Positions 1 through 64,000 of a stretch of 64,000 bases of DNA are shown one piece after another. The position numbers were made by a program, and so were the translations under genes. This stretch comes from Escherichia virus TH58, in the sequence record MT446423.1. One strand, written 5' to 3'. Position 1 is the first letter of the stretch; every line of letters begins with the position of its first letter. The notes under the pieces were generated by a model. The model saw only the letters and a program-made list of their open reading frames with translations, had not been told where the DNA came from and ran no database searches.

Positions 1-145
1 AGGTGTGTTCGACGATGAGAAAATTACTGAGCTTCTGGTTAAGCTTGGTCGTGAATCACAAGTCGGATTGACTATGCCTCAAGTGTTTGCTCCTGATGGA
101 ACTTCGATCGGTGGCTTTGACCAACTACGAGAATATTTTAAATGA
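1..145 (+). CDS. nrdC: NrdC thioredoxin/glutaredoxin, C-terminal fragment (gene begins upstream of window)
   Basis: Frame open from window edge to TGA 143-145; translation ..GLTMPQVFAPDG..GGFDQLREYFK resembles T4 NrdC C-terminus; position upstream of gene 49 as in T4. Confidence 0.7.
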   Translation, partial: GVFDDEKITELLVKLGRESQVGLTMPQVFAPDGTSIGGFDQLREYFK

Positions 146-489
146 CATATTCATTAAATCTTAAAGATTTCCAAGATGTATACGAAGTTTGTGCCAATGA
201 ACTTGGTCCTGATGCTCCAACTATTATTGAAGTTTTAAATGTGCTCCCTTCATCATTAGCTTACGAAGCCAAATCATGGGGTTGGAACGACACTGTCGTT
301 CGTGATGACCTTTACGTCCTGATGAACGATATGATGGTTAAAAAGCCTGAAACAATGGTTACTATTACTGTTGAAGAATATAATCGCCTGCAAGCCATTG
401 AAGAGCTTCTGTGGAACATTGAATGTGACCTGCCGTCAGGGCTAGAATCCTGGATTGATTATGAAGAGCTCAATAAACTCCGGGGCTAA
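142..489 (+). CDS. hypothetical protein (115 aa)
   Basis: Track ORF; ATG overlaps nrdC stop (ATGA); no recognisable motif. Confidence 0.5.
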   Translation: MTYSLNLKDFQDVYEVCANELGPDAPTIIEVLNVLPSSLAYEAKSWGWNDTVVRDDLYVLMNDMMVKKPETMVTITVEEYNRLQAIEELLWNIECDLPSGLESWIDYEELNKLRG

Positions 490-590
490 ACCGTGGTATT
501 CGGCTCGATGGGAGACAGTCGAGCCAGACGTCGAAACAGTTTACAATGACGAAGAAACGTGTTATGATGAACCTTCAATAAATGAATTAA

Positions 591-788
591 TTGATATGGA
601 AATGGGAAGAGATTATTATGCAAGTTAAATTATTGTACCGTTTATTAAAAAATGGCAAGCATGATTGGTATTTGCTTATTAAAACCGATCCGAATTTTTT
701 CTCTGGACAACCATTTACAGTTCGTCCTACTAAACGTCAGCTTCGCAAAGCTAAACGTTCTCATCGTAACTTTTATAGAGAATATTGA
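591..788 (+). CDS. small basic hypothetical protein (true start may be ATG 618)
   Basis: Track ORF; C-terminal basic tail FTVRPTKRQLRKAKR, shared with ORF 30409-30621. Confidence 0.3.
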   Translation: MIWKWEEIIMQVKLLYRLLKNGKHDWYLLIKTDPNFFSGQPFTVRPTKRQLRKAKRSHRNFYREY

Positions 789-789
789 T

Positions 790-1215
790 ATGAATATTTC
801 TGAAACTCGCGGTAAATGGTTCAAGATTGTTAAAGAAGACGAAGAACTCCAATATAAGTTTCCTGAATTAAAGAAAGATACGATCATCAAGGTAATTGGT
901 ACTACTGCCGAAGATGGTTATGGCGACCATGGAATTATCGAAGTGATGTTGAACACAGGTGAGAAACTTTGCATCTATGACCGTGATACTTCTCTTTGGT
1001 GCTTCTGGGAATCCCATTCAATAGATGAACTCGAAGAAATTGATTCGGCTGATATTGCTGGTGTGCTAGGTAGTAAACTTGGCGAATTCGAAGGTGAACG
1101 TATTTCTTATGCATTAGCTAAATTAGCCGGACAAGAAAATAACGACGGCTATGAAGGTAATCTGATGCAAGCCGCAGCGGAATACATTGAATATTTAGAA
1201 AGACGTTTAAGTTAA
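790..1215 (+). CDS. hypothetical protein (141 aa)
   Basis: Start refined to internal ATG (MNISETRGKWF) of track ORF 652-1215; upstream part of track ORF looks non-coding. Confidence 0.5.
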   Translation: MNISETRGKWFKIVKEDEELQYKFPELKKDTIIKVIGTTAEDGYGDHGIIEVMLNTGEKLCIYDRDTSLWCFWESHSIDELEEIDSADIAGVLGSKLGEFEGERISYALAKLAGQENNDGYEGNLMQAAAEYIEYLERRLS

Positions 1216-1250
1216 TAAATACCCTTATCTATTTAAGGTAAGGGTTTATC

Positions 1251-1724
1251 ATGTTATTATCAGGCGCAAAATATAAAGAAGAAAAACAAAAATTTTATGA
1301 TGCACAGAATGGTAAGTGTCCTATTTGCCACCGTGAATTAGACCCTGATGTTCAAGGTAACCATCTTGACCACGACCACGAATTAAACGGGCCAAAAGCA
1401 GGTAGAGTTCGTGGGTTACTCTGTAATCTGTGCAACGCAGCAGAAGGTCAAATGAAGCATAAGTTCAACCGTTCCGGTCTTAAAGGACGTGATGTTGACT
1501 ACCTCGAATGGCTTGAAGCTCTTCTTGCTTATTTGAAACAAGATTATTCTGATAATAATATCCATCCTAATTTTGTTCCAGACAAAACTAAAGAGTTCTC
1601 AAGACTAGGTAAAGAGGAAATGATGGCTGAGATGCTTCAAAGAGGATTTGAATATAATGAATCTGATACCAAAACACAATTAATAGCTTCATTCAAAAAG
1701 CAGCTTAGAAAGAGTTTAAAATGA
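1251..1724 (+). CDS. 49: endonuclease VII (Holliday-junction resolvase), gene 49
   Basis: 157 aa; CPICHRE..HLDHDH..CNLCN zinc/His motifs; matches T4 endo VII as remembered; adjacent to nrdD as in T4. Confidence 0.88.
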   Translation: MLLSGAKYKEEKQKFYDAQNGKCPICHRELDPDVQGNHLDHDHELNGPKAGRVRGLLCNLCNAAEGQMKHKFNRSGLKGRDVDYLEWLEALLAYLKQDYSDNNIHPNFVPDKTKEFSRLGKEEMMAEMLQRGFEYNESDTKTQLIASFKKQLRKSLK

Positions 1725-2258
1725 AAATTGAAAAAGAAATTGAAGGATTAATTCATAAAACTAATAAAGATCTTTTGAACGAGAATGCTAATAAAGATTC
1801 TCGTGTTTTTCCAACTCAACGGGACCTTATGGCTGGTATTGTGTCTAAGCACATTGCTAGAAATATGGTCCCGTCTTTTATTATGAAAGCACATGAAAGC
1901 GGAATTATCCATTTCCATGATATTGATTATTCCCCTGCTCTTCCGTTTACTAATTGCTGTTTAGTAGATTTAAAAGGAATGCTTGAGAATGGATTTAAAT
2001 TAGGCAATGCTCAAATTGAAACGCCTAAATCTATTGGCGTTGCTACTGCAATTATGGCACAAATTACTGCACAAGTTGCTTCACATCAGTACGGCGGAAC
2101 GACTTTTGCTAATGTAGATAAAGTACTTTCTCCTTATGTTAAACGCACCTATGCAAAACATATTGAGGATGCAGAAAAATGGCAAATCGCTGATGCGTTG
2201 AATTATGCCCAATCTAAAACAGAAAAAGACGTATACGATGCATTCCAAGCTTATGAGT
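1721..2258 (+). CDS. nrdD: anaerobic ribonucleotide reductase NrdD, exon 1
   Basis: N-terminal NrdD sequence; reading frame hits TAA 2264-2266 just inside a group I intron; 5' splice site placed after U2258 by P1 pairing (exon AUGAGU with intron GCUCAU at about 2272-2277). Confidence 0.85.
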
Positions 2259-2469
2259 TAATTTAATTCAGGCTCATGTAAAACCGGTCTAAACGGGGAA
2301 CCTCTCTAGTAGACAATCCCGTGCTAAATGTTCTTTTGAACTAAATGCCTAACGACTAACCGTGATGAATGTAGCGGTGTAGAATAGAAGCTAATGCTAT
2401 TCGAAACGGCCGGCATCGAAAGATGAAGATATAGTCTAATCTGCATGGCGACATGCAGCAGTCATCTTG

Positions 2470-2477
2470 TATAAATA
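2470..2477 (+). promoter_or_regulatory. T4 late-promoter motif TATAAATA upstream of intron ORF
   Basis: Exact TATAAATA about 30 nt upstream of ATG 2507, followed by GAGGTG Shine-Dalgarno. Confidence 0.4.
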
Positions 2478-2506
2478 AGATTATCTTATGAATACGAGGT
2501 GAAACA

Positions 2507-3277
2507 ATGAAATGGATAAAAAGACGTTGTACTAAAATAAAAGATAAAGACGCATTTACATACTTAGTTAAGTTTTCTAATGGCGACATTTATATCGGTT
2601 ATAAAAAATTTAGAACAATTAAAAACAAGCCCACAAACTGGAAAACTTACACAACGTCATCTAAGTATATAAATGAACGCTTAAAAACTGATACACCTAC
2701 TAAATGGATAATTTTAAAAACATTTGATAGTTATAAAGACGCATTAAAACATGAAGAAGAGGTCATACGTAAATATTTTTATAACAAAAAATGTTTAAAT
2801 AAATCCATAGGCGGTAAAAAGTTTTATAAGCATCCGGATACTGAAGAACATATTCAAAAATTAAGAGATGCTCATAAGGGTAAAGTGTTATCCGAATCTC
2901 ATAAAAACAATATAAAATCTTCTGTAGCTGAATATTATGCTAAAAACGGAAGATCTAAGGAACATGTGCAAAATAATATCAATAGTCGAAAAAGTAAAAA
3001 ACAAGTATCGATAAAGCTTAAAAATAAAACTTTTAGAAGTTTTAAAAAAGCGGCGGAATATTTAAATTGCACTGAAAGTGAAGTCGAAACTCATCCTCTT
3101 GTTTTGAGTATTAAGACTACTATTCATAAAGTTCCTGAATATGTGGTTGTTGACGGTATTAAGTATACGTCTTATATAGAAGCAGCTAAAGCGCTAAATT
3201 TTCATCCTAGCACTATAAAAGAACGTTGCATATCTATGGACTATCCAAATTTTGTTGTTTCATATAAACGGGCATGA
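2507..3277 (+). CDS. intron-encoded GIY-YIG homing endonuclease (I-TevII-like)
   Basis: 256 aa within nrdD intron; N-terminal GIY-YIG-like segment (..DIYIGYKK..), repeated NUMOD3-like basic repeats, C-terminal helix-turn-helix (VVDGIKYTSYIEAAKALN). Confidence 0.8.
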   Translation: MKWIKRRCTKIKDKDAFTYLVKFSNGDIYIGYKKFRTIKNKPTNWKTYTTSSKYINERLKTDTPTKWIILKTFDSYKDALKHEEEVIRKYFYNKKCLNKSIGGKKFYKHPDTEEHIQKLRDAHKGKVLSESHKNNIKSSVAEYYAKNGRSKEHVQNNINSRKSKKQVSIKLKNKTFRSFKKAAEYLNCTESEVETHPLVLSIKTTIHKVPEYVVVDGIKYTSYIEAAKALNFHPSTIKERCISMDYPNFVVSYKRA

Positions 3278-3291
3278 ATTTGCGACTCATG

Positions 3292-4583
3292 CTGAATATA
3301 ATGATGAAGTAAATACACTTTTCAGCTCTAATGGACAAACGCCTTTTGTAACAATTACATTTGGAACAGGAACTGACTGGACTGAACGAATGATTCAAAA
3401 AGCAATTCTGAAAAATCGTATTAAAGGTCTTGGACGTGACGGGATAACTCCTATTTTCCCTAAACTTGTTATGTTCGTTGAAGAAGGTGTTAATCTTTAT
3501 AAAGACGACCCGAACTACGATATTAAGCAGCTTGCTCTAGAGTGTGCAAGCAAAAGAATGTATCCTGATATTATTTCGGTTAAGAATAATAAAACTATCA
3601 CCGGTTCTTCAGTTCCTGTTTCTCCAATGGGCTGCCGTAGTTTCTTGAGCGTATGGAAAGATTCGACTGGTAATGAAATTCTTGATGGACGTAATAATCT
3701 TGGCGTTGTAACACTGAATCTTCCTCGTATTGCATTAGATTCTTATATTGGAACACAATTCAATGAACAGAAATTTGTTGAGTTATTTAATGAACGAATG
3801 GATCTGTGTTTTGAAGCCTTGATGTGTAGAATTAGTTCCTTAAAAGGAGTTAAAGCGACTGTTGCTCCTATTCTTTATCAAGAAGGTGCATTTGGGGTTC
3901 GTCTTAAACCTGATGATGACATAATTGAGTTATTTAAAAACGGTAGAAGTTCGGTGTCTTTAGGATACATTGGTATTCATGAATTGAATATTCTTGTCGG
4001 ACGTGATATTGGGCAAGAAATTTTAACTAAAATGAATGCTCGTCTTAAGCAGTGGACTGAAAGAACTGGTTTTGCTTTTAGCTTGTATTCTACTCCCGCT
4101 GAAAACCTTTGTTATCGCTTCTGTAAACTTGATACCGAGAAATATGGAAGTGTAAAAGATGTTACTGATAAAGGCTGGTACACTAATAGTTTCCATGTTT
4201 CAGTAGAAGAAAATATCACTCCGTTTGAAAAGATTTCTCGCGAAGCACCATATCATTTCATTGCGACCGGCGGACACATTTCTTATGTTGAACTTCCTGA
4301 TATGAAAAATAACTTAAAAGGACTTGAGGCTGTATGGGATTATGCCGCACAACATTTAGATTATTTTGGTGTTAATATGCCAGTAGATAAATGTTTTACA
4401 TGTGGAAGTACCCATGAAATGACTCCTACCGAAAACGGATTTGTTTGTTCTATTTGTGGAGAAACTGATCCTAAAAAGATGAACACAATAAGAAGAACAT
4501 GCGGTTATCTCGGAACTCCTAGCGTTGTTCCGTGGAATTTAGGTAAAATGAAAGAAATGGTAAAACGAGTAAAACATGCATAG
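3292..4583 (+). CDS. nrdD: anaerobic ribonucleotide reductase NrdD, exon 2
   Basis: Continues NrdD; zinc site CFTCGS..CSICG and C-terminal glycyl-radical motif RRTCGYLG; spliced protein about 609 aa. Confidence 0.85.
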
Positions 4584-5406
4584 GTATTATATAATTTATA
4601 AAATAACAAATATAATTAATTCAAAGGAATATATCGGTGCGCATAGCACCGATAACATAAATGACGGTTATATGGGGTCAGGAACATTGATTCGTGCCGC
4701 TTTATTAAAATATGGTAGAAAAAATTTTAATAAAGAAATTTTACATGTTTTTGATAATGAAAAACAAATGTATGATAAAGAAGCTGAACTTGTAACCGAA
4801 GAGTATTGTCTAAAAGAAAATACATATAATATTAAACCTGGTGGAAAAGGTGGAACTGCCTATGAACAGACACTTGAACATCGCCGCAAAAATAGTTTAG
4901 CAAATAAAGGTAAAAAGAGAACAGAAGAAACTAAAATAGCTATTTCACGTGCTTTAAAGAAATATAAACGTACGCCAGAGCATCAAGCAAATTTAAATAA
5001 AGCCGTAAGCATAGCTATGAAGCGAAAAGATGTTAGAAGTAAATTAGCTGGAGAGCGGTCTGAGAAAGATAAATTATCTATATCAAACGGTGTTAAAAAA
5101 TATTACAATTCTTTGAGTGAAGAAGAACGCGAACTTCATCGCAAGCGAATTATTGAAGGTAAAAAGAATTCTCCCATGTCATTGGAATCTAGACAAAAGC
5201 TTTCAAAAGCTTTAAAAGGACTTCAAGTTGGTTCAAAAAATCCAATGTATGGAAAAATTTCTCCGACTAGCAAAACCGTTTCAGTTGACGGTATTAAATA
5301 TGATTCAATTAAAAAGTGCTCAAATGCCATAAAAGTTTCTAGACATCTTATACTAAAACGCTGTAATTCTACTGATGAAGCTTGGAAAAATTGGGTATTA
5401 TTATGA
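4576..5406 (+). CDS. free-standing GIY-YIG homing endonuclease (Seg-like)
   Basis: 276 aa; classic YYIIYKITNIINSKEYIGAHST..GYMGSG GIY-YIG motif, NUMOD3 repeats, C-terminal HTH; inserted between nrdD and nrdG with overlapping start/stop. Confidence 0.8.
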   Translation: MHRYYIIYKITNIINSKEYIGAHSTDNINDGYMGSGTLIRAALLKYGRKNFNKEILHVFDNEKQMYDKEAELVTEEYCLKENTYNIKPGGKGGTAYEQTLEHRRKNSLANKGKKRTEETKIAISRALKKYKRTPEHQANLNKAVSIAMKRKDVRSKLAGERSEKDKLSISNGVKKYYNSLSEEERELHRKRIIEGKKNSPMSLESRQKLSKALKGLQVGSKNPMYGKISPTSKTVSVDGIKYDSIKKCSNAIKVSRHLILKRCNSTDEAWKNWVLL

Positions 5407-5873
5407 ATTATGATAGATTTTATCCTTGCGATTTTGTGAATGGTCCTGGTTGCAGGGTTGTTCTTTTCGTTACAGGGTGTTTGCATAAATGCGAAGGGTG
5501 TTATAATAAATCAACATGGAATGCTAGAAATGGTATTCCATTCACTGGTGAAACACTAGAGCAATTAATTGAATGTTTGAATAATGATTATATAGAAGGA
5601 TTAACTATAACTGGAGGAGACCCTCTCTATCCTGATAACCGAGATGTTGTTCATTGCATCGTTCAAACAGTAAAAAATCTTTGTCCCAATAAAAGCATTT
5701 GGTTATGGACAGGATATAAGTTTGAAGATATTAAACAACTAGAAATGCTTAAATATGTTGATGTTATTATTGATGGGAAGTATGAGAAAAATCTTCCGAC
5801 CAAAAAACTGTGGCGAGGATCAGATAATCAGCGACTTTGGTCAAATACCGATGGGGTGTGGAAACATGATTAA
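5403..5873 (+). CDS. nrdG: anaerobic RNR activating enzyme NrdG (radical SAM)
   Basis: Start refined to MNYDRFYPCDF; CLHKCEGC radical-SAM cluster motif; matches T4 NrdG. Confidence 0.9.
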   Translation: MNYDRFYPCDFVNGPGCRVVLFVTGCLHKCEGCYNKSTWNARNGIPFTGETLEQLIECLNNDYIEGLTITGGDPLYPDNRDVVHCIVQTVKNLCPNKSIWLWTGYKFEDIKQLEMLKYVDVIIDGKYEKNLPTKKLWRGSDNQRLWSNTDGVWKHD

Positions 5874-5987
5874 ATTGAATTATATTATGGATACTATAAA
5901 TGATATGATTTTTCATTTTGGTCCAGAATTTTATTCGCAGTATAGTTTGGTGTTTATCAATGTTTGGTTAATCAATTAAGGGTAAAT

Positions 5988-6203
5988 ATGTATAAATTTC
6001 GTAAAGGTTTAGCTGATTTTCTTACAACTGTAACGTTCTTTTTGTTTATGGCAGTTGGAGCTATTTTTCTTATTCCTTTTACTGTTGTATTTTTCGTGAT
6101 TAGTTTAATTTCTCCTGAAAAGGGTTTATCCTCCAGCGAATTCAATGAACGTTTGGACAAAATTACTAATAAACTGAATTCTGTTCTTGATAAAAAGGCT
6201 TAA
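5988..6203 (+). CDS. small membrane protein (71 aa)
   Basis: Internal ATG of track ORF 5964-6203 with AAGGG SD; one long hydrophobic segment. Confidence 0.4.
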   Translation: MYKFRKGLADFLTTVTFFLFMAVGAIFLIPFTVVFFVISLISPEKGLSSSEFNERLDKITNKLNSVLDKKA

Positions 6204-6205
6204 TT

Positions 6206-6517
6206 ATGATTAGATTTGAAGAATATGTTGTAACAAAATGGAATGAATGGGACAAGTTCGGTGATGAATGGTATTTCCATGATTGTGACCTGAACCCAGA
6301 GTTCTTTGTCGGTAAAGAAGACGACCTTAAAGACATCTATGCGTTGTCTGAGATTCATGGTATTAAGCCTACGGTTTATTTCAGCTTCGACGATACCGGA
6401 TTCCTTATCCAGGTTTATGTTCCTTATGAAACCGTTGATGAAGAAGCTGTTTGCGAAGAAGTTCTAAAAACCTGGAACTATCAAGGGGTAATTTCCTGTG
6501 GGTCAAAACTTAATTGA
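6206..6517 (+). CDS. hypothetical protein (103 aa)
   Basis: Track ORF, acidic protein. Confidence 0.5.
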   Translation: MIRFEEYVVTKWNEWDKFGDEWYFHDCDLNPEFFVGKEDDLKDIYALSEIHGIKPTVYFSFDDTGFLIQVYVPYETVDEEAVCEEVLKTWNYQGVISCGSKLN

Positions 6518-6806
6518 AATTTATGGCATCCCTGAAGAAGTAGGACGTTGTCCAGGATGTTATACTGTTACAAAACTTTTAAAGGAGCTCAATGCTCCTT
6601 ATACATTTTATAAAGTCCTCACTAATAATGGTAAGATTGAATATGACCGTCCTTTAATCGTATCTCTTGCTAAACGTGCAGGATTCACTTCACTTAATAT
6701 TCGTTATCCTGTCATATTTTTAAATGGTAAGAAACAAAAGAATATTGCAGAGTTTAAAAAGTCCTTGATTTCATTAGGATACGACTCTGATATCATAGAA
6801 GATTGA
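6498..6806 (+). CDS. nrdH: glutaredoxin-like protein (NrdH-like), apparent GTG start
   Basis: CPGC redox motif near N-terminus; no in-frame ATG before the motif so GTG 6498 is the likely initiator; position near nrd genes. Confidence 0.55.
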   Translation: MGQNLIEIYGIPEEVGRCPGCYTVTKLLKELNAPYTFYKVLTNNGKIEYDRPLIVSLAKRAGFTSLNIRYPVIFLNGKKQKNIAEFKKSLISLGYDSDIIED

Positions 6807-6830
6807 CCAGGTGCCGCCTGGTCTTCTTTA
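6807..6830 (+). terminator. putative rho-independent terminator
   Basis: Hairpin CCAGG-tgccg-CCTGG followed by TCTTCTTTA. Confidence 0.45.
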
Positions 6831-6971
6831 TCCCATTTCTAATATAATCCATTGGAATCTTCATTTCACTATCTCCTTGTGCCCCTCTCAAATCAAAAAT
6901 ATTTTCATAAAACAGTTTACATCCTCAATAGATGTGTTAAGATTAAACCATCTACTATAGAGGAAAACAAA

Positions 6972-7154
6972 ATGACAATTGAAGATAAAGAAATTAAGGT
7001 CGACCAGTACTATTCTGTCAACGGTAATGCAGTACAGATAACCAGAGTTTCAAGCCTGGATGTTTGGTACCGTTCGATCAAACATCCAGAAATTGGTGAA
7101 ATGCTTTGTGACCGTAGTATCTTCTGTTCAATTGCGAAGGAAATTAAGCCATGA
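6972..7154 (+). CDS. hypothetical protein (60 aa)
   Basis: Internal ATG (MTIEDKEIKV) of track ORF 6852-7154 preceded by AGGAAA. Confidence 0.35.
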   Translation: MTIEDKEIKVDQYYSVNGNAVQITRVSSLDVWYRSIKHPEIGEMLCDRSIFCSIAKEIKP

Positions 7155-7399
7155 CTAGTTTAGATTCAAAGAAAGTTGTTCTAACTCTTAATGTAAACAA
7201 CGAACGTCTGATATTCATTACCATTTCCGATTTGAACGTTGAAATTGCTAATGGCGTCCGTACTTATCAAACGTCTAAAACACAATGGGACTATATCCCA
7301 ATGTTGACGCTTACTCAGCGTTTAGAATCAATCGGTCTTAAAGACCTTTCAGTAAGTGAAGTGAATTTTATCAAACGCATTGTATCAATCAACCTCTGA
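7151..7399 (+). CDS. hypothetical protein (82 aa)
   Basis: Track ORF, start overlaps upstream stop. Confidence 0.45.
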   Translation: MTSLDSKKVVLTLNVNNERLIFITISDLNVEIANGVRTYQTSKTQWDYIPMLTLTQRLESIGLKDLSVSEVNFIKRIVSINL

Positions 7400-7406
7400 G
7401 GTACTT

Positions 7407-7700
7407 ATGGGTAAAACGTATCGTCGTAAAGATTTGAAAGTTCGTGATTACGACTATTTTGGTAAACGTAAAGCTCCTGACGGTGTTAGCCACAAAGACA
7501 TGGTTGAAAATATTTTCCGCTCAGATAAATGGAAACGTATGAAAGGTGTTGATTCTGAAGTCAAGAACGAAATGAATCGACAACTTCGCAAAGAAGTTCG
7601 TAAGTTGAAAAAAGATGTTTACAGTAAAGAAGAGTATGATTATAATACTTCTCATACTGAAGCCAAACGTAAAGCTAACGAATGTTATCGTTACAGTTGA
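7407..7700 (+). CDS. hypothetical basic protein (97 aa)
   Basis: Internal ATG (MGKTYRRKD) of track ORF 7380-7700 preceded by GAGG. Confidence 0.45.
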   Translation: MGKTYRRKDLKVRDYDYFGKRKAPDGVSHKDMVENIFRSDKWKRMKGVDSEVKNEMNRQLRKEVRKLKKDVYSKEEYDYNTSHTEAKRKANECYRYS

Positions 7701-7707
7701 GGAAATT

Positions 7708-7842
7708 ATGAATATCAAACGAATGCTTTTTAAGCAGGGATTATATACTTTAAATGTTAATCCAAAGGGTGATACAACTAAATGGTCTGTAAATGACTGG
7801 ATTAAGTTCATCGATGAAAATGGGGCGTGGAACACAAAATGA
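7708..7842 (+). CDS. small hypothetical protein (44 aa)
   Basis: Internal ATG of track ORF 7615-7842 preceded by GAGGAAA. Confidence 0.3.
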   Translation: MNIKRMLFKQGLYTLNVNPKGDTTKWSVNDWIKFIDENGAWNTK

Positions 7843-8039
7843 ATCCTGAAAATATTGTGTCATGGCAACTTCGTGAAGAACGTGCCGAATTCTTTGCCAA
7901 TATGAAACTCAACGGCGTTGAGGACGAAGACTTCTTACGCTGGTTCTGGATTTACAAATACAAAGAATGCCAGCACGCTGTACTACTGACTTGTGCAGTT
8001 ATGTATGAAGGCTGGAAAGGCGCTAAAAAGTTCGGTTAA
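7839..8039 (+). CDS. hypothetical protein (66 aa)
   Basis: ATG overlapping upstream stop (ATGA); Trp-rich small protein. Confidence 0.4.
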   Translation: MNPENIVSWQLREERAEFFANMKLNGVEDEDFLRWFWIYKYKECQHAVLLTCAVMYEGWKGAKKFG

Positions 8040-8050
8040 TAATGTACAAC

Positions 8051-8080
8051 GATAGGAAGATAATAACATGTCTTCCTATC
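8051..8080 (+). other. perfect 10-bp inverted repeat (stem-loop) between genes
   Basis: GATAGGAAGA ..10 nt.. TCTTCCTATC immediately upstream of the RBS of gene 8103; weak T tract. Confidence 0.4.
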
Positions 8081-8102
8081 GTCTTAAAATGAGGAAAATA
8101 TC

Positions 8103-8342
8103 ATGACCCAAGAATTAGATTTTATCAAATTCAAAAAACACCTCGACGTTAAAATTGGGGATTCAAATGTTAGGATTGAGTATGACATTTTAACAGATGC
8201 TATTACTGTTAGTTGTGATGGAAATAGTTTCAGCTTCGATACAACCGAAAACAAATACCCAATCTATAAAGGCATCTTTGATATGGGTGTTGATATTACT
8301 CCACGTGATACAAATTACTTACTTTTCATGCTTAAAAAATAG
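8103..8342 (+). CDS. hypothetical protein (79 aa)
   Basis: Track ORF with AGGAAAATATC ATG. Confidence 0.45.
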   Translation: MTQELDFIKFKKHLDVKIGDSNVRIEYDILTDAITVSCDGNSFSFDTTENKYPIYKGIFDMGVDITPRDTNYLLFMLKK

Positions 8343-8372
8343 TATAACAAACTCTTGAGAGCAGAGTATAAT
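8343..8372 (+). promoter_or_regulatory. early-type promoter (weak -35, -10 TATAAT)
   Basis: aaactcttgagagcagag TATAAT; near-identical copy at 52575-52604. Confidence 0.4.
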
Positions 8373-8411
8373 TCTCTCTCATTGGATAATAAAATAACCG
8401 AGGAAAATAAT

Positions 8412-8744
8412 ATGTCTACTAAAATCAAAAACGTAGTTAATTCTTTCGCTTTCGATAAAGTTGTTGCTCTTCTGGAATCCGGCAATATTGTTACTCCTCA
8501 AGTTCTTGACGCGTGGGAATTCCGTCTTTATGAAAACATGCAAAAACACGATCAGAAAATTGGACGTAATTCTATTCGTGAAATTCTAGTACAATATATT
8601 CTTTCTGAATTTGACGTTGCTGCATTTGGTGTTGAATCTAAAGCTTATCAGAAACATGAAATCTCTGAAAAGACTATCCGTCGTATGAAAAATCAACGTA
8701 AGAAAAAATTCGTTGACCTGAAAATTGTTAAGGCGGTAAAATGA
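8412..8744 (+). CDS. hypothetical protein (110 aa)
   Basis: Internal ATG (MSTKIKNV) of track ORF 8355-8744 preceded by AGGAAAA. Confidence 0.5.
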   Translation: MSTKIKNVVNSFAFDKVVALLESGNIVTPQVLDAWEFRLYENMQKHDQKIGRNSIREILVQYILSEFDVAAFGVESKAYQKHEISEKTIRRMKNQRKKKFVDLKIVKAVK

Positions 8745-8968
8745 GCGTATTAACAGAAGCTTTGATTAATGACCTGCGTCTAGCTGGTTACGAAGTTGGT
8801 ACAAATAGCCTAGGTCTTCCTCAGATTGAAGGTCCTGGATTTATCCTAGAATATGAATTCAAACAATGGTGGTTATATGCTACGGTTGACGATGCGTTGA
8901 ATATTGATTTCGTTGACCAATTTGATTCGCTGGATGCTGCTCTTGAAGCAGCAAAGGAACTAGAATGA
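8741..8968 (+). CDS. hypothetical acidic protein (75 aa)
   Basis: Track ORF, ATGA overlap with upstream gene. Confidence 0.5.
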   Translation: MSVLTEALINDLRLAGYEVGTNSLGLPQIEGPGFILEYEFKQWWLYATVDDALNIDFVDQFDSLDAALEAAKELE

Positions 8969-9124
8969 AACCATCTCGAATCACTATAACCGAATAAAAG
9001 TTTAGGTGAATTTTAAGTCGTCAACTTTATGAAAGTTACGTATCTTTGATAGTATCTCGTGCTTTAAGATAGGTCTCTAAATATTATGATATAATAGACC
9101 TATGAATTGAGCTAAGAGGTACTT

Positions 9125-9682
9125 ATGACTGAACAAAAACCTAAAAATAATTATGTGAATAATAAAGAGCTTCTCGCCGCTATAATCGAGTGGAAAAAGG
9201 AGCTCTTAAATAATAAAGACCCAAACAAAATTATTCGTCAGAATGATACCATCGGTTTAGCAATTATGCTTATCGCCGAAGGCCTGTCCAAACGTTTCAA
9301 CTTTTCAGGATATACCCAGTCTTGGAAGCAGGAGATGATTGCAGATGGGATTGAAGCCTCTATTAAGGGACTTCATAATTTCGACGAAACTAAGTACAAT
9401 AACCCACATGCATACATAACTCGAGCTTGTTTTAATGCTTTTGTCCAACGTATCAAAAAAGAACGTAAGGAAGTTGCAAAGAAATATAGTTACTTCGTTC
9501 ATAATGTCTACGACAGTCATGACGATGATATGGTAGCGTTGGTAGATGAAACGTTTATTCAAGACATCTACGATAAAATGACGCATTATGAAGAATCCGC
9601 TTATAAAGCTCCTGGGGCTGAAAAGAAGGAAGTTGTTAGCGATTCGCCTAGTTTGGATTTTTTATATGAGGATGACAATTGA
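9125..9682 (+). CDS. 55: late-transcription sigma factor gp55
   Basis: 185 aa; sequence (..[50 protein letters not shown]..) matches T4 gp55 as remembered. Confidence 0.92.
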
Positions 9683-9881
9683 CATCTCTAACTACTTAGA
9701 AGAACCTTTTGACGAAGCAATCCCTTATTTGGTAAAACTGTTGGGTCGTGAATTTAAAATTAATTTTGACATCGACCCTTTGAACCCACATGACGTGTCA
9801 TTTTCGATAAATGGGACTCCAGTTGAGTATGAGTTCCGTATTGAAGAGGATGGACGTTTTTATTTTAATTTAATGAGATAA
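9672..9881 (+). CDS. hypothetical protein (69 aa)
   Basis: ATG overlapping end of gene 55; occupies the region where T4 carries alpha-gt. Confidence 0.4.
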
Positions 9882-9882
9882 T

Positions 9883-10206
9883 ATGACTACCGAGATTATT
9901 GAAAATAAAGAAGCAGAAGATGCAGTAGCTAAAATGCTACAAGAAATCCAAAAGAAAAATGAAGCTGAAGCACGTAAAAAATCTGAAAAGATTCTTAAAA
10001 AGAATCGTTTTGAACTAAACCGTCTTTATGCTCATGCTCAAGAAGCAGCAATTCAAAACAACTTCGAAGCTTACGAATATGCTATTAAGAAATCTCGGGA
10101 TATTCTACGACAACCATATAATGACAAGTTAATTAAAATCCAGTGGATTACTACTCGTCAGGCTATTGAGGACATCATTAATGGCGCTAGTTCAAACAAA
10201 GTTTAA
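9883..10206 (+). CDS. hypothetical protein (107 aa)
   Basis: Track ORF, charged helical-looking protein. Confidence 0.5.
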   Translation: MTTEIIENKEAEDAVAKMLQEIQKKNEAEARKKSEKILKKNRFELNRLYAHAQEAAIQNNFEAYEYAIKKSRDILRQPYNDKLIKIQWITTRQAIEDIINGASSNKV

Positions 10207-10387
10207 ACGTCTTAATCTGAACGCAGGATTCTCCCTTAAATTGGGAGGTCCTCTTTGTGTTAAAATCTCTGAAAAGGAATATCACGACGGTTCTATTACA
10301 GAAATTTGTCCGCCTATTGTAAAGGCAGACCCAAAACAACTCGTGTGGGTTGATTCATTTCAAGTTAAGAAATGGTGGAAACGATGA
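10181..10387 (+). CDS. hypothetical protein (68 aa)
   Basis: Internal ATG of track ORF 10166-10387. Confidence 0.35.
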   Translation: MALVQTKFKRLNLNAGFSLKLGGPLCVKISEKEYHDGSITEICPPIVKADPKQLVWVDSFQVKKWWKR

Positions 10388-10426
10388 GAGAAATCGATTT
10401 AGGTATTTTCTGAGAGGTGATTATGC

Positions 10427-10600
10427 ATGACGAACGACCTGACCTCTGAAAATTTCGATAAAATCCGTAAAGGCAAAGCAGAAAGAATGAGACGTTTTAA
10501 AGAGTCTTATGATAAAGCTAAAGCCGAAGGAACTATTACATACAAGCCTATTCGATTTAAAAGTTCAAATGAGCCTCTGTATGGTGTACTATGTGGATAG
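10427..10600 (+). CDS. small hypothetical protein (57 aa)
   Basis: ORF below track cutoff, read by eye; GAGGTGA SD 6 nt upstream; ends at terminator. Confidence 0.3.
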   Translation: MTNDLTSENFDKIRKGKAERMRRFKESYDKAKAEGTITYKPIRFKSSNEPLYGVLCG

Positions 10601-10626
10601 GAACTCTTCGGAGTTCCTTTTTTTTT
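10600..10626 (+). terminator. rho-independent terminator
   Basis: GGAACTC-ttcg-GAGTTCC hairpin followed by nine T. Confidence 0.8.
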
Positions 10627-10650
10627 GCTTTATATTTGGGATGATAAAAT
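10626..10650 (+). promoter_or_regulatory. putative middle (MotA-dependent) promoter upstream of gene 47
   Basis: MotA-box TGCTTTA, 12-nt spacer, -10 TAAAAT. Confidence 0.45.
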
Positions 10651-10673
10651 GAACCAACTAATGAGGAAAACAT

Positions 10674-10817
10674 ATGATTATATTTTTAGGTGTGACTATA
10701 TTGATATTAGCCTTCTATCTATTCACTAGGGCGTGTTGGATAGGTTTCTTTAGTACCCCAGATGGATTAATTTCTATGGTTTTATTTTGCATTGCGATAA
10801 TGGCGTTAGACTTATGA
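10674..10817 (+). CDS. small hydrophobic protein (47 aa)
   Basis: ORF read by eye; GAGGAAAA SD; stop overlaps ATG of gene 47. Confidence 0.35.
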   Translation: MIIFLGVTILILAFYLFTRACWIGFFSTPDGLISMVLFCIAIMALDL

Positions 10818-11833
10818 AAATTTTGCACTTAGGCGACTTCCATATCGGAGTCAAACAAGACGACCCATGGGTTCAAGATATTCAACGTGATGGTATTCGT
10901 CAAGCAATTGAATACTCTAAGAAACATGGGATTAAAACTTGGATTCAGTACGGTGATTGGTTTGACGTCCGTAAAGCAATAACACATCGTACAATGGAAT
11001 TCAATCGTGAAATCGTTGATATGATTTCTAAAGCAGGCATTCACGTTCATGTCACGATAGGAAACCATGACATGGCGTTTAAGAATACAATAACACCTAA
11101 CACTGTTTCTGAATTGTTAACTCAATTTGAAAACTTTACTATTTACGAGCATCCAACTACTGTAGATTTTGACGGATGTCTGATTGATATCGTTCCATGG
11201 ATGTGTGAAGAAAATACAGGTGAAATCTTAGAGCACATCAAGACTTCTTCCGCAGCGTATTGTGTTGGGCACTGGGAACTGAATGGCTTTTATTTCTATA
11301 AAGGAATGAAGTCTCATGGGCTTGAACCTGATTTCTTAAAGACCTATAAACAAGTCTGGTCCGGCCACTTCCACACAATCTCTGAAGCTGCTAACGTCAA
11401 ATATATTGGGACACCATGGACCCTTACTGCAGGCGATGAGAACGACCCTCGAGGATTCTGGGTATTTGACACTGATGTTGAACGTATGGAATTTATTCCT
11501 AATGAAACAACATGGCATCGACGAATCACTTATCCGTTTAAAGGCAAAATCAATTATTCTGATTATACTAATCTAGCCATACGTGTTATAGTATCAGAAA
11601 TTGATTCAGAGTTGACTAAGTTTGAATCTGAACTTGAAAAAGTAGTTCACTCTCTTCGTATGGTTTCTAAAGTTGATAACAGTGTTGAATCTGATGATGA
11701 CCAGGAAATCGAGATTAAATCACTTCAAGATATCATTAAAGAATATATTGACGCGATTCCAGATATCTCAGATGAAGATAGAGAAGCGCTGGTCAAATAT
11801 TCCAACGAACTTTATATTGAGGCAACACAATGA
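10814..11833 (+). CDS. 47: recombination nuclease subunit gp47 (Mre11-like)
   Basis: Start refined to MKILHLGDFHIG; calcineurin-like phosphoesterase motifs (GDFH, GNHD); 339 aa as in T4. Confidence 0.9.
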   Translation: MKILHLGDFHIGVKQDDPWVQDIQRDGIRQAIEYSKKHGIKTWIQYGDWFDVRKAITHRTMEFNREIVDMISKAGIHVHVTIGNHDMAFKNTITPNTVSELLTQFENFTIYEHPTTVDFDGCLIDIVPWMCEENTGEILEHIKTSSAAYCVGHWELNGFYFYKGMKSHGLEPDFLKTYKQVWSGHFHTISEAANVKYIGTPWTLTAGDENDPRGFWVFDTDVERMEFIPNETTWHRRITYPFKGKINYSDYTNLAIRVIVSEIDSELTKFESELEKVVHSLRMVSKVDNSVESDDDQEIEIKSLQDIIKEYIDAIPDISDEDREALVKYSNELYIEATQ

Positions 11834-12087
11834 CTTTAGATGAATTTAACAATGCTGGTCTCAGGCTTGAAGTCGAAATGGACGTTAAAGATGATGATGG
11901 ATTCGAGAACACTATCAAGTATTGGATTGAGCCGTTACGCGTTGAAGGCAATGAAGTTAAAGCAGTTCATGTCTGCACCGACTGGGCTATTGAATTTAGC
12001 TTTAATATAATGGACAACGATACTCCTGGCTCTATTCTTAAAATGGCTGAAGCATGTATTGAGGACGCGTATAATGACGAAGACTGA
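11830..12087 (+). CDS. hypothetical protein (85 aa)
   Basis: Track ORF between genes 47 and 46. Confidence 0.45.
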   Translation: MTLDEFNNAGLRLEVEMDVKDDDGFENTIKYWIEPLRVEGNEVKAVHVCTDWAIEFSFNIMDNDTPGSILKMAEACIEDAYNDED

Positions 12088-12313
12088 TTATGAAATCCAT
12101 CGTCATGAATTTAGTATTGGTGACGGTTATATTGGTGTCGTTGAATGGACTGAGAATTACGAGGAATCAACTCCTCGTTTCTTTGGAACAATGTATGTTA
12201 CCTGTGAGTACGCACCGGGTGTTGTTATGTATGCAGAACTAGATGAATATTTTGCTGATAGAGATGTCATGTTAAAATATGTAGAGGACTTCATTCGAAG
12301 AGAATACATATGA
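12074..12313 (+). CDS. hypothetical protein (79 aa)
   Basis: Internal ATG of track ORF 12059-12313. Confidence 0.4.
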   Translation: MTKTDYEIHRHEFSIGDGYIGVVEWTENYEESTPRFFGTMYVTCEYAPGVVMYAELDEYFADRDVMLKYVEDFIRREYI

Positions 12314-13998
12314 AATCATTTAAATTAAATCGTGTTCGTTATCAAAACATCATGTCGGTAGGTGGGAATCCTATTGATATCCAATTAGATAAAGTCCAAA
12401 AGACATTAATCACTGGTAAAAATGGCGGTGGTAAATCTACGATGTTAGAAGCCATTACTTTCGGACTTTTCGGTAAACCATTTCGTGATGTTAAGAAAGG
12501 GCAAATCATTAATAGCACGAACAAGAAAGAGCTCTTAGTTGAGCTTTGGATGGAATTCGATGGTAAAAAATACTTCATTAAACGTGGCCAAAAGCCCAAT
12601 ATTTTCGAAATCTCCGTTGACGGTGTTCGTCTTGATGAATCTGCCAGCAGTCGTGACTTCCAAGAAGAATTTGAACGTAGCATCGGAATGTCATACGCGT
12701 CTTTTAAACAAATCGTTGTGCTTGGGACGGCAGGGTATACCCCTTTCATGGCTCTTAGCACCCCTGCTCGCAGAAAACTGGTCGAAGACCTTTTAGAAGT
12801 CGGCACACTCGCTGAAATGGATAAAATCAATAAGTCTCTAGTTCGAGAACTTAATTCCCAGGGACAAGTTCTCGATGCCAAGAAAGATGGTGTTATCCAA
12901 CAAATTAAGATTTATAACGAGAATATCGAACGTCAAAAGAAATTATCTGGTGATAATGTAGCGCGTCTACAGAATATGTATGACGACCTAGCCAAAGAAG
13001 CTCGTTCATTAAAAGCAGAAATCGAAGAAGCTAATGAGCGACTACTTAATATCGTTCTTGATGAAGACCCTACTGAGGCATTCAACAAGATCGGACAAGA
13101 AGCATTCTTGATTAAATCTAAAATCGACTCATATAACAAAGTTATTAAGATGTATCATGATGGTGGCACATGTCCTACTTGTGCATCACAGTTGCACCAG
13201 GGTGATCCTATTGTCTCTAAGATTACCGATAAGCTTCACGAATGTAATCACTCATTCGAGCAACTTACATGTCACAGAGATAATCTGAGTGTCCTAGTGG
13301 ACGAATATAGAGCTAATGTTAAGACTAAACATGACCTTGCATCCGATATTCGTACCAAGAAACAAGCAATGATTGCCACTATTGATAAAGCTAAGAAAGT
13401 TAAAGCTGCAATAGAACAAGCCTCAGCTGAATTTATCGACCATGCCGATGAGATAGCTTTGCTTCAAAAAGAACTTGATAAAATCATTAAAACAAAATCT
13501 GATATCGTTCTTGAAAAATACCATCGTGGTATTATCACAGATATGTTAAAAGATTCTGGTATTAAAGGTGCTATCATTAAAAAATATGTGCCTCTGTTCA
13601 ACAAGCAGATTAACCATTATCTTAAAATCATGGAAGCTGATTATGTGTTTTCTATTGACGAAGAATTCAATGAATCTATAAAATCACGTGGTCGTGAAGA
13701 TTTTAGTTATGCTTCATTTAGTCAAGGTGAAAAGGCACGTATCGATATCGCATTGTTGTTTACATGGCGAGATATTGCTGAAAAGGTCTCTGGTGTTAGA
13801 ATCAATACATTAATTATGGACGAAGTCATGGATTCCGCTACTGATTCTGAAGGTATTAAAGCTATTTCAACAATTCTTAACTCTCTAACCGATGCAAACG
13901 TGTTTATAATTAGTCATAGAGACCATGACCCACAAGCTTATGGACAACATCTTCAAATGAGCAAAGTTGGACGATTTACAGTAATGACTGTTTCATAA
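12310..13998 (+). CDS. 46: recombination nuclease subunit gp46 (Rad50/SbcC-like ATPase)
   Basis: 562 aa; Walker A GKNGGGKST, central coiled coil with CPTCASQL zinc hook, C-terminal signature/Walker B region. Confidence 0.92.
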   Translation: MKSFKLNRVRYQNIMSVGGNPIDIQLDKVQKTLITGKNGGGKSTMLEAITFGLFGKPFRDVKKGQIINSTNKKELLVELWMEFDGKKYFIKRGQKPNIFEISVDGVRLDESASSRDFQEEFERSIGMSYASFKQIVVLGTAGYTPFMALSTPARRKLVEDLLEVGTLAEMDKINKSLVRELNSQGQVLDAKKDGVIQQIKIYNENIERQKKLSGDNVARLQNMYDDLAKEARSLKAEIEEANERLLNIVLDEDPTEAFNKIGQEAFLIKSKIDSYNKVIKMYHDGGTCPTCASQLHQGDPIVSKITDKLHECNHSFEQLTCHRDNLSVLVDEYRANVKTKHDLASDIRTKKQAMIATIDKAKKVKAAIEQASAEFIDHADEIALLQKELDKIIKTKSDIVLEKYHRGIITDMLKDSGIKGAIIKKYVPLFNKQINHYLKIMEADYVFSIDEEFNESIKSRGREDFSYASFSQGEKARIDIALLFTWRDIAEKVSGVRINTLIMDEVMDSATDSEGIKAISTILNSLTDANVFIISHRDHDPQAYGQHLQMSKVGRFTVMTVS

Positions 13999-14052
13999 AC
14001 GCTTTAACACGATGTGGTTATAATGACCACATCAAATTAAATGGAGAACAAC

Positions 14053-14241
14053 ATGGAGTATTCAACCGGCCAACATCTTCTCGTTGTCCCTGAAATTAAA
14101 AAATATGTTTTGACCAATACTTTTTCAGGTGAAGAACATATTGTTACTGAACAAATGCTCAAATCTGCTTTTAAAGATGAGTATAATAAAATAATGTCTA
14201 ATCGCAATTCCGCATGGACAGTTACCGACTTCTACGAATAA
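14053..14241 (+). CDS. hypothetical protein (62 aa), at the T4 45.2 position
   Basis: Internal ATG of track ORF 14041-14241; size and position only. Confidence 0.35.
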   Translation: MEYSTGQHLLVVPEIKKYVLTNTFSGEEHIVTEQMLKSAFKDEYNKIMSNRNSAWTVTDFYE

Positions 14242-14253
14242 GAGAGAAATAAT

Positions 14254-14670
14254 ATGTTTACTACTGCTAAAGGTTTCACTGCTGCTGATCTGAAAGTTAC
14301 TTCTATCCGTACTGACGCTAACCCACATAACCATAATCGTGTTCGTAAAGCATGGGTCCTGCATTGTGATGACGCAAGTGCTAAAAAACTCCAATCTTTG
14401 CCACAAGAAACTCGTTTTATGATTTATGGTTTTATTGATAACGATGTATCTGATATGTGGATTCATCTGATGCGTAAGCACTATAAAGATTCTATTGAAG
14501 CCGGCGGAAAAATCGTTCTTGATAAAGATGGTTCTGAGCGTCTGGAAGATTTCTACTGTGTTGATGCAGACGAACAACTAATTGCAGCCGGCGAAATTGT
14601 TGCTTCTAAAATTCCAGAATATATTGAATCACTGCCTGAAGCTATTAAAAAGCAGATGGTTTCTGCTTAA
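14254..14670 (+). CDS. hypothetical protein at the T4 rpbA position (138 aa)
   Basis: Track ORF immediately upstream of gene 45; assignment by synteny only. Confidence 0.4.
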   Translation: MFTTAKGFTAADLKVTSIRTDANPHNHNRVRKAWVLHCDDASAKKLQSLPQETRFMIYGFIDNDVSDMWIHLMRKHYKDSIEAGGKIVLDKDGSERLEDFYCVDADEQLIAAGEIVASKIPEYIESLPEAIKKQMVSA

Positions 14671-14712
14671 TAAATTTGTTATAAACTTTGAATTGTCTTG
14701 AAAGGAAATAAA

Positions 14713-15399
14713 ATGAAACTGTCTAAAGATACTATCGCTATTCTGAAAAACTTTGCCTCTATTAACTCCGGCATTCTGCTGAGTCAAGGTAAATTTATTA
14801 TGACTCGTGCAGTTAATGGCACCACTTATGCGGAAGCAAATATCTCTGATGAAATTGATTTTGACGTAGCACTTTATGATTTGAATAGCTTCTTAAGCAT
14901 TTTGAGTCTAGTGTCTGATGATGCTGAAATTTCAATGCACACCGATGGCAATATTAAAATTGCAGATACACGTTCCACGGTTTATTGGCCTGCCGCTGAC
15001 AAGAGCACCATTGTTTTTCCTAATAAGCCAATTCAATTCCCAGTGGCTTCTGTGATTACTGAAATTAAAGCTGAAGACCTTCAACAATTGCTTCGAGTTT
15101 CACGTGGACTTCAGATTGATACAATTGCTATTACAAATAAAGATGGCAAAATTGTTATCAATGGTTATAATAAAGTTGAAGATTCTGGACTAACTCGTCC
15201 TAAGTATTCTTTGACTCTTACCGATTATGATGGTTCTAACAATTTTAACTTCGTAATCAATATGGCTAATATGAAAATCCAGCCAGGTAACTATAAAGTA
15301 ATGTTGTGGGGAGCTGGTGATAAAGTTGCAGCCAAGTTTGAAAGCTCTCAAGTAAGTTATGTTATTGCGATGGAAGCTGATTCTACTCACGACTTCTAA
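14713..15399 (+). CDS. 45: sliding clamp gp45
   Basis: Start refined to MKLSKDTIAILKNF; 228 aa; matches T4 gp45 throughout. Confidence 0.92.
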   Translation: MKLSKDTIAILKNFASINSGILLSQGKFIMTRAVNGTTYAEANISDEIDFDVALYDLNSFLSILSLVSDDAEISMHTDGNIKIADTRSTVYWPAADKSTIVFPNKPIQFPVASVITEIKAEDLQQLLRVSRGLQIDTIAITNKDGKIVINGYNKVEDSGLTRPKYSLTLTDYDGSNNFNFVINMANMKIQPGNYKVMLWGAGDKVAAKFESSQVSYVIAMEADSTHDF

Positions 15400-15474
15400 G
15401 TCAAAGCTTTACGTTTAATGTAGTACTATTATGGAGGAGAAATCCTCCAGTTTAATGATAATGAGGAAAATTAC

Positions 15475-16437
15475 ATGATTACTATCAATTCCAAAGAACA
15501 CATTCTAGAACAGAAATATCGTCCTTCTTCCATTGACGAATGTATTCTGCCTGCGTATGACCATGAAACATTCAAGTCTTTAGTATCTAAAGGAAAACTT
15601 CCTCATATTATTTTACACTCTCCATCTCCTGGTACAGGTAAAACAACCGTAGCAAAAGCATTATGTAACGATATCAACGCCGAAATGATGTTCGTCAACG
15701 GTTCTGATTGTAAAATTGATTTTGTACGCGGCCCGTTAACCGCATTCGCTCGTTCAGTCTCAATGGAAGGCAAGCCGAAAGTTATCGTTATCGATGAATT
15801 TGACCGTAGTGGCCTTGCTGAATCACAACGGCACCTTCGTACATTCATGGAAGAATTCTCTAGTAACTGTTCTATTATTATTACTGCTAACAACATCGAT
15901 GGAATTATTGAACCATTACGTAGTCGTTGTCGAGTTATCGAATTCGGACGTCCAACCGAAGAAGATAAAATCTCGATGATGAAGAAGATGATTCATCGTA
16001 TGGTTGAAATCTGTAAGAACGAAAATATCGAAATCGCTGATATGAAAGTTGTTGCAGCTCTGGTTAAAAAGAACTTCCCGGACTTTCGTCGTACAATTGG
16101 TCAATTAGACCGGTACTCGTCTAAAGGTGTTCTTGATGCAGGTATTTTGTCGATTGTAACCAATGATCGTGGCACGGTAGATGATGTCATAGAAGCAATG
16201 AAAAATAAAGATATCAAACAGCTTCGTGCATTAGCTCCAAAATACGCCGCAGATTATTCATGGTTCATCGATAAATTAGTTTCAGAATGTTATGACAAAG
16301 TTGCACCTGGTAAAAGTATTATTTCACTTTACGAAATTGCAGGCGAAAACAATAAGTTTCATGGATTAGCAAGTAATATTGAATTACATGTTATGTATAT
16401 GCTTCTTCAACTAACCTGCGAACTGACTTGGAAATAA
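15475..16437 (+). CDS. 44: clamp loader large subunit gp44 (AAA+)
   Basis: Walker [11 protein letters not shown], Walker [12 protein letters not shown] motif; 320 aa. Confidence 0.92.
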
Positions 16438-16438
16438 T

Positions 16439-17002
16439 ATGAACTTATTCGATGATGACGTCCGGCTTAACGAGCACCAAATTGCATGGAAGTCTAATGA
16501 CGCTGATGCGATTCAAAAATGTGCTGATATGTTTAAAGAAAAACCTGAGAATGAATTCTTTAAAATCATTAATGCTATTAATGAAAAGAAATCTATGTCA
16601 ATTGCTCAGGTCGACTACTCAAAATTTATGGTTGAGAACTCATTATCCCAGTTCCCAGAATGTATGCCAGCTGTTTACATGATGAACTTAGTCGGTTCTG
16701 AATTAAGTGATGAAGCGCACTTCAACTATATGATGGCGGCAATTCCGCGTGGTCGTCGATTCTCTAAATGGGCTAAACTAGTCGAAGACACTTCAGAGTT
16801 ACTAGTTATCAAACTGTTGATGAAACATTACACAATCAACATGAATGATGCTACCGAGTATAAGCGGCTCCTTGAAAAAAATAACAAGTTGCCAATAGTC
16901 CTTAAAGAACTGAAGGCCATGGTCACTGATGAGTTTCTCAAAGAAGTTACAAAAAATGTGAAAGAACAAAAACAATTTAAAAAAATAGCATTGGAATGGT
17001 AA
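16439..17002 (+). CDS. 62: clamp loader small subunit gp62
   Basis: 187 aa immediately after gene 44, T4 synteny and size. Confidence 0.88.
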
Positions 17003-17004
17003 AA

Positions 17005-17373
17005 ATGATTGAAATTAAATTGAAGAACCCTGAAGATTTTCTGAAAGTCAAAGAGACTTTGACCCGTATGGGCATCGCTAATAACAAGGATAAAGTCCTT
17101 TACCAGTCTTGTCATATCCTCCAAAAGCAAGGTAAGTACTATATCGTCCACTTTAAAGAAATGTTGCGTATGGATGGACGTCAGGTTGATATTGACGGTG
17201 AAGATTATCAGAGACGTGATTCGATTGCCCAGTTGCTTGAAGACTGGGGATTGATTGTTATTGAAGACTCTGCTCGTGAAGATCTATTTAGCCTGACTAA
17301 TAACTTCCGAGTTATCTCTTTTAAACAGAAAGATGTCTGGACTTTGAAAGCAAAATATACAATTGGTAATTAA
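17005..17373 (+). CDS. regA: translational repressor RegA
   Basis: Start refined to MIEIKLKNPEDFLKVKETLTRMGIANNKDKVLYQSCHILQK; 122 aa as in T4. Confidence 0.92.
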   Translation: MIEIKLKNPEDFLKVKETLTRMGIANNKDKVLYQSCHILQKQGKYYIVHFKEMLRMDGRQVDIDGEDYQRRDSIAQLLEDWGLIVIEDSAREDLFSLTNNFRVISFKQKDVWTLKAKYTIGN

Positions 17374-17377
17374 AGCA

Positions 17378-17395
17378 ATGGGACTTCGGTCCCAT
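17378..17395 (+). promoter_or_regulatory. UUCG-loop hairpin between regA and gene 43 (terminator and/or gp43 translational operator candidate)
   Basis: ATGGGAC-ttcg-GTCCCAT then TTTGGAGTATAAT; lies about 60 nt upstream of gene 43 ATG. Confidence 0.4.
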
Positions 17396-17455
17396 TTGGA
17401 GTATAATAAGTTCCATCAACAAACAAAAGACAATAACTCGTCTAAAGGAAATTAA

Positions 17456-20167
17456 ATGAAAGAATTTTACCTAACGGTTGAACAGATTGGTGATTCAATT
17501 TTTGAACGTTACATCGATTCTAATGGCTGTGAACGTACTCGTGAAGTAGAGTATAAGCCATCATTGTTTGCACATTGTCCTGAAAGTCAGGCCACGAAAT
17601 ATTTTGATATCTACGGTAAACCTTGTACTCGTAAACTGTTCGCTAACATGCGTGATGCCTCCCAATGGATTAAACGCATGGAAGATATCGGACTTGAAGC
17701 ACTTGGTATGGACGATTTCAAATTGGCGTATTTGTCTGACACTTATAACTATGAAATCAAATACGACCATACAAAAATTCGTGTGGCTAACTTCGACATC
17801 GAAGTAACATCTCCGGATGGGTTCCCTGAGCCGTCGCAAGCAAAACATCCGATTGATGCTATCACCCATTATGACTCAATTGACGACAGGTTCTACGTAT
17901 TTGATCTATTGAATTCTCCATATGGTAATGTGGAAGAATGGTCTATCGAAATTGCAGCTAAGCTTCAAGAACAAGGTGGTGATGAAGTTCCATCCGAAAT
18001 TATCGACAAAATCGTTTATATGCCGTTCGATAACGAAAAAGAATTGTTGATGGAATATCTCAACTTCTGGCAACAGAAAACTCCTGTCATTTTGACTGGA
18101 TGGAACGTTGAGTCATTTGATATTCCATATGTGTATAACCGAATCAAGAATATTTTTGGCGAATCTACTGCGAAACGTTTATCACCACATCGTAAAACTC
18201 GTGTTAAAGTTATCGAAAACATGTATGGTTCTCGTGAAATCATTACATTGTTCGGTATCTCTGTTCTTGATTACATTGACCTTTACAAAAAATTCTCTTT
18301 TACCAATCAACCGTCGTATTCTCTGGATTACATTTCAGAATTTGAATTGAACGTTGGTAAACTGAAATATGACGGCCCTATTTCTAAGCTTCGTGAAAGC
18401 AATCACCAACGATATATTTCTTATAACATTATCGACGTGTATCGTGTATTGCAAATTGATGCTAAGCGTCAGTTCATCAACTTGAGTTTGGACATGGGTT
18501 ATTATGCTAAGATACAGATTCAATCTGTGTTTAGTCCAATTAAAACATGGGATGCTATTATTTTTAATAGCCTTAAAGAGCAGAACAAGGTGATTCCACA
18601 AGGTCGTTCTCATCCGGTTCAACCTTATCCTGGCGCTTTTGTTAAGGAACCTATTCCAAATCGATACAAATATGTAATGAGTTTCGACCTTACATCTCTG
18701 TATCCAAGTATTATTCGCCAAGTGAATATTAGCCCAGAAACAATAGCAGGAACGTTTAAAGTAGCTCCATTGCATGATTATATTAACGCTGTTGCTGAAC
18801 GTCCTTCTGATGTGTACAGTTGTTCTCCTAACGGCATGATGTATTATAAAGACCGTGATGGTGTAGTTCCAACTGAAATCACTAAAGTCTTTAATCAACG
18901 TAAAGAACATAAAGGTTACATGCTTGCAGCTCAACGTAATGGTGAAATAATTAAAGAGGCATTGCATAATCCTAATCTTTCTGTCGACGAACCATTAGAT
19001 GTTGATTATCGTTTCGACTTCAGTGATGAGATTAAAGAAAAGATTAAAAAGTTGTCTGCTAAATCTCTTAATGAAATGTTGTTTAGAGCTCAACGTACTG
19101 AAGTTGCAGGTATGACTGCCCAAATTAACCGTAAATTGCTTATCAACTCACTTTATGGTGCACTTGGCAACGTTTGGTTCCGTTATTATGATTTGCGTAA
19201 TGCTACCGCAATCACAACATTTGGTCAAATGGCTTTACAGTGGATTGAACGTAAAGTTAATGAATATCTGAATGAAGTTTGTGGTACAGAAGGTGAAGCT
19301 TTCGTTCTATATGGTGATACAGACTCTATTTACGTATCTGCTGATAAAATTATCGATAAGGTTGGTGAATCTAAATTCCGTGATACCAACCATTGGGTAG
19401 ACTTCTTAGATAAGTTTGCACGTGAACGTATGGAACCAGCTATTGATAGAGGTTTCCGTGAAATGTGTGAATACATGAACAATAAACAACACTTAATGTT
19501 CATGGACCGAGAAGCTATCGCTGGTCCTCCGCTCGGTTCTAAAGGTATTGGTGGATTCTGGACTGGTAAGAAACGTTATGCATTAAACGTGTGGGACATG
19601 GAAGGTACTCGTTACGCTGAGCCTAAACTCAAAATAATGGGTCTAGAGACTCAGAAATCTTCGACTCCTAAAGCAGTACAGAAAGCTCTTAAAGAATGTA
19701 TTCGTCGTATGCTTCAAGAAGGTGAAGAATCATTACAAGAATATTTTAAAGAGTTTGAAAAAGAATTCCGTCAATTGAATTATATTAGCATCGCGTCGGT
19801 ATCTTCTGCGAATAACATTGCTAAATATGAAGTAGGTGGATTCCCGGGTCCTAAATGCCCGTTCCATATTCGTGGAATTCTGACGTATAACCGGGCTATC
19901 AAAGGTAATATCGATGCACCGCAAGTTGTAGAAGGTGAAAAAGTATATGTTCTGCCTTTACGTGAAGGAAACCCATTCGGTGATAAATGTATCGCATGGC
20001 CTTCTGGTACTGAAATCACAGATTTAATTAAAGACGACGTACTTCATTGGATGGACTACACTGTTCTCCTTGAGAAGACATTTATTAAACCACTTGAAGG
20101 ATTCACATCAGCAGCGAAACTCGATTACGAGAAGAAAGCATCTCTGTTCGATATGTTCGATTTTTGA
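17456..20167 (+). CDS. 43: DNA polymerase gp43 (family B)
   Basis: 903 aa; exonuclease motif FDIEV, polymerase motifs DLTSLYPSII and YGDTDSIYV; sequence matches RB69 gp43 as remembered. Confidence 0.97.
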   Translation: MKEFYLTVEQIGDSIFERYIDSNGCERTREVEYKPSLFAHCPESQATKYFDIYGKPCTRKLFANMRDASQWIKRMEDIGLEALGMDDFKLAYLSDTYNYEIKYDHTKIRVANFDIEVTSPDGFPEPSQAKHPIDAITHYDSIDDRFYVFDLLNSPYGNVEEWSIEIAAKLQEQGGDEVPSEIIDKIVYMPFDNEKELLMEYLNFWQQKTPVILTGWNVESFDIPYVYNRIKNIFGESTAKRLSPHRKTRVKVIENMYGSREIITLFGISVLDYIDLYKKFSFTNQPSYSLDYISEFELNVGKLKYDGPISKLRESNHQRYISYNIIDVYRVLQIDAKRQFINLSLDMGYYAKIQIQSVFSPIKTWDAIIFNSLKEQNKVIPQGRSHPVQPYPGAFVKEPIPNRYKYVMSFDLTSLYPSIIRQVNISPETIAGTFKVAPLHDYINAVAERPSDVYSCSPNGMMYYKDRDGVVPTEITKVFNQRKEHKGYMLAAQRNGEIIKEALHNPNLSVDEPLDVDYRFDFSDEIKEKIKKLSAKSLNEMLFRAQRTEVAGMTAQINRKLLINSLYGALGNVWFRYYDLRNATAITTFGQMALQWIERKVNEYLNEVCGTEGEAFVLYGDTDSIYVSADKIIDKVGESKFRDTNHWVDFLDKFARERMEPAIDRGFREMCEYMNNKQHLMFMDREAIAGPPLGSKGIGGFWTGKKRYALNVWDMEGTRYAEPKLKIMGLETQKSSTPKAVQKALKECIRRMLQEGEESLQEYFKEFEKEFRQLNYISIASVSSANNIAKYEVGGFPGPKCPFHIRGILTYNRAIKGNIDAPQVVEGEKVYVLPLREGNPFGDKCIAWPSGTEITDLIKDDVLHWMDYTVLLEKTFIKPLEGFTSAAKLDYEKKASLFDMFDF

Positions 20168-20207
20168 TATAATGACATGGACGGTAAACTAATTAAATGA
20201 GAGAAAT

Positions 20208-20843
20208 ATGAAAACTACTCCTATTACTATCGCTATTGACGCAATCATAAAACAAGCTTCTTCTTTGGCCGCTATGGCCAAAGTAATTAGTCAAAACCCT
20301 GCTCGTTATAATGCTATTCTAGAAACTCTTCGACGCCCAGGACTTAGTAATTATGAAAGTCGTGTAATTATTACAGGTGTTGGTAAGAACGCTAATATCG
20401 CAACTAAAGCTTCTGAGACTTTTGCTTCATTAGGTATTCCTAGCATGTATTTGAACACCGGGCATTATTCTCACGGCGATGCAGGATTCATTGCGCCTAA
20501 TGATGTGTTGATTCATATTAGTCGTTCTGGTAAAACTGAAGAAATGATAGGCGTGGCTAAGCATCTTAAAATGATTCGTCCGAACGTCAAACAGATTCTG
20601 TTGCATTGTAACCCAGACATTCCACAAGAAAATGAAGCCCTTTTTGATTACTCTTTCTGTACAGGCATCGCAGTAGAGGTTGATGAGAATTCTCTGGCTC
20701 CGACTATGTCCACTACATTGTTGTTAGCGCTTATCGATACGTTTGCTATCAACCTTTCGTCTGAACGTGGATTTACCTCTAATGACTTCCTTAAGTTCCA
20801 CCCTGGTGGTGCACTAGGTGCCATGTTACGAGGCGAACAATGA
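20208..20843 (+). CDS. SIS-domain sugar-phosphate isomerase, arabinose-5-phosphate isomerase-like (no CBS domains)
   Basis: GVGKNANIATKASETFASLGIPSMYL..HGDAGFIAPNDVLIHISRSGKTEE matches the KdsD/KpsF/GutQ SIS signature; not found at this locus in T4. Confidence 0.8.
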   Translation: MKTTPITIAIDAIIKQASSLAAMAKVISQNPARYNAILETLRRPGLSNYESRVIITGVGKNANIATKASETFASLGIPSMYLNTGHYSHGDAGFIAPNDVLIHISRSGKTEEMIGVAKHLKMIRPNVKQILLHCNPDIPQENEALFDYSFCTGIAVEVDENSLAPTMSTTLLLALIDTFAINLSSERGFTSNDFLKFHPGGALGAMLRGEQ

Positions 20844-20983
20844 AAGCAATAACAATAGGACTTTTACTATTGATGCTTGTCATGACTATCTACTGGAGCT
20901 TAACGGCTCCAGTAATGATTCCAACACTTGTAATCGGATGGATTATGATTGGACTACAAGCAAAGTATGAATGCTTTAACTAG
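20840..20983 (+). CDS. small hydrophobic protein (47 aa)
   Basis: ORF read by eye; ATG overlaps stop of the SIS gene; two predicted TM segments. Confidence 0.3.
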   Translation: MKAITIGLLLLMLVMTIYWSLTAPVMIPTLVIGWIMIGLQAKYECFN

Positions 20984-20996
20984 AATAGTGTACAAT
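20970..20996 (+). promoter_or_regulatory. putative middle promoter upstream of nucleotidyltransferase-kinase gene
   Basis: MotA-box aaTGCTTTA, 12-nt spacer, -10 TACAAT. Confidence 0.45.
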
Positions 20997-21024
20997 ACTC
21001 CTACTTACCAATGAGGACCACAAC

Positions 21025-22710
21025 ATGAAAAAAGCTGTTATTCTTGGTGCTGGACTGGCAACTCGTTTGTATCCAATAACGCATCATATTCCTAAGGTGC
21101 TTGTTAACTATAAACAAGACACTATTCTGAGCAATTTGTATACAATTTATTCTGACCTTGGCGCAGATGAAATTATTGTAGTAGTTCATTCAAAATTTGC
21201 TGAAACCGTTCGAGCTTATTGTGAGCAAGAAGGGTTCAATGTGACTATTCGTACAGTTGATGAAGCATATGGTTCTGCTTATGCTCTTGCTAAATTGCAC
21301 AAAGATTTAGACGGTCATAATGTAATTGTTAACTGGTGTGATATTATTCCCGATTTTGGTTCATGGTCTTGGAATGTTAACGCAATCTATGTTAAGGGTG
21401 ACGAATGTCGATATAATTTCGACGGTGAAAATATCACTAACGTAGGTTCAACAGGTGGTAATGTTGTAGGAATTTATCAGTTCAAAGACTGGGAATTCTA
21501 TATGGGTTCTACTGATGAGGAAATTCATGAATACTGCAAAGGACGTGATTTCGTAGAATTCCTTTACGGCAGCGCATTCAATAAATCAGAGCTTATGAAT
21601 CTAATTGATTTAGGTGATATGCCTAAACTTGAAAAGGCTCATGAAGTTCGTGAACTTAATCGTAGTTTTAATGCGGTTGAAATTGGTGAAGAAACTGTAA
21701 CTAAATTCGCATTAACCGAACAGGGCCGATCTCTTCAGAAAGATGAGATTTCATGGTATCTTAAAGTGAAATCAGATTCAGTTCCTCAGTTAGTTTCTGT
21801 TAATGAAAATAACTTTGAAATGGAACGCATTAAAGGTAAGCCGGCATTTGAATATATTAAATCCAAATCGAGTCTTGCTCGTCCACAAATTGTTGATGCA
21901 ATTTTAGATGCACTGAAATTCAGCACAGACACTTATTTTGTAAGTCCTGAAACTGTTCGTCGTGATTTCACTAAAGAATTCTATACTAAAGTCATCGATC
22001 GTTGTGAAAGTATTCAACCATTGATTGATTCATTTGGTAAAATCACACATGTGAACTACACTAAGATTGGACGTCTGAAGCCAATGTTGAAACAAGCTTT
22101 AGAACACCTTATTCGTTATCATAACCGTTCTCAGGGACAGTACTCTGTTATTCATGGTGACCCGAACTTCAGTAATACTATGATTACTGATAATGGTGAA
22201 GTAAAGTTTATCGACCCTCGTGGATATTTTGGTGAAACCAAGATTTACGGGCCAAAATTGTATGACGAAGCTAAAGTGCTTTACGCTGTTTCAGGTTATG
22301 ATGAATTCAACGCCAATCCGACCTGGGGACAGTTTACTATTGATGAAATAACCTGTAATGTGACTATTAACATCAATCCATTAGTTTACAAATATGGAAA
22401 GATGAGTTCGTTTAACGTGTATCATCATTTGGCAGTGGCAATTATCTGGATTGCATTAGGTGGTTATTTCAAGAATAATCCACTTAAAGCGGTAGCCGCA
22501 TATTATAAAGGTATGGAACTTCTGACTAAGCAATTACGTAACATGGGCCGTGTACTTCAGGACGGCACTATTAGTTATGATGTAGCAGAACCTGTAACGG
22601 CTACTCTGATTACAAAAAATCCTGGTAAATGGGTACTAACTGATAAAGAAACTGGTGTTTCTTATCGTCCAATCGGTGGCGATAACACTCATCAATGGGA
22701 ACGAATCTAA
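21025..22710 (+). CDS. bifunctional sugar-1-phosphate nucleotidyltransferase / sugar kinase (561 aa)
   Basis: N-terminal GAGLATRL nucleotidyltransferase signature; C-terminal choline-kinase/APH-like kinase fold with HGDPNFSN catalytic loop and FIDPRGYF. Confidence 0.75.
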   Translation: MKKAVILGAGLATRLYPITHHIPKVLVNYKQDTILSNLYTIYSDLGADEIIVVVHSKFAETVRAYCEQEGFNVTIRTVDEAYGSAYALAKLHKDLDGHNVIVNWCDIIPDFGSWSWNVNAIYVKGDECRYNFDGENITNVGSTGGNVVGIYQFKDWEFYMGSTDEEIHEYCKGRDFVEFLYGSAFNKSELMNLIDLGDMPKLEKAHEVRELNRSFNAVEIGEETVTKFALTEQGRSLQKDEISWYLKVKSDSVPQLVSVNENNFEMERIKGKPAFEYIKSKSSLARPQIVDAILDALKFSTDTYFVSPETVRRDFTKEFYTKVIDRCESIQPLIDSFGKITHVNYTKIGRLKPMLKQALEHLIRYHNRSQGQYSVIHGDPNFSNTMITDNGEVKFIDPRGYFGETKIYGPKLYDEAKVLYAVSGYDEFNANPTWGQFTIDEITCNVTININPLVYKYGKMSSFNVYHHLAVAIIWIALGGYFKNNPLKAVAAYYKGMELLTKQLRNMGRVLQDGTISYDVAEPVTATLITKNPGKWVLTDKETGVSYRPIGGDNTHQWERI

Positions 22711-23096
22711 TGCACCGTGTAAAAAACATGCTTAATCTTTGTTTTGACGTCGATGATTGTATAACAGAGTGGAATAACAATCGTGATTACGTGAACTTCA
22801 AACCGGACGTCGAAATGGTGTCTGCCATTAATGCCCTGTATGATGCAGGGCATACCATAACGCTTTACACTGCTCGCGGTATGAAGTCAGTCGGTCCTGG
22901 TCGTATAGCAATTGACATTCTCCCAAGTCTGATTCAGAACTTGGCAAACATTGGATTGAAGTACCATAATTTGCTAACACATAAACCAGTATATGATTGG
23001 ATTATCGACGACAAAGCTATGCGTCCTGACGAATTCAAAGCTCTTATGAATAAAGGCGAATTCGAAACATTTAAATCATATAAACCGAATCTATAA
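22710..23096 (+). CDS. HAD-superfamily phosphatase (128 aa)
   Basis: HAD motif I FDVDDCIT, motif II LYTARG, motif IV IIDDKA; start may instead be ATG 22695. Confidence 0.65.
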   Translation: MHRVKNMLNLCFDVDDCITEWNNNRDYVNFKPDVEMVSAINALYDAGHTITLYTARGMKSVGPGRIAIDILPSLIQNLANIGLKYHNLLTHKPVYDWIIDDKAMRPDEFKALMNKGEFETFKSYKPNL

Positions 23097-23150
23097 TAAT
23101 TTAAGTAAGACCTGCAAAAACCATCGCAACAATTAACGCGAGATGCAAAA

Positions 23151-24311
23151 ATGAATACCTTTAAAATCGGAACGAATTTTGATTTAGCTCTTCTTGATAA
23201 AATCGTAGAGCTCAATAAAACTTATCCTAATAGCTTGATAAACGAAGTATACGGCTCTACAAGAGAAATGGCTTTTGTAGCAGCCAGACCTGATTTTAGG
23301 CTTCCTGACGTTGACAAAAAGATGTTAGAAGATTACGTTAAACGTTGTAACGAATTAGGTATTTGCTTTAACTATACACTCAACACGATAAATCCTGGTT
23401 CAAAAAGAGAACTAGTTGAGTGGAAGAAGAAAGCTATTCAGGATTATGTTCAGTATCTTTGGTCAATAGGTGTATGGCGTATTACTATCGCTAACCCTGT
23501 TGTTATGGAAATTGTTCGTGAAGTCAATAAAGACATTGAGATTGAAGTTTCAACAATTCTACATGTCGATGCTGTAACTCAAATCAAATACTTGCATGAC
23601 CAATATAATATCAAAAAGGTCTGCTGTGGAATTCACAAGAACCGTTCAGTTTCTTTCCTGAAGCGTGCAGCAGAGTTTTGCAATAAGAACAATATAATAT
23701 TTGAAGTTCTTGTAAATGAGTTCTGTTCTAATGCTGGTAAAGGGTATACAACACATTGTAGTTATCGTGACTCTTGCTATATTTTCCATAGCACCGATGT
23801 TACAGTAGATGATGCCAAATCCTTAAATGGATATCCAATGCAACACTGTATTAAAGCTCGTGATACAGATCCATTTAACTGGTTGAGAACTCGTTTTGTT
23901 CGTCCTCAAGATTTGAAACTTTATAATGATATTGGTATCACTCAATTCAAAGTTTCAGGACGTACAGGTAGCACAGACTACATTTTGAAAGTTCTTGAAG
24001 CATACGCTTCTGAAAAGTTTGAAGGTAATTTGTTAGAACTGTGGAAGCCTTTAGAGACTATTTTCACTCTTGAAAACGAAACTGAGTTTTCACATACAGT
24101 AAATATTGAAACCTCTTTGTTAGATGGCTTTTTAGAAAAAAGGTGGTTCAAACATCCAGATTTCGATTGTGCTAATGAAATCTGCGGGACGACGTGTACA
24201 TATTGTGAAAGATATTATAAACGTCAGTTATCTAAAAATGGGTTATCAGAAAACTCTATATCTATTATTGATATAACTAACTCTGACGACGCTTTGAGGT
24301 ACCCAGAATGA
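23151..24311 (+). CDS. Cys-rich enzyme of unknown function, possibly TIM-barrel / peptidase-U32-like (386 aa)
   Basis: Alternating beta-strand/helix pattern and EVLVNEFCSNAGKGYTTHC segment loosely resemble U32-family proteins; C-terminal CANEICGTTCTYC cysteine cluster; assignment uncertain. Confidence 0.55.
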   Translation: MNTFKIGTNFDLALLDKIVELNKTYPNSLINEVYGSTREMAFVAARPDFRLPDVDKKMLEDYVKRCNELGICFNYTLNTINPGSKRELVEWKKKAIQDYVQYLWSIGVWRITIANPVVMEIVREVNKDIEIEVSTILHVDAVTQIKYLHDQYNIKKVCCGIHKNRSVSFLKRAAEFCNKNNIIFEVLVNEFCSNAGKGYTTHCSYRDSCYIFHSTDVTVDDAKSLNGYPMQHCIKARDTDPFNWLRTRFVRPQDLKLYNDIGITQFKVSGRTGSTDYILKVLEAYASEKFEGNLLELWKPLETIFTLENETEFSHTVNIETSLLDGFLEKRWFKHPDFDCANEICGTTCTYCERYYKRQLSKNGLSENSISIIDITNSDDALRYPE

Positions 24312-24589
24312 TTTCTAGAAAAACTTTTAACCACCAACTTAATGAAGAGATTTTGACTACGAAAATTAACAGCAACGAACAAATTCTTAAAAAGGCCCTT
24401 ATTGGCCTGTTTGAAACTAAAGCGGCTAAAGTGATTAAAGAACCTGTTCAATTGTAATACTACGCTGATGCATTTCTTCATAGTGTTCTTGGAAATATCG
24501 ATGCTGAAGCTTTACGTTATATCAACACCGCTAAGAAATTCAAATAAGCTTTATGAATTGAGTATATAATAAATTGTATTGAGGTAAAC

Positions 24590-25306
24590 ATGGGAAAACA
24601 TAACACAATGAAATATATTAAAGCCGCAGATTTTCAATCCGCATTTAAAGCTGTCAATCGTGAAATTTTAGAAAACCCGGAATTCGTTACTGATTCTCGT
24701 ATTGGACGTTGTAATGAAATTGGGTCTATGACAGTAGTTGTTGACACTCCATCATCATTCAAAATGACCGACCCACGTATTAACCGCATCTCTTATGAAT
24801 ATGCTGAAGATTTCTGGAAGTTTATGATTTCTGGCGGTACCGACGCAGAAGAAGCATTTAAGGCATATCCTAATGTCGCTAAATTTATTTCTAAACCAAA
24901 ATCAGATGCTTTGCCTGCGAACTTCAACACTTTCTATGGTCCACGAATTGCGGCCCAGTTACCAGCTCTTCTCAAAGAACTTAAAGAGAAACCTAATTCA
25001 CGAAGAGTTGTGTTCCAAATTCTAGAAAGTTCAGATCAGGCTTTGCTTGATTCGGACGAAACACTTGAATATCCATGTACTGACTCAGTGACTTATTATA
25101 TTCGTGATGGTAAGCTTTATACCCACTGTCATATGCGTTCTCAGAACTGTGCTGTTGTTATGCAGTTGGATTTTTATCTCCAAGGAAAATTACTTCATTA
25201 TATCGCTAACGAATGTGGTGTAGAAGTTGGTGATTATACTCATACCATGGTAAGTGCCCATGTGTTTGAACGTGATTTTGATTATGTTAAAGGATTCCTT
25301 GACTAA
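24590..25306 (+). CDS. 42: dCMP hydroxymethylase gp42 (thymidylate-synthase fold)
   Basis: 238 aa; TS-family active-site region PCTDSVTYYIRDGKLYTHCHMRSQNCAVVMQLDF; position between gene 43 and uvsX. Confidence 0.82.
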   Translation: MGKHNTMKYIKAADFQSAFKAVNREILENPEFVTDSRIGRCNEIGSMTVVVDTPSSFKMTDPRINRISYEYAEDFWKFMISGGTDAEEAFKAYPNVAKFISKPKSDALPANFNTFYGPRIAAQLPALLKELKEKPNSRRVVFQILESSDQALLDSDETLEYPCTDSVTYYIRDGKLYTHCHMRSQNCAVVMQLDFYLQGKLLHYIANECGVEVGDYTHTMVSAHVFERDFDYVKGFLD

Positions 25307-26205
25307 TGGCTATTTTCCGCGTACCTATCTTGAGTATGCGGTCTTATGAAACTGGTCAGTATGCTATCCTTAAGGATGGTAACTTCCAACTTCATTTGCA
25401 CCGTGCTAATCCAGGTGATGTGATTACATATCCACGTAATGCATCTGATATTAAAGAATGTGAACGTCTTTTCCCAGAATTTAAGTTTGTTCCATTATGG
25501 TATAAAGATAACGCGTATAACACTCGTAAATATTTCTGGTCTGAAAATGAATTTGTGGTTGATTCATTAATTGCTTATTATGATTGTGATTTTCTAATCA
25601 CAGATATCACTGGATATGACGGCGCTTTTGATGTGGAATTCAATTTCAATATCACTGCAGACCCTAATAAACCGCGTTTTTATATTGACGAATTCTTAAA
25701 AACCGACATGTTGTCGGTTAATCGTTCACTTCAAACTACTGTGTTGAATGAACGTCAAAAGGAAGTGCTGGTTAACGCTGGTGCGGATGGTAATAAGATT
25801 ATCGTAACGCAGAAAGTTATACGTCCTTCCATCATGCAGCGTCTTGTAGGTGATTTGGCTCCTATTCATCTAGATGGTATTTTTCATCCATTTCGAATTA
25901 GTGACCCGTGCTATCGTTTTGAACAAGTGGTTGAATGTGCAATTCAATTAGGTCAACCGCTTTATATAACCGATCCAAATAATAGCTTCGACAGAAATAA
26001 GTATCCTGAAGAAGCGCTGATTCGAATTTTTAAACCAACTAAAACTGAGTACTATCAAATTCTTAAAGGTCGGCCGAAGATTCAATATTTCGAAAATCCT
26101 GAAGAAGTATTCCATCCAGGTCTTGGCGAGTTCATCTACTTTAACGCTTTAATTTCTTCGCCGTATAATATACCTAAATATGAAGATGTCGTAATCGAGG
26201 AATAA
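25306..26205 (+). CDS. putative glycosyltransferase at the beta-gt locus (candidate hmC-DNA arabinosyltransferase), 299 aa
   Basis: Occupies the T4 beta-gt position but is unrelated to beta-gt; C-terminal FEQVVECAIQLGQPLYITD resembles a GT-B donor-binding segment; function inferred. Confidence 0.5.
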   Translation: MAIFRVPILSMRSYETGQYAILKDGNFQLHLHRANPGDVITYPRNASDIKECERLFPEFKFVPLWYKDNAYNTRKYFWSENEFVVDSLIAYYDCDFLITDITGYDGAFDVEFNFNITADPNKPRFYIDEFLKTDMLSVNRSLQTTVLNERQKEVLVNAGADGNKIIVTQKVIRPSIMQRLVGDLAPIHLDGIFHPFRISDPCYRFEQVVECAIQLGQPLYITDPNNSFDRNKYPEEALIRIFKPTKTEYYQILKGRPKIQYFENPEEVFHPGLGEFIYFNALISSPYNIPKYEDVVIEE

Positions 26206-26206
26206 A

Positions 26207-26755
26207 ATGGCTAAAATTATTTTAGTAGATGGCCCGGATAATGCTGGTAAAACAACTTTCATTAATGACATAATGGAAATTAGTGAAAGATATGTAAAGA
26301 TTGATTTCCCTAAACGAACAGTTGACGGACGTTTCGATGTTAAGTCTCGAAATGAAGTTGGTTGTTTCGAAACGATGTTGAATTATTTAGATCCTACTAA
26401 GATTTATCTGTTAGACCGTGGATATATTAGTAACTGGGTTTATGGACGTATTCGTCAAGATGCTGACTCGGTTCTTGACGTTTATGAACAGGATTATGTT
26501 CGTCTTTGCCAAAACCACGATGTGTTCACAATTATTTTAACACGTAACGAAATGACTGAAAGTTTTGAAGACGACCTTATTACTTTGTCTTCATTCGGTT
26601 TTAATACAGTAATTTCATATTTTGAAGAGTTTGCAATCCATAACGAAATCCAAACGTATCAATTACTTAATCATGATGGTGCTAACAAAGTTATAGGATT
26701 TAATGCAAGCGAACGTAATAATTTGATTACAGAAATTATCAAATGGGCTCGTTAA
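26207..26755 (+). CDS. P-loop kinase, nucleotide-kinase-like (182 aa)
   Basis: Walker A ILVDGPDNAGKTT at N-terminus, LDRGYISN downstream; thymidylate/deoxynucleotide-kinase-like architecture. Confidence 0.6.
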   Translation: MAKIILVDGPDNAGKTTFINDIMEISERYVKIDFPKRTVDGRFDVKSRNEVGCFETMLNYLDPTKIYLLDRGYISNWVYGRIRQDADSVLDVYEQDYVRLCQNHDVFTIILTRNEMTESFEDDLITLSSFGFNTVISYFEEFAIHNEIQTYQLLNHDGANKVIGFNASERNNLITEIIKWAR

Positions 26756-26854
26756 GAGCCTGTTTAAAGTTTTAAATGCTGTATAACCCTTAGTATATAA
26801 TCGTCTTATCTTTTAAACATGAGTAAAATATAATGATGCCTATGGAAAAATACA

Positions 26855-28027
26855 ATGTCTGATTTAAAATCTCGTCTGATTAAAGCTTCTACTTCTAAAA
26901 TGACTGCAGACTTGACTAAGTCTAAGTTGTTTAATAATCGTGATGAAGTCCCTACTCGTATTCCGATGTTGAATATTGCATTAGGTGGTGCACTGAATGC
27001 TGGGTTGCAATCAGGCTTAACTATTTTTGCTGCTCCTTCTAAACACTTTAAAACGTTGTTTGGACTGACCATGGTTGCAGCATATATGAAGAAATATAAA
27101 GATGCAATTTGTTTGTTCTATGATTCAGAATTTGGTGCTTCAGAATCTTATTTTCGTTCAATGGGTGTTGATTTAGACCGTGTAGTTCATACTCCTATTC
27201 AATCTGTCGAACAACTTAAAGTTGATATGACTAATCAGCTTGACGCGATTGAACGCGGTGATAAAGTTATTATCTTTATCGATTCAATCGGTAATACTGC
27301 ATCTAAGAAAGAAACTGAAGATGCATTGAACGAGAAAGTCGTAGGTGATATGTCTCGTGCTAAGGCACTTAAATCTCTTTTCCGCATTGTGACTCCTTAT
27401 CTGACTATTAAAGATATTCCGTGTGTTGCAATTAACCATACCGCAATGGAAATCGGTGGATTGTATCCTAAAGAGATTATGGGTGGTGGTACAGGTATTC
27501 TTTACTCTGCTAACACTGTATTCTTTATCTCTAAACGTCAGGTTAAAGAAGGTACAGAATTGACGGGTTATGACTTCACGTTGAAAGCAGAAAAATCTCG
27601 CACCGTTAAAGAAAAATCTACTTTCCCAATCACGGTTAATTTTGATGGCGGTATTGACCCATTCAGTGGCTTGTTAGAAATGGCAACTGAAATTGGTTTT
27701 GTAGTTAAGCCTAAAGCTGGTTGGTATGCTCGTGAATTCCTTGACGAAGAAACAGGCGAAATGATTCGTGAAGAGAAATCGTGGCGTGCTAAAGCTACTG
27801 ATTGTGTAGAATTCTGGGGACCATTGTTTAAACACAAACCTTTCCGAGATGCAATTGAAACTAAATATAAACTAGGTGCTATCTCTTCTATTAAAGAAGT
27901 TGATGATGCTGTTAACGACCTTATTAATTGCAAAGCAACAACTAAAGTTCCGGTTAAAACTTCTGATGCTCCGTCTGCAGCAGATATTGAAAACGACCTT
28001 GACGAAATGGAAGATTTCGATGAATAA
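26855..28027 (+). CDS. uvsX: recombinase UvsX (RecA-like)
   Basis: 390 aa; Walker A APSKHFKT; acidic C-terminal tail; T4 synteny. Confidence 0.95.
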   Translation: MSDLKSRLIKASTSKMTADLTKSKLFNNRDEVPTRIPMLNIALGGALNAGLQSGLTIFAAPSKHFKTLFGLTMVAAYMKKYKDAICLFYDSEFGASESYFRSMGVDLDRVVHTPIQSVEQLKVDMTNQLDAIERGDKVIIFIDSIGNTASKKETEDALNEKVVGDMSRAKALKSLFRIVTPYLTIKDIPCVAINHTAMEIGGLYPKEIMGGGTGILYSANTVFFISKRQVKEGTELTGYDFTLKAEKSRTVKEKSTFPITVNFDGGIDPFSGLLEMATEIGFVVKPKAGWYAREFLDEETGEMIREEKSWRAKATDCVEFWGPLFKHKPFRDAIETKYKLGAISSIKEVDDAVNDLINCKATTKVPVKTSDAPSAADIENDLDEMEDFDE

Positions 28028-28361
28028 TCTCGATGATTTGAATCTAGAAATCGTTGATGAATCCCCTTCTTCGGAAGGGGAAGACATTCGCAAAGAACGA
28101 GTGTTTAATGAATCTCTTAAAATTATCCGTTCAGCAATGGAAAATGTCATTCAAGAGATTCTGATTACACTTGAAGACGGTTCCCATCATATAGTCTATA
28201 TTACAAAACTAGACTGGGTTGATGGTAAAATCGTAATGGACTTTGCAGTTCTTGACCAGGACAGAAAAGCAGAACTTGCACCACATGTTGAAAAATGTGT
28301 TACAATGCAAGTACAACAAGCTTTTAATGAACGGACCAAGAAAAAATTTAAATTCTTTTAA
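28020..28361 (+). CDS. 40: head vertex assembly chaperone gp40
   Basis: ATG overlapping uvsX stop; 113 aa; position between uvsX and 41. Confidence 0.7.
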   Translation: MNNLDDLNLEIVDESPSSEGEDIRKERVFNESLKIIRSAMENVIQEILITLEDGSHHIVYITKLDWVDGKIVMDFAVLDQDRKAELAPHVEKCVTMQVQQAFNERTKKKFKFF

Positions 28362-28370
28362 GGAGTTATC

Positions 28371-29813
28371 GTGGTAGAAATTATTTTGTCTCATCTAGTA
28401 TATGACCAGGCTTATTTTTCTAAGGTCTGGCCTTATATGGATTCTGAGTATTTTGAGCGTGGACCGGCAAAAAATGTCTTTAAAATTATAAAGAGCCACG
28501 TTAACGAATATAATGCAATGCCATCTATTAATGCGTTAAAGGTGGCTTTAGATAACAGTTCTTTAACTGAAGCCGAATACAAAGGAACTTCAGACCTAAT
28601 TGAAAAATTGGCTGATACTCCTGAAGACCACGAATGGTTGGTTAAAGAAACTGAGAAATATGTCCAGCAAAAAGCGATGTATAATGCTACATCCAAAATC
28701 ATTGAGATTCAGTCTAATGCTGAACTACCTCCAGAACAACGTAACAAGAAAATGCCTGACGTAGGAGCTATTCCTGATATTATGCGTCAAGCACTTTCAA
28801 TTTCGTTTGATAGTTATGTTGGGCATGACTGGATGGAAGACTACGAAGCACGCTGGCTTTCTTATCTAAATAAAGCACGTAAGGTCCCGTTCAAATTAAA
28901 CATTCTGAATAAAATCACTAAAGGTGGTGCTGAAACCGGTACGCTGAATGTTTTAATGGCCGGTGTTAACGTTGGTAAATCTTTAGGCCTTTGTTCACTT
29001 GCTGCAGATTATCTTCAAACAGGTCATAATGTTCTTTATATTTCCATGGAAATGGCCGAAGAAGTTTGTGCTAAGCGTATAGATGCAAACATGCTTGACG
29101 TATCACTCGATGATATCGATGATGGTAACGTATCTTATGCTGAATATAAAGCTAAGATGGAAAAATGGCGTTCAAAATCCACATTAGGACGTTTAGTAGT
29201 TAAACAGTATCCTACTGGCGGAGCTAATGCTAATACATTCCGTGCGTTGCTTAATGAATTGAAACTCAAGAAGAACTTTGTGCCATCTGTAATCATGGTT
29301 GATTACTTAGGTATTTGTGGGTCTTGTCGTATCAGAGTTTACACTGAAAATAGCTACACATTAGTTAAAGCTATCGCAGAAGAACTTCGTGCATTAGCAG
29401 TAGAATCTGAAACAGTTCTATGGACTGCAGCTCAAGTAGGACGTGCAGCATGGGATGCTTCAGACATGAACATGAGCGATATTGCAGAATCAGCAGGTTT
29501 ACCAGCAACTGCAGATTTCATGTTGGCCGTAATTGAAACCGAAGAACTTGCACAAGCTGAACAACAACTTATCAAACAAATCAAATCACGATACGGTGAT
29601 AAGAATAAGTGGAATAAATTCCTGATGGGTGTACGCAAAGGCAACCAGAAATGGGTTGAGATTGAGCAAGAAGGCATGAACACACCTAACACAGTAAATG
29701 AAAACGCAGGTGCTCAGATGCGTCAGGCAGAGGTGAATCGTACGGAACGCGTAGGTAAAGCCAAAGCAACACGTGCTGACCTAGATAGCTTAGCCAATGA
29801 GTTAAAATTTTAA
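28371..29813 (+). CDS. 41: replicative DNA helicase gp41 (DnaB-like), GTG start
   Basis: 480 aa starting VEIILSHL; Walker A AGVNVGKSLGL; matches T4 gp41 as remembered, which also begins MVEIIL. Confidence 0.95.
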   Translation: MVEIILSHLVYDQAYFSKVWPYMDSEYFERGPAKNVFKIIKSHVNEYNAMPSINALKVALDNSSLTEAEYKGTSDLIEKLADTPEDHEWLVKETEKYVQQKAMYNATSKIIEIQSNAELPPEQRNKKMPDVGAIPDIMRQALSISFDSYVGHDWMEDYEARWLSYLNKARKVPFKLNILNKITKGGAETGTLNVLMAGVNVGKSLGLCSLAADYLQTGHNVLYISMEMAEEVCAKRIDANMLDVSLDDIDDGNVSYAEYKAKMEKWRSKSTLGRLVVKQYPTGGANANTFRALLNELKLKKNFVPSVIMVDYLGICGSCRIRVYTENSYTLVKAIAEELRALAVESETVLWTAAQVGRAAWDASDMNMSDIAESAGLPATADFMLAVIETEELAQAEQQLIKQIKSRYGDKNKWNKFLMGVRKGNQKWVEIEQEGMNTPNTVNENAGAQMRQAEVNRTERVGKAKATRADLDSLANELKF

Positions 29814-29819
29814 TAAAAA

Positions 29820-29838
29820 GGAGACTTCGGTCTCCTTT
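29820..29838 (+). terminator. putative terminator hairpin after gene 41
   Basis: GGAGAC-ttcg-GTCTCC followed by TTTCGGGGTTT. Confidence 0.4.
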
Positions 29839-29842
29839 CGGG

Positions 29843-29872
29843 GTTTACATCTTCCTCTAGGCATGGTATGAT
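29843..29872 (+). promoter_or_regulatory. early promoter (-35 GTTTAC, -10 TATGAT)
   Basis: GTTTAC, about 18-nt spacer, TATGAT. Confidence 0.5.
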
Positions 29873-29901
29873 AGACTTACACCAACCAAGAGGAGAACAA
29901 A

Positions 29902-30219
29902 ATGAAAACCATCGATTGTAAAGCAGAATTTAAGATTTTTTATCACGGTTCAAGTAGTTCAGCTAACATCGAAAACATGCTTTGCCCTCCTGAAGAAACA
30001 GGAGTTCTGTCTGAAACTGGACGTAAGAAAAACTTGGATCGTGTATTCTTTACTGAAGATATCGGTTTAGCAAAGATTTATGCAGGACGAGCAGCACGCT
30101 CTTATGGAGGTGAACCACGTCTCTATCGAGTAATTTCTCCGGTGGACGTAGTTCAAATGAATAATACTAAAGGTGCTACAGTTTATCACGCTGAATGGGC
30201 ATTTTGCGAGGAAATATGA
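29902..30219 (+). CDS. hypothetical protein (105 aa)
   Basis: Track ORF with AGAGGAGAA SD. Confidence 0.5.
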   Translation: MKTIDCKAEFKIFYHGSSSSANIENMLCPPEETGVLSETGRKKNLDRVFFTEDIGLAKIYAGRAARSYGGEPRLYRVISPVDVVQMNNTKGATVYHAEWAFCEEI

Positions 30220-30407
30220 GCAAATTAACTAAAGTTACTTTTATCGGTTGGTTTAAAAGCGGCGAGATGTTCACTAAAGATATCATGTTATCAGGTGATC
30301 GCGAAGAAATCGAGTGGGTTGCGGTACAACTTGCTGAAGTGAACAACGCATTAGTTAAAGCATTTGTTAATGACGAGAAAGTTTTTGAAGCTGATTTCAG
30401 AGGATAA
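30216..30407 (+). CDS. dmd: Dmd-like antitoxin (discriminator of mRNA degradation)
   Basis: Internal ATG (MSKLTKVTFIGWFKSGEMFTKDI..) of track ORF 30195-30407; about 63 aa; resembles T4 Dmd as remembered; position between 41 and sp. Confidence 0.6.
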   Translation: MSKLTKVTFIGWFKSGEMFTKDIMLSGDREEIEWVAVQLAEVNNALVKAFVNDEKVFEADFRG

Positions 30408-30408
30408 T

Positions 30409-30621
30409 ATGTATTCAACTGTGTTTAAACCATCAACATACGAATTTGCATCAACTACACAATGGAAAGCTCTTATTCTGGAAGGATGGGAACTAATGAT
30501 GGACTGTGAAGCATCTGAAAAGTTTCCACACGGCAAAGTGGACTTCGTTAAATTTGCTGTACGTCCGACTAAACGACAGATTCGTCAAGAAAAACGCAAA
30601 TTTCGCAAAAGTTTAAAATAA
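30409..30621 (+). CDS. small basic hypothetical protein (70 aa)
   Basis: Internal ATG of track ORF 30364-30621; basic tail FAVRPTKRQIRQEKRKFRK, shared with ORF 591-788. Confidence 0.45.
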   Translation: MYSTVFKPSTYEFASTTQWKALILEGWELMMDCEASEKFPHGKVDFVKFAVRPTKRQIRQEKRKFRKSLK

Positions 30622-30623
30622 CT

Positions 30624-30653
30624 GTTTACAAGCATCGCATACTGTGTTACTAT
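30624..30653 (+). promoter_or_regulatory. early promoter (-35 GTTTAC, -10 TACTAT)
   Basis: GTTTAC, about 18-nt spacer, TACTAT; upstream of lipoprotein gene. Confidence 0.5.
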
Positions 30654-30681
30654 CTTTCTATCAACTACAGAGGAAATTGAA

Positions 30682-31050
30682 ATGAAAAAATTAATCGCTT
30701 TAGCAATGGTATTTGGATTAACCGGATGTGGTGCCCATGGCTTTATCCCTAATAACGTTGGCCAACTGATTTACAATCCGAATGTTAAACAGTATGACCA
30801 ACCTAAAGTTGAAGTGGAAGACCCGGTTACTGTAGGTAATCGAATGATTCAAGCTGATGCTCATGCTCAACGTTATCGTGACTCTGATACTGTAGCATTG
30901 TCAAAAGAACAACGCGTTAAAGAACATTGTCTACAGGCTACTGAAATCGCATTCATTCGCTATGTTGAAACAACTGGTAAAGAGCCTACCCAGAAACAAA
31001 TCGCGAATAACTACGTCCAGTGTATTGAACGTTTAAACAAATTTAATTAA
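30682..31050 (+). CDS. lipoprotein (122 aa)
   Basis: Signal peptide with lipobox LTGC (MKKLIALAMVFGLTGCG). Confidence 0.6.
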   Translation: MKKLIALAMVFGLTGCGAHGFIPNNVGQLIYNPNVKQYDQPKVEVEDPVTVGNRMIQADAHAQRYRDSDTVALSKEQRVKEHCLQATEIAFIRYVETTGKEPTQKQIANNYVQCIERLNKFN

Positions 31051-31053
31051 TTG

Positions 31054-31083
31054 GTTTACACCAAAGTTAAAATAAGATATTAT
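31054..31083 (+). promoter_or_regulatory. early promoter (-35 GTTTAC, -10 TATTAT)
   Basis: GTTTAC, about 18-nt spacer, TATTAT. Confidence 0.5.
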
Positions 31084-31111
31084 AAACATAACAAATCAAG
31101 AGGAAATTAAC

Positions 31112-31360
31112 ATGGAATTATTCGTAGCTAGTTCAGTAGCAGTTTTAATCGCAGGTATTGGTTCAATCATCATTTACATGTTGCCTTGGGTAATCGCACT
31201 TATTCGTGGCACAAAAAGCACAACAGCAATCTTCTTTGTATCTTTACTCTTTAACTGGACGATGATTGGTTGGATTGGAACTTTAATTTGGTCTATCGTT
31301 GCCGAAAAGAAATCTGCTCAGCAGCCTCAACAAGTAATTATTATTCGCGAAAAAGAATAA
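31112..31360 (+). CDS. imm: superinfection-immunity (Imm-family) membrane protein (82 aa)
   Basis: Two TM segments with IALIRGTKSTTAIFFVSLLFNWTMIGWIGTLIW, resembling the Imm superinfection-immunity family; not at the T4 imm locus. Confidence 0.55.
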   Translation: MELFVASSVAVLIAGIGSIIIYMLPWVIALIRGTKSTTAIFFVSLLFNWTMIGWIGTLIWSIVAEKKSAQQPQQVIIIREKE

Positions 31361-31363
31361 ACT

Positions 31364-31393
31364 TGTTTACATTATAGATGGACTATGGTATAG
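31364..31393 (+). promoter_or_regulatory. early promoter (-35 GTTTAC, -10 TATAGT)
   Basis: GTTTAC, about 18-nt spacer, TATAGT then AGTCCTATC. Confidence 0.5.
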
Positions 31394-31423
31394 TAGTCCT
31401 ATCAAATCAACTAAGGAGTTAAA

Positions 31424-31717
31424 ATGAAAAAGTTATCATTGGCAGCAATCTTACTTGCAGTATCATGTGCACCAGCTCCAGTTACGGCAGGTTATGATAA
31501 AGACCTCTGTGAGTGGTCAATGACTGCAAATCAAGAAGATGTTGAACAACAAATCTTCTCTGATATCATGAACATCACTAAACGAGACCGTCCTAATATG
31601 GTTAATAAAGTTGTTGGACAACTTAAGTCTGGCGGTATCATGCAGTACAACTATGTTTTGTATTGTGACCCTAATTTCGATAACAAAGATATCGTAACCG
31701 AAATCACAGGTGAATAA
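31424..31717 (+). CDS. sp: spackle periplasmic protein Sp (superinfection exclusion / lysis inhibition)
   Basis: 97 aa with signal peptide; GYDKDLCEWSMTA..SGGIMQYNYVLYCDPNF matches T4 Sp as remembered. Confidence 0.85.
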   Translation: MKKLSLAAILLAVSCAPAPVTAGYDKDLCEWSMTANQEDVEQQIFSDIMNITKRDRPNMVNKVVGQLKSGGIMQYNYVLYCDPNFDNKDIVTEITGE

Positions 31718-31718
31718 T

Positions 31719-32369
31719 ATGATTTATTATATGCACAAAAATGCACCGTTTAAATATGGTAAATTTCCTAATGCACAATGTTATAATATAACGCCGAATG
31801 AAAATAATAACGGATATCATATTGGTGTAATTTTTGTAATTGTTAAAGATAACGAAATCGTTGCCTGGGCAGATTTTAAAGGTACAACATATGATGTTAA
31901 TCCTGTGCCTTTCACATATTACAATATAATGGATTTGGCATATGATTATAATTGGTTTACTCATGACACGTTGGATCATATTGAAGGTGTAGGATTTGAC
32001 ATCTCTTATTCTAGCTATTCATTATGTCCTATGAGCCGAGCTCACGGTAAAGATGTATCATATCTTTCAATTCGGAAACGTGTAAACTTCAAACGTAGTA
32101 CAGAGTATGTTGGTGGTCTCTTTGTTAAAGATAATAAAATAACCCGTATTAGTTATCCTTTAAGTGTAGGTCAAAAAGATGTTGATGTTGATTTAGACTT
32201 AACTGAAAGTAACATTAATCGTATTGCTTCTGTATATTTTGATATCGATGAAAAAATTGTAGTGTGTGGATACGAATTACCACCTGAAGAAAAGGCTGAA
32301 ACAATTGAAGTCGAATTAGAAATTTCTGTTGATGACCAAATATTTAATGCATTTATGAATCGAGGTTAA
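31719..32369 (+). CDS. hypothetical protein (216 aa)
   Basis: Track ORF 31710-32369, start refined to first ATG. Confidence 0.5.
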   Translation: MIYYMHKNAPFKYGKFPNAQCYNITPNENNNGYHIGVIFVIVKDNEIVAWADFKGTTYDVNPVPFTYYNIMDLAYDYNWFTHDTLDHIEGVGFDISYSSYSLCPMSRAHGKDVSYLSIRKRVNFKRSTEYVGGLFVKDNKITRISYPLSVGQKDVDVDLDLTESNINRIASVYFDIDEKIVVCGYELPPEEKAETIEVELEISVDDQIFNAFMNRG

Positions 32370-32370
32370 A

Positions 32371-32568
32371 ATGACTACTGCAATTTGCACTGGTTCTAAA
32401 ATTAGTGTTTTTACAAGTTTTGAAGATTATGAAGTTGTTTCAAAACACCAATGCCATATTAGCGTAAAAGCTAATGATGGTGTAATTTGGAATATTCCAC
32501 ACTATGAAGACACTACATATGAAGTCACAGATGCGAACGGTGATAAAGCGATCTTTGTGATTGATTAA
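32371..32568 (+). CDS. hypothetical protein (65 aa)
   Basis: Track ORF. Confidence 0.4.
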   Translation: MTTAICTGSKISVFTSFEDYEVVSKHQCHISVKANDGVIWNIPHYEDTTYEVTDANGDKAIFVID

Positions 32569-32587
32569 ATATACTCAGGAGGTACCT

Positions 32588-33055
32588 ATGGGTATTATTA
32601 ACACTGCAATAGATTCTGTTTATGCATATAAGTTTATTCGACTAATGCAAAAACCTTTTACCGAATGGAAAGCATACGAAGCCAAAATCATCGATGAACG
32701 TGGAAGTGTTCTTAAACGCCCTTCCACTCCCGAAGAGAAAGCTGCGTATACACCTTTTCATGCTTCAGTTCGTTCAATGAAGCGAATGATGAGCACTATT
32801 CCAGGTCTTAATGGAATGGCCTCAATGATGTCTGCCTGGAGTGCTGTAGCTTCACGCTATAACATTACGGAAGAACAACAGAAAGAAATATTTAAAGAAC
32901 TCCCTTTATTTGAGGATATGGTTGCTGGTGATTCAGGTGGCAGCCCTCAAGCTATTGCATCAGGAACAACTACAGGTGCAGTCGTAAATAAAGGTCCAGA
33001 AAAAATTCCTTCCAAGAAAAGAAAGCGAATTAAAGTAAATATTAATAAGTTGTGA
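32588..33055 (+). CDS. hypothetical protein (155 aa)
   Basis: Internal ATG of track ORF 32561-33055 preceded by CAGGAGGT. Confidence 0.5.
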   Translation: MGIINTAIDSVYAYKFIRLMQKPFTEWKAYEAKIIDERGSVLKRPSTPEEKAAYTPFHASVRSMKRMMSTIPGLNGMASMMSAWSAVASRYNITEEQQKEIFKELPLFEDMVAGDSGGSPQAIASGTTTGAVVNKGPEKIPSKKRKRIKVNINKL

Positions 33056-33094
33056 TATGATGGCCTTATTAATTTAAGGCCTCTGGAGAATACT

Positions 33095-34117
33095 ATGGCT
33101 GAATGGATAGATAATGAATTTGCTTATCGTGCGTTTTCTCACCTACCTCGTTTTAGACAAATCAATAATTCAAGCACATTTAAATTAACATTTCGATGCC
33201 CAGTTTGTGGCGACTCCCAGACAGATGCAATGAAAGCTCGCGGATGGTATTATGGCGGTACTCCAGGTAATGTGCATTGCTATAACTGTCAATATCATAA
33301 TACGATTTCCGGATACTTAAAAGAGTATGACGAAGAGCTTTATCGTGAATATCTAATGGAAGTTCGTAAAGAAAAAGCTAGAATGGAACCAAAGATTGAA
33401 AAGGTTCCTGAACATAAACCAGAACCGGAGAAAAAGACTATAAATTCTTTGCCGTCTTGTTCTCGTCTGGACAAGTTGCCTGAAGAGCATCCTATTGTGA
33501 AATATGTTAAGTCTCGGTGTATTCCTAAAGAATCATGGAACAGATTATGGTTCACATTAGAATGGCCTAAATTGGTCAACAAGATTCAACCAGGCACGTA
33601 TAAGAAAGAGATTCCAGAACCGCGTTTAGTGATTCCTATTTTTAATAAAGACGGGAAGGCTGAGTCATTTCAAGGACGTGCACTTCGCAAAGATGCTCCT
33701 CAGAAATATATCACTATTAAAGCGTTTGAGTCTGCAACAAAAATTTATGGTGTTGAACGTGTTAAGGAAGGAGACGTCTGGGTAATGGAAGGCCCTATTG
33801 ATAGTTTATTCATACCCAATGCAATCGCTATTACAGGCGGCTCAATAGATTTAGATGTGGTACCATTTAAAGAACGTCGGGTATGGGTGATGGATAATGA
33901 ACCTAGGCATCCGGATACTATAGCTCGTATGAAGCGATTAGTAGATGCAGGCGAACGTGTTATGTTCTGGGATAGAGCTCCATGGAGTTCAAAGGATGTG
34001 AATGATATGGTAATGAAAGAAAATGCAACACCACAAGAAATTTTAGAATATATGAAACAGAATATTTCAAGTGGGTTGCATGCTAAAATGAGATTATCTC
34101 GTTATTCGAAGATTTAA
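33095..34117 (+). CDS. 61: DNA primase gp61
   Basis: 340 aa; N-terminal zinc ribbon CPVCGDS..CYNC; WIDNEFAYRAF..NNSSTFKL start matches T4 primase as remembered. Confidence 0.92.
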   Translation: MAEWIDNEFAYRAFSHLPRFRQINNSSTFKLTFRCPVCGDSQTDAMKARGWYYGGTPGNVHCYNCQYHNTISGYLKEYDEELYREYLMEVRKEKARMEPKIEKVPEHKPEPEKKTINSLPSCSRLDKLPEEHPIVKYVKSRCIPKESWNRLWFTLEWPKLVNKIQPGTYKKEIPEPRLVIPIFNKDGKAESFQGRALRKDAPQKYITIKAFESATKIYGVERVKEGDVWVMEGPIDSLFIPNAIAITGGSIDLDVVPFKERRVWVMDNEPRHPDTIARMKRLVDAGERVMFWDRAPWSSKDVNDMVMKENATPQEILEYMKQNISSGLHAKMRLSRYSKI

Positions 34118-34311
34118 ACAAGCCCTATAATAGCAAAGGCCAAATCAACTACAGTATCCAAAGGAACAGAAGGAACCATAACACCATGGGCAACTAACAA
34201 TGGTGCAATCCCGAAGTTCCATGAAATAATGCCACCTACAACTATTGCAGCGATAGCAGTTTTCTTTTTATTGCCTTTAATAGCGTTGATTAACGATGGA
34301 AGTTTAAACAT
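34114..34311 (-). CDS. small membrane protein on the opposite strand (65 aa)
   Basis: Track ORF; AAGGAG SD 5 nt upstream of ATG on - strand; hydrophobic TM-rich sequence; convergent with gene 61. Confidence 0.5.
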   Translation of the reverse strand: MFKLPSLINAIKGNKKKTAIAAIVVGGIISWNFGIAPLLVAHGVMVPSVPLDTVVDLAFAIIGLV

Positions 34312-34401
34312 AATATCTCCTTAGTTACCTTATTATTTATTACGCTTTATAAAATTAATGTTAGAATTAACTTCTCTTATACTGAATTGAAAGGAAAAAT
34401 A

Positions 34402-34923
34402 ATGGCGCACTTTAATGAATGTTCACAACTTATTTCTGGTGTTGATAAAGCAGAAGAAGCTTATTTTAATGCTCTGATTCACGAAGATAAAGACCCACTT
34501 CAGGTAATGCTTGATATGCAGAAATCTTTACAGGTTCGTCTGGCAAATGACAAGCCTGATCATAACAAACATCCTGATGAATTGGCCACTGCCGGCGATG
34601 TTGTTGATTGGTTGCGTAATCAGAAAGATTATATTGATGATGAATTCCGTGAACTGCTGACTTCACTTGGTGGTATGTCCAACGGTGAAAAAGCCGCTAG
34701 CTCTGTATGGAAGCCATGGAAAGCACAACATGCTGAATATCGAAATCGTCGTATCGATGAACTGTCTCCTGAAGACCAGCTTGAAATTAAATTCGAGATG
34801 ATTGATATCCTCCACTTTGTTCTGAATATGTTCCAAGGTCTGGGACTTTCCGCTGAAGAAATCTTTAAACTGTATTACTTGAAGAATGCTGAAAACTTCG
34901 CTCGCCAAAACCGAGGTTACTAA
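34402..34923 (+). CDS. 56: dCTP pyrophosphatase gp56 (MazG-like)
   Basis: Start refined to MAHFNEC; 173 aa; matches T4 gp56 as remembered. Confidence 0.9.
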   Translation: MAHFNECSQLISGVDKAEEAYFNALIHEDKDPLQVMLDMQKSLQVRLANDKPDHNKHPDELATAGDVVDWLRNQKDYIDDEFRELLTSLGGMSNGEKAASSVWKPWKAQHAEYRNRRIDELSPEDQLEIKFEMIDILHFVLNMFQGLGLSAEEIFKLYYLKNAENFARQNRGY

Positions 34924-35096
34924 TGGCTCGTTTAAATAAACGACAGCTTAAGAAAGCCCACAAGAAACGTATTGACCAGCTATTTAAAAATGATAACAGT
35001 GAGCTTATTTGTAAGCTCCTGTCTAATCAGCTTCAGCATGTTAGTCAATTATCAGACCATCTACATATGGTTGATTGGGTTGCAAATGAAACTTGA
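34923..35096 (+). CDS. small basic hypothetical protein (57 aa)
   Basis: ORF below track cutoff; ATG overlaps gene 56 stop (TAATG). Confidence 0.25.
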   Translation: MARLNKRQLKKAHKKRIDQLFKNDNSELICKLLSNQLQHVSQLSDHLHMVDWVANET

Positions 35097-35310
35097 TTTT
35101 TATGCATGGCAAAAAGCCGGGAGACCGGCTAATAAAGCATTCGGCTCTGATGGATATAGTACTAGACTCCACTGGAAATTTAATACTCCGGATGATTATT
35201 CTCCGGTAATAATTAACGGTGATGTTGTTATATTAGCTAAATTCGGATATTTTATTGTCCCGAAGAAATTTATTATAAATACACCTGTAATTAAACAACA
35301 AAGGAGTTAA
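35086..35310 (+). CDS. hypothetical protein (74 aa)
   Basis: Internal ATG (MKLDFYAWQKAG) of track ORF 34972-35310; contains the soc late promoter near its 3' end. Confidence 0.35.
   Translation: MKLDFYAWQKAGRPANKAFGSDGYSTRLHWKFNTPDDYSPVIINGDVVILAKFGYFIVPKKFIINTPVIKQQRS
35274..35281 (+). promoter_or_regulatory. late promoter TATAAATA for soc
   Basis: Exact TATAAATA about 32 nt upstream of soc ATG, followed by AAGGAG SD. Confidence 0.55.
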
Positions 35311-35312
35311 TT

Positions 35313-35549
35313 ATGGGTGGTTATGTAAACATCAAAACCTTTACGCATCCTGCTGGTGAAGGTAAAGAAGTTAAAGGCATGGAAGTTTCTGTACCGTTTG
35401 AGATTTATTCAAACGAACACCGGATTGCAGATTCTCATTACCAAATCTTTCCATCAGAAAAGGCAGCATATTCTACTGTAGTTTCTGATGCAGCTGATTG
35501 GAAAACTAAGAATGCTGCAATGTTTACGCCTACACCAGTAAGTGGTTAA
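35313..35549 (+). CDS. soc: small outer capsid protein Soc
   Basis: 78 aa; YVNIKTF..HYQIFPSEKAAYSTV matches T4 Soc as remembered. Confidence 0.88.
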   Translation: MGGYVNIKTFTHPAGEGKEVKGMEVSVPFEIYSNEHRIADSHYQIFPSEKAAYSTVVSDAADWKTKNAAMFTPTPVSG

Positions 35550-35557
35550 ATAATTTA

Positions 35558-35583
35558 AGGAATCCTTCGGGATTCCTTTTTTT
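35558..35583 (+). terminator. rho-independent terminator
   Basis: AGGAATCC-ttcg-GGATTCCT followed by TTTTTT. Confidence 0.85.
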
Positions 35584-35592
35584 GTTTCTACG

Positions 35593-35622
35593 GTTTACAA
35601 CCACTAAAAACTGTGTTAAGAT
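35593..35622 (+). promoter_or_regulatory. early promoter (-35 GTTTAC, -10 TAAGAT)
   Basis: GTTTAC, 18-nt spacer, TAAGAT. Confidence 0.45.
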
Positions 35623-35650
35623 ATTCTTACTTACTCAAGAGGAGAACAAT

Positions 35651-35878
35651 ATGTTAAATCGTTGGATTAAACCTAATAACACATTAGGTGCTTTGATTGC
35701 TCAAGAAGTTTCGTTGAAATACGGCCTTGGATATTATGATGATGTAGTCGTACACTCATTCATGATGGATGGTGAAGACGTCAAATTTAATGCCGAAATT
35801 CGTTGGGATGATGGTGGTGTTCGTTTTGTTCGAGGAACAATTAATGCTTACGATGCTGAAGAAGTTGTTTGCTGTTAA
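35651..35878 (+). CDS. hypothetical protein (75 aa)
   Basis: Internal ATG of track ORF 35582-35878 with AGAGGAGAA SD. Confidence 0.45.
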   Translation: MLNRWIKPNNTLGALIAQEVSLKYGLGYYDDVVVHSFMMDGEDVKFNAEIRWDDGGVRFVRGTINAYDAEEVVCC

Positions 35879-35891
35879 ACCAGGCGAAGGT

Positions 35892-36092
35892 ATGATGCCT
35901 ATTCCTGATACACACGAAAAAAGTTGGGAATATATCGGTGACGGAATGATGGAAGAAGTTGTTCGTCCAAAAGCAAAACATGTTAATGCTTCAAGCTCTT
36001 CCGATTATAATCATTCATACGTATCGTCTTGGCCTGGTGATTCTGGGCCAAGTTATTCTGATTGTGGTTCAAGCTCAGGGAGCTGCGAATGA
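35892..36092 (+). CDS. hypothetical Ser-rich protein (66 aa)
   Basis: Internal ATG of track ORF 35769-36092 preceded by GAAGG. Confidence 0.4.
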   Translation: MMPIPDTHEKSWEYIGDGMMEEVVRPKAKHVNASSSSDYNHSYVSSWPGDSGPSYSDCGSSSGSCE

Positions 36093-36268
36093 ACAAGATA
36101 GTTAAATGGTTTAAAAGCTGGAATGATGGAGTCGGTCCGGAAGATTGGCTGGATGTTCTTGAAGAGAATATGGCTAAAGAATTCCAGAAACACGAAGAGA
36201 AGCTCGTCGAAGATGAAGGCGAACGTATTGTAAAACTTTATATGGGTGAACCATCGAGGAAATTATAA
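36089..36268 (+). CDS. hypothetical protein (59 aa)
   Basis: Internal ATG of track ORF 36062-36268. Confidence 0.4.
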   Translation: MNKIVKWFKSWNDGVGPEDWLDVLEENMAKEFQKHEEKLVEDEGERIVKLYMGEPSRKL

Positions 36269-36732
36269 TGGATGCTATGTTATTTAAAATGTATTTGCTT
36301 GAAGCCAAGTCGTTTAAACATATACCAGTAGAAGATAAGACTCCACTGGAAATAGCTATTCTCATTAACAAAAGTCTAAATAACCCGCAATATATCGTAG
36401 AAGAATTCTGCAAATTGCAGATTCCTAAAGGTTACAAAATTCGTGTAGAGCGAGTTGGAGCTATTACTCGTTCTAAAAATTCTCCGTTTAGTCTTGAAGA
36501 AGGCATAAAGGACTTAGGTTATGAATCTACGGAAAATGCCGTTTATGTGAATCCTGAAAAGCGTTTAGACTTGTTTGAAAAGCGAGACCATAAGTATTTT
36601 GCCAAAAAATACTTTATTACATCATTAGCAGATTTAACCCATTTGCAACGAGCTATTTGGAAATTTTTTAAGACAAAAGGTGTAGCACTAGAAACATTCT
36701 CTGAACCTGCTAGTTTTTATCTCGGTGAATAA
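36268..36732 (+). CDS. hypothetical protein (154 aa)
   Basis: Track ORF, TAATG overlap with upstream ORF. Confidence 0.55.
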   Translation: MDAMLFKMYLLEAKSFKHIPVEDKTPLEIAILINKSLNNPQYIVEEFCKLQIPKGYKIRVERVGAITRSKNSPFSLEEGIKDLGYESTENAVYVNPEKRLDLFEKRDHKYFAKKYFITSLADLTHLQRAIWKFFKTKGVALETFSEPASFYLGE

Positions 36733-36733
36733 T

Positions 36734-36913
36734 ATGGACTTGATGAGTATGTTTGATGAGCCCGAAGTTGAGGCTCCTAAAGTGCATCGTAGTGAACTTG
36801 TTGATGAACTAGATAGTATTATAAAACGACACGGCTTTAGTTTACCTGTCGAAGCCCTGAAAGATCTTGCCTCTTATTATGACGACCCTCCACCATGGAG
36901 TCCTTGGAAATGA
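36734..36913 (+). CDS. hypothetical acidic protein (59 aa)
   Basis: First ATG of track ORF 36725-36913. Confidence 0.4.
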   Translation: MDLMSMFDEPEVEAPKVHRSELVDELDSIIKRHGFSLPVEALKDLASYYDDPPPWSPWK

Positions 36914-37074
36914 AAGAGAAATTTAAAGAGAAATTCTTACTAGAAATCAAGGAAAAAGACTTTGAGACATGGTATCGAATGGTGAAAGGGTTGACATTGC
37001 TTTTTAAAGCATCATTATTCATGCTAGAACAACCTGGACCTGACGGACCTTTAGTAGGAAAGCTTAAAAAGTAG
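36910..37074 (+). CDS. small hypothetical protein (54 aa)
   Basis: ORF below track cutoff; ATGA overlap with upstream stop. Confidence 0.3.
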   Translation: MKEKFKEKFLLEIKEKDFETWYRMVKGLTLLFKASLFMLEQPGPDGPLVGKLKK

Positions 37075-37102
37075 TTTACATTCCCTCCTCTCGTGTTATG
37101 AT
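37074..37102 (+). promoter_or_regulatory. early promoter (-35 GTTTAC, -10 TATGAT)
   Basis: GTTTAC, 17-nt spacer, TATGAT. Confidence 0.5.
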
Positions 37103-37129
37103 AGGCTTATCTTTAAATGGAGGTCTATC

Positions 37130-37711
37130 ATGACATGTCAATCTGAACTTCAAGAACGTGAATACCTAACAAATCTGATTGATAGCAAATTCACCCGCCA
37201 AGAACAAAACATTCTCTGGGCTTGCACTGATTCTAAGGAAGACCCGGATTTCCACTATGAATTAGACCATCTTGTTCGTAAGCATATGACTTCTACAGTA
37301 CCAGTAGAACTCTACCGTGGTGTAACTCCAGAAGAAGTAGAACGTCTTTCCCTTCTTTCTGTTGGATGTCATTGGTCTCCTGGACGAGTAACATCGTTCA
37401 CAACTGATTTCAGTACAGCTCGTCAATTCTCCGGGAGTTGGGAGTATCAGACGTACACTATTCTTAGTCTCAGGAATGCTCCATTCATTTTTGATTACTA
37501 CCAAAACATGATTAACATTGTACTTGCCGGAAAGAACCCTAAGCATGTTATGGAAGAAAAACGTGTTGACGTCCTAGATATGATTGAATCTGAACAAGAG
37601 TACATGGTCTCAGGTATCTCTAGATTTGAGATTGTGGAAATTGAAGACTTAGAATATGACCCTTTATCTCGATTATACAAAATCATTCATTTAAAAATGT
37701 TGAATTTTTAG
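37130..37711 (+). CDS. modB: ADP-ribosyltransferase, ModA/ModB family (193 aa)
   Basis: Arg (ELYRGV), Ser-rich segment (TSFTT) and EQE (ExE) catalytic motif; paralog of next gene; symbol assigned only from T4 gene order. Confidence 0.55.
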   Translation: MTCQSELQEREYLTNLIDSKFTRQEQNILWACTDSKEDPDFHYELDHLVRKHMTSTVPVELYRGVTPEEVERLSLLSVGCHWSPGRVTSFTTDFSTARQFSGSWEYQTYTILSLRNAPFIFDYYQNMINIVLAGKNPKHVMEEKRVDVLDMIESEQEYMVSGISRFEIVEIEDLEYDPLSRLYKIIHLKMLNF

Positions 37712-37740
37712 TGTACAAACTCTTCCGACGATGATACTAT
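37711..37740 (+). promoter_or_regulatory. early promoter (-35 GTGTAC, -10 TACTAT)
   Basis: GTGTAC, 18-nt spacer, TACTAT. Confidence 0.4.
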
Positions 37741-37768
37741 ACTTTTATCAACCACAGGAGAAACCTAA

Positions 37769-38377
37769 ATGTTTATGCCGTATAACGAGTGTGAAATTGA
37801 AGAAATGGTTCGTCGTGCTCAATGCCCGGATTATCAAGATATGCTTCAGTACAAAATCGATGAGCAATTCAGCGACATTGAACAAAGTGTACTATGGCAG
37901 TGTATGGAAAACAAGCCAGACAGCATCCAACAAGATTTAAGTGCAATTGTTCGTAGAAATTGGTCTTCTTCAGTTCCTGAGACAATGTATCGTGGAATCT
38001 CTAAGAAAACTATGGCCACACTTGATGATAAAGGCATAGGTAGTATTATTAAATTTGACAGAGTAATGAGCTTTAGTCCGGTGTTCGGTGTAGCACGTAA
38101 CTTCGCTTCATATAATTTTTACGGAACATTTAATATGTTCTGCATCAAAGATGCACCATTTGCTTTCAACTTCCGTGAACATATGCTTAACATGATTCTG
38201 GCTGCGCCATCTTGTGAGTTCAATGGAGCTTTCCCTGAAGCGACAAGACGGTCTAATGCTAGACTTATATCTGACGAATGTGAATTTATGCTCCCTATAG
38301 GGACTACACTGCGTGTAGATTCTATTATTCAAGATGGACGTTATACAATCTGGAATCTGTCTATTATCGGTTACTGA
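37769..38377 (+). CDS. modA: ADP-ribosyltransferase, ModA/ModB family (202 aa)
   Basis: Arg (TMYRGIS), ECE (ExE) motif aligned with upstream paralog; symbol assigned only from T4 gene order. Confidence 0.55.
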   Translation: MFMPYNECEIEEMVRRAQCPDYQDMLQYKIDEQFSDIEQSVLWQCMENKPDSIQQDLSAIVRRNWSSSVPETMYRGISKKTMATLDDKGIGSIIKFDRVMSFSPVFGVARNFASYNFYGTFNMFCIKDAPFAFNFREHMLNMILAAPSCEFNGAFPEATRRSNARLISDECEFMLPIGTTLRVDSIIQDGRYTIWNLSIIGY

Positions 38378-38451
38378 CTGGATTGGAATAACCGGATGGA
38401 ACTCAGAACCATTATAACACATAAAAAATTAAAGCATTTTACGAAAAAAGT

Positions 38452-38480
38452 GTGTACACTACCTGAGGGCGTGATATTAT
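38452..38480 (+). promoter_or_regulatory. early promoter (-35 GTGTAC, -10 TATTAT)
   Basis: GTGTAC, 17-nt spacer, TATTAT then AGACCTATCA. Confidence 0.4.
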
Positions 38481-38530
38481 AGACCTATCAGCTAAATGAC
38501 CTTAACGTCCGTAAGACAGAGGAAAATATT

Positions 38531-39277
38531 ATGTTATCAAATAATAAAATTAACAAAATCAATCGTCGTCTTGACCACACCAGAGCTTCTGCGAAGAGAC
38601 GCTCTAAGGATTTTAACTTAGACTTTAATTACCTTAAAAACATTCTTGATCAAAAGGTCTGCGCTTACTCAGGTGAATCTTTCAATAACTCTGTTGAAGG
38701 TGAGAAATTATCCTTAGAACGTTTTAATAACGATATCGGCTACATTAAAGGTAATGTTATCCCAGTTAAGAAAAAATATAACACGGCTCGTTCTGATTTA
38801 ACATTAGAAGAACTTATTGAGAAACGTGATGCCATTGCAAGACGTATCGCTAATCCTTCTGCCCGTAAAGTAGAGAAACTTAATCTCGACGAGAAGAAAT
38901 GGGCCCAAATTAAAAAGGTTTATGATACTATTTTAAAAATCCGAGCAAAACGTGAAAATCGTGTTAAGCATATGGCGAACATGATGAAAAATCAACCTTT
39001 ATCTAACGAATCTAAACTTAAAATTGTTGCTTTGAAAGCACGCATTAATGGCTCACATCAAGCAGAAGGCCATGAACTTACTAAACTCAACGTTCTTCTT
39101 AAAGGCTCTGACTGGAAAACTAAAACTAAATTAACTGACGCTGAATCGCTTTTCGATACATATGATAAAGTTATCAAAGGTCTGCAACGTTTTGAAAAGA
39201 TCGGTTTCATTGGTAAATTAAAATTGAAACGTGGCTTACCACTTAGCGCATCATTATTCCAACTGATTAAAGGTTAA
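38531..39277 (+). CDS. hypothetical basic protein at the T4 srd position (248 aa)
   Basis: Track ORF between mod genes and dda; Srd assignment is by synteny and size only. Confidence 0.45.
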   Translation: MLSNNKINKINRRLDHTRASAKRRSKDFNLDFNYLKNILDQKVCAYSGESFNNSVEGEKLSLERFNNDIGYIKGNVIPVKKKYNTARSDLTLEELIEKRDAIARRIANPSARKVEKLNLDEKKWAQIKKVYDTILKIRAKRENRVKHMANMMKNQPLSNESKLKIVALKARINGSHQAEGHELTKLNVLLKGSDWKTKTKLTDAESLFDTYDKVIKGLQRFEKIGFIGKLKLKRGLPLSASLFQLIKG

Positions 39278-39279
39278 TT

Positions 39280-39591
39280 ATGGTTTATGTATATGCAATA
39301 GTTTATCGAGATATGGAAGGATTTACTGTCCCGGTTCCACTCGATGAGCATCGTCCTGCAGTATTTTTTAGAAAGGATATTGCAGATAAAGTTTTCGATA
39401 CTTTGAAAACCCAGTATAAAACAGATTTAAAAATGGGAGCTCTAAGAATGGTCGAAACTCCGCGTAAGTTCTGGTTTAATAAGCTTGAAATGAAACACAT
39501 TAAACTAGATGCGGAGACGCAAAAATTGTATCAACGAATCCTGGATACAGGCCGTATTGTTAGTATTCCAATTGCAGGGACTTTACGATGA
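39280..39591 (+). CDS. hypothetical protein (103 aa)
   Basis: Track ORF immediately upstream of dda. Confidence 0.5.
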   Translation: MVYVYAIVYRDMEGFTVPVPLDEHRPAVFFRKDIADKVFDTLKTQYKTDLKMGALRMVETPRKFWFNKLEMKHIKLDAETQKLYQRILDTGRIVSIPIAGTLR

Positions 39592-40901
39592 CATTTGATG
39601 ATTTGACTGAAGGCCAGAAAAACGCCTTCAACGTTGTTATGAACGCTATTAAAGAAAAGAAACATCATGTAACTATTAATGGGCCTGCTGGTACAGGTAA
39701 AACAACCCTTACTAGATTCATCGTTGAAGCCCTTATTTCTTCTGGAGAATCAGGTATTATTTTAGCAGCCCCTACACATGCTGCTAAAAAGGTTCTAAGC
39801 AAACTTGCGGGTCAAGAAGCATCGACTATTCATAGCATTCTTAAAATCAACCCAACTACATACGAAGAAAACGTATTGTTTGAACAGAAAAAGGTTCCCG
39901 ACTTAGCCTTGTGTCGTGTACTGTTATTTGATGAAGCGTCAATGTGCGACCGTTCTCTGTTTAAAATAATGTTAGCTAGTATCCCTAAATGGTGTACAGT
40001 AATTGGAATCGGCGACAGATGCCAGATTCGTCCGGTAGACCCAGGCGAATCAACTGCGTATCTAAGTCCTTTCTTCACTCACAAAGACTTCGTGCAATGC
40101 AACCTTACAGAAGTTAAACGTAGCAATGCACCAATTATTGATGTTGCTACTGATATTCGTAATGGCAAATGGATCTACGATAAAGTAGTTGATGGGCACG
40201 GTGTTCATGGATATACAGACCTTAAATCGTATATGATGAACTATTTTAACGTCGTTAAAACTCCTGAAGACCTTTTCGAAAATCGAATGATGGCATTCAC
40301 AAATAAGTCGGTGGACAAGTTAAATTCAATTATTCGCCGAAAACTTCTTGAAACAGAAAAACCATTTATTAAAGACGAAGTCATTGTTCTACAGGAGCCA
40401 TTTACTAAGACATATAAGCTAGATGGTAAAAATATGACCGAAATGCTTTTCAATAACGGCCAATTCGTTCGTATTCGAGATGCTGTAGAAACGTCTACAT
40501 TCGTTAAAGCACGTGGTGTTTCAGGCGAATATATGATACGATACTGGAATCTTACAGTAGAAACATATGGGGATGATGAAGAATATATCCGTGAAGATAT
40601 AAAGGTTATTTCTTCTGAAGAAGAGCTTTATAAATTTAATTTGTTTTTAGCTAAGACCGCAGAAACATACAAATTTTGGAATAAAGGTGGTAAAGCTCCA
40701 TGGAGCGAATTCTGGGATGCTAAACGTATGTTCACTAAGGTGAAGGCACTACCAGTATCAACTTTCCATAAGGCCCAGGGTATGTCTGTTGACACGGCCT
40801 TTGTTTATACACCGTGTATCCATTATGCTGATTCAGAATTAGCTAAACAGTTATTGTATGTCGGCACAACTCGTGGTCGTTTTGACGTCCATTTTATTTG
40901 A
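39588..40901 (+). CDS. dda: DNA helicase Dda (SF1B)
   Basis: 437 aa; MTFDDLTEGQKNAFN start; Walker A GPAGTGKTT; matches T4 Dda as remembered. Confidence 0.95.
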   Translation: MTFDDLTEGQKNAFNVVMNAIKEKKHHVTINGPAGTGKTTLTRFIVEALISSGESGIILAAPTHAAKKVLSKLAGQEASTIHSILKINPTTYEENVLFEQKKVPDLALCRVLLFDEASMCDRSLFKIMLASIPKWCTVIGIGDRCQIRPVDPGESTAYLSPFFTHKDFVQCNLTEVKRSNAPIIDVATDIRNGKWIYDKVVDGHGVHGYTDLKSYMMNYFNVVKTPEDLFENRMMAFTNKSVDKLNSIIRRKLLETEKPFIKDEVIVLQEPFTKTYKLDGKNMTEMLFNNGQFVRIRDAVETSTFVKARGVSGEYMIRYWNLTVETYGDDEEYIREDIKVISSEEELYKFNLFLAKTAETYKFWNKGGKAPWSEFWDAKRMFTKVKALPVSTFHKAQGMSVDTAFVYTPCIHYADSELAKQLLYVGTTRGRFDVHFI

Positions 40902-40910
40902 GAGAAAATT

Positions 40911-41588
40911 ATGAGCACTGATGTTATTATAGATTTTGAAACATTCGGCAATACATCAAAAGCGGCTGTTATTGACCTTGCGGTTATTGCATATAATTCC
41001 GACCCTGAAGTTGTTGAATCATTTGAAGAACTTGTTCAACGAGGTAAGCGAATTAAATTTAATCTAGCTTCTCAGAAAGGGAAGCGAGTTTTCGCTAAAT
41101 CCACTATGAAATGGTGGAAAGAGCAATCGGCTGAAGCACGTAAAAACTTGGCTCCATCTGAAGACGATGTCACTACGCTTGAAGGCATTAAAATCTTTTT
41201 AGACTATTGCCGAGCTAATAAAGTTGACCAATGGAAATCACAGATGTGGTGCCGTGGTATGAGCTTTGACTTCCCGATCTTGGTCGATTTGATTCGTGAC
41301 CTCTATCGTGATGAAGGTGTTCTTGAACCGGATATTGATACTGATAAATTAGAACCGGTTAAATTCTGGGCTCAACGTGATATTCGTACGGCAATCGAAG
41401 CTTACTCGTTGACACGAGGATTAAGTATGTGTCCATTACCGATGGGTACACTAAAAGGATTCGTTGCCCATGATAGTATTCATGATTGTGCTAAAGATAT
41501 TTTGATGTTAAAATATGCTCAGCGTTATGCGCTTGGTCTTGAAGATGTCCCTGAGAATCCTGACCCGTTAAGTGTAAAACAGCGATAA
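40911..41588 (+). CDS. dexA: exonuclease A DexA (DEDD 3'-5' exonuclease)
   Basis: 225 aa; N-terminal IIDFETFG exonuclease motif; follows dda as in T4. Confidence 0.88.
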   Translation: MSTDVIIDFETFGNTSKAAVIDLAVIAYNSDPEVVESFEELVQRGKRIKFNLASQKGKRVFAKSTMKWWKEQSAEARKNLAPSEDDVTTLEGIKIFLDYCRANKVDQWKSQMWCRGMSFDFPILVDLIRDLYRDEGVLEPDIDTDKLEPVKFWAQRDIRTAIEAYSLTRGLSMCPLPMGTLKGFVAHDSIHDCAKDILMLKYAQRYALGLEDVPENPDPLSVKQR

Positions 41589-41593
41589 AACCA

Positions 41594-41623
41594 GTTTACA
41601 ACCAAGGATGGTTGGAGTATAAT
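41594..41623 (+). promoter_or_regulatory. early promoter (-35 GTTTAC, -10 TATAAT)
   Basis: GTTTAC-aaccaaggatggttggag-TATAAT; near-duplicate of promoter at 42151. Confidence 0.55.
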
Positions 41624-41653
41624 CTTTCTATCTTAACCAAACAGGAAAACATT

Positions 41654-42148
41654 ATGAACATCAATACTACGGCTACTTACATCCTGAAAGACGAAAAACA
41701 AATCAACTGGTACGGTGCTTCAGTGCGAGCTTATGAAAAGTTTTGTGAAATTTTAGGTGCCACTCAAGGTAATAGTTTCACTATTGTTAACTTCATCAAA
41801 CAAGCTGAAGGTCCTTGGTTATTCTTAGAAATTAAAAATTCATATGGTACAATTTCTACTACCGCCCTTCCAAGCACCGACTTTGAACTGTTGATTGAAG
41901 AAGCACCTGTTAAAGATGGTCTCCACTTTGATATGGATATCGCTTGTATGTACGGTACTCTGATTAAGCCTATTGAGCCTACTGATTTGTTGTGTAAAGC
42001 TGTTTCGATTCGTCGTCCGTTTGCAGGTCCAGTGAGTGGATGGGTAACTGATCAGTGGATTGAAGACGGCGTTGAACTTCTGAACGTTGTTCATGCAGGT
42101 GATTTTAGTGTAGTTCCACGTAGTGCTGTGGTTAATATCCTTAATTAA
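41654..42148 (+). CDS. hypothetical protein, tandem paralog 1 of 3 (164 aa)
   Basis: Internal ATG of track ORF 41612-42148; C-terminal domain ..GWVTDQWIEDGVELLNVVHAGDFSVVP shared with next two genes. Confidence 0.5.
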   Translation: MNINTTATYILKDEKQINWYGASVRAYEKFCEILGATQGNSFTIVNFIKQAEGPWLFLEIKNSYGTISTTALPSTDFELLIEEAPVKDGLHFDMDIACMYGTLIKPIEPTDLLCKAVSIRRPFAGPVSGWVTDQWIEDGVELLNVVHAGDFSVVPRSAVVNILN

Positions 42149-42150
42149 TG

Positions 42151-42180
42151 TTGTACATCCAAGGATGGATGGAGTATAGT
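42151..42180 (+). promoter_or_regulatory. early promoter (-35 TTGTAC, -10 TATAGT)
   Basis: TTGTAC-atccaaggatggatggag-TATAGT. Confidence 0.5.
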
Positions 42181-42210
42181 GAATTCAATTTAAACAAAGA
42201 GAGAGAAATT

Positions 42211-42708
42211 ATGATTACTATTGGTGAAATCCTTCGTGTATCTCCTGCTTCTCGTTCTAAAGCTGCAGGTCGTCTGGTTGAAGTAGCAGGGCTTCGTACT
42301 AACGGCATGGGACGTGTTAAAGAAGTTAAAGTTCGAATCATGCCCAGTTTTGGCGGACAAGAGGCCCAGTATGCTTACGTAAGTCCTAAATTCCTGGAAA
42401 AACATATACGAGTCCAATTTGCTTCAAGCGAAGAAGTTGCACCTGCACACTTTGCTTCAAACGATATCGTTGAGCCTACTACACAGTTCAAATGGGCCCT
42501 TTGCAAAGGCGTTGAATTTATAACCGATAAAGAATTTGATTACATCGACGAATACGGTTATCCAAGCAAAACTGATATTATGTGCGGCTTCATTAGTGAC
42601 CAATGGGTTGAAGATGGTAAAAAGTTATACAATATTGTATTTTTAGGTGACTTCCGAGTTGTTGAAGAATCTGAAATCACTCGCTATGTTTCTCCTCGTA
42701 AAGCTTAA
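42211..42708 (+). CDS. hypothetical protein, tandem paralog 2 of 3 (165 aa)
   Basis: Internal ATG of track ORF 42148-42708; N-terminal SPASRSKAAGRLVEV and C-terminal GFISDQWVEDGKKLYNIVFLGDFRVV shared with paralog 3. Confidence 0.5.
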   Translation: MITIGEILRVSPASRSKAAGRLVEVAGLRTNGMGRVKEVKVRIMPSFGGQEAQYAYVSPKFLEKHIRVQFASSEEVAPAHFASNDIVEPTTQFKWALCKGVEFITDKEFDYIDEYGYPSKTDIMCGFISDQWVEDGKKLYNIVFLGDFRVVEESEITRYVSPRKA

Positions 42709-42717
42709 GGAATTATT

Positions 42718-43137
42718 ATGAATATTGCAAATCTCTCTATTGGTGATTATGTACACGTATCAGATGCTTCTCGCTCTAAAGTTGTCGGGAAGTTGGTCGA
42801 AGTTCTTTCTGTGAGTGATCCGGTTTTTGGACGTAACGAAGTTAAAGTTCGTGACGCTGATGGTAACATTGGTTACGTTAAAAGCCAATTCATTGAACCA
42901 GAAGAAAAAGCGTTCAAATGGAAACTGTGCAGATCGGTTTTAGTTGTAAAAGACCATGAATTTACTATTGCTGCTGCAACTGACGGGTCTCCATGGAAAA
43001 CTAAGCAAATAGCCGGATTTATTAGCGACCGTTGGGTAGAAGATGGTGTTAAGCTTTATAACATCGTTTTCGCTGGGCAGTTCATGGTAGTTCCTGAGTT
43101 CCAAATCAAAAAATATTGTCCAGCATCTTTTGCATAA
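42718..43137 (+). CDS. hypothetical protein, tandem paralog 3 of 3 (139 aa)
   Basis: Track ORF; N-terminal SDASRSKVVGKLVEV and C-terminal GFISDRWVEDGVKLYNIVFAGQFMVV. Confidence 0.5.
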   Translation: MNIANLSIGDYVHVSDASRSKVVGKLVEVLSVSDPVFGRNEVKVRDADGNIGYVKSQFIEPEEKAFKWKLCRSVLVVKDHEFTIAAATDGSPWKTKQIAGFISDRWVEDGVKLYNIVFAGQFMVVPEFQIKKYCPASFA

Positions 43138-43141
43138 AGTT

Positions 43142-43170
43142 GTTTACTTCTCCTCTAGATGTGTTACTAT
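43142..43170 (+). promoter_or_regulatory. early promoter (-35 GTTTAC, -10 TACTAT)
   Basis: GTTTAC, 17-nt spacer, TACTAT then AGACCTATCA. Confidence 0.5.
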
Positions 43171-43198
43171 AGACCTATCAAAACAAGAGGAGAATATT

Positions 43199-43426
43199 AT
43201 GAAACGTCAAATCATTAAAAATGTAACTACTGATTCAAACATCGATGAGTTTGAAGATGTTCTGTTTAATCCTGATTTAGTTGTTGTACAGAAAAACTGG
43301 ACCGAATTTTTATGCTACACCGAAGTGGTTTACGTTTACGAAAAACTCGGTGATGAAATGCCTATCTACGGTATCTTCCGTGAAATCACTGAAAACGGTA
43401 CAACTTATTGGAAGGAAACTTACTAA
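43199..43426 (+). CDS. hypothetical protein (75 aa)
   Basis: Internal ATG of track ORF 43130-43426 with AGAGGAGAA SD. Confidence 0.45.
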
Positions 43427-43836
43427 TGGCTAATAAATTCCGCGTTAACTCATGGTACCAATTTATAGATAAACGTGCCCAAGAAGAGTTTATTAAAGAC
43501 CACACTGATAATGGGATTTATGCACGACGTCTTGGCATGGAACCATTTAAAGTATTAGATGTTGACCATCTTGGTCGTCCTACTAAAATTGTGACATCTA
43601 CTGGCATGGTTGGATATGCAACAGGCGGTGATATCCTTGATGAAAACTTTATCTGGCTCTCCACGAATGAAGCAGAGTTCTTTGAAGAAGTTGGAAATCC
43701 ATATCAAGCGTCTGAAGAGCAAGATTCTGGTGAACTTGACGAATTGTCTGAATTTCCTGTGATGACGATTACTATCGAAAATAATGACCAGGCATGGTCT
43801 TTGTATCAAATGTTGAAAGCACATTTTAAGGAATAA
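43426..43836 (+). CDS. hypothetical protein (136 aa)
   Basis: Internal ATG of track ORF 43408-43836. Confidence 0.5.
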
Positions 43837-43838
43837 TA

Positions 43839-44018
43839 ATGCCGTTATACGACTATAAATGCCAATCTGAAGATTGTGGTCATGAATATGAAAAAATTAA
43901 AAGGATTTCTGAACGAGAAAACGATGTTTGCCCTGAATGTCATCGTCTGTCTACTCGTCGGGTTTCTGCTCCTAAACATGTGAACGGTGGTTTTTACGAC
44001 TTACTTAAGAAGGGTTAA
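43839..44018 (+). CDS. small zinc-ribbon protein (59 aa)
   Basis: ORF below track cutoff; YDYKCQSEDCGHEYE .. CPECH two CxxC pairs; ATG just after upstream stop. Confidence 0.4.
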   Translation: MPLYDYKCQSEDCGHEYEKIKRISERENDVCPECHRLSTRRVSAPKHVNGGFYDLLKKG

Positions 44019-44020
44019 TT

Positions 44021-44446
44021 ATGGCTTTTAAAGGTTTTGAAGTTGGTAAGAAATATCGTATTATCAAAGGACAGGAAGATAATTTCTTGAGACTTCTTAA
44101 TACGACTGGTAAACGTCTTAATACTAATCTGCATACTACTTTATTGTCCAAAGATTTTATTGTGGAAAAGATGATTGGTTACGGTGTTTCTGTGATTGCT
44201 GTAGAAGCCGTAGGCGATTATGGCCGAACTATTCATAGTATGCAAGGTGATATTCTGCTTTATGGTGCAGAATTTAAATTCTTTGAAGAAGTTCCGGAAC
44301 CAGATACAGCTGTCGATTTCAAAAAAGGCTCTGTAGAATTTGTTGATGGTTCGGTGATCGTATCAGGTGATGTGGTCATTACAGTTAAAAGTGAACAAGG
44401 GCGTTTGGCTGCAATTGATGCACTTCAGAAAATTAAATTTAAATAA
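44021..44446 (+). CDS. hypothetical protein (141 aa)
   Basis: Track ORF. Confidence 0.5.
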   Translation: MAFKGFEVGKKYRIIKGQEDNFLRLLNTTGKRLNTNLHTTLLSKDFIVEKMIGYGVSVIAVEAVGDYGRTIHSMQGDILLYGAEFKFFEEVPEPDTAVDFKKGSVEFVDGSVIVSGDVVITVKSEQGRLAAIDALQKIKFK

Positions 44447-44468
44447 GGGCTTCGGCCCTTTTTGCTTT
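44445..44468 (+). terminator. rho-independent terminator
   Basis: GGGC-ttcg-GCCC followed by TTTTTGCTTT. Confidence 0.7.
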
Positions 44469-44487
44469 AGATTTCGGATGATAGAAT
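44463..44487 (+). promoter_or_regulatory. putative middle promoter for gene 39
   Basis: MotA-box TGCTTTA overlapping terminator T tract, 12-nt spacer, -10 TAGAAT. Confidence 0.4.
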
Positions 44488-44509
44488 ACCTTCATAACGA
44501 GGAGACAAC

Positions 44510-46330
44510 ATGATTAAAAATGAAATTAAGGTATTGTCAGACGTAGAACATATTAAGAAACGTAGTGGCATGTATATTGGTTCTTCGGCCAAAGAAGCCC
44601 ACGAGCGTTTTTTGTTTGGTAAATATCAACAAGTTGAATATGTTCCTGGTCTGGTTAAATTAATCGATGAGATTATTGACAACTCGGTTGATGAAGCTAT
44701 TCGTACATCATTTAAGTTTGCAAATAAAATTGATGTGCAAATTAAAAATAATCAAGTTTCTGTTGAAGATAACGGACGTGGTATTCCTCAAGGTTTAGTT
44801 ACCGACCAAACAGGTGAACAAATTCCTGGGCCTGTAGCAGCCTGGACTATTCCAAAGGCTGGCGGTAACTTTGGTGATGACTCTGAACGTAAGACTGGTG
44901 GTATGAATGGCGTCGGTAGTAGTTTAACTAATATCTTCTCTACGTTGTTTACAGGCATCACGTCAGATGGTGAAAATGAAATCACTGTTAACTGTTCAAA
45001 TGGAATGGAAAACAAATCATGGACTTCTAAGAAATCTAAAGGTAAAGGCACTAAAGTAATCTTCACTCCTGATTTCTCTTCATTCGAAGAGCATAATTTA
45101 TCTCAAATTTATTTAGATATTACTTTAGACCGACTTCAAACATTGGCAGTCGTTTATCCTGATATCAAGTTCACATTTAATGGTAAAAAGGTTGATGGTA
45201 ATTTTAAACGATTTGCTAAACAATTTGGCGAAGATAACATCATTCAAGAAAATGATAAAGTCTCTATAGCATTCACAACATCACCAGACGGCTTCCGTCA
45301 TTTAACTTATGTGAATAACATCCATACCAAAAATGGCGGTCATCATGTTGAATGTGTAATGGATGATATCTGCGAACATCTTTTGCCGGGTATTAAAAAG
45401 AAATATAAGGGTATTGAAGTCACTAAAGCTCGTGTTAAAGAATGTCTCACAATGTTGATGTTTATTAGAGACATGAGCAACATGCGTTTTGATTCTCAGA
45501 CTAAAGAACGTTTAACGTCAACGTATGGTGATATTCGTAATCATATCCAATTGGATGCTAAGAAAATTGCTCAGGCACTTCTTAAAAACGAAGCCTTGAT
45601 TATGCCTATTGTTGAAGCAGCATTAGCTCGTAAATTGGCAGCAGAAAAGGCTGCAGAAACTAAAGCAGCTAAAAAGGCAACTAAAGCTAAGGTTCATAAG
45701 CATATTAAAGCTAACCAATGTGGTAAAGATGCAGATACGACATTGTTTTTAACAGAAGGTGATTCGGCAATTGGTTATCTCATTGATGTTCGTGACCGTG
45801 AACTACACGGCGGATTCCCATTACGTGGTAAGGTGATGAATAGCTGGGGTATGTCATATGCTGATATGATGAAGAACAAAGAGCTCTTTGATATCTGTGC
45901 TATCACAGGTCTTATTCTTGGTGAAAAGGCAGAGAATACAAACTATCGTAATATTGCAATTATGACCGATGCCGATCATGACGGTCTTGGAAGTATTTAC
46001 CCGGCTTTGCTTGCTTTCTTTAGTAATTGGCCTGAATTGTTTGAACAAGGACGTATTCGCTTTGTTAAAACACCTGTAATTATTGCACAAATTGGCAAAA
46101 CTCAAAAATGGTTTTATACTGTAGCTGAGTATGAAGAAGCCAAAGATACACTGCCTAAGCATAGTATTCGATACATCAAGGGATTGGGCTCACTTCAGCG
46201 GGATGAATATAAAGAAATGATTCAAAACCCTGTGTACGATGTAGTTAAACTTCCTGAAAATTGGAAAGAACTATTTGAAATGCTCATGGGTAACGACCCT
46301 GAACTCCGTAAAGACTGGATGCTTGGTTAA
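44510..46330 (+). CDS. 39: DNA topoisomerase II large subunit (gp39 and gp60 as one continuous ORF)
   Basis: 606 aa; GHKL ATPase (IDNSVDEA), Toprim (LFLTEGDSA, IMTDADHDG); covers both the T4 gp39 and gp60 regions in a single frame. Confidence 0.9.
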   Translation: MIKNEIKVLSDVEHIKKRSGMYIGSSAKEAHERFLFGKYQQVEYVPGLVKLIDEIIDNSVDEAIRTSFKFANKIDVQIKNNQVSVEDNGRGIPQGLVTDQTGEQIPGPVAAWTIPKAGGNFGDDSERKTGGMNGVGSSLTNIFSTLFTGITSDGENEITVNCSNGMENKSWTSKKSKGKGTKVIFTPDFSSFEEHNLSQIYLDITLDRLQTLAVVYPDIKFTFNGKKVDGNFKRFAKQFGEDNIIQENDKVSIAFTTSPDGFRHLTYVNNIHTKNGGHHVECVMDDICEHLLPGIKKKYKGIEVTKARVKECLTMLMFIRDMSNMRFDSQTKERLTSTYGDIRNHIQLDAKKIAQALLKNEALIMPIVEAALARKLAAEKAAETKAAKKATKAKVHKHIKANQCGKDADTTLFLTEGDSAIGYLIDVRDRELHGGFPLRGKVMNSWGMSYADMMKNKELFDICAITGLILGEKAENTNYRNIAIMTDADHDGLGSIYPALLAFFSNWPELFEQGRIRFVKTPVIIAQIGKTQKWFYTVAEYEEAKDTLPKHSIRYIKGLGSLQRDEYKEMIQNPVYDVVKLPENWKELFEMLMGNDPELRKDWMLG

Positions 46331-46344
46331 TTGATAGATGTCCT

Positions 46345-46376
46345 AAGCTCCTGAAGGAGCTTCATTTTAATTTTTA
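46345..46376 (+). terminator. putative terminator
   Basis: AAGCTCC-tgaa-GGAGCTT followed by CATTTTAATTTTT. Confidence 0.5.
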
Positions 46377-46389
46377 ATAAGGCTTAATT

Positions 46390-47490
46390 ATGAAAGTTAT
46401 GTTTATCCCATCTCGTGCGGTCCCATTTAATCCTGACCGTGTACAAGGTGGCCTTGAAGCAGTACATTTAAATGTGTTGAAATATTTAGTTTCTATTGGT
46501 GCTGATATTGATTATATCGGTTTTGATAATGACACGTTTGGTGACTGGAAAGTTACACACCATCCTGTTGGTCATCTGACTAAATTCAGTCTAGGTATGA
46601 GTTATACTATGGCTCGTAAGATTGTTGAACTAGCCGGCATCCATGAATACGATTTTGTTGTTACTATGGAACCGACTAAACTAACCGTTCAGGCAATTAA
46701 AGACGCAGGTCTCTCTAAAGTTCATAAGAATTTTATGGCAACACCATTTGAACCGGTATCTCGTGGCATTGTTCAAATTTGGGACCAGACTATTCAAATT
46801 CATAAGAATGGTGGTAAGAGTTATGCTCCTACTAAAGCCTTCCGTGAATTTGAACGTAAATATTGTTATATGACTTCAGGTCTGACTGACAAAATTGATT
46901 ATGATTATTGGCGAGCAAATCCGTTGTTTGAAGCCGAAGATTATCCGGTTATTTGTTTGAATGAGAAACCTGAAGTTCTTCCGGCGACTGATTTGATTAT
47001 TAGTGCACAACGTTATGACACTAAAATGCGTCGTACTGATGTTGCTCTTGAAGCGATTAAAGCACTAGGCGAAAATGGTGTAGGATATTGTCCAAGCAAA
47101 TGGGCACCACCAGCTAAATATCCTGTTATTATTGATGCTCAACATAGTGAAATCATGGAACGTCTTAAAACAGCTAAAGCACTTATTAATACGTGTCCTG
47201 ACACAGGTACGGTAGAGAATAGTTCTATTGAAGCCATCTCTAAAGGTGTCCCTGTAATCCAGTTAGTTTTTAAGGATTATCCTCATGCGACATTCGAATA
47301 CGACCCAGATACTGTGCGTGTAGAAATTGATTCCTCTACTCCTAAGAAAGAAGTAGTTGCGCTTTACACAAAAGCTGTATTAGAATTCACTGACACATAC
47401 GAAGCTCGAGTTAAACGTGCTGAAGCAGTATGGAAGAAGTATAATCGAGATGCAGTTGTTGCGATGTGGGATAAAATCTTCACAGCGTAA
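46390..47490 (+). CDS. GT-B-fold glycosyltransferase (GT1/GT4-like), 366 aa; second candidate DNA-modifying glycosyltransferase
   Basis: N-terminal MKVMFIPSRAV..GGLEAVHLNV and C-terminal GTVENSSIEAISKGVPVI resemble GT-B donor-binding motifs; absent from T4 at this locus. Confidence 0.6.
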   Translation: MKVMFIPSRAVPFNPDRVQGGLEAVHLNVLKYLVSIGADIDYIGFDNDTFGDWKVTHHPVGHLTKFSLGMSYTMARKIVELAGIHEYDFVVTMEPTKLTVQAIKDAGLSKVHKNFMATPFEPVSRGIVQIWDQTIQIHKNGGKSYAPTKAFREFERKYCYMTSGLTDKIDYDYWRANPLFEAEDYPVICLNEKPEVLPATDLIISAQRYDTKMRRTDVALEAIKALGENGVGYCPSKWAPPAKYPVIIDAQHSEIMERLKTAKALINTCPDTGTVENSSIEAISKGVPVIQLVFKDYPHATFEYDPDTVRVEIDSSTPKKEVVALYTKAVLEFTDTYEARVKRAEAVWKKYNRDAVVAMWDKIFTA

Positions 47491-47506
47491 ATCCTGAATA
47501 GCCTGA

Positions 47507-47557
47507 GGCACTATTACACATAAGATGATAAATTATATGGTCTTTAGTAATAGTGCC
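47507..47557 (+). repeat. perfect 11-bp inverted repeat with 29-nt loop
   Basis: GGCACTATTAC ..29 nt.. GTAATAGTGCC between glycosyltransferase gene and ORF 47583. Confidence 0.5.
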
Positions 47558-47582
47558 CTAGCAATCTACTGAAGAGAATATT

Positions 47583-47783
47583 ATGAGAACGTATAACGTA
47601 GACTTGGAACTTTTTGATAAAGCAGTGCTCCGGGAATTCCGGCTTATCCAAAGATTTTTTGATATCGAATCAGCTGAAGCCTTTAAAGAACGCTTTAAGG
47701 AAATTCGATATAAAATACAAAACGATACAGCTACTAAAGAAGAACTTCTTGAAGTAGCAGAAATTTTTAAACGTAACTTGTGA
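47583..47783 (+). CDS. hypothetical protein (66 aa) upstream of rIIA
   Basis: Track ORF with GAAGAGAA SD. Confidence 0.5.
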   Translation: MRTYNVDLELFDKAVLREFRLIQRFFDIESAEAFKERFKEIRYKIQNDTATKEELLEVAEIFKRNL

Positions 47784-47795
47784 TGAGAGAAAAAT

Positions 47796-50009
47796 ATGAT
47801 TATTGAAACGGCTAAAGAAACGATTATTGGTTCAGGCGGTAAGAGCACAGCATTTACTATTCAAGGCAATAGCAAAGTTTATAAGATTTTGTCTAATGAC
47901 CTTTATACAAACAAAGAATTGGCTTGTGTACGTGAATTAATCACAAACTGTATCGATGGACAAATTCTTAACGGTTGCACTGATAAGTTTATTGTTCAGG
48001 CTCCAGGTCGTTTAGACCCGCGTTTTGTAGTTCGAGACTTTGGTCCTGGTATGAGTGATTTCACCATTCGAGGTAATGACGAAGAGCCAGGAATCTATAA
48101 CTCATATTTTGCTTCAACTAAAACATCGAGTAACGATTTCATTGGTGGATTCGGACTCGGCTCTAAAGCTCCACTAGCATATACCGATACGTTTAACCTT
48201 ACGTCTTATCACAACGGTGAAGTTCGTGGTTATGTAATTTATCAAGATGACAGTGGTCCACAAATTAAGCCAACCTTTGTAGATAAGATGGGCCCTGATG
48301 ACCGGACTGGCGTTGAAGTAGTTGTGCCTGTTAACCCAGAAGATTTTGAAAAGTTCGCATCTGAAATTGCATATGTTATGCGTCCTCTAGGTGATATTGC
48401 AGAAGTTCGTGGTGTTAAAGATATCAAATACTTCCCTGAATTTGACGATGTATATTTGGCCAAGGAAGCTCCATGGGGTGAACGCGGTAATATCATGGCT
48501 GTTTATGGCGGTATTGTATATCCAATCGGAAGTGTTATTAAAGAACAAACGTGGATGATGACGCGATGCACTACAGCTTATATTAAATTCCCTATGGGTG
48601 AACTAGATGTAGCTCCGTCTCGTGAAGCATTGTCATTTGATAAACGTACAGTAGCAAATATCCATAAACGTGTTGCAGAAATCGATGCTAAATTGTTCGC
48701 TGAAGATTCTAAGAAATGGATTGATTGTAAATACCCACGTCATGTGTTCCGTGAAATTGATTCTCTTGGCTATACCGCTCGTAAATACATGGAAAAGGCC
48801 GGGTCTAATATTGAATCACTGAAATACTCTAAAGAACAACTAACTTATTCTGAGTTGTACAAACGTTTTAAAATGGGGCCTGAGTGGTGTAATCTTGGTG
48901 TCGTATACGATATCGTTGAATCCCCTCGTCTTCGTCGTATTCGTGAAAGCGGTAGCTCAACGGCAACCATTTCAATTAACAGTCTGATTGGCATTAACAT
49001 TAAAAATGTTGAAATTGTTATTGACGACGTTAAGGGACGCGTTCCATTAATGCGAGCTCTTAATTCAATTGAAATGTCTAAAGACGAGGTTAAATTAACC
49101 GGTAAAGTTCCACGCGGTTTTGGTAAAAGCGTACTATTCGTTGACCCTACAGACGAAGATGCAATGAAACTTCTGGAACGCCTTAAAGTTATCTTTGATG
49201 GCGACAACATTAACATGTACAAGACTTCAGAGCTTTTACAAATCGTTAAGCCATGGATTGAAGTCAGGAAACGGACTAATGAGCCTCGTCCTAAATCGCC
49301 AAGTGCTCATCGATTCTTTAAGAATGAAAACGATGTTTGGGTATCAGAAGACCTCTTTATTCCGGCAAGTGAAGCAGATGAAATCCAAGGTTATGCTATA
49401 GTTCGTAATCGTTCTAATGCTGAATGTCTTGACGCAGATAAAGGTTGGTTGAACTATGACTCCAATTTCTTAACCCGTATTGCTGATTTGTCAGGTATTA
49501 AAGAGTTCACTGTAGTTCGTCCACAGATTGCTAAGAAAGTTCGTAAACTTGGTGAAGTAGAATGCTTGTTCGAAAAATCAATTAATGACTATATTACGCT
49601 AATCGATAAAGTGGATTATGATGAGTATGTATCACCAAGTCGTAGAGCACAGCCTTATTTGAATCATATTACTCGTAATGAAGAGCTTAACTTCCTTAGT
49701 AAGTATTTTAGCTCTAAGAACAAAGAAATCAGTAAAGACTTTGCAAAGCTCTCAACAGTAAATAATCGTTGGGGATGGAATCGATTCGCAGGTGCTACTA
49801 ATACAGACCTGAATAAGAAGTTAGAATTGTGTGCTAAAATTTTCGATAAGCTTAAAGATAATGCTTACGATAATGATGATAAAATGGTTATTGAATTTGA
49901 AACCAATTATCATATTGTGTCAGAATACATGGGACGACGTGGTACTCTTTCTAAAGAACAGGTCGCTCAAATCGTTAAATTCATGAAGGCCGTGGAAGCG
50001 GCCAAATAA
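47796..50009 (+). CDS. rIIA: rIIA protein
   Basis: 737 aa; N-terminal GHKL-like ATPase region; followed by rIIB as in T4. Confidence 0.9.
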   Translation: MIIETAKETIIGSGGKSTAFTIQGNSKVYKILSNDLYTNKELACVRELITNCIDGQILNGCTDKFIVQAPGRLDPRFVVRDFGPGMSDFTIRGNDEEPGIYNSYFASTKTSSNDFIGGFGLGSKAPLAYTDTFNLTSYHNGEVRGYVIYQDDSGPQIKPTFVDKMGPDDRTGVEVVVPVNPEDFEKFASEIAYVMRPLGDIAEVRGVKDIKYFPEFDDVYLAKEAPWGERGNIMAVYGGIVYPIGSVIKEQTWMMTRCTTAYIKFPMGELDVAPSREALSFDKRTVANIHKRVAEIDAKLFAEDSKKWIDCKYPRHVFREIDSLGYTARKYMEKAGSNIESLKYSKEQLTYSELYKRFKMGPEWCNLGVVYDIVESPRLRRIRESGSSTATISINSLIGINIKNVEIVIDDVKGRVPLMRALNSIEMSKDEVKLTGKVPRGFGKSVLFVDPTDEDAMKLLERLKVIFDGDNINMYKTSELLQIVKPWIEVRKRTNEPRPKSPSAHRFFKNENDVWVSEDLFIPASEADEIQGYAIVRNRSNAECLDADKGWLNYDSNFLTRIADLSGIKEFTVVRPQIAKKVRKLGEVECLFEKSINDYITLIDKVDYDEYVSPSRRAQPYLNHITRNEELNFLSKYFSSKNKEISKDFAKLSTVNNRWGWNRFAGATNTDLNKKLELCAKIFDKLKDNAYDNDDKMVIEFETNYHIVSEYMGRRGTLSKEQVAQIVKFMKAVEAAK

Positions 50010-50018
50010 GGAAACATT

Positions 50019-50966
50019 ATGTACAATATCAAATGCTTGTCCCAAGAAGAACAGTTAGAAGCTTACGGCCTGGTTGAATCAGGCAAATGGACTCGTAAAG
50101 AAATTGCTGATTACTTCGACATTTCAACAGATACTCTTCGTAAGATTGTTAAGAATTTTAAAGCTGAAGGCGTTGTCCCTGAAGCAAACGATGCCTCTTA
50201 TGTAATCGAAGAAGTTCCAGAAAATAATGAACCTATTATTACAGGTCACCGTCCAGAAATAGTATGGAACGCGTCATCTAAATTTATTTCAATCATTGAA
50301 GGACGCGTAGCATACAATGCGACCCCATCAAGTCATGCAAATTTTGAAGAAATTAAAGCTAATTTGGTCGCAGGAAACCTTAGTAAAGCTGTCGAACTTA
50401 TTAACATCAAGAAAGCTATTAGTAAGTTTGTTGACGGTAATGTTGTTATTGAAGGTGGTAGTTTATTTTATCAAGGTATAGAGATTCGTTCTGGTCTGGT
50501 TAATCGTATTATTGATTCTATGGAAAAAGGCGAAGACTTTAAATTCTATCTACCGTTCCTTGAAAACCTGTTAGAAAACCCAAGCGAAAAAGCTGTACAA
50601 CGTTTATTCGACTTCTTGGTTGCAAATGATATTGAAATCACTGAAGATGGGCATTTCTACGCGTGGAAAGTAGTTCGTAAAGATTATTTAGATTGCTATA
50701 GCGGTACATTTGATAACTCACCAGGTAAAGTTGTTTCAATGCCTCGTACTCGTGTTAACGATGATGATACACAAACCTGCTCCCGTGGTCTACATGTTTG
50801 CGCTAAATCGTATATTCGTTACTTTGGTTCTAGCTCAGATAAAGTTGTTAAGGTTAAAGTTCATCCACGTGATGTTGTGTCCATCCCAGTTGACTATGGC
50901 GATGCTAAGATGCGTACTTGTCGTTATGAAGTAATTTCAGACGTTACTGAATTATTTGCAGAATAA
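50019..50966 (+). CDS. rIIB: rIIB protein
   Basis: 315 aa directly downstream of rIIA; T4 size and synteny. Confidence 0.88.
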   Translation: MYNIKCLSQEEQLEAYGLVESGKWTRKEIADYFDISTDTLRKIVKNFKAEGVVPEANDASYVIEEVPENNEPIITGHRPEIVWNASSKFISIIEGRVAYNATPSSHANFEEIKANLVAGNLSKAVELINIKKAISKFVDGNVVIEGGSLFYQGIEIRSGLVNRIIDSMEKGEDFKFYLPFLENLLENPSEKAVQRLFDFLVANDIEITEDGHFYAWKVVRKDYLDCYSGTFDNSPGKVVSMPRTRVNDDDTQTCSRGLHVCAKSYIRYFGSSSDKVVKVKVHPRDVVSIPVDYGDAKMRTCRYEVISDVTELFAE

Positions 50967-50971
50967 TAATT

Positions 50972-50994
50972 GGGGACTTCGGTCCCCTTTTTTT
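50972..50994 (+). terminator. rho-independent terminator
   Basis: GGGGAC-ttcg-GTCCCC followed by seven T. Confidence 0.85.
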
Positions 50995-51008
50995 CTTTAG
51001 GGGTAATT

Positions 51009-51296
51009 ATGATTCATCCATTTGACGTATCAGAATCCAAAATTGCTAATCTTCGTGGTCATCATAAGTGTAAATCAGTTTATTGTGCTAAATTGGTAAA
51101 ACATCCTGGCGATGCACACTACGGTTGGTTAGAATGCGACGAAGTTGTTATTGAAATCCCACCGGTAGATGCAGAATATCTTGAAGAAGGTGACCGCATT
51201 TATTTTGGCGAACTACACATCAGAGGTATCTATGGTAAAGACGAACTTGGGACTGTTGAGACTGAAGAATCTTCCGACATTTATCCTGTCGAATGA
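51009..51296 (+). CDS. hypothetical protein (95 aa)
   Basis: Internal ATG (MIHPFDV) of track ORF 50970-51296; the track start lies inside the terminator. Confidence 0.45.
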   Translation: MIHPFDVSESKIANLRGHHKCKSVYCAKLVKHPGDAHYGWLECDEVVIEIPPVDAEYLEEGDRIYFGELHIRGIYGKDELGTVETEESSDIYPVE

Positions 51297-51312
51297 GTTT
51301 TTGACTAGTGAA

Positions 51313-51789
51313 ATGAAGGTGAAGATTGCTGACACTGCTCGGTATTCCCTGAGCCAAAATCCTGACCAAAACAAAGAAGATGTAGTTCGACGTTGTAAGG
51401 TTGCGGTCTTTGCAGAGTATGTAGTAGCAAATTGGCTAGACGGATATGTTAATAAAGGTATTGAAGATGTAGAAGACCCGTACACGTATGCATGGGACGT
51501 GTTAGCCCATCCCAAATATTGTGGAATTCGTGTAGAAGTCAAGACACACCAGATAGATTCTAAATGGATTTCTGTTACCACAGGATACAGTGGTGATTAT
51601 CCGGGTGGCAACGGAATCAATATAGGGCCCTTCTTGAACCATCGAGTCGCAGATTGCATTATTATATTAGATGTCAAAGAAACCTCACCTGACGTCTTCT
51701 CTTATTCTATAAAGTTCGTGGGAGACCATGAAGACCTAAAGAAAATCGTCCGCAAGAGCAACTACAATGGGTGGTATCTTCAACTTTAA
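51313..51789 (+). CDS. hypothetical protein (158 aa), at the T4 denB position
   Basis: First non-overlapping ATG of track ORF 51169-51789; start uncertain; no endonuclease motif recognised. Confidence 0.4.
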   Translation: MKVKIADTARYSLSQNPDQNKEDVVRRCKVAVFAEYVVANWLDGYVNKGIEDVEDPYTYAWDVLAHPKYCGIRVEVKTHQIDSKWISVTTGYSGDYPGGNGINIGPFLNHRVADCIIILDVKETSPDVFSYSIKFVGDHEDLKKIVRKSNYNGWYLQL

Positions 51790-51801
51790 TTTCATAAAAG
51801 T

Positions 51802-51831
51802 GTTTACAACTAAGTAGGACTATGATATAGT
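51802..51831 (+). promoter_or_regulatory. early promoter (-35 GTTTAC, -10 TATAGT)
   Basis: GTTTAC, 18-nt spacer, TATAGT then AGTCCTATC. Confidence 0.55.
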
Positions 51832-51857
51832 AGTCCTATCTAAAAGAGGATAACATC

Positions 51858-52121
51858 ATGAAATTTAAATTTTTCTACGCAAAACATAAAGTAACAGGCG
51901 AATTTGTTTCAATGTACAACACTGCAGATGACGAAGGGATGATTTATACCCATTTGGGACTATCTCATTGGGACTCAGACGTGCCTTATATGTCATCTGA
52001 AGCCGAAATAACTCGTCTGGTTAATGGACATATGAACGACCATTTTAGTGTTATTCTTTCTAAAGACCTTAAAGAGGTTATCAACAAAGGATATATGGAA
52101 CTCGCGGAAGTTGAGATATGA
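51858..52121 (+). CDS. hypothetical protein (87 aa)
   Basis: Track ORF with AGAGGA SD. Confidence 0.5.
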   Translation: MKFKFFYAKHKVTGEFVSMYNTADDEGMIYTHLGLSHWDSDVPYMSSEAEITRLVNGHMNDHFSVILSKDLKEVINKGYMELAEVEI

Positions 52122-52204
52122 GCTCTAAAATGTGGATCGGAATATGGTTGCTTAGTATCCCTATGATTTGTATAATATTTTCAATTGCATTGAGGTACTT
52201 ATGA
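52118..52204 (+). CDS. small hydrophobic peptide (28 aa)
   Basis: ORF read by eye; ATGA overlap with upstream stop; single TM-like segment. Confidence 0.25.
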   Translation: MSSKMWIGIWLLSIPMICIIFSIALRYL

Positions 52205-52311
52205 AAAATGCACTTCTTATTGTACTAAGAACAATTTGCGATACAGGTTTTTACATCGCATGTTCGTTCACCGGAACATGGTTGGCTTTAACATATTTTA
52301 ATGTAATTTAA
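52201..52311 (+). CDS. small hydrophobic peptide (36 aa)
   Basis: ORF read by eye; GAGG SD 6 nt upstream of ATG. Confidence 0.3.
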   Translation: MKNALLIVLRTICDTGFYIACSFTGTWLALTYFNVI

Positions 52312-52313
52312 TT

Positions 52314-52343
52314 GTTTACATCAAGGTAGGATTATGGTATAGT
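52314..52343 (+). promoter_or_regulatory. early promoter (-35 GTTTAC, -10 TATAGT)
   Basis: GTTTAC, 18-nt spacer, TATAGT then AGTCCTAC. Confidence 0.55.
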
Positions 52344-52371
52344 AGTCCTACTGAAACATGAGGAACACAAA

Positions 52372-52572
52372 ATGGCTAAGCTTTTTAAAGATGTTGAAAT
52401 TGGTGAAAAATTTGTTCTGAATAATGGTCAGCAGCTTATTCGTGTAGCTTCTATCGCCGGACAAACTCATAACTGTATCGCCCCAACGTGTTGGACTCGA
52501 TTCTTTATTGAAGATGATACTGAATGTTTAACTGTTGAAGAGCTTTTTGAACGTTCTGATATGGCCGAATAA
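52372..52572 (+). CDS. hypothetical protein (66 aa)
   Basis: Track ORF with GAGGAA SD. Confidence 0.45.
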   Translation: MAKLFKDVEIGEKFVLNNGQQLIRVASIAGQTHNCIAPTCWTRFFIEDDTECLTVEELFERSDMAE

Positions 52573-52574
52573 AA

Positions 52575-52604
52575 TTGTACAAACTCTTGAGAGCAGAGTA
52601 TAAT
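52575..52604 (+). promoter_or_regulatory. early promoter (-35 TTGTAC, -10 TATAAT) with -10 inside a short hairpin
   Basis: TTGTAC-aaactcttgagagcagag-TATAAT; TGAGAGCA..TGCTCTCA inverted repeat spans the -10; near-identical copy at 8343. Confidence 0.5.
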
Positions 52605-52648
52605 GCTCTCATGGATTACAAAAACATTAATCAATTGAGGAAATTAGC

Positions 52649-53095
52649 ATGTCCAAATATTTAACTCGTAAAGACCTTCTGGCAGTTGGCGGTGAAGTTG
52701 TTGCAGTAGTTCGTAATGGCGAATACGGTTCTGAAGTTTCTAAAGAGTTTCGTTCTCGTGAAGGTTTTTACTTCTTTGTTAAAGGTTCATCTGATTGGCG
52801 TCAAGTAGCAGCACGATTCTTTGTAGGACGTCAACGTTCTAAACAAGGGTTGGATGCAATTCTTTCTCACATTCGTCAAGGCCGTTCGCAACTAGCCCGT
52901 ACCATGGGCACTAACAATATTGAATATGATGTAATCTTTGTTGCAGCTAAGAACATGAAACCACTGACTACTGGTTATGGTAAAGGACAATTGGCTCTAG
53001 CATTCACTCGCAATCATACATCAGAATATCAAACACTCACTGAAATGAACCGTCTTCTGGCAGATAATTTCAAATTCATTCTGCAGAGTTACTAA
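52649..53095 (+). CDS. ndd: nucleoid disruption protein Ndd
   Basis: 148 aa; ..[61 protein letters not shown] matches T4 Ndd as remembered. Confidence 0.85.
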
Positions 53096-53102
53096 TTTAT
53101 AC

Positions 53103-53136
53103 GGGCCTATTAAGTTGGCCCTTTAATTTATTTTTT
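53103..53136 (+). terminator. rho-independent terminator
   Basis: GGGCC-9 nt loop-GGCCC followed by TTTAATTTATTTTTT. Confidence 0.6.
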
Positions 53137-53148
53137 GAGGTAATTAAA

Positions 53149-53295
53149 ATGGTAACATGGATTATTGCATTGCTGTGTTGGACGTTTTTATTCGTTAACA
53201 CTTTAGTTACAGGCGAAACAACAGTATTTCAACAGGCGGTGTCACAAGGTACTTTAGCGGTCTTAGCTCTTTTTAACGTATTAAAAGGCGAGTAA
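53149..53295 (+). CDS. small membrane protein (48 aa), possible ac-like
   Basis: ORF read by eye between ndd and gene 52; hydrophobic; T4 carries ac and stp here. Confidence 0.35.
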   Translation: MVTWIIALLCWTFLFVNTLVTGETTVFQQAVSQGTLAVLALFNVLKGE

Positions 53296-53435
53296 TGATT
53301 AAGAAAATCTTAGCAGGAGCCTTCGGGCTCTTGTTGTTGCTTATGGTTCTGTACTATGGTGTGATGTTTGGACTAATCCAAGTAGTGCTTTTCATTTCAG
53401 ATGTTATAATGACTATTCGTTCATTAATATGGTGA
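53295..53435 (+). CDS. small membrane protein (46 aa)
   Basis: ORF read by eye; TAATG overlap with previous small ORF; hydrophobic. Confidence 0.35.
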   Translation: MIKKILAGAFGLLLLLMVLYYGVMFGLIQVVLFISDVIMTIRSLIW

Positions 53436-53439
53436 AAAT

Positions 53440-54765
53440 ATGCAATTGAATTCTCGTAATCTAAAAAGTATTATTGATAACGAAGCCTTAGCATATGCTA
53501 TGTACACCGTTGAAAACCGTGCAATCCCAAACATGATTGATGGATTTAAGCCGGTTCAACGTTTTGTAGTTCATCGTGCATTAGATTTGGCTCGTGGTAA
53601 TAAAGAAAAATTTCATAAACTTGCGTCAATTGCAGGTGGTGTAGCAGACCTTGGATATCATCATGGTGAAATCTCTGCGCAAGACGCAGGTGCTTTGATG
53701 GCTAATACTTGGAATAATAACTTTCCTCTGTTAGATGGTCAAGGAAACTTTGGTTCTAGAACAGTCCAAAAAGCTGCAGCATCTCGTTATATTTTTGCTC
53801 GTGTAAGTAAAAATTTCTATAACGTATATAAAGATACTGAATATGCTCCAGCTCATGAAGATAAAGAACACGTTCCACCAAAATTCTATCTTCCTATTAT
53901 TCCGACAGTTCTTTTGAATGGTGTCTCCGGTATTGCAACCGGTTATGCAACAAATATTCTGCCTCATAGTTTTAAATCGGTCAAAAAGGCGGTATTACAA
54001 GCTCTTCAAGGTAAAAATGTCACTAAGCCAAAAGTTGAATTCCCAGAATTCCGTGGTGAAGTGCATGAAGTTGATGGGCGTTATGAGATTCACGGAACAT
54101 ACAAGTTCACATCTCGTACTCAAATGCAGATAACTGAAATCCCATATAAATTCGACCGTGAAACGTATGTGAGTAAGGTTCTTGACCCGTTGGAAGACAA
54201 AGGTCTAATCTCATGGGAAGATGATTGTGGTGAACACGGCTTTGGGTTTAAGGTGAAGTTCCGTAAAGAGTACTCGCTTCCTGATGATGAAGAGCTACGT
54301 CATGAAAAAATCATGAAAGATTTTAGTCTCATCGAACGTCGCTCACAAAACATCACAGTGATTAATGAAAAGGGTAAATTAGCGGTCTACGATAACGTAG
54401 TGGACTTAATCAAAGATTTTGTTGAAGTCCGTAAGACTTACGTTCAGAAACGTATTGACAACAAAATCCTTGAATCTGAAAAAGCATTTAAACTGGCTTT
54501 TGCTAAGGCACACTTCATCAAAAAAGTTATCAGTGGCGAAATTGTGATTCAAGGCAAGACCCGTAAAGCTTTGACTGAAGAGCTAGCACAAATCGAAATG
54601 TACAAAGAACATGTCGATAAACTGGTGGGTCTTAACATCTTCCATATCACTTCTGACGAAGCACGTAAACTGGCAGAAGAAGCTAAAGCTAAGAAAGAAG
54701 AAAATGAGTATTGGAAGTCTACTGATGTTGTGACAGAGTACACTAAAGACTTGGAGGCGCTTTGA
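53440..54765 (+). CDS. 52: DNA topoisomerase II medium subunit gp52 (GyrA-like)
   Basis: 441 aa; N-terminal ..TVENRAIPNMIDGFKPVQRFV.. topo IIA DNA-cleavage domain. Confidence 0.9.
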   Translation: MQLNSRNLKSIIDNEALAYAMYTVENRAIPNMIDGFKPVQRFVVHRALDLARGNKEKFHKLASIAGGVADLGYHHGEISAQDAGALMANTWNNNFPLLDGQGNFGSRTVQKAAASRYIFARVSKNFYNVYKDTEYAPAHEDKEHVPPKFYLPIIPTVLLNGVSGIATGYATNILPHSFKSVKKAVLQALQGKNVTKPKVEFPEFRGEVHEVDGRYEIHGTYKFTSRTQMQITEIPYKFDRETYVSKVLDPLEDKGLISWEDDCGEHGFGFKVKFRKEYSLPDDEELRHEKIMKDFSLIERRSQNITVINEKGKLAVYDNVVDLIKDFVEVRKTYVQKRIDNKILESEKAFKLAFAKAHFIKKVISGEIVIQGKTRKALTEELAQIEMYKEHVDKLVGLNIFHITSDEARKLAEEAKAKKEENEYWKSTDVVTEYTKDLEAL

Positions 54766-54841
54766 GTGCCCTAGCCTTAGGATTTCTCGGTGCAATAGCT
54801 GCACTAGTGATTTGGCTGTATTGGTTAGACAAACATGATTA

Positions 54842-54861
54842 GGGAGCTTCGGCTCCCTTTT
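54842..54861 (+). terminator. rho-independent terminator
   Basis: GGGAGC-ttcg-GCTCCC followed by TTTTGTGCATTTTTTT. Confidence 0.8.
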
Positions 54862-54884
54862 GTGCATTTTTTTCTCACAAAACA

Positions 54885-54913
54885 GTTTACATGTGCTTCA
54901 AACATGATATTAT
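54885..54913 (+). promoter_or_regulatory. early promoter for motA (-35 GTTTAC, -10 TATTAT)
   Basis: GTTTAC, 17-nt spacer, TATTAT then AGACCTATCA. Confidence 0.55.
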
Positions 54914-54952
54914 AGACCTATCAAAACAAAACAACCAAATTGGAGAAATAAA

Positions 54953-55585
54953 ATGTCTAAAGTTACTTACATCATCAAAGCTTCTGAAAACGCTCTGAAT
55001 GAAAAAACTGCTGCAATAATGGTTTATATCATTAAGAACAACTTCACCACTGCTGCCAATGTCCGTGAAGCTCTGGAAGCAGAATACAATGCATCAGTTG
55101 TTAACTCTAACATTGGTGTATTGATTAAGAAAGGTTTAGTCGAAAAATCAGGTGATGGACTTGTAGCAACAGGCGAAGCAATGGATATTATCCAAAAAGC
55201 CGCAGACCTCTTTGCCCAAGAAAATGCTCCAGAACTTCTTCAGAAACGTAACACCAGAAAAGCACGTGGAGTTACTCCTGAAATGCATGAATTAGCAAAC
55301 TTTGTTTTTGAAAATATTAAAGATAAAGTTGAAGTTAAAGAAATTGGCGAAAACCGTAGTAACTTAGAAGTTCGATTTGCAAAACGAGTTCTAGGTATTC
55401 GCCAGATCGAAATTCGTCGAGATGGTTCTCTTAGAATCTTTGCGTACAACATGTCAGAAACTGAATCAAAGCTGTTTACTTCTCTTGAAAATGATGTTAA
55501 GATTAAAATCGGTGGTAAATATACTTACATTGACTTCCCTAATGTGTCCAAAGAAATCATTACCCTTGTAACTAACGTACTGTGA
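54953..55585 (+). CDS. motA: middle-transcription activator MotA
   Basis: 210 aa; MSKVTYIIKAS..NSNIGVLIKKGLVEKSGDGL..QENAPELL matches T4 MotA as remembered. Confidence 0.9.
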   Translation: MSKVTYIIKASENALNEKTAAIMVYIIKNNFTTAANVREALEAEYNASVVNSNIGVLIKKGLVEKSGDGLVATGEAMDIIQKAADLFAQENAPELLQKRNTRKARGVTPEMHELANFVFENIKDKVEVKEIGENRSNLEVRFAKRVLGIRQIEIRRDGSLRIFAYNMSETESKLFTSLENDVKIKIGGKYTYIDFPNVSKEIITLVTNVL

Positions 55586-55595
55586 GGAATACATA

Positions 55596-55925
55596 ATGAA
55601 TAAGCTGAATATTATTAACGAACTTCGTAAATGCGCAGAACCTACTCAGGAAGGATGGGATATTTGGTACCACGGAGCTTATCTTGGAACTATTGTAAAG
55701 ATTAAGACTGGTAAATACATGATTATTCGTGAATGTAAAGATGCTCCAGTAGGTATTCGCAATAATTTCATGGCAGCGATAAGTTCCTTTACAGATTCAG
55801 CTTACGAAATTTACCTTGCTGATTATAAAGAATTCCAGGAATCTCAACCAGTTATTCGCTCAATTGGTGTTAACAAAGCTCAACAGAAAACTTTGTGGCA
55901 ACGTATTAAAGGATGGTTTAAATGA
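55596..55925 (+). CDS. hypothetical protein (109 aa)
   Basis: Track ORF with GAGGAA SD. Confidence 0.5.
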   Translation: MNKLNIINELRKCAEPTQEGWDIWYHGAYLGTIVKIKTGKYMIIRECKDAPVGIRNNFMAAISSFTDSAYEIYLADYKEFQESQPVIRSIGVNKAQQKTLWQRIKGWFK

Positions 55926-56215
55926 ATATAAAGACAATCGAAGAGCAGTATAAAGATTACTCTAAGTTGGTTCATTCAGTAAAAACAATCAGCATTATTA
56001 ATCTTCAGGTTAATAATTTAACTCTTAATTTTGGTAATGAACTGGCTAAATATTGTTGTATTATTAATACAAATCTAACACCAGTTGATATGTATGGTTC
56101 ACGCCAAACTGCTGATATCAAGATTTCAGGTGAATCACTGAATGATGTATTAGATACCGCCGCCAAGATTCGAGCTTTCTGTGCAGTTAACAATTATGAG
56201 GCCTTAATCAAATGA
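55922..56215 (+). CDS. hypothetical protein (97 aa)
   Basis: Track ORF, ATGA overlap. Confidence 0.5.
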
Positions 56216-56673
56216 AAACTTTTAAAGAGCGCCTTGAACTTTTAGACCAGGCTTTATCGCGTGAGACTCCTGAAAGCCTAGCAGCTAAATTACAGTCCTA
56301 TGGTTATAATTATTCTGCTGATGATGTAATGAATGAAGTTCCTGAAATCTGTTGGCAAACGTGCTATTGGAATAATGACCAAAAAGTTCAACGTGTTATA
56401 GTATGTGCAGCTAATAGGTTTAAATTGAAGAGTGGTGGAACTCTGGTTATTCCTGGAGTTCGTCATTACTCTAAAGATATGGCTGAAGTACTTGATATAG
56501 TTGGTCCTCAATTAGTCTCGCAACAAGTTTGTGGTGACGACCAAGGCTTTATCGATCAATACTCTAATTACTGGACTCGTGAAGAAGCAATGATTATTGC
56601 AACGTATGCTGGACAGGTACGTATTGAACGTGGCGGAAGTGAGAAAGAACTTTATTCAGAGGACCTTTATTAA
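56212..56673 (+). CDS. hypothetical protein (153 aa)
   Basis: Track ORF, ATGA overlap; no motif recognised. Confidence 0.5.
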
Positions 56674-56954
56674 TGAATATTAAACAACTGCAGAAAGATG
56701 CTATTGAATCACGTATCCAAGATATCAAACGTCTTAATCATATGATGGAAGAAAACTATGGTATGTATGCTAATCAGCCTGGTTGGGATGCTTTAGACCA
56801 TCCTTATTTGGTTAATTTATGTAAAGGTGATACGTTAGCAATTATTCGTGATGGGTTAAAACCTTTCTTGCGTGACATGTATATTAAAATGAACGAAGAA
56901 ATTATTAGCTCGTTGCAATATCAATTAAGGAAATTAGATGATGAGAATAATTGA
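56673..56954 (+). CDS. hypothetical protein (93 aa)
   Basis: Track ORF, TAATG overlap. Confidence 0.5.
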   Translation: MNIKQLQKDAIESRIQDIKRLNHMMEENYGMYANQPGWDALDHPYLVNLCKGDTLAIIRDGLKPFLRDMYIKMNEEIISSLQYQLRKLDDENN

Positions 56955-57156
56955 TTCTAAAGCAGATTATTTTAATTCTGTTAATGATAAGAATAAAGCT
57001 TTAATTCGTCACTTTATTACTGAGATGGGATATACCGACTCTAAAGATTTGAAAGAGCACATTGTCGAATGTTCTGTGGCTAAAAAGTTTTCTTTCACAG
57101 ACAAATGTTTAAACGAGGTTATAAATCATTATGAACAATCTTGTAGCAAAACATGA
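56938..57156 (+). CDS. hypothetical protein (72 aa)
   Basis: Track ORF overlapping upstream gene end. Confidence 0.4.
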   Translation: MMRIIDSKADYFNSVNDKNKALIRHFITEMGYTDSKDLKEHIVECSVAKKFSFTDKCLNEVINHYEQSCSKT

Positions 57157-57239
57157 TTTCAATAAGGCTTCCGTCCATAAGGACAAGAAGAAATCAGAAC
57201 TTCAATCTAAACGTAAACAAAAACATAAGGGTAAAGACT

Positions 57240-57539
57240 ATGCTTACTAAAATCAAAGAAAATCCTGCCACTGAACTTGTTATTCGATGTGAAGAACTTG
57301 CAGAGCTTTATCAGGTTAACCGAGAAGTGTATCGTAGTGTTGTTGCAGATATGGCAGACGAAGTATGTTCTCGTATTCCTTTTAGTGTCGATTTCAATCA
57401 CATGAAGCCTGGTGAAATCACTATCGTCTTTGGTTCTGACTATACTGAAGAACGGGCTCTTAATGCCCTAGAATATGAAATGTCATTCTTTGACATACAG
57501 GACTATATTGATAGTTATAAGGAACGATATGAGTCATAA
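57240..57539 (+). CDS. hypothetical acidic protein (99 aa), at the T4 arn region
   Basis: Internal ATG of track ORF 57153-57539 preceded by AAGGG; acidic composition; Arn identity not verifiable by eye. Confidence 0.4.
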   Translation: MLTKIKENPATELVIRCEELAELYQVNREVYRSVVADMADEVCSRIPFSVDFNHMKPGEITIVFGSDYTEERALNALEYEMSFFDIQDYIDSYKERYES

Positions 57540-57693
57540 TCTTCAGAACGTAGTAGAGGCCGAACGTGAGCGTGAGGCTTTAGTCTATAATGAACTATTA
57601 GTTCCGTTCTTGGCCTTACACTCGTACGAACAAGAAGACTACATTGATTACGTTAAAAGCGTAGAAAAAGCCGTTTACAATCAACACCGATAA
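57529..57693 (+). CDS. small hypothetical protein (54 aa)
   Basis: Internal ATG of track ORF 57475-57693 overlapping upstream stop. Confidence 0.3.
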   Translation: MSHNLQNVVEAEREREALVYNELLVPFLALHSYEQEDYIDYVKSVEKAVYNQHR

Positions 57694-57736
57694 TGGTACT
57701 ATATCCATATCAACTAAGTGGAATGAATAAAACGTT

Positions 57737-58009
57737 ATGAATAAAGATATTGAAATCGTGCGTGAAATTATTACTATTGCTTCTATTTTGATTAAATTCT
57801 CTAGGGAAGATATTGTTGAAGACCGAGCAAGTTTCATCGGATTCTTGAATGAGATTGGAATTAAAAAAGATGGTCGGCAGCTAAATCAGAATTCGTTCAG
57901 AAAACTAATTACAAATTTAACTGCCGAAGAAAAGAAAACACTGATTAGTGAATTCAATGAAGGTTTTGAAAATATTTATCGTCATTTAGCGATGTATTCT
58001 AACAACTAA
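57737..58009 (+). CDS. asiA: anti-sigma70 factor AsiA
   Basis: 90 aa; ..VREIITIASILIKFSREDIVE.RA.FI.FLNEIG..NQNSFRK..EFNEGFE.IYR matches T4 AsiA as remembered. Confidence 0.92.
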   Translation: MNKDIEIVREIITIASILIKFSREDIVEDRASFIGFLNEIGIKKDGRQLNQNSFRKLITNLTAEEKKTLISEFNEGFENIYRHLAMYSNN

Positions 58010-58669
58010 TTATTTAGCCCTTCCTAGTATTCGGACCGCTTGGTTGCATATAGCCGCTAAGCGATCCTCCTCAAGTATATTACTCCCCTTATACCAATAC
58101 ATCGTCACAGTTCCAGCATAGATGTTATCCAAATTAAAGTATGGGCAACTATACATATAAGAAAGTTCGGCAGTCTTAGATTTTGTAGGCAAAAATGCAA
58201 ATTCTGATTTAGATGAGAAATGACGGCCACTTAAATGAATTATATATTCATTAGCCGTTTTATCCACCGGGAATCCGCCAAGGGACTTTTCAGAAATTGT
58301 GCTAGGTAGTTTGCCTTCATAAGCTATAAGGTCGACGAAATAATTTAAGTTTTTAGGTCTGAAAGAATACACAGCACTAAAATCTGCACCAGATGAGATA
58401 TGAACTATTTGCAGTTGTTCTAGAGCCGCAGATTCAAAACGTAAAGCTCGTTCTTTTTGGATTACTTCAGTATAAGTATCATACTTAGCTCTTACATAAT
58501 AATCCAGCAAAATACTTCCTTTGTACCATATTAGTGCCATTAGGAACAAAAGAATAATTACCGCTACTCGGGATATTAAGACTTTCCCAGTAGCGTTATC
58601 TTTGAAAATACGATCTAGCAACCCAAATAGAATATCACTAGGCGAAAATGATACTTTTGGTGTTGCCAT
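58010..58669 (-). CDS. t: holin T (lysis inhibition holin)
   Basis: 219 aa; single N-terminal TM segment plus large periplasmic domain; matches T4 T as remembered; GAGGAGG SD. Confidence 0.92.
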   Translation of the reverse strand: MATPKVSFSPSDILFGLLDRIFKDNATGKVLISRVAVIILLFLMALIWYKGSILLDYYVRAKYDTYTEVIQKERALRFESAALEQLQIVHISSGADFSAVYSFRPKNLNYFVDLIAYEGKLPSTISEKSLGGFPVDKTANEYIIHLSGRHFSSKSEFAFLPTKSKTAELSYMYSCPYFNLDNIYAGTVTMYWYKGSNILEEDRLAAICNQAVRILGRAK

Positions 58670-58678
58670 AATACCTCC

Positions 58679-59230
58679 TCACTTAAAGATATTTATAATC
58701 GCTTTAATAATAGATTTGTTTTCAAGGTCAGGGAATTTAGGGAACTCGCCGCCAAGATGCTTGTGTTTTTCTAAAAGGGCAAAGAATTTTTTGAGCTCTT
58801 TAAATTTTTGTTTTTCTTCTCTATTAGCAACCTCAGCATCAATAAGAGAACTTAAAACACTGAATAATTTATAGAGTTCACGAATTTTCTTATCGCGTTG
58901 AACTGTGCGCTTATACACTTCATCTTCCTTCCATCCGTTGCCTGTCCAAAGGTCAAATTCACCCGGTTCTTCTGTGGTGACATTTTGAAGAGGGCCCAGA
59001 GTGTCAATAACAATTTTTTGCTTATCATAAGTCCATACTGTTTTTCCACGATGGTCTTCGATGTATTCCCAGTCCTTTTCACGTTCATTAAAAATAACAG
59101 CGTATCCATCTTTAGGTTCTAAAGGTGGTATTTCCGAGGAGTGTGCCGGTAATCCTAATCCCGGGATTACCGTATGGTCGGTTTCTTTATAAAATTCAAA
59201 TGTGTCATAATAATAGTGATAAATTTTCAT
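58679..59230 (-). CDS. 38: long tail fibre assembly/adhesin protein gp38
   Basis: 183 aa; MKIYHYYYDTFEFYKE..GLGLPAHS..EPGEFD.WT..GWKEDE..FFALLEKH.HLGGEFP matches T4 gp38 as remembered. Confidence 0.9.
   Translation of the reverse strand: MKIYHYYYDTFEFYKETDHTVIPGLGLPAHSSEIPPLEPKDGYAVIFNEREKDWEYIEDHRGKTVWTYDKQKIVIDTLGPLQNVTTEEPGEFDLWTGNGWKEDEVYKRTVQRDKKIRELYKLFSVLSSLIDAEVANREEKQKFKELKKFFALLEKHKHLGGEFPKFPDLENKSIIKAIINIFK
58690..58697 (-). promoter_or_regulatory. late promoter TATAAATA for holin t
   Basis: TATAAATA on - strand about 20 nt upstream of t ATG, inside the 3' end of gene 38. Confidence 0.5.
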
Positions 59231-59256
59231 AATTAAAGGGGCTAACGCCCCTCTCC
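59231..59256 (-). promoter_or_regulatory. hairpin-interrupted ribosome binding site of gene 38
   Basis: mRNA reads UAA-GGAGA-GGGGC-guua-GCCCC-UUUAAUU-AUG: SD about 22 nt from AUG with an intervening 5-bp stem-loop. Confidence 0.55.
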
Positions 59257-62200
59257 TTAGGCTAAGCGAACGATATAGTTAAAAGCAATGTTTTTAACAG
59301 TGTTTTCGGTGTTACCGGTGCTGTTAACAGTAATTGTATGGCCATGAGCAGCAATAGAAAACGTGTGAGTATGTGAACCTATAGCCACTGTATGGTTATG
59401 TGTACCGATATCAGTATAGTGACTATGTTCTGGAGCGACTGATGTAGTACCTGACCACGTGTGTGAGTGTAGACCATCCTCGTTAGTCCATGTCGTTGCT
59501 GTCTGACCGGAACTGGATGCTGCAAATCTACCGGACTGAACGTTAGCGTTGTTACCAAGTGAAGCAGTGTGTGCGTGCCTACCGTCAGTACTCGTTGTAC
59601 CGGATACTGTATGAGTATGTGCACCAGCGGTGTTAGTATGTTTACGGCCTAGATCTGTTGTACTAACAGTTTTAGTCCCTAAATCAGTAGCGCTTGTAGT
59701 ACCAGACAAAGCAGTAGTGGATGCAGAAGCAATATGGGTATGGGACTTAATACCATCAGCTTCAGCACTCAACACTGCGCGACCGCTCGGTTTACCCTTA
59801 ATAGTCTGCCCTCGCATATCAGGAATTACGCCACTAGGATACGCAACAGCTAGCTTTGGATATGCAGACTTATCAAAGGTCTGGCCTTCCATTAAAGCAA
59901 ATCCGGCTGGAACTGAATCACTCGGCCATGGAATCGGAGCACCGACCGGATAAGGTATCTGGGCATCAGAATACATCATATACACTTGTCCGAGTATATG
60001 GCCTGCAGGTAATTCTTCTACTGGTGTTTGGGCGCCGCTGTTAATCCCAACAACTGACACGGTGGAGTTGGCTGAGCACTCATATTCAACCACCAACGAG
60101 TTTGCATAGGCCCCAACATATACATAAACATCATACACATCACCGGAGGTATTCATGGTAGCAATATTAGTGAAACCCTTATCGGTACGAGACCATAAAG
60201 TAGCGTTAATGGCTTTAGGATTATTATTGCCTGTACGAAGAACAATTTCTGTAATAGTAGCTTGTTCCGGAGAATTGGCATTAAATCCACTACCACCCAT
60301 TACTTTAAAGCTTGCAGTCCCTACAGATTGTGGAATATTTACTGTAGCAAATTTATACCATCCAGCGCTTGCGCCTGCGGCACTCCAACCACCCGTATTA
60401 ACCTTACGGTCTAAAGTGGTGTTCAAGTTAGAAAAGTTACCAGTACCGCCAGTAATATTACCATCAGTTCCTAATTTAGTATTTCCTATTTTAAGAGGCT
60501 TAGTAATATCGACAGTATCAGAGTTTAATGCAATACCATGGGCGTAGGTGTAATTATGCATACGAACAATGTTTCCACCATCACCAATACCTACATACCA
60601 TTTTGTAACATCTGCTTTGCGTCCTTGGATGAAGTTAGAAGACTCTTGTGTTGGAGCATTTATTCTAATAGCATCGGCGGCAGTATTAACTGTTATACGC
60701 TGAGATGCTGTAGTACCTGATGTATCTACTTTAAACTTGCCCGCACCAATATCAACAACGTGATTCATAGAAACTGCGCCGGTGCCTAACTCAATACTAA
60801 ACGGGCGAAGGTTGTTTATTTCACCATTTTCCCCTTCATTTTCGTTAGTTGGGATAATATGTAATGATGTTTCTGAGCGTCGGAAAATGGCACCATAACG
60901 AGAGTTCCAAATTCTTAATGCATTGATGATGCCACCGATTTTAACTGGTCCATTTGCAGTTAAATTGTTGGTAAGTAAATTACCAAATGTCACAGTTTGA
61001 CCTTCACCGACGCCAAGGTTATTACGGGCAGCAGCTACAGAAGTCGCTCCAGTACCACCTAAATTAATCGGTTGAACACCAGATACAACTTCCTGCCATG
61101 CAGTCCACGATCCGCCTTGTCCGTAGCGAACATATACGCCTAAAGCATTACCGCTCTTTGTAGTAAAGGTCTGCTTACATGACCAGTCGCTATCGGAAAC
61201 TTTACGCAAAGACAGAACTTCGAGAACAAAGTTTCCATCAGAGGTAGGTTTGTTCAATATATTAGAACCACCACCAGAAGATGTACATTTATACAGCTTA
61301 CGAGTACCTAAATCTGAACGTCTAATAATCAGGCTATTAAGGTCAATAGTCTGGTCAGTAATATCAACTGCTTCTTCAACACCACGGTAAGTTTGCTTAA
61401 AAACTAAATCACCTTCTACTTCAAGACCGTTAGGTTTAATTAGAATATACTTACTAGGAGATGGAGTAACAACTGTAGGTTGATAACCAAATTGCACGTG
61501 TCCTTCAGGAGTAATTTTAAGCATTGCTACACCAGCGCCATCTCCAATTTTACGAGCAAGAGTTAATCTGCTATACTTATCAGATTCCTCTGAACCTAAA
61601 TCAACAAACGTTCCGTTGGTGTTTTCGACTTTTAAGTTAGCGTTAATAGTCAAGTTACCGGTCATGGTATCGCCGGTTTTACTTACTTTCTTATTATCAC
61701 CAGCAACAATGTCATTTTTAATAGAAGTCAAATAGTTGTTAAGGTTACCACCAAACAATGAACCTGACGTAATGTTACCGTCTTTGGTTAGCATCGCAGC
61801 CCCGCCGATTTTAACTGCTACAGGAACCTCAAATTGGCCATCAGAGCGGAAACTGTACTCGCCGGCAGAAACACCACCTGTGGTTTTTGCCCGAATACGT
61901 ACAGTGCCTAGGTCTGAGGTGTTTGGAGTAGCCCAAATCACACCACGTTCTATACCATTGTTATTTTCAAACCAAACATGTGTATTCGCATCGACATCTG
62001 GAGCACGAGCATAATAAGAACCAGACCGAGCATAATAAGTTGTTGCAATTATAGCGGCTCCAGAATTAATACCGCCCGTGGTATTAATACCAGCTAGAGT
62101 CTGAACATACGCACCATTTAATGTTAATTTACCGTTGATAGTCACATCACCATCGACTTGCCCACCTTTAGCGAAGCCAAGGTCGATAATTTGACCTGCA

Positions 62201-62328
62201 TCATCTTTAGTAAAAATTGTTCTATCTTTTAAGTTTATAGCCAATTCACCTTCGGCTAATACTGAAGCAGCAGGACGTGCACCTGCGGTTTTGCTTCTTT
62301 TAAATTGTATTTGTTTTAAAGTAGCCAT
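59257..62328 (-). CDS. 37: long tail fibre distal subunit gp37 (receptor-binding)
   Basis: 1023 aa; C-terminal HxH repeat region (HTHTVSG, HAHTAS, HSHTWSG, HNHTV, HTHTFS, HGHTI) and terminal NYIVRLA. Confidence 0.92.
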
Positions 62329-62336
62329 AAGTCCTC

Positions 62337-63002
62337 TTAATAATAGCCGAAATCTTGAACAGAATCCTTAATTACGATTTGGTCAAATCGTGGAACATGC
62401 GAAGGTTGAGATGCAGGATTCTGTGAGAAAAAGTTTGGCGCTGTTAAGTTACCTGTCATGGTATCACCTGACCGTAGCACCCTGGAATTTGCGTTATCTG
62501 TAACAATATTTATTCGTCCATCAACGTAATCTTTTCTTGTGAGATCATTCGCTGCTATAGGAGCAGTCGCATCACTTCTTACTTGACCAGCTGCCGACAC
62601 AACACCTTTTGTATTAATATCACCATTACGTGCATTAATTACAACAGTTCGGGCTGCTGAACCCTGTGATGATTTAAAACCAATGCCATTCCACGAAACA
62701 ATATCGATATTTGCTACAGCAAAAGTAGCATTATCACCGTTACCTGGATAAATACCACATGGGTTTGTATTGTTTACAGCATATGGTACTTGAACACCAG
62801 CATTAAATGTTACCTTTGATGCATAAGTACCGCCATTAGCTTTAGAAACGAAATCGTTATCAGCAGCTTGTGGTTTATTATATTCTGAATAAAGTTTAAA
62901 CGTTTTATACAGGACGTCATCACCTGCCGGCATTAAAGGGAAATTACCTTGATGCCATATAACGGCACCACCAGCTGTACTACCAGCTTTTAAATCGGCC
63001 AT
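62337..63002 (-). CDS. 36: long tail fibre distal connector gp36
   Basis: 221 aa directly upstream of gene 37; AAGGAGA SD. Confidence 0.88.
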
Positions 63003-63026
63003 AGTTGTCTCCTTATATGTATACCA

Positions 63027-63034
63027 TATTTATA
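63027..63034 (-). promoter_or_regulatory. late promoter TATAAATA for genes 36-37-38
   Basis: TATAAATA on - strand about 25 nt upstream of gene 36 ATG, immediately after the gene 35 terminator. Confidence 0.55.
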
Positions 63035-63035
63035 C

Positions 63036-63059
63036 AAAAATGGGAGACCGAAGTCTCCC
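63036..63059 (-). terminator. rho-independent terminator after gene 35
   Basis: On - strand GGGAGAC-uucg-GUCUCCC followed by AUUUUUG. Confidence 0.7.
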
Positions 63060-63064
63060 TAAAT

Positions 63065-64000
63065 TTATTCTGATGCTTCTTTAAATTCTTGTCCAAATAC
63101 CTTACCAGTATCAGTTGAAGATTGAGTAGGTAATGTCATTATGTCTGGGGCACTTAAAGATTCTGAAACATAATTTACACGAATACCATTTATACCAAAC
63201 TCAGCAGGTTTTGAAACGCTTCCATTACCTGATACTTCAGTGAATATAATGTTTCTTAATCCGCCTTGTCCTATTGGAGCTGTACGATAACAATAAATCG
63301 TGAACCCGTCAGCACCAGCAGGAATTTCTATGTAGTCTTCATATATCTTCCATTCACCTGCGGCCCCATCAAAGTTTATATCCTTAAATGAAATAGGTGA
63401 AGTAGAAGGAGATTTAAAGAAACGAATAGAAAGACGTGTCGTTCCTTGTGCTAACAAATCAGCATCTGCCGTTAGTTGGAATTTCGTATAAAGGAAATTT
63501 CCGGGCTTCAATTTGTACCCAGCGAGAGGTGTAATAAGGGATGTTGTAGGCATCCTTTTAATTTCGTTATTAGTACCTCCAACAGCAGATAAAAATGTGT
63601 CTATCGATTCATACATACGTCTAGGGAAGCCAGTAGCACCAATATCATCAATCGTGTCATACACAACGTCAAGTGGTGTACTATAGTCAGTTGAAGTTTT
63701 CTTATTACTGTACTTAATATGTTCTAATGCTATAGCATTCTTACCGGAAATATAAAATGCTGAATAAGAAATGTCCACTATATTTAAAACTTGTTGTGCT
63801 AATGGAATAACAGAACTCCCGACTTTAGTAAACCATGCAAGAACTTCAGGAGGAAAGTTTGTTTTAGCATTAGTAACAAGGGCAAATATAAAATTAGAAG
63901 CATATGTGTCCATGTAAGTAACGAATGCACTCGACGTGGCGTCATTTACAGTAGAGAAATTATATGACTTAGATTCAACTACCGCACCTGTTGTAGGATT
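63065..64000 (-). CDS. 35: long tail fibre hinge protein gp35, 3' portion (gene continues beyond window end)
   Basis: Frame open on - strand from stop at 63065 to the window edge; the track ATG at 63913 is internal; position upstream of gene 36. Confidence 0.75.
   Translation of the reverse strand, partial: NPTTGAVVESKSYNFSTVNDATSSAFVTYMDTYASNFIFALVTNAKTNFPPEVLAWFTKVGSSVIPLAQQVLNIVDISYSAFYISGKNAIALEHIKYSNKKTSTDYSTPLDVVYDTIDDIGATGFPRRMYESIDTFLSAVGGTNNEIKRMPTTSLITPLAGYKLKPGNFLYTKFQLTADADLLAQGTTRLSIRFFKSPSTSPISFKDINFDGAAGEWKIYEDYIEIPAGADGFTIYCYRTAPIGQGGLRNIIFTEVSGNGSVSKPAEFGINGIRVNYVSESLSAPDIMTLPTQSSTDTGKVFGQEFKEASE

Follow-up and report, generated by a model that had tools for sequence, protein, structure and literature searches.

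In the stretch of 64,000 nucleotides of Escherichia virus TH58 analysed here (MT446423.1, hereafter the window), two open reading frames (ORFs) lie between a 238-aa thymidylate-synthase homologue (24590..25306, Pfam PF00303) and uvsX (26855..28027). The first, on the + strand at 25306..26205, starts with ATG and encodes 299 aa, with FEQVVECAIQLGQPLYITD at aa 205-223; the second, also + and with an ATG start (26207..26755), encodes 182 aa and has the N-terminus MAKIILVDGPDNAGKTT. A sequence-only reading of the window had placed two ORFs at the T4 beta-gt position, and both were recovered in the ORF list exactly where it had put them and with the peptides it had quoted; the T4 order at the equivalent place (42 / b-gt / segA / uvsX) agrees with this placement. 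The synthase homologue and the two ORFs are tightly packed genes: the stop of the former overlaps the start of the 299-aa ORF (TAATG), and one base separates the TAA of the latter from the ATG of the 182-aa ORF. Both ORFs are real genes and not chance, because the 299-aa protein has 138 homologues in a large protein database and its gene occurs in 348 phage records (it is a 'hypothetical protein' or unannotated in all 60 records listed), and because the 182-aa protein matches PHROG 761. A scan for promoter-like sites (23 vs 31 expected) and terminator-like sites (5 vs 4.4 expected) was uninformative.

Over 24500-27000, the window shares about 98% identity with more than 150 genomes of Mosigvirus (RB69-like phages), and its gene order is that of annotated Mosigvirus genomes. 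In an annotated relative, the DNA polymerase is followed by a phosphosugar isomerase, a nucleotidyl transferase, HAD, peptidase U32 and a small ORF, and then by a 'thymidylate synthase', a hypothetical protein, a P-loop NTPase, uvsX, 40 and 41. The supply genes of the arabinosyl-5-hydroxycytosine cluster (RB69 gp45-gp55 / HY126 Afh) and its second glycosyltransferase (GT) are all present in the window, together with the two genes of interest:

20208..20843, + strand: SIS-domain arabinose-5-phosphate isomerase, RB69 gp55 orthologue (NCBIfam KpsF/GutQ, E 2e-32; KdsD, E 7e-31)
21025..22710, + strand: bifunctional sugar kinase / NDP-sugar pyrophosphorylase, RB69 ORF53_52c, HY126 AfhE-like (Pfam NTP_transferase at aa 3-99)
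22695..23096, + strand: HAD phosphatase, RB69 gp51, HY126 AfhF-like (E 2.8e-87 to PDB 9iqw; NCBIfam capsule biosynthesis phosphatase)
23151..24311, + strand: Peptidase-U32-family protein, RB69 gp50 (Pfam PF01136, E 6e-11; weak NCBIfam match to UbiU)
24590..25306, + strand: thymidylate-synthase-family flavin-dependent 5-hydroxy-dCMP synthase, RB69 gp48 orthologue (236/238 to PDB 9iqc/9ir2)
25306..26205, + strand: compact GT-B glycosyltransferase, RB69 gp46:47 orthologue, proposed initiating alpha-arabinofuranosyltransferase
26207..26755, + strand: thymidylate-kinase-fold dNMP kinase, RB69 gp45 orthologue
46390..47490, + strand: second glycosyltransferase, 366 aa, RB69 ORF003c/gp3 orthologue (E 5.5e-250 to PDB 9iqz/9ir0, 'phage HY126 glycosyltransferase')

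The isomerase would supply Ara5P from ribulose-5-P, as proposed in PMC13326640, and the HAD phosphatase has been given the role of taking the 5-phosphate off Ara-1,5-P2 (PMC13326640). The bifunctional enzyme, which also has weak kinase-family matches at aa 308-409 (Pfam) and matches sugar-1-P nucleotidylyltransferases in NCBIfam, is assigned to making UDP-arabinofuranose, and orthologues of the 366-aa GT have been proposed to attach the second, beta-linked arabinose (both PMC6024577, PMC13326640). For HY126, PDB structures exist of the synthase, the HAD phosphatase and the 366-aa GT, but of no homologue of either the 299-aa or the 182-aa protein.

The identity of the synthase defines the base on which these enzymes act. 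The upstream gene had been read from sequence as gene 42, but it encodes a 5-hydroxy-dCMP synthase and not a dCMP hydroxymethylase: it is identical at 236 of 238 positions to the crystallised protein of phage HY126, and only 25% identical to T4 gp42. Its translation contains an RSQN motif, which puts Asn at the position of D169 in ThyA, and Asn at this position of E. coli ThyA is the signature of 5-hydroxy-dCMP (5hodCMP) synthases (PMC13326640). The RB69 gp48 and DLP3 gp80 enzymes convert dCMP to 5-hydroxy-dCMP using O2 and flavin, and RB69 DNA carries beta-D-Araf-(1-3)-alpha-D-Araf ether-linked to C5-O of cytosine (PMC13326640), a corrected structure of the modified base that was confirmed in another Mosigvirus, NP (PMC13390438). 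The Asn signature in the window protein and the published structure of the base therefore place the acceptor hydroxyl on the ring, and not on a hydroxymethyl group. Because of the near-identity of the neighbouring protein to the HY126 5-hydroxy-dCMP synthase, we take the acceptor to be 5-hydroxycytosine (5hoC), not hmC, and we rejected an 'hmC arabinosyltransferase' on the same grounds.

Sequence comparisons said little about the 299-aa protein. As had been noted, it does not resemble beta-gt (BLASTP against T4 beta-GT, best E 3.7). It matched no Pfam family at E <= 0.1, including Glycos_transf_1 and Glyco_trans_4, and had a single, spurious match in NCBIfam (E 0.12). The family profile (44 sequences) retrieved nothing below E 1.7 among all PDB sequences, and thus links the protein to no GT family by sequence, a point against a transferase. 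PHROG annotation and phmmer also gave no usable class, and structure prediction alone was informative. The AlphaFold2 model built on the 44-sequence alignment is of high confidence (mean pLDDT 94.9, pTM 0.89) and has two Rossmann-like domains with an inter-domain cleft, i.e. a GT-B fold, although the protein is short for a GT-B. Structure prediction and Foldseek thus bear out the fold proposed from sequence. In this model, aa 205-223 cover helix 1 and strand 2 of the C-terminal Rossmann domain, the one that would bind the donor; the segment had been correctly placed as donor-binding, even if a short motif is by itself an insufficient basis for such a claim. The Foldseek search returned members of the same superfamily, with UDP-GlcNAc 2-epimerases about level with MshA (TM 0.61). 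This ranking also weighs against a transferase: UDP-GlcNAc 2-epimerases have the GT-B fold, yet they are not transferases.

The family has 33 invariant positions, with relatives down to 36% identity. They include an N-terminal group (S10-M-R-S13, K23-D-G-N26) and a C-terminal group (F193, P195-F-R197, D200, T222, P224-N225, K246, H270-P-G272). R197, K246 and H270-P-G272, candidate donor-binding residues (Arg/Lys for the diphosphate), lie at the expected loop and helix starts, and a classical E-x7-E was not seen.

The assignment of this pair is already known, because it has been published as a prediction, by the same methods, for the orthologues in RB69: gp46:47 is the predicted 'arabinosyltransferase 1' and gp45 the predicted 'nucleotide kinase' (PMC13326640; NAR 2026; bioRxiv 2025.06.16.659550). 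The hypothesis of that study is that gp46:47 and DLP3 gp79 attach the first arabinose, and the mono-arabinosylated Thanatos has this GT alone. With UDP-Araf or UDP-Arap as donor, none of the DLP3 GTs, gp79 among them, arabinosylated 5hoC-DNA when assayed individually; the third arabinose alone was reconstituted, by DLP3 gp76+gp77 on RB69 DNA, and the authors could not distinguish between a mononucleotide and DNA as acceptor of the first sugar (PMC13326640). The Thanatos protein TH1_063, found by the same structural route, is reported to form UDP-xylose from UTP and xylose-1-P instead, and did not glycosylate DNA, dCMP or dCTP in an assay that left out 5-hydroxylated acceptors (PMC12838424). 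In the literature that we searched, the coverage of which is incomplete, we found no transferase activity for any member of the 299-aa family. These results, and the position of the epimerases in the Foldseek ranking, could mean that the 299-aa protein, with its GT-B fold, is an NDP-sugar enzyme, epimerase-like or UDP-pentose-forming as reported for TH1_063, which contributes to the synthesis of the donor, and that another protein attaches the first arabinose. We consider this improbable, and the distribution of the gene, described below, argues for an initiating transferase. The claim that the protein is the best positional candidate for an hmC-DNA arabinosyltransferase thus survives in part: the GT-B fold and the locus uphold a candidate for the first arabinosyltransferase, on a base that is 5-hydroxycytosine.

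The 182-aa protein is indeed the Walker-A kinase described from sequence: it matches PHROG 761 'thymidylate kinase' (E 5e-45) and its P-loop is kept invariant. Across 21 sequences of the family, G9, D11, G14, K15, T16, F34, P35, K36, D70 and R71 do not vary, and the family profile is in register with vaccinia TMPK (LDKSGKTT...FPQR) and yeast TMPK (LDRTGKTT...FPER...DRY). The NMP-kinase fold is closest to TMPK. Because of fold and motifs, we classify the protein as a divergent TMPK-type dNMP kinase and not as a sugar kinase. Of the two roles suggested earlier, nucleotide kinase or part of sugar activation, the former holds, and the latter was rejected given the dNMP-kinase fold and motifs and a sugar kinase encoded elsewhere in the cluster. 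An ordinary dTMP kinase, boosting dTTP supply and unrelated to cytosine modification, would have the same fold and motifs, and several GenBank records do label the gene 'thymidylate kinase'. Yet the protein scores 15.6 bits against TIGR00041, far below the cut-off of 83.25, has no match to PF02223 (Pfam), and is distributed with the module of GT and 5hodCMP synthase rather than with T4-like phages in general; T4 lacks such a gene at this locus. T4-type gp1 phosphorylates dTMP, and this substrate is thus already covered. We therefore find a role in dTTP supply unlikely. To judge from its genomic context, the substrate of the kinase is presumably a C5-modified dCMP instead of dTMP. The T4-gp1-type dNMP kinase of RB69 already phosphorylates 5hodCMP in vitro (PMC13326640), which leaves the need for a second kinase unexplained and counts against the pathway that we propose.

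What our analysis adds to the published prediction is the packing of synthase, GT and kinase and its conservation in distant phages. Using the GT family alignment, we retrieved 58 viral-contig loci and scored their ORFs by family profiles; many of these loci are close relatives, so that the counts do not represent independent events. Directly 5' of the GT, 48 of the 58 loci have a ThyA homologue. The cluster includes a kinase homologue in no fewer than 53 of 60 loci; this gene is immediately 3' of the GT in 38 of the 60 that could be assessed and elsewhere in the cluster in 12 more, as in the JS98-like and Marfa-like groups, where it has the HAD gene on one side and the synthase or U32 gene on the other. 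In three of the ten 'negative' loci, an ORF beside the GT has a weak match to Pfam Thymidylate_kin. The pattern spans GT identities from 98% to about 25%, and synthase, GT and kinase form a conserved, tightly packed block in very distant phages. A 169-kb metagenomic phage retains synthase, GT and kinase (54/38/30% identity) behind a Flavodoxin_2 gene, and arabinose genes are absent within 8 kb. Another locus has dUTPase_2 / GT47-like / kinase / GT / U32 beside a Pol III alpha replicase and RecA, and yet another has a UDP-galactopyranose mutase beside the GT. No GT-kinase fusion was found in 138 GT homologues or 27 kinase homologues, and the sole fusion encountered joins a HAD phosphatase to the GT (locus L054). 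Since GT and kinase follow the base-hydroxylating gene whatever the sugar, the pattern fits a base-directed initiating transferase and a kinase of a modified pyrimidine nucleotide, and does not fit an enzyme of the sugar pathway.

We thus regard it as probable that the 299-aa protein is an initiating, probably retaining UDP-Araf:5-hydroxycytosine alpha-arabinofuranosyltransferase and the 182-aa protein a dNMP kinase of modified dCMP. In the pathway that we propose, the synthase would hydroxylate dCMP to 5-hydroxy-dCMP, a reaction shown for its counterparts in RB69 and DLP3, with the four genes that precede it known or predicted to make UDP-arabinofuranose. The 299-aa GT would bind UDP-Araf in its C-terminal Rossmann domain (F193-x-P-F-R197...D200, T222-x-P-N225, K246, H270-P-G272) and place the first arabinofuranose, in alpha linkage, on the 5-hydroxyl of 5-hydroxycytosine, after which the 366-aa GT would attach the second sugar. 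The kinase, with ATP, would make modified dCMP into the diphosphate en route to the dNTP pool. Synthase, GT and kinase are translationally coupled and inherited together as one module.

By analogy with the T4 paradigm, the acceptor of the GT may be 5-hydroxycytosine in newly replicated DNA, to which we give about an even chance; a smaller share of the probability goes to the mononucleotide, and what is left to neither acceptor. On this less likely mononucleotide reading, glycosylation precedes replication: the GT would arabinosylate 5-hydroxy-dCMP, the kinase would serve Araf-5-O-dCMP and the polymerase would use the glycosylated dCTP, with only the later sugars added on DNA. In favour of this, the three genes form a single translationally coupled block, and this block is kept in very divergent phages, among them phages that differ in their sugar pathway or have a Pol III alpha replicase. 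The secondary GTs, shown to act on DNA, have no kinase linked to them. If the gp1-type kinase covers 5hodCMP, the second kinase has no substrate of its own unless the nucleotide carries the sugar, and no GT1-family protein was active on 5hoC-DNA in vitro, where mononucleotide and DNA could not be separated as acceptors. The GT family is also acidic (median pI 5.1). A phage would gain from keeping its DNA free of bare 5hoC: this base is mutagenic in DNA, from which E. coli Nth and Nei excise it. Polymerases generally tolerate C5 substituents on dCTP. Against this, characterised phage DNA glycosylation is post-replicative in every case. 5hoC readily enters DNA when the synthase and the gp1-type kinase are co-expressed (PMC13326640). 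The linkage could also result from an inherited module in which the kinase serves 5hodCMP, as is needed in phages lacking gp1. The evidence from pI and from negative in vitro results is weak, and we gave little weight to pI as a sign of DNA binding.

By carrying arabinosylated 5-hydroxycytosine, a large group of T4-like phages is protected from restriction enzymes, DNA glycosylases and some CRISPR systems, and many phages considered as therapeutics against E. coli, Klebsiella and Acinetobacter belong to this group. The 299-aa gene is the leading candidate for the first-sugar step, the one step of the pathway without demonstrated activity in the literature searched, and its conserved pairing with the kinase provides a handle on where glycosylation starts, at the nucleotide or on DNA. 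If glycosylation did precede replication, this would be the first glycosylated dNTP to serve as a natural replication substrate.

Comparison with known systems places the pair closest to RB69, whose gp46:47 (ORF046c+ORF047c) and gp45 are orthologues with no substantive difference, except that a sequencing frameshift divides the GT in the GenBank record of RB69, whereas the window has one intact ORF. Orthologous or analogous pairs of GT and kinase lie beside a 5hodCMP synthase in DLP3 (gp79/gp78), Thanatos (TH1_063/TH1_064, the former directly 3' of the ThyA homologue) and Rhizobium phage RL38J1 (gp215/gp214). The window GT is 45.9% identical to that of Acinetobacter phage DLP3 and 47.5% to that of Shewanella phage Thanatos, and the sugars differ: tri-arabinose in DLP3, a mono-pentose in Thanatos and hexoses in RL38J1.

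Similarities to better characterised enzymes are more distant. Type I thymidylate kinases (vaccinia 2v54, yeast 1tmk, human TMPK) have about 15% identity to the window kinase, below curated cut-offs. Retaining GT4 enzymes (sucrose-phosphate synthase 6kih, BshA 6n1x, MshA 3c4q, PimA 2gej) are 7-12% identical to the window GT, in which their canonical E-x7-E is not evident and that region has instead the invariant H-P-G. The alpha- and beta-glucosyltransferases of T4 share with the window GT the GT-B fold, the b-gt slot and, if the window GT acts as proposed, a UDP-sugar donor and an acceptor hydroxyl at C5 of a modified cytosine. They differ from it in having no sequence similarity, in transferring glucose rather than the proposed arabinofuranose, and in using a hydroxymethyl group where the acceptor hydroxyl would here be attached to the ring, and the window GT is 50-100 aa shorter than they are, and acidic.

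The kinase does not lie downstream of the glycosyltransferase (GT) in the JS98-like (L015-L019, L024), Marfa-like (L009-L011) and Proteus/Providencia phage (L029-L030) loci. In these three groups it is found between the HAD phosphatase gene and either the synthase or the U32 gene. Adjacency of GT and kinase is thus common, not obligatory, and membership of the cluster is retained.

The cluster also encodes a peptidase-U32-family protein, with counterparts in viral contigs carrying distant GT homologues:

window 23151-24311, U32 protein of the cluster
L053:6909-8048, L055:5783-6862, L057:9061-10176 and L059:6870-7970, U32 in distant loci

These four distant loci combine a kinase-like gene, a GT homologue and U32, and no ThyA homologue was detectable within 6 kb in any of them. 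U32 is absent at this locus in phages of aerobes (Acinetobacter, Pseudomonas), although it is likewise missing from JS98-like E. coli phage loci.

Among NCBIfam models, the U32 protein of the window weakly matches UbiU, an O2-independent ubiquinone hydroxylase. In rRNA and tRNA, 5-hydroxycytidine and 5-hydroxyuridine depend on other members of the family, RlhA and TrhP. In gut phages, U32 may back up the O2-dependent flavin enzyme by providing a path to 5-hydroxycytosine that needs no oxygen.

The cluster of the window has no Flavodoxin_2 gene (NAD(P)H-dependent FMN reductase-type). Two loci carry one upstream of the ThyA homologue, which fits the dependence of 5hodCMP synthases on flavin:

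L004:6715-7275, Flavodoxin_2 gene, immediately upstream of the ThyA homologue
L002:605-1123, Flavodoxin_2 gene, ~5 kb upstream of the ThyA homologue

Two further ORFs of the window deserve mention:

window 24308-24457, 49-aa ORF ahead of the synthase gene, overlapping the U32 stop codon
window 46390-47490, 366-aa ORF, orthologue of RB69 ORF003c, matching 9iqz/9ir0

Relatives have a small ORF, annotated as hypothetical protein, at the position of the first. The second lies 20 kb from the main cluster. It is essentially identical (E 5.5e-250) to a protein with crystal structures, 9iqz/9ir0, entitled "phage HY126 glycosyltransferase"; its product is the proposed second arabinosyltransferase. Its comparison with the 299-aa GT revealed no detectable sequence similarity.

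Two viral contigs show other arrangements around the GT homologue:

L054:5443-7104, GT homologue with a fused N-terminal HAD-type phosphatase domain (DFDG...SGDS...GDD)
L056:5218-6198, UDP-galactopyranose mutase gene, directly after the distant GT homologue and the ThyA homologue

The fusion, seen in this one distant contig, directly follows a ThyA homologue and precedes SIS and AfhE-like genes. The mutase gene suggests a galactofuranosyl-5-hydroxycytosine variant at L056, similar to that described for Rhizobium phage RL38J1.

Follow-up and report, generated by a model that had tools for sequence, protein, structure and literature searches.

The imm.1-imm gene pair beside sp in a Mosigvirus genome and its linkage across T4-like phages

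In phage T4, Imm has been shown genetically to block the crossing of the inner membrane by DNA, and Spackle has been shown to inhibit the gp5 lysozyme. How T4 Imm blocks DNA injection has been a question since the 1970s-1990s, and we know of a structural mechanism (2020) only for the Spackle half of T-even exclusion. Lu and Henning reportedly found in 1989 that plasmid-borne T4 imm alone gives exclusion, from which it follows that Imm would act without a strict need for Imm.1.

Modules of T4-type phages are shuffled by way of mobile promoters (PMC2839356, PMC4122927). The locus described here brings imm.1, imm and the gene for Spackle, sp, together in a row. What is new is a survey of the imm.1-imm linkage, a site of the pair that, among the genera checked, is found only in Mosigvirus, and an exception in Kanagawavirus; the gene names themselves are already public.

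The imm.1, imm and sp genes and their promoter motifs

The window analyzed, 64,000 nucleotides of Escherichia virus TH58 (MT446423.1), is of Mosigvirus affiliation and RB69-like, with 98% nucleotide identity to phages F2, HX01 and ST0. Three + strand genes lie in a row at 30624-31717, as the original prediction had it, encoding a lipoprotein of 122 aa, a membrane protein of 82 aa that contains two hydrophobic segments, and a secreted protein of 97 aa. The features of the locus are as follows:

30624..30653, + strand: early-promoter motif before imm.1, GTTTACA-N17-TACTAT, with TG before the -10
30682..31050, + strand: imm.1, 122-aa lipoprotein, homolog of T4 Imm.1 (ORF 42.2)
31054..31083, + strand: early-promoter motif before imm, GTTTACA-N17-TATTAT
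31112..31360, + strand: imm, 82-aa predicted inner-membrane superinfection-immunity protein with two hydrophobic segments
31365..31394, + strand: early-promoter motif before sp, GTTTACA-N17-TATAGT, with TG before the -10
31424..31717, + strand: sp (gene 61.3), identified as Spackle, 97 aa, with a signal peptide

As far as sequence can tell, these are real genes rather than chance ORFs, since the Pfam scores lie above the cut-offs (37.3 bits against 27 for imm.1, 57.2 against 27.9 for imm and 143.3 against 27 for sp) and the PHROG E-values are 5e-29 for imm.1 (phrog_1754), 1e-30 for imm (phrog_1039) and 2e-41 for sp. Each ATG is preceded by a Shine-Dalgarno sequence, GAGGAAATT for both imm.1 and imm, and AAGGAG for sp. 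On these matches, the identification of the three genes as Imm.1, Imm and Spackle is close to certain. All three already carry names in near-identical public Mosigvirus records, and the cluster is therefore ordinary, annotated biology. NCBIfam and PADLOC scans of the three proteins gave no match, and an Rfam scan of both strands of 29700-33200 gave no credible one. The best overall explanation, which we consider likely, is that the locus is the Mosigvirus (RB69-type) form of the T-even early envelope-protection genes, in which imm.1, imm and sp would protect the envelope of the infected cell from later-arriving phages.

The resemblance of the 82-aa protein to Imm, predicted from the sequence, was confirmed by an Imm-family profile search, in which it matched the full 42-position model of Pfam Imm_superinfect (PF14373) with an E-value of 1.5e-15 at the score given above. 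Its alignment with the 83-aa T4 Imm (ORF 42.1 of M37159) runs from end to end, with 65% identity over 82 of 83 residues (E 3e-37). Both proteins have two long hydrophobic segments, which by hydropathy cover residues 1-34 and 40-59 here, as well as a C-terminal QVIIIREKE tail, and both are encoded by an early gene directly downstream of imm.1. The loci differ in the site of imm, which lies between 61.4 and sp here but between 43 and 42 in T4, and in the imm.1-imm gap, which is 61 bp with its own promoter motif here but 8-11 bp with no promoter in T4. Judging from the 65% identity, Imm would stop incoming DNA from crossing the inner membrane in which it is predicted to reside.

The third gene had been taken for sp, and its product indeed matched Pfam T4_Spackle (PF25676; 3.7e-42) and, over residues 1-97, PDB entry 6X6O (3.3e-39); it is 66% identical to a T4-like Sp. 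Like T4 Spackle (gp61.3; PDB 6X6O, 6XC0 and 7CN6), to which it is also 66% identical, it is 97 aa long, has a signal peptide, carries the Cys29-Cys81 pair and is encoded immediately before 61.2. It also retains S32-M33-T34-A35, Gln37 and Asn76, corresponding to the residues Ser32-Ala35, Gln37 and Asn76 through which Spackle contacts the gp5 lysozyme (PMC7677548). The small-residue SPase I site (V-T-A/G, residues 20-23) reads V-T-A at residues 20-22, where T4 Spackle has A-M-A, and the upstream neighbor of sp is imm here but 61.4 in T4. Ser14-Cys15 is an invariant pair, and a fraction of Spackle might be lipidated at Cys15. On the strength of the 66% identity and the retained contact residues, we infer that the product is Spackle; once exported to the periplasm, it would bind the gp5 lysozyme on the tail spikes of arriving phages and inhibit it.

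An early promoter had been predicted before each gene, and at the motif level this was borne out, with one copy in each of the three gaps of about 60 bp (starts 30624, 31054 and 31365). Throughout the window, GTTTAC-N18-TANNNT occurs 13 times, always on the + strand, compared with 0.9 copies expected from shuffles. The T4/PST early-promoter consensus TTTACW-N17-TAYWAT (PMC4122927) is matched fully by the imm.1 (TACTAT) and imm (TATTAT) copies, while the sp copy (TATAGT) is off at one position. Placement of imm.1, imm and sp each behind a putative T4-type early promoter is supported by these motifs. The only terminator-like site in 29700-33200 lies inside the upstream 105-aa ORF; because none was detected between the genes, transcripts from the successive promoters would be expected to accumulate downstream, with sp the most highly expressed.

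The Imm.1 lipoprotein and its linkage to imm

The first protein starts with MKKLIALAMVFGLTGC, in which the predicted lipobox (LTGC) is present in canonical form, LTG/C16 with Gly at +2. The original prediction had seen no obvious T4 counterpart for this lipoprotein and had suggested that it may be an extra superinfection-exclusion or receptor-masking factor. The first point proved wrong, as T4 has Imm.1 directly upstream of imm, and BLASTP against it (ORF 42.2 of M37159) gave an E-value of 1e-18; by this alignment, the lipoprotein is a homolog of T4 Imm.1 and not an additional gene. Pfam DUF5481 (PF17578) is matched by both, at 3.7e-9 here and 5e-72 for T4 Imm.1, and in LR027383, a 98%-identical Mosigvirus record, the gene is annotated 'Imm.1 conserved hypothetical predicted membrane protein'. 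The two proteins have in common the lipobox, two conserved cysteines, a YNPNVK motif and a gene position immediately upstream of imm. They differ in that identity is only 32%, T4's extra cysteine pair (NCSSKF...KCY) is absent here, and the +2 residue is Gly here and Val in T4.

The only hydrophobic stretch of Imm.1 by hydropathy spans residues 4-22. Across 12 family members from at least 8 genera, Cys16, Tyr31, Cys83 and Cys114 are invariant, and none of the 12 homologs has Asp at +2. A lipoprotein of this kind would be expected to enter the Lol pathway and to end up on the periplasmic side of the outer membrane. An AF2 model (pLDDT 62, with residues 1-47 of low confidence) contains three helices, at 48-67, 75-98 and 104-120. 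The predicted architecture is a tether of some 30 residues, flexible and bearing a conserved motif, that leads into a small helical domain whose two invariant cysteines probably form a disulfide. Foldseek comparison of this model (pLDDT 62) with the PDB gave a best E of 3.0 and no lipoprotein match, and comparison with the PDB together with viral structures gave self-family matches only.

A word-indexed protein search with Imm.1 returned only 3 matches, and a profile search run exhaustively over 1.84 billion representatives returned 8 proteins at E ≤0.001, indicating that the family, as delimited by these searches, has few members and does not extend beyond T4-like phages. The relatives from the profile search gave no functional lead, and literature searches on imm.1, DUF5481 and PF14373 returned nothing on function and no mention of DUF5481.

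Comparison across phages revealed that imm is almost never without this fast-evolving lipoprotein gene. Linkage was scored where an Imm.1-family ORF lay on the imm strand with no more than about 150 bp between the genes. By this measure, imm.1 stood beside imm, in either order, in 31/31 T4-like loci sampled, which include every IMG/VR contig of ≥100 kb. By tblastn of the phage collection, Imm was found in 153 Mosigvirus-level and 503 Tequatrovirus-level records and Imm.1 in 154 and 502, respectively, which is near one-to-one. The order in T4 and Tequatrovirus is 43 - (78 aa) - imm.1 - imm - 42, in agreement with the earlier statement that T4 imm lies between these two genes. Moonvirus Merlin, Klebsiella phage Roth76 and Gelderlandvirus have 43 - imm.1-like - imm - 42, and Dhakavirus and Gaprivervirus have 43 - imm - imm.1-like. 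The exception is Edwardsiella phage PEi20 (Kanagawavirus), in which an Imm.1-family lipoprotein gene directly follows gene 43 and Imm was undetectable anywhere in the 177.6-kb genome. The two genes thus form a linked pair, kept together in almost all of the T-even genera examined. Since T4-type genomes are strongly syntenic, this adjacency by itself argues only weakly for a shared function.

We propose that Imm.1 is a conserved partner gene product, which might serve as a periplasmic accessory or specificity factor in the envelope-protection process of Imm. A role of Imm.1 as an exclusion factor is possible, and we put its participation in exclusion or envelope protection at a little short of an even chance; direct action together with Imm seems doubtful. 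A more elaborate version of the proposal, which we offer tentatively and regard as unlikely to hold in full, makes Imm.1 the missing partner through which the tiny Imm protein blocks DNA entry. Imm.1, anchored in the outer membrane and bearing a long tether, and Imm in the inner membrane would together obstruct the tail tube of an arriving phage in two layers across the periplasm. The fast-evolving helical domain would then set which phages are excluded, and Mosigvirus would have gathered this module and Sp into one transferable exclusion island.

A serious competitor, to which we assign a substantial minority share of the probability, is that Imm.1 has an envelope job unrelated to Imm, both genes being old residents of the slot after gene 43 that have been shuffled as one block. 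PEi20 fits this reading, and its possession of Imm.1 without Imm means that Imm.1 cannot depend strictly on Imm. The same can be said of the Imm-family genes outside T4-like phages, since 0/60 of the other Imm_superinfect loci (on contigs of ≤75 kb) had an Imm.1-family match or a credible adjacent lipobox ORF, and of the much faster divergence of Imm.1 than of Imm (32% versus 65% identity between T4 and this phage). Unrelated jobs are harder to reconcile with an adjacency that has survived the altered gene order of Dhakavirus and Gaprivervirus, the new site in Mosigvirus and the insertion of sugar cassettes beside the pair, or with the single early promoter common to both genes in most genera. 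Passive retention is also less expected in the slot after gene 43, which is highly plastic (PMC6024577).

If Imm.1 does contribute, a third layer would be added to the textbook exclusion system, with relevance for the design of phage cocktails, in view of T-even phages excluding one another. If it does not, the cluster would consist only of reshuffled known genes.

The site of the pair in Mosigvirus

Among at least 8 genera checked, Mosigvirus alone has the pair beside sp and not after gene 43; in every other genus examined, imm.1-imm and sp are 8-10 kb apart. Between gene 43, found here at 17456-20167, and gene 42 lie, in this order, genes for a SIS-domain protein (211 aa), an NTP-transferase (561 aa) and a U32-like protein, in keeping with the sugar cassette that had been predicted at this site. 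This cassette matches the RB69 arabinosyl-hmC module of PMC6024577.

It is very probable that the whole imm.1-imm pair moved as a unit, and not imm alone. The pair, normally just after the DNA polymerase gene 43 and behind one early promoter, would have come to lie between 61.4 and sp with an early promoter for each gene, most likely by promoter-mediated module shuffling. One promoter motif precedes the imm.1 and imm pair in the other genera checked, compared with three in Mosigvirus. Like the PeSL cassettes (PMC2839356, PMC4122927), the locus consists of small variable-region genes, each with an early promoter near TTTACW-N17-TAYWAT, and represents a module found at a new site. It differs from them in that its three promoters are without the upstream stem-loop that defines PeSL. 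No such stem-loop is possible, because the -35 box starts 2-5 nt past each stop codon (2 nt past that of gene 61.4 for the imm.1 motif). A stem-loop (GGAGAC-TTCG-GTCTCC) with a promoter occurs only after gene 41, at 29814-29872. The promoter leaders of this phage, T4, Dhakavirus and a Klebsiella phage are approximately 52-66% alike, except for one pair at 75%, the leader of imm.1 here and that of imm in Dhakavirus; no recombination junction could be located from them. A search for repeats of the kind that would flank a mobile cassette gave short leader similarities only.

Rather than by neutral shuffling, the pair could have come to lie beside sp as an adaptive 'exclusion island', selected for joint inheritance and regulation. 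Such selection would account for the clustering of imm.1, imm and sp, whose roles in exclusion are known or suspected, inside 1.1 kb with an early-promoter motif before each, and for the fixation of the arrangement in about 154 Mosigvirus records. We nevertheless consider it improbable, as the arrangement occurs in only one genus of at least 8 examined, with 8-10 kb between the genes in all the others. In addition, the 41-61 interval varies: a 105-aa ORF present here is absent in a T4-like phage, and close relatives have a further insertion of about 430 bp. The filling of the 43-42 slot by the arabinose module, moreover, offers a simple, non-adaptive reason for displacement.

Imm.1 compared with receptor-masking lipoproteins and spanins

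Imm.1 resembles Llp of T5, which blocks FhuA (PMC9586334), as a small early phage lipoprotein whose predicted position is on the periplasmic side of the outer membrane. The likeness is one of possible working only, and no sequence or fold similarity was found. As a receptor-masking lipoprotein of the Llp or Cor type, Imm.1 would block the adsorption of later phages or of released progeny, a task for which a small, early-type, disulfide-capable lipoprotein with a predicted outer-membrane location would be suited; its fast divergence could track receptor diversity. We regard this as very unlikely, because T4 exclusion leaves adsorption unblocked: secondary phages still adsorb to T4-infected cells and are excluded only at a later step, and secondary adsorption is itself required for lysis inhibition (PMC6832632). 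In addition, no solved structure matched (best E 3), T5 Llp included if deposited, and the Imm.1 family spans phages of Escherichia, Klebsiella, Citrobacter, Proteus and Edwardsiella hosts, whose receptors probably differ.

An outer-membrane-type lipoprotein gene beside an inner-membrane protein gene also recalls a two-component spanin, but a lysis device composed of Imm.1 and Imm can practically be dismissed, given that the 82 residues of Imm make up two hydrophobic segments and a short tail with no periplasmic domain, that the promoter motifs are early and not late, that T4-type phages are already equipped with spanins, PseT.3 and PseT.2, so annotated in PEi20, and that imm has a known exclusion phenotype.

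The imm.1, imm and sp island

Three ORFs on the plus strand, separated by intergenic gaps of 60-63 bp, make up the island at window 30624-31717, each with a Shine-Dalgarno sequence upstream of its ATG:

30682-31050, + strand: imm.1, 122 aa; N-terminus MKKLIALAMVFGLTG, then C
31112-31360, + strand: imm, 82 aa
31424-31717, + strand: sp, 97 aa

A hydropathy scan revealed a sole hydrophobic segment, N-terminal and of signal type, in both Imm.1 and Sp, and two hydrophobic ranges in Imm (residues 1-34 and 40-59). Profile searches matched Imm.1 to Pfam DUF5481 (37.3 bits, cut-off 27) and phrog_1754 (5e-29), Imm to Imm_superinfect (57.2 bits, cut-off 27.9) and phrog_1039 'immunity to superinfection' (1e-30), and Sp to T4_Spackle (143.3 bits, cut-off 27) and phrog_1586 (2e-41). 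All three proteins are well over the curated family thresholds, and the observation is therefore confirmed, far beyond chance; NCBIfam and PADLOC searches with the three proteins gave no match, and an Rfam search of 29700-33200 on both strands gave no credible one.

Alignment with T4 Imm over the whole length (65% identity, E 3e-37) revealed that the protein originally described as Imm-like is a close ortholog. The assignment of Sp was equally sound, with 66% identity to T4-like Sp, matches to solved T4 Spackle chains (6X6O, 3e-39; 7CN6, 2.5e-33), and retention of the Cys29-Cys81 disulfide pair and of the contacts reported with the crystal structure, which involve the main chain of Ser32-Ala35 together with Gln37 and Asn76 (PMC7677548).

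The early-promoter motif GTTTAC-N18-TANNNT occurs in 13 copies in the window, all on the plus strand, where 0.9 would be expected. Three of them, at 30624, 31054 and 31365, occupy the island gaps and fit the T4/PST early promoter consensus TTTACW-N17-TAYWAT (PMC4122927), so that the proposal of one early promoter per gene holds at motif level.

Within the otherwise variable Spackle signal peptide, Ser14-Cys15 (codons 14-15, window 31463-31468) is invariant in 11 homologs, down to 46% identity, and forms a canonical lipobox in most (LASC in the T4-type sequence, VASC, VSSC), with AVSC in the window. T4 gp61.3 released from the periplasm was found by N-terminal sequencing to be cleaved after residue 22 (PMC7650644). 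Because a membrane-bound lipidated fraction would escape release in that experiment, dual processing of Spackle, with a lipidated fraction besides the cleaved form, is a possibility.

Linkage and relocation of the imm.1-imm pair

The lipoprotein had been thought to have no obvious T4 counterpart; it is in fact a homolog of T4 Imm.1 (ORF 42.2 in the T4 record M37159; 32% identity, E 1e-18), the founding type of DUF5481 (match 5e-72), which is encoded directly upstream of imm in T4. T4 and Tequatrovirus gene order (43, a 78-aa ORF, imm.1, imm, 42) agrees with the stated position of T4 imm between genes 42 and 43. The order 43, optional small ORF, lipoprotein, imm, 42 recurs in Moonvirus Merlin, Klebsiella T4-like Roth76 and Gelderlandvirus (Proteus phage ABTNLPp2), and is reversed (43, imm, lipoprotein) in Dhakavirus (AnYang) and Gaprivervirus (P896). 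The 146-167-aa lipoproteins of these five phages all match phrog_1754 (2e-15 to 4e-52), like T4 Imm.1; the Klebsiella type also matches phrog_18344.

For a survey of linkage, an Imm.1-family HMM was applied to the public loci, the window and 80 IMG/VR loci that an alignment of Imm had recovered. A same-strand Imm.1-family ORF lay at most about 150 bp from imm in 31/31 T4-like loci, which include all sampled contigs of 100 kb or more. Among the other Imm_superinfect loci (contigs of 75 kb or less), 0/60 gave an Imm.1-family HMM match and 0/60 had a credible lipobox ORF beside the Imm_superinfect gene. In the phage collection, tblastn counts for Imm (153 records with at least 95% identity, 503 with 60-90%) agreed with those for Imm.1 (154 and 502), with extra records for Dhakavirus-type (128) and Klebsiella-type (148) Imm.1. 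The other T4-like loci checked carry one early-promoter motif just 5' of the pair; one per gene was seen in Mosigvirus only.

Over the 3.3 kb between genes 41 and 61, the window shares 98% identity with Escherichia phages F2, HX01, ST0, JN02 and about 150 others, and the taxonomy on LR027383, a near-identical record, is Tevenvirinae; Mosigvirus (RB69 group). The local order is 41, 105-aa ORF, dmd, 61.4, imm.1, imm, sp, 61.2, 65-aa ORF, 61.1, 61. LR027383 labels the island genes 'Imm.1 conserved hypothetical predicted membrane protein', 'imm immunity to superinfection membrane protein' and 'sp spackle periplasmic protein'; the island is real, but its genes are already named in public records. 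RefSeq names the Imm.1 homolog of HX01 (NC_018855.1, 86684-87049) 'iduronate sulfatase', and several RAST-annotated genomes label it 'immunity protein', names unsupported by the profile searches run (including Pfam and PHROG). Directly 3' of sp, an anti-defence gene adjoins the exclusion genes: the counterpart of T4 61.2 (31719-32369) hits Pfam AdfA (anti-DarT factor A) with an E-value of 1.9e-117.

In a T4-like genome sp directly follows 61.4, and in the window the imm.1-imm pair sits between them. Because the lipoprotein is Imm.1, the contrast with T4 is the placement of the whole pair; the original prediction located imm beside sp correctly and missed, as an account of the full difference, that imm.1 moved with it. 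Nothing suggests a second copy of either gene, tblastn having given one place per listed record. The linkage is near-universal, with a single relocation next to sp. The vacated slot holds a sugar cassette, as had been proposed:

17456-20167: gene 43
20208-24311: gene 43-gene 42 module; SIS-domain protein (211 aa), NTP-transferase-like protein (561 aa), ORF (133 aa) and U32-like protein (386 aa), followed by gene 42

In sizes and domains it corresponds to an RB69 module that has been connected with arabinosyl-hmC and proposed to synthesize UDP-arabinose for arabinosyl-hmC DNA (PMC6024577). Related sugar cassettes beside imm or imm.1 are also found in Dhakavirus and Kanagawavirus.

Both regions concerned, the 43-42 slot and the 41-61 interval, are variable, and T4-type genomes are known to recombine at early promoters under the model of PeSLs, mobile promoter and stem-loop cassettes (PMC2839356, PMC4122927). 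The imm.1 promoter starts 2 nt past the 61.4 stop codon, the exact start of the sp promoter in a T4-like phage, and the 3' end of 61.4 is alignable between the two as far as the GTTTAC box. Since nearly all early leaders downstream of the box are similarly alike (about 52-66%, with a highest value of 75% for the window imm.1 leader versus the Dhakavirus imm leader), the crossover is not locatable. The island differs from PeSLs in that the defining stem-loop is missing at all three promoters; stem-loop and promoter occur together after gene 41 only. An origin by promoter-mediated shuffling is plausible.

The segment 3' of gene 41 (29814-30219) is a PeSL-like cassette, comprising a stem-loop (GGAGAC-TTCG-GTCTCC), TTT, an early-promoter motif (29843-29872) and the 105-aa ORF (phrog_2110, no Pfam match). 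In a T4-like genome this ORF is lacking and dmd comes straight after 41. In most close relatives this stretch is longer by about 430 bp, which the window lacks; in LR027383 an additional 124-aa ORF separates gene 41 from the 105-aa ORF.

Features and possible role of Imm.1

The Imm.1 family is small: when 1.84 billion cluster representatives were searched exhaustively with a profile, 8 proteins reached an E-value of 0.001 or lower. In 12 members drawn from at least 8 genera, Lys2, lipobox Gly15-Cys16, Tyr31, Cys83 and Cys114 are invariant and Leu13 and Gln37 nearly so, and most members have a (D/E/N/S)VG(Q/K) motif after the anchor. Lol sorting in E. coli follows the '+2 rule'. At this position, next to the lipid-modified Cys, the family has G, V, A, Q or S, with Asp in 0/12 members, and under the rule Imm.1 is predicted to localise to the outer membrane. 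The AF2 model (pLDDT 62; residues 1-47 of low confidence) contains helices at 48-67, 75-98 and 104-120 (pLDDT 72-90). Of the invariant cysteines, Cys83 and Cys114 fall in helices 2 and 3, a modelled placement consistent with a periplasmic disulfide. Foldseek gave no informative match in the PDB (best E 3.0) and only the protein's own family among viral models.

Elsewhere, Sp acts in the periplasm to inhibit the gp5 lysozyme that arriving phages carry on their tail spikes (PMC7677548, PMC7650644), and Imm keeps superinfecting DNA from passing the inner membrane, leaving adsorption unaffected (PMC6832632). By homology, Sp of this phage would inhibit the same lysozyme and Imm would bar superinfecting DNA at the inner membrane. 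Anatomy and linkage suggest that Imm.1 would be an early, outer-membrane-tethered periplasmic protein, and leave a little under an even chance that it acts in the same envelope-protection process; it would probably be an accessory or specificity factor there. Restraint is called for, since T4-type phages tend to keep strong synteny in general. Imm.1 as an overlooked component of T-even exclusion is a testable idea, and residual interest lies with the linkage and relocation.

A direct partnership of Imm.1 with Imm is less likely than a role in the shared process. Two further points call for restraint: cloned imm reportedly works alone (Lu and Henning, 1989), and Kanagawavirus speaks against strict dependence. 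In its members Edwardsiella phage PEi20 (NC_028683) and Enterobacter phage CIP9, an Imm.1-family lipoprotein of 169-175 aa directly follows gene 43, and the next gene belongs to an arabinose-5-phosphate isomerase cassette, not imm. An Imm HMM run with filters off over six frames of the entire 177.6-kb PEi20 genome gave no match better than E 0.1; Imm.1 can therefore persist without detectable Imm. A small Spackle HMM did not match the PEi20 ORF annotated 'spackle periplasmic'. Receptor masking by a lipoprotein of the T5 Llp type is unlikely for Imm.1, given that adsorption stays intact under T-even exclusion and the family spans phages with differing hosts.

One Imm.1 homolog, seen in 2 member sequences only and encoded on a 1550-bp contig, carries Phe where the lipobox Cys is expected (LAGF-SAHA). 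The homolog, 46% identical to the window protein, would then be soluble in the periplasm and not a lipoprotein, unless the Phe reflects a sequencing error.

Follow-up and report, generated by a model that had tools for sequence, protein, structure and literature searches.

Between the DNA primase gene 61 and the dCTPase gene 56 of T-even phages, an otherwise unidirectional block of early genes is interrupted by a short open reading frame (ORF) on the opposite strand. This raises the question of whether the ORF is a genuine gene and, if so, why it is turned against its neighbours and what its product might do. The locus was analyzed in Escherichia virus TH58 (MT446423.1), using a stretch of 64,000 nucleotides, hereafter the window, which belongs to a genome of the Mosigvirus (RB69-like) class. 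The reading put forward here, which we regard as likely, is that the ORF is the Mosigvirus copy of a Tevenvirinae accessory gene encoding a late, inner-membrane protein of 65 aa, a presumed envelope modulator.

The locus and its neighbours

The preliminary description had reported a hydrophobic ORF of 65 aa on the minus strand between genes 61 and 56, preceded by a strong AAGGAG Shine-Dalgarno (SD) sequence and converging with gene 61 in such a way that the 3' ends share four nucleotides. All of these elements were recovered at the expected sites (Table 1). The stop codon of the small ORF occupies positions 34116-34114 of the minus strand and shares the four nucleotides TTAA with the TAA of gene 61. 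The locus is 98.7% identical to that of Shigella phage phi25-307. In the annotation of this phage the small ORF is the sole reverse-strand gene among 45 genes over 24 kb, in agreement with the earlier remark that reverse genes are rare in the region. The identity of gene 56 agrees with the annotations in close relatives.

Table 1. Features in and around the interval between genes 61 and 56 of Escherichia virus TH58 (positions in the window)
Feature	Position	Strand	Basis and remarks
Gene 61, DNA primase gp61, 340-aa ORF, convergent with the small ORF	33095..34117	+	PHROG 47, E 3.8e-102
Stop-stop overlap TTAA of gene 61 and the small ORF	34114..34117	.	4 nt; sequence
Predicted small membrane protein, coding sequence	34114..34311	-	ATG start, 65 aa, MFKLPSLINAIKGNKKKTAIAAIVVGGIISWNFGIAPLLVAHGVMVPSVPLDTVVDLAFAIIGLV
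Predicted Gly/Pro turn HGVMVPSVP, then hydrophobic C-terminal helix LDTVVDLAFAII, codons 42-62	34126..34188	-	AlphaFold2, conservation, hydropathy
Predicted transmembrane helix, codons 18-41, with W31-N32 and P37	34189..34260	-	AlphaFold2 helix 15-41 (pLDDT 84-87); Nolan 2006, 21-41
Lys-rich N-terminal segment, codons 1-17, with predicted amphipathic helix 3-11	34261..34311	-	AlphaFold2, charge count
Shine-Dalgarno AAGGAG	34317..34322	-	Sequence; 5 nt upstream of ATG
Candidate T4-type late promoter element AATAAATA (positions -13 to -6)	34334..34341	-	Sequence, conservation; 22 nt before ATG
Candidate MotA-type middle promoter of gene 56: CGCTTTA (MotA-box-like), 12 nt, TAGAAT	34343..34367	+	Sequence
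Gene 56, dCTPase / NTP pyrophosphohydrolase gp56, divergent from the small ORF	34402..34923	+	PHROG 173, E 3.4e-45

A protein-coding gene shared by the Tevenvirinae

The product of the small ORF matches PHROG 2024 over its entire length (hmmscan E 2.6e-27, residues 1-65 versus profile positions 1-65). A tblastn search with this ORF was positive for 692 phage records, in 685 of which at least 80% of the query was covered. The RB69 ortholog is close, and the orthologs of Tequatrovirus, including T4, are about 55% identical. Searches with distant alleles yielded 140 and 165 further records, including Moon-, Jiaoda- and Karamvirus-type phages, and the gene is present in about 1000 phage records spread over the Tevenvirinae genera. 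Distant homologs occupy the same convergent, 4-nt-overlapping site in Dhakavirus MN04, Marfavirus MY02 and Gelderlandvirus S16. These three all match PHROG 2024 (E 1e-24 to 1e-28), and the distant homologs align in register with the family (hhalign probability 96.9%, E 1.9e-10).

All loci inspected have the small ORF in the interval between genes 61 and 56, on the strand opposite to theirs and converging with gene 61. The identical overlap of four nucleotides is annotated in phage 55, T4, RB51, RB69, MN04, MY02 and S16. In T4, dam is inserted between the ortholog and gene 56, the position being otherwise kept. It is conserved in Gaprivervirus CJ20 as well, and in Yersinia phage P8 an intact small ORF is parted from gene 61 by a gene for a homing endonuclease. 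At the site equivalent to the SD sequence, AGGAG or AGGAGG occurs in T4, RB51, RB69, P8, CJ20, MN04, MY02 and S16, six of these eight phages having the extended form AAGGAG or AAGGAGG. The close relatives, to which the preliminary description had referred, thus contain an ORF that is neither absent nor disrupted; it is intact in almost all Tevenvirinae examined.

Outside the Tevenvirinae the ORF is missing from the inspected loci of Krischvirus, Slopekvirus, Pseudotevenvirus and Lazarusvirus. In these four genera the next plus-strand gene follows directly on gene 61; for Krischvirus, Slopekvirus and Pseudotevenvirus this next gene is annotated as gene 56 or its equivalent. Kagamiyamavirus EcS1 has a plus-strand ORF in place of the small ORF. 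An exhaustive profile search among 1.84 billion protein representatives gave five matches, all of them T-even, and a word-indexed protein search with the product of the small ORF returned close relatives only. One apparently divergent profile match, P0040, turned out to be an artefact, as its source is C-to-T-converted (bisulfite-type) T4 DNA with contigs containing 0% C. Co-occurrence of the small ORF with soc, sp or rI was also considered and discarded because the pattern merely tracks the phylogeny of the Tevenvirinae.

The lineages diverge in the manner of a coding sequence. Between them, dN/dS ratios (Nei-Gojobori) range from 0.05 to 0.4. Relative to T4, the differences at codon positions 1, 2 and 3 number 29, 12 and 40, the second position being the most conserved one. 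In two variants 3-aa in-frame deletions were found, so that in-frame indels are tolerated. The low dN/dS ratios and the coding-type substitution pattern show that it is under purifying selection, and the comparison of sequences establishes the small ORF as a real protein-coding gene. Together with the PHROG match, this upholds the earlier proposal that the ORF is a gene and not spurious. It is barely conceivable that genes 61 and 56 are separated by a non-coding spacer in which the ORF arose by chance or by mis-annotation. Such an origin would fit its short length, the frame on the opposite strand, which is also free of stop codons in four of the nine lineages compared, and the empty T4 reference annotation. 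However, amino acid identity across genera amounts to 45-55% although synonymous sites are saturated, no frame other than the sense frame is open in all nine lineages, and the SD sequence and the ATG are conserved. Moreover, the abutting genes of Krisch-, Slopek-, Pseudoteven- and Lazarusvirus, which are devoid of the ORF, indicate that no spacer is needed at this site. A chance origin is effectively refuted by these comparative data.

The family to which the ORF belongs as a typical member is known and widely annotated, and the existence of the gene is not new. Its orthologs are listed as RB69ORF029w in RB69, as RB32ORF030w in RB51 and RB14 and as 'putative transmembrane protein' in phage 55, and the T4 ortholog bears the UniRef name 'Uncharacterized protein dam.1'. 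Family, size, the 4-nt overlap with gene 61, the SD sequence and an upstream ATAAATA are common to RB69ORF029w, RB32ORF030w, T4 dam.1 and the TH58 ORF, and nothing essential distinguishes the latter. Since the RB69 and RB32 genomes the family has been annotated as hypothetical protein, and hundreds of genomes carry the annotation. The names 'Holin', 'DNA packaging ATPase' and 'dCTP pyrophosphatase', given to some orthologs with no stated evidence, were taken as mis-annotations. In the searchable literature, neither a main-text mention of the ORF029w, ORF030w, dam.1 or PHROG 2024 gene nor data on its transcription, translation or membrane localisation were found. Published items encountered on the locus are limited to a transmembrane prediction for RB69ORF029w and the prediction of a middle promoter for gene 56. 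No gene is annotated between dam and 61 in NC_000866.4, the T4 reference record, and for this reason the gene probably escaped screens designed on annotated coding sequences. The CRISPRi-ART screen of T4, whose targets were annotated coding sequences only, probably missed it.

Candidate promoters upstream of the small gene and its orientation

The 90-bp intergenic region upstream of the small ORF holds two candidate promoters back to back, a late one on the minus strand and a middle one on the plus strand (Table 1). At the position equivalent to the latter, a middle promoter (Pm:16038, score 21.6) was predicted in RB69 (Nolan et al. 2006, PMC1524935). The late element AATAAATA (34341-34334) would place the transcript start of the small gene near 34328 and give rise to a leader of about 17 nt carrying the strong SD sequence. 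In eight of the nine lineages, the related motif NATAAATA with the core ATAAATA precedes the ATG by 16-22 nt, within flanks that have diverged. Besides the TH58 window, this core is shared by RB69, T4, RB51, P8, CJ20, MN04 and MY02. The MY02 ortholog is preceded by a perfect TATAAATA, and in S16 only TTAAATA is present. The first base of the element (-13) is a T in MY02 alone; it is a G in T4 and a C in P8 and CJ20. Because of this non-T base in all phages except MY02, and of the reduced motif of S16, the late promoter, if active, may be weak. Nolan et al. (2006, PMC1524935) reported that relatives show little conservation of the T at -13 in the late consensus of T4, A or T being common at this position in most of the five T4-like phages analysed, including RB69; at their HMM threshold, no late promoter was listed for RB69ORF029w.

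The distribution of WATAAATA in the window is informative in this respect. There are seven copies, compared to 18 +/- 4.4 expected, and each of 100 shuffled sequences contained at least seven. Six of the seven copies are located 20-31 nt upstream of an SD sequence and an ATG on the same strand, among them that of soc. Since the motif is depleted and nearly all copies precede a gene start, the sequence argues that WATAAATA is under selection in the window and marks gene starts. A close analogue is the known late gene soc, which is found at a distance of about 1 kb and has its TATAAATA at 35274-35281. Like soc and other late genes embedded in early or middle regions, the small gene is short, lies inside an early/middle block and has its own WATAAATA 20-31 nt before SD and ATG. 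On the other hand, soc shares the orientation of the early genes and its product is a soluble protein that decorates the capsid, whereas the small gene lies on the opposite strand and its product is predicted to be a membrane protein.

A scan for sigma-70-like promoters on the minus strand upstream of the small ORF did not reveal any candidate, and an Rfam scan of the region matched no RNA family. From the late-type element it is strongly inferred that the small gene is most likely expressed late from its own gp55-type promoter. Late genes of T4-type phages are mostly found on the same strand as the small ORF. Its reverse orientation can hence be explained by an own late-type promoter together with the strand preference of late genes, and would be normal for a late gene inside an early/middle transcription unit.

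On the minus strand, a terminator scan between the convergent genes detected none after the small ORF. A late transcript should hence continue into gene 61 in antisense orientation. This opens the possibility that the main function of the locus resides in the RNA, the antisense transcript reaching gene 61 and upstream early genes and contributing to their shut-off, with the peptide being secondary. We consider this quite improbable. It is true that the small ORF ends within the stop codon of gene 61, so that a late transcript must enter this gene, and that the late promoter element is the most conserved non-coding feature. However, the dN/dS ratios well below 1, the conserved SD sequence, the invariant residues W, N, P, G and P and the in-frame indels all indicate a constraint at the protein level. 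In P8, moreover, the ORF is intact although it does not adjoin gene 61, a homing endonuclease gene being situated between them. An RNA role and a protein role would in any case be compatible with each other.

Predicted topology, possible function and dispensability

The description as a small membrane protein, made at the outset, holds up in the predictions. The maximum of the Kyte-Doolittle hydropathy in a window of 19 residues is 1.93 (residues 22-40), and the hydrophobic character extends over all of residues 18-65. An AlphaFold2 model built from an alignment of 11 sequences (mean pLDDT 79) comprises helices 3-11, 15-41 and 51-62 and a loop at 42-50. Its long helix covers the transmembrane segment 21-41 which Nolan et al. 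(2006, PMC1524935) listed for RB69ORF029w in their supplementary table (Additional file 2), where the protein is given without signal peptide (SignalP negative). Members of the family are hydrophobic proteins of 61-69 aa with a conserved W-N, P, G and P. The residues W31, N32, P37, G43 and P47 are invariant across all aligned lineages, including the homologs of Dhaka-, Marfa- and Gelderlandvirus, and K3, K12, G13 and K16 are invariant among 13 orthologs.

The net charge of the TH58 protein is +5 over residues 1-21 and -2 in the C-terminal part. According to the positive-inside rule, the N-terminus is predicted to be cytoplasmic (N-in). The product would thus be an inner-membrane protein whose Lys-rich N-terminus faces the cytoplasm and which has a single transmembrane helix, in which a Trp-Asn pair would come to lie in the middle of the membrane along with a Pro. 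A Gly/Pro turn on the periplasmic side would then lead into the short hydrophobic C-terminal helix. The latter comprises 12 residues (51-62), or 15 when counted from L51 to the C-terminus. A complete membrane crossing would require more residues than helix 51-62 offers, and the helix probably returns into the periplasmic (outer) leaflet.

A different fate of the C-terminus is conceivable, namely that the first part of the protein serves as a long signal peptide that is cleaved after residue 41 and releases a hydrophobic peptide of 24 residues (HGVMVPSVPLDTVVDLAFAIIGLV) to the periplasm or the outer leaflet. An AxA-like motif precedes G43 in several phages (AIA|HG in T4, ALA|HG in P8, ALA|YG in S16, AAS|QG in MN04), and the C-terminal 24 residues are the most conserved part of the protein. 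Yet this processing is very improbable since position -3 is taken by a large residue in the TH58 protein (LVA|HG), the n-region and h-region would together span 41 aa, far more than in a typical Sec signal peptide, and the SignalP result for RB69ORF029w was negative (Nolan et al. 2006, PMC1524935).

For the uncleaved membrane protein, database comparisons did not point to a known function. Thirteen members of the family were compared with Pfam at E values up to 10 and matched no family. Searches of NCBIfam, of sequence profiles from the PDB and, with Foldseek, of PDB structures gave chance matches only and no family or fold of known function, and in a Foldseek search of BFVD only the protein's own orthologs passed E 0.001. 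A type I toxin profile (Ldr_toxin) was hit by one of the 13 members at E 0.1, which is not significant. An Asn residue in the middle of the membrane is a classic driver of helix-helix association. The buried Asn, together with the conserved turn and C-terminal helix, suggests, with low confidence, that the protein may act by associating with itself or with another membrane protein. It is probably not an enzyme, albeit this is again said with low confidence. Our guess, to be taken with the same reserve, is that the gene encodes a non-essential late envelope modulator that might affect, for instance, lysis timing, lysis inhibition or membrane integrity.

Small accessory proteins of the envelope are also encoded by the same phages, namely Imm, Sp and Ac of T4. 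The first two function in the exclusion of superinfecting phages, and Ac confers sensitivity to acriflavine. The genes imm and sp are located 2-3 kb upstream in annotated relatives, on the early strand and within the early-gene block. The small ORF differs from imm, sp and ac in having a late-type promoter only, and its product shares no sequence similarity with theirs.

Some information on the importance of the gene comes from deposited genomes. In that of T4_583L, a 2-nt deletion shifts the frame of the ortholog at about codon 22 and a further deletion of 4 nt lies between its SD sequence and ATG. Phage a48 carries a 1-nt frameshift in the ortholog. T4_583L is a viable, genome-reduced T4 obtained by CiPGr whose burst size was 109, compared to 120 of the wild type (PMC9825161). 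The indels of both phages could be sequencing errors. Taken at face value, they mean that the gene appears to be dispensable in the laboratory, because T4_583L is viable with a frameshifted ortholog.

The same strain bears on the idea that the protein is a minor holin or a pinholin-like pore former that permeabilises the membrane at the end of infection. Holins, pinholins and antiholins such as T4 RI resemble the small gene in size, in the late-type promoter and in possessing one or two hydrophobic helices and a turn. The 65 aa, the late-type element and the hydrophobic helix-turn-helix of the TH58 protein would suit such a function, and the ortholog of vB_EcoM_OE5505 is even called 'Holin' in UniRef and BFVD. 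Nevertheless, a pore former is improbable here. The label is given with no stated evidence, and none of the 13 members matched a Pfam or NCBIfam holin family even at E values up to 10. Holins typically have a charged C-terminal tail. By contrast, the charged domain of the small protein is N-terminal and its C-terminus is hydrophobic (…DLAFAIIGLV), and neither sequence nor profile similarity to proteins of the lysis pathway was found. Unlike the genes of this pathway, the small gene does not adjoin any lysis gene. T-even phages already use the holin T and the antiholins RI and RIII, and the T4 strain with the frameshifted ortholog still lyses with a near-normal burst.

Returning to the late accessory membrane protein, a more far-reaching version is that it constitutes an overlooked part, located in the inner membrane, of the envelope or lysis programme of T-even phages, near-universal in the Tevenvirinae, which modulates, e.g., holin T, lysis inhibition or membrane energisation. 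This proposal must be regarded as doubtful. T4 lysis and lysis inhibition are classic systems, and an unstudied conserved late membrane protein would be a cheap target for knockout and tagging. A near-universal T-even gene under purifying selection, apparently late and membrane-targeted, is easily overlooked genome-wide when it is missing from NC_000866.4. If the gene should prove to be without phenotype, it would be one more accessory gene.

Promoter-like elements next to the reverse ORF

The late-promoter octamer WATAAATA, one copy of which forms the candidate late-promoter element of the small reverse ORF, is strongly under-represented in the whole 64-kb window, where 7 copies were observed compared to 18 +/- 4.4 expected from dinucleotide shuffles. 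Six of these seven copies are placed 20-31 nt 5' of a Shine-Dalgarno sequence plus ATG on the same strand. Scarcity and placement of the motif would fit a genome in which spurious late promoters are selected against. A MotA-box-like/TAGAAT element facing gene 56 stands back to back with the candidate late-promoter element of the small ORF, and its counterpart in RB69 is the predicted middle promoter Pm:16038 (Nolan 2006, PMC1524935).

Positions of motifs and ORFs in the window and in related phages
Feature	Record	Position	Strand	Basis or remark
WATAAATA	window	1214, 2470, 34334, 35274, 58690, 62507, 63027		motif scan
MotA-box-like CGCTTTA, 12 nt, then TAGAAT	window	34343-34367	+	sequence; upstream of gene 56
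31-aa ORF	window	34229..34324	+	ORF list; antisense to the small ORF
99-aa ORF	EcS1	2523-2822	+	replaces the reverse ORF 3' of gene 61
Small-ORF ortholog	MY02 (Klebsiella phage)	2511-2711

The antisense frame and the locus in other genera

The + strand frame antisense to the small ORF (window positions 34117-34311) is open throughout in the copies of Mosigvirus and Tequatrovirus, but it is broken by stops in five other lineages. Due to these interruptions, the 31-aa ORF on the + strand is most likely a side effect of the codons that make up the hydrophobic small ORF.

At the locus examined in Escherichia phage EcS1 (Kagamiyamavirus), the reverse ORF is absent downstream of gene 61. The gene order is gene 61, a 99-aa ORF on the + strand and then a normal gene 56. 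The 99-aa ORF matches the NTP-pyrophosphohydrolase family phrog_4856 (E 2.4e-37) and appears to be either a partial copy or a second gene of the pyrophosphohydrolase type. Within Gaprivervirus, the alleles at the small-ORF locus differ, that of CJ20 being P8-like and that of VR7 Dhakavirus-like (the latter by tblastn), and in SP18 tblastn matches fall in two places. The differing alleles and the two SP18 matches suggest that allele exchange or duplication may have taken place at this site.

Apparently disrupted, converted and misnamed orthologs

The ortholog of the viable, genome-reduced T4_583L (MZ375356.1) carries, within 1185-1260, a 2-nt frameshift as well as a 4-nt deletion between the Shine-Dalgarno sequence and the ATG, and that of phage a48 a 1-nt deletion within an A-run at about 1150. 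The indels could be genuine loss-of-function alleles, or they could stem from errors in sequencing.

T4 sequence with 0% cytosine was found in contigs of the Logan assemblies SRR27475519, SRR27475520, SRR24798469 and SRR24798472, and in the small-ORF ortholog 26/26 differences to T4 were C-to-T. Taken together, this suggests that T4 DNA converted by bisulfite or enzymatically was assembled as if native. P0040, a profile-search match in protein databases, is thus a false divergent homolog produced by these contigs.

In the T4 reference NC_000866.4, no feature is annotated in the 309 bp that separate dam from gene 61 (17626-17934, record coordinates), even though this gap harbors an intact ortholog of 66 aa, dam.1. 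This ortholog is annotated in newer T4 records and also in RB51 and RB14. Databases name orthologs 'DNA packaging ATPase' (MY02, VAC36), 'dCTP pyrophosphatase' (UniRef entry for IME341) and 'Holin' (OE5505), in each case with no evidence stated. All three labels are unverified, and neither of the two enzyme names is plausible for a hydrophobic protein of 66 aa.

Follow-up and report, generated by a model that had tools for sequence, protein, structure and literature searches.

Adjacent genes for probable ModB-type and ModA-type ADP-ribosyltransferases in the RB69-like phage Escherichia virus TH58

In a stretch of 64,000 nucleotides from Escherichia virus TH58 (record MT446423.1, in the following the window) we found two neighbouring genes that very probably encode early mono-ADP-ribosyltransferases (ARTs) of an RB69-like T-even phage, the upstream one of ModB type and the downstream one of ModA type, with the mechanism and targets proposed below. 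An earlier sequence-only reading had taken the two genes for Mod-type ADP-ribosyltransferase paralogs. This interpretation was supported by a match to PHROG 832, by BLASTP against T4 proteins, by the active-site motif and by the predicted fold, and is correct but ordinary: the gene pair is already known, having been annotated in RB69 since 2003, with early promoters predicted in 2006. The T4 ModA and ModB enzymes have been studied since the 1990s. Membership of the window proteins in the T4 ModA/ModB family, their fold and their motif are established in this analysis, and the residual value is comparative, lying in the division of targets between two diverged copies. Because of its low identity to the T4 enzymes (24-34%) and a 'ModA' that is still ModB-like, the RB69-type pair represents a natural test set for determinants of target and substrate specificity.

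Both open reading frames were located on the plus strand, exactly where an adjacent gene pair had been claimed (Table 1), and are separated by a gap of 57 nt. The two encoded proteins are paralogues, with 31% identity over 147 aa when compared copy against copy (BLASTP, E=2e-25). Nucleotide differences from RB69 fell mostly on third codon positions (8 of 10 in the upstream gene and 11 of 14 in the downstream gene), and synonymous codon changes outnumbered non-synonymous ones by 8:2 and 11:3, respectively. This third-position bias and synonymous excess indicate that both frames are under purifying selection. The start of the downstream gene differs between annotations: in RB69 it is placed at Met3 (37775, 200 aa), while the window frame opens at 37769 (202 aa). 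Shine-Dalgarno (SD) spacing favours the latter (8 nt, versus 14 nt for 37775), and a database cluster of 298 members (P0022) is called at 202 aa for this gene.

Table 1. Features of the ADP-ribosyltransferase gene pair and its surroundings; positions refer to the window unless another record is named.
Feature	Position	Strand	Remarks
modA.3-like gene	36268..36732	+	intact ORF, 154 aa
modA.2	36749..36913		upstream of ART pair
Predicted early promoter, upstream ART gene	37060..37109	+	equals RB69 Pe:13466, 22.2 bits; 1 of 50 positions differs
SD of upstream ART gene, GGAGG	37119-37123	+	6 nt 5' of ATG
Upstream ART gene	37130..37711	+	193 aa; counterpart of RB69 'modB' (NP_861709)
N-terminal helix motif, upstream copy	37202..37237		residues E25-K36
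Motif residues, upstream gene	R63 (37316-37318), S89, E155 (37592-37594), E157 (37598-37600)		
Predicted early promoter, downstream ART gene	37697..37747	+	equals RB69 Pe:12829, 24.1 bits; 2 of 51 positions differ
SD of downstream ART gene, AGGAG	37756-37760	+	8 nt 5' of ATG at 37769
Downstream ART gene	37769..38377	+	202 aa; counterpart of RB69 'modA' (NP_861708)
N-terminal helix motif, downstream copy	37880..37915		residues E38-K49
Motif residues, downstream gene	R75 (37991-37993), S101, E170 (38276-38278), E172 (38282-38284)		
Predicted early promoter, srd	38438..38487	+	TGTACA-16-TATTAT at 38453..38480; equals RB69 Pe:12088, 31.8 bits
srd	38531..39277	+	directly after ART pair
dda.1	start 39280		from gene order
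dda	start 39588		from gene order
modA.2 of Dhakavirus LHE83	L003 1648..1821		labelled as molybdenum-binding protein

A megablast search with positions 36800-38700 showed that the window belongs to an RB69-like Mosigvirus, with 97.7% DNA identity to RB69 in this region. The search matched 162 phage records, 131 of them with at least 80% query coverage and nearly all from Escherichia or Shigella Mosigvirus. Relative to RB69 (NC_004928 / AY303349) the upstream protein carries two amino acid substitutions (99% identity to RB69 'ModB') and the downstream protein three (98.5% identity to RB69 'ModA'). The RB69 record gives both modB and modA the product name 'RNA polymerase ADP-ribosylase' and continues with srd, dda.1 and dda; the neighbours modA.2 and ORF020c upstream and srd, dda.1 and dda downstream are common to both phages. 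The order modA.3-like, modA.2, ART, ART, srd, dda.1, dda agrees with RB69 as well as with T4, and the ART slot between modA.2/modA.3 and srd is also occupied in nine other genera.

Both proteins matched the profile PHROG 832 (RNA polymerase ADP-ribosylase) with E=4e-38 and 9e-38, and a Pfam family, PF26816, was precomputed on every database homologue. A Pfam-A scan of both proteins gave no relevant match (only a sub-threshold one to MukF_M) and an NCBIfam scan gave none. These negatives are explained by the content of the libraries scanned, in which the matching models were absent (PF26816 being available only through precomputed annotations), and not by the proteins. Among T4 proteins the upstream copy matched ModB (BLASTP, 37.5% identity, E=9e-27, 90.5 bits) and no other, with nothing against ModA at E<=10, and the downstream copy matched both ModB (E=7e-34, 109 bits) and ModA (E=1e-20, 74 bits). 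More than 130 phage records keep both ORFs at a DNA identity of at least 95%, and tblastn matched about 1000 phage records. When 1.84 billion representatives were searched exhaustively with a profile, only 189 relatives reached E<=1e-3 and 19 reached E<=1e-30; towards its end the list passed into ART domains of very large multi-domain proteins. Judged from these searches, the ModA/ModB family is small and phage-centred. No significant relative was detected among PDB sequences by phmmer and profile searches; matches to nucleophosmin, Cas9 and ArdA (E 0.01-0.15) were regarded as noise, and profile matches to XopAI and Vis (E 0.14-1) are non-significant taken alone.

R-S-ExE, the motif of the active site, was present in both proteins, as R63-S89-E155xE157 in the upstream copy and R75-S101-E170xE172 in the downstream copy. 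MAFFT was used to align them with T4 ModA and ModB, a check that the sequence-only reading had proposed, and Arg, Ser and both Glu were in register column for column. The Arg of (Y/W)RG in the window proteins aligned with R72 of T4 ModA and R73 of T4 ModB, S89 and S101 shared the column of the Ser in V-x-S-(F/A)-(S/T), and the ExE contexts SEQEYM and DECEFM aligned with DEQEVM (E163/E165) of T4 ModA and REQEWM of T4 ModB. The claimed correspondence of EQEYM and ECEFM was thus confirmed, both occupying identical columns. Of the hallmarks listed earlier, Arg and ExE were found in both copies, but 'Ser-rich' was an overstatement, as there is only one S-x-(S/T) motif, which corresponds to STS. In the 51 sequences of a family alignment no variation was seen at R, G, S, F, E, E or the M that comes next. 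R-S-EXE has been given as the active-site motif of both T4 enzymes (PMC10468400); ADP-ribosylation is lost in T4 ModA E165A (PMC11404850), and T4 ModB R73A,G74A is catalytically inactive and gives a smaller burst size (PMC10468400).

Outside this triad, an N-terminal helix of both copies carries the motif E-Q-x-x-L-W-x-C-x-x-x-K. All 51 aligned members have its E, Q, L, C and K, and at least 90% of them have its W. T4 ModA, which is outside that alignment, has partly lost the motif (EIELLIHCITNK).

AlphaFold2 models built from the 51-sequence alignments reached a pLDDT of 90.0 and a pTM of 0.85 for the upstream copy, and 94.2 and 0.88 for the downstream copy. The ART core is complete in both models: the Arg lies in its first strand, the Ser in the core strand that follows, and ExE at a helix-to-strand junction. 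This arrangement is known for C3-type and iota-type enzymes. The predicted structures thereby show the features of the R-S-E (cholera-toxin-like) ART fold, namely R in beta-1, S-x-S in beta-2 and ExE at the junction of the ARTT loop and beta-5, the active-site geometry being judged from secondary-structure placement and fold matches rather than coordinate distances. The catalytic Glu pair, on which the earlier reading had staked its case, was present at this junction in the models. The H-Y-E (diphtheria-toxin/PARP-like) class was also considered and rejected, the combination of a His-Tyr-Glu triad with a closest fold match to diphtheria toxin or PARP not being found. In Foldseek comparisons the downstream model fitted a T4-type ModA model (TM 0.86-0.87) and a ModB-labelled protein (TM 0.85) equally well. 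In the upstream copy the region before ExE is shorter and of lower confidence (pLDDT 75-80 over residues 131-150).

Solved structures of R-S-E ARTC enzymes used for comparison were Vis (4xzj), C3 exoenzymes (1ojz, 1r45), the iota-like CPILE-a (5gtt), VIP2 (1qs1), Tre1 (6drh), HopU1 (3u0j), ExoS (6gn0) and ART2.2 (1gxy). Identity to these was only 10-21%, without a significant match at the sequence level. Unlike the solved enzymes, the phage proteins are small and intracellular, are made in the infected cell, have no secretion or translocation domains and carry a family-specific N-terminal helical region.

Each of the two genes had further been claimed to have its own early promoter. A promoter-like site does precede each gene, and since these sites coincide with early promoters published for RB69 (Pe:13466 and Pe:12829, as well as Pe:12088 before srd), which were themselves predicted by a phage-specific HMM (Nolan et al. 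2006), we regard this as a reasonable reading of predicted sites. The same three predicted promoters are found in RB69 and in the window, with one to four differing positions in each. The site before the upstream gene comprises an A-rich UP-like run, a -35 TTTACA (37075-37080), a 16-nt spacer with TG and a -10 TATGAT (37097-37102), and in a generic sigma-70 scan it showed 10 of 12 consensus matches plus the TG. The intergenic site, which extends into the final codons of the upstream gene, has TGTACA (37712-37717), a 17-nt spacer and TACTAT (37735-37740); it was below the threshold of the generic scan, TACTAT being weak by generic consensus. The srd site would mark the 3' boundary of the predicted transcription units of the pair.

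Promoter-like sites of the generic sigma-70 type were no commoner in the region than in shuffled sequence. The T-even-style early-promoter pattern T[TG]TAC[AT]-N15-17-TAnnnT occurred 26 times on the plus strand versus 4 times on the minus strand of the whole window, a bias which fits a window of mostly early plus-strand genes, and three of its four plus-strand matches within 35-40 kb were the three promoter sites. Dhakavirus LHE83 (TTTACA..TACTAT) and Gaprivervirus TH54 (TGTACA..TAATAT) likewise keep the intergenic motif at this junction, with differing spacers. Upstream of T4 modB lies an equivalent site, GTTTAC...TATGAT, but there modB and modA overlap by 4 nt without an intergenic site, so that the pair shares one promoter, whereas the downstream gene of the window has its own promoter-like site in the gap.

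We propose that host sigma-70 RNA polymerase probably transcribes each gene from its own early promoter in the first minutes of infection. In the models each product folds as an ART domain of the R-S-E class that follows an N-terminal helical bundle. By analogy with the family, the Arg (R63/R75) and the Ser (S89/S101) would hold NAD+, the first Glu of ExE would confer arginine specificity, and the second (E157/E172) would be the catalyst that passes ADP-ribose to arginine side chains in host proteins. In T4, Arg265 of RNA polymerase alpha is the target of ModA, and those of ModB are S1, EF-Tu, trigger factor and L2, RNAylation included (PMC2988021, PMC3014915, PMC10468400); ModB attaches NAD-capped RNA to ribosomal proteins S1 and L2 (PMC10468400), and ModA does not. 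If T4 and gene order are taken as a guide, it is most likely the downstream enzyme that finishes the ADP-ribosylation of RNA polymerase, at Arg265 of its two alpha subunits, and the upstream copy most likely modifies the translation proteins S1, EF-Tu and trigger factor and may use NAD-capped RNA as a further substrate ('RNAylation'). Since both copies favour T4 ModB by score and the deep nodes of the family tree are weak, this putative assignment of a target to each copy follows from position alone. A literature search retrieved no experimental paper on the RB69-type enzymes.

The relationship to the T4 namesakes differs between position and sequence. By gene order, which is the same as in T4, the upstream gene corresponds to ModB and the downstream gene to ModA. 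By sequence, T4 ModB is the best T4 match of both window proteins, and the best match of T4 ModA is the downstream copy. In a trimmed alignment identity was 33-34% to T4 ModB (NP_049636, 207 aa), and to T4 ModA (NP_049635, 200 aa) it was 30% for the downstream and 24% for the upstream copy. Shared with T4 ModB are R-S-ExE, a similar length, the N-terminal EQxxLWxC helix motif, a place upstream of another ART gene and an early-promoter-like site in front. T4 ModA and the downstream copy have in common R-S-ExE (R72, E163 and E165 in T4) and a position immediately upstream of srd, but T4 ModA has WRG instead of YRG, SAS instead of SF(S/T) and a diverged N-terminal motif. The block of ten residues EQSVLWQCME is identical in the downstream copy and T4 ModB and diverged in T4 ModA.

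A neighbour-joining (NJ) tree of 16 family proteins from 11 genera recovered with 100% bootstrap one clade of upstream copies from Mosigvirus and Dhakavirus and another of downstream copies from Mosigvirus, Dhakavirus and Gaprivervirus. The deep nodes, including those leading to T4 ModA and ModB, had bootstrap values of 2.5-33%, and we gave no weight to a single '100%' node that enclosed poorly supported ones. One-to-one orthology with the T4 namesakes is putative and is read from gene order, not from sequence. Among the Straboviridae genera sampled, two ART copies were found in Tequatro-, Mosig-, Dhaka- and Gaprivervirus, and a single copy upstream of srd in Kanagawa-, Karam-, Jiaoda-, Mosuguk-, Teguna-, Krisch- and Gelderlandvirus; in Salmonella phage CGG4-1 the single copy is split into two CDS. 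The upstream copy of Gaprivervirus shows only 28-29% identity to those of Mosigvirus and Dhakavirus, which suggests turnover in the upstream slot. The simplest history would be one duplication in the coliphage lineage, together with accelerated divergence of T4 ModA.

These relationships leave some room for a tentative alternative, in which both proteins are active ModA/ModB-family ARTs that divide the host targets otherwise than in T4, the RB69 names being positional labels. Both copies could then be ModB-like enzymes acting on translation factors or in RNAylation, or the upstream copy could act on RNA polymerase alpha. This would be in line with the better score of both copies against T4 ModB (90.5 and 109 bits), with the EQSVLWQCME block that the downstream 'ModA' copy shares with T4 ModB and not with T4 ModA, with a tree that joins neither copy to either T4 enzyme with support, and with the turnover suggested for the upstream slot by the divergent Gaprivervirus copy. 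Against it stand the T4-like gene order, the 74-bit match that makes the downstream copy the best relative of T4 ModA while the upstream copy has ModB as its sole T4 match, and the fit of the downstream model to a T4-type ModA; a single duplication followed by fast evolution of T4 ModA is also the simpler account. We consider it unlikely that the Mosigvirus pair, ModB-like by sequence in both copies and with separate predicted promoters, actually splits the translation and RNAylation targets or swaps roles, so that alpha would be modified by Alt or by the 'wrong' copy. If true, this would mean that a duplicated ART slot was re-specialised independently in different T-even genera.

Duplicated toxin-like enzymes sometimes become inactive, and the shorter, less confidently modelled stretch before ExE in the upstream copy might be read as a sign that one of the paralogues has no catalytic activity and persists as a pseudo-enzyme or decoy that only binds. 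This is very improbable, as neither copy has lost R, S or either Glu, residues which do not vary among the 51 homologues, both frames are under purifying selection and the full ART core is present in both models. The idea that these ORFs are no genes, or that they or the motif matches arose by chance, can practically be dismissed: conservation in more than 130 records at 95% DNA identity or above, the roughly 1000 tblastn records, profile E-values of about 1e-38, the third-codon-position bias and the well-spaced Shine-Dalgarno sites of both genes all argue against it, and no supporting point was found. Chance ORFs, a dead paralogue and membership in the H-Y-E class were accordingly all rejected, and a ModB-type and ModA-type pair is the reading we prefer.

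Two further observations concern the genes directly upstream of the pair. The modA.3-like gene, intact in the window, is split in the RB69 record into two short CDS, RB69p023 ('mrh') and RB69p022. The split was traced to one extra A in an A-run of RB69 near window position 36435 (TTACAAAAATT vs TTAC-AAAATT), and might either be a frameshift or sequencing error in the record or reflect a real pseudogene in that phage. The neighbouring modA.2 is labelled 'molybdenum ABC transporter periplasmic molybdenum-binding protein' in several records (among them the RB69-like AV112, mogra and CAU_ECP01, and Dhakavirus LHE83), apparently because its name was confused with that of bacterial ModA and the error was passed on by automated annotation.
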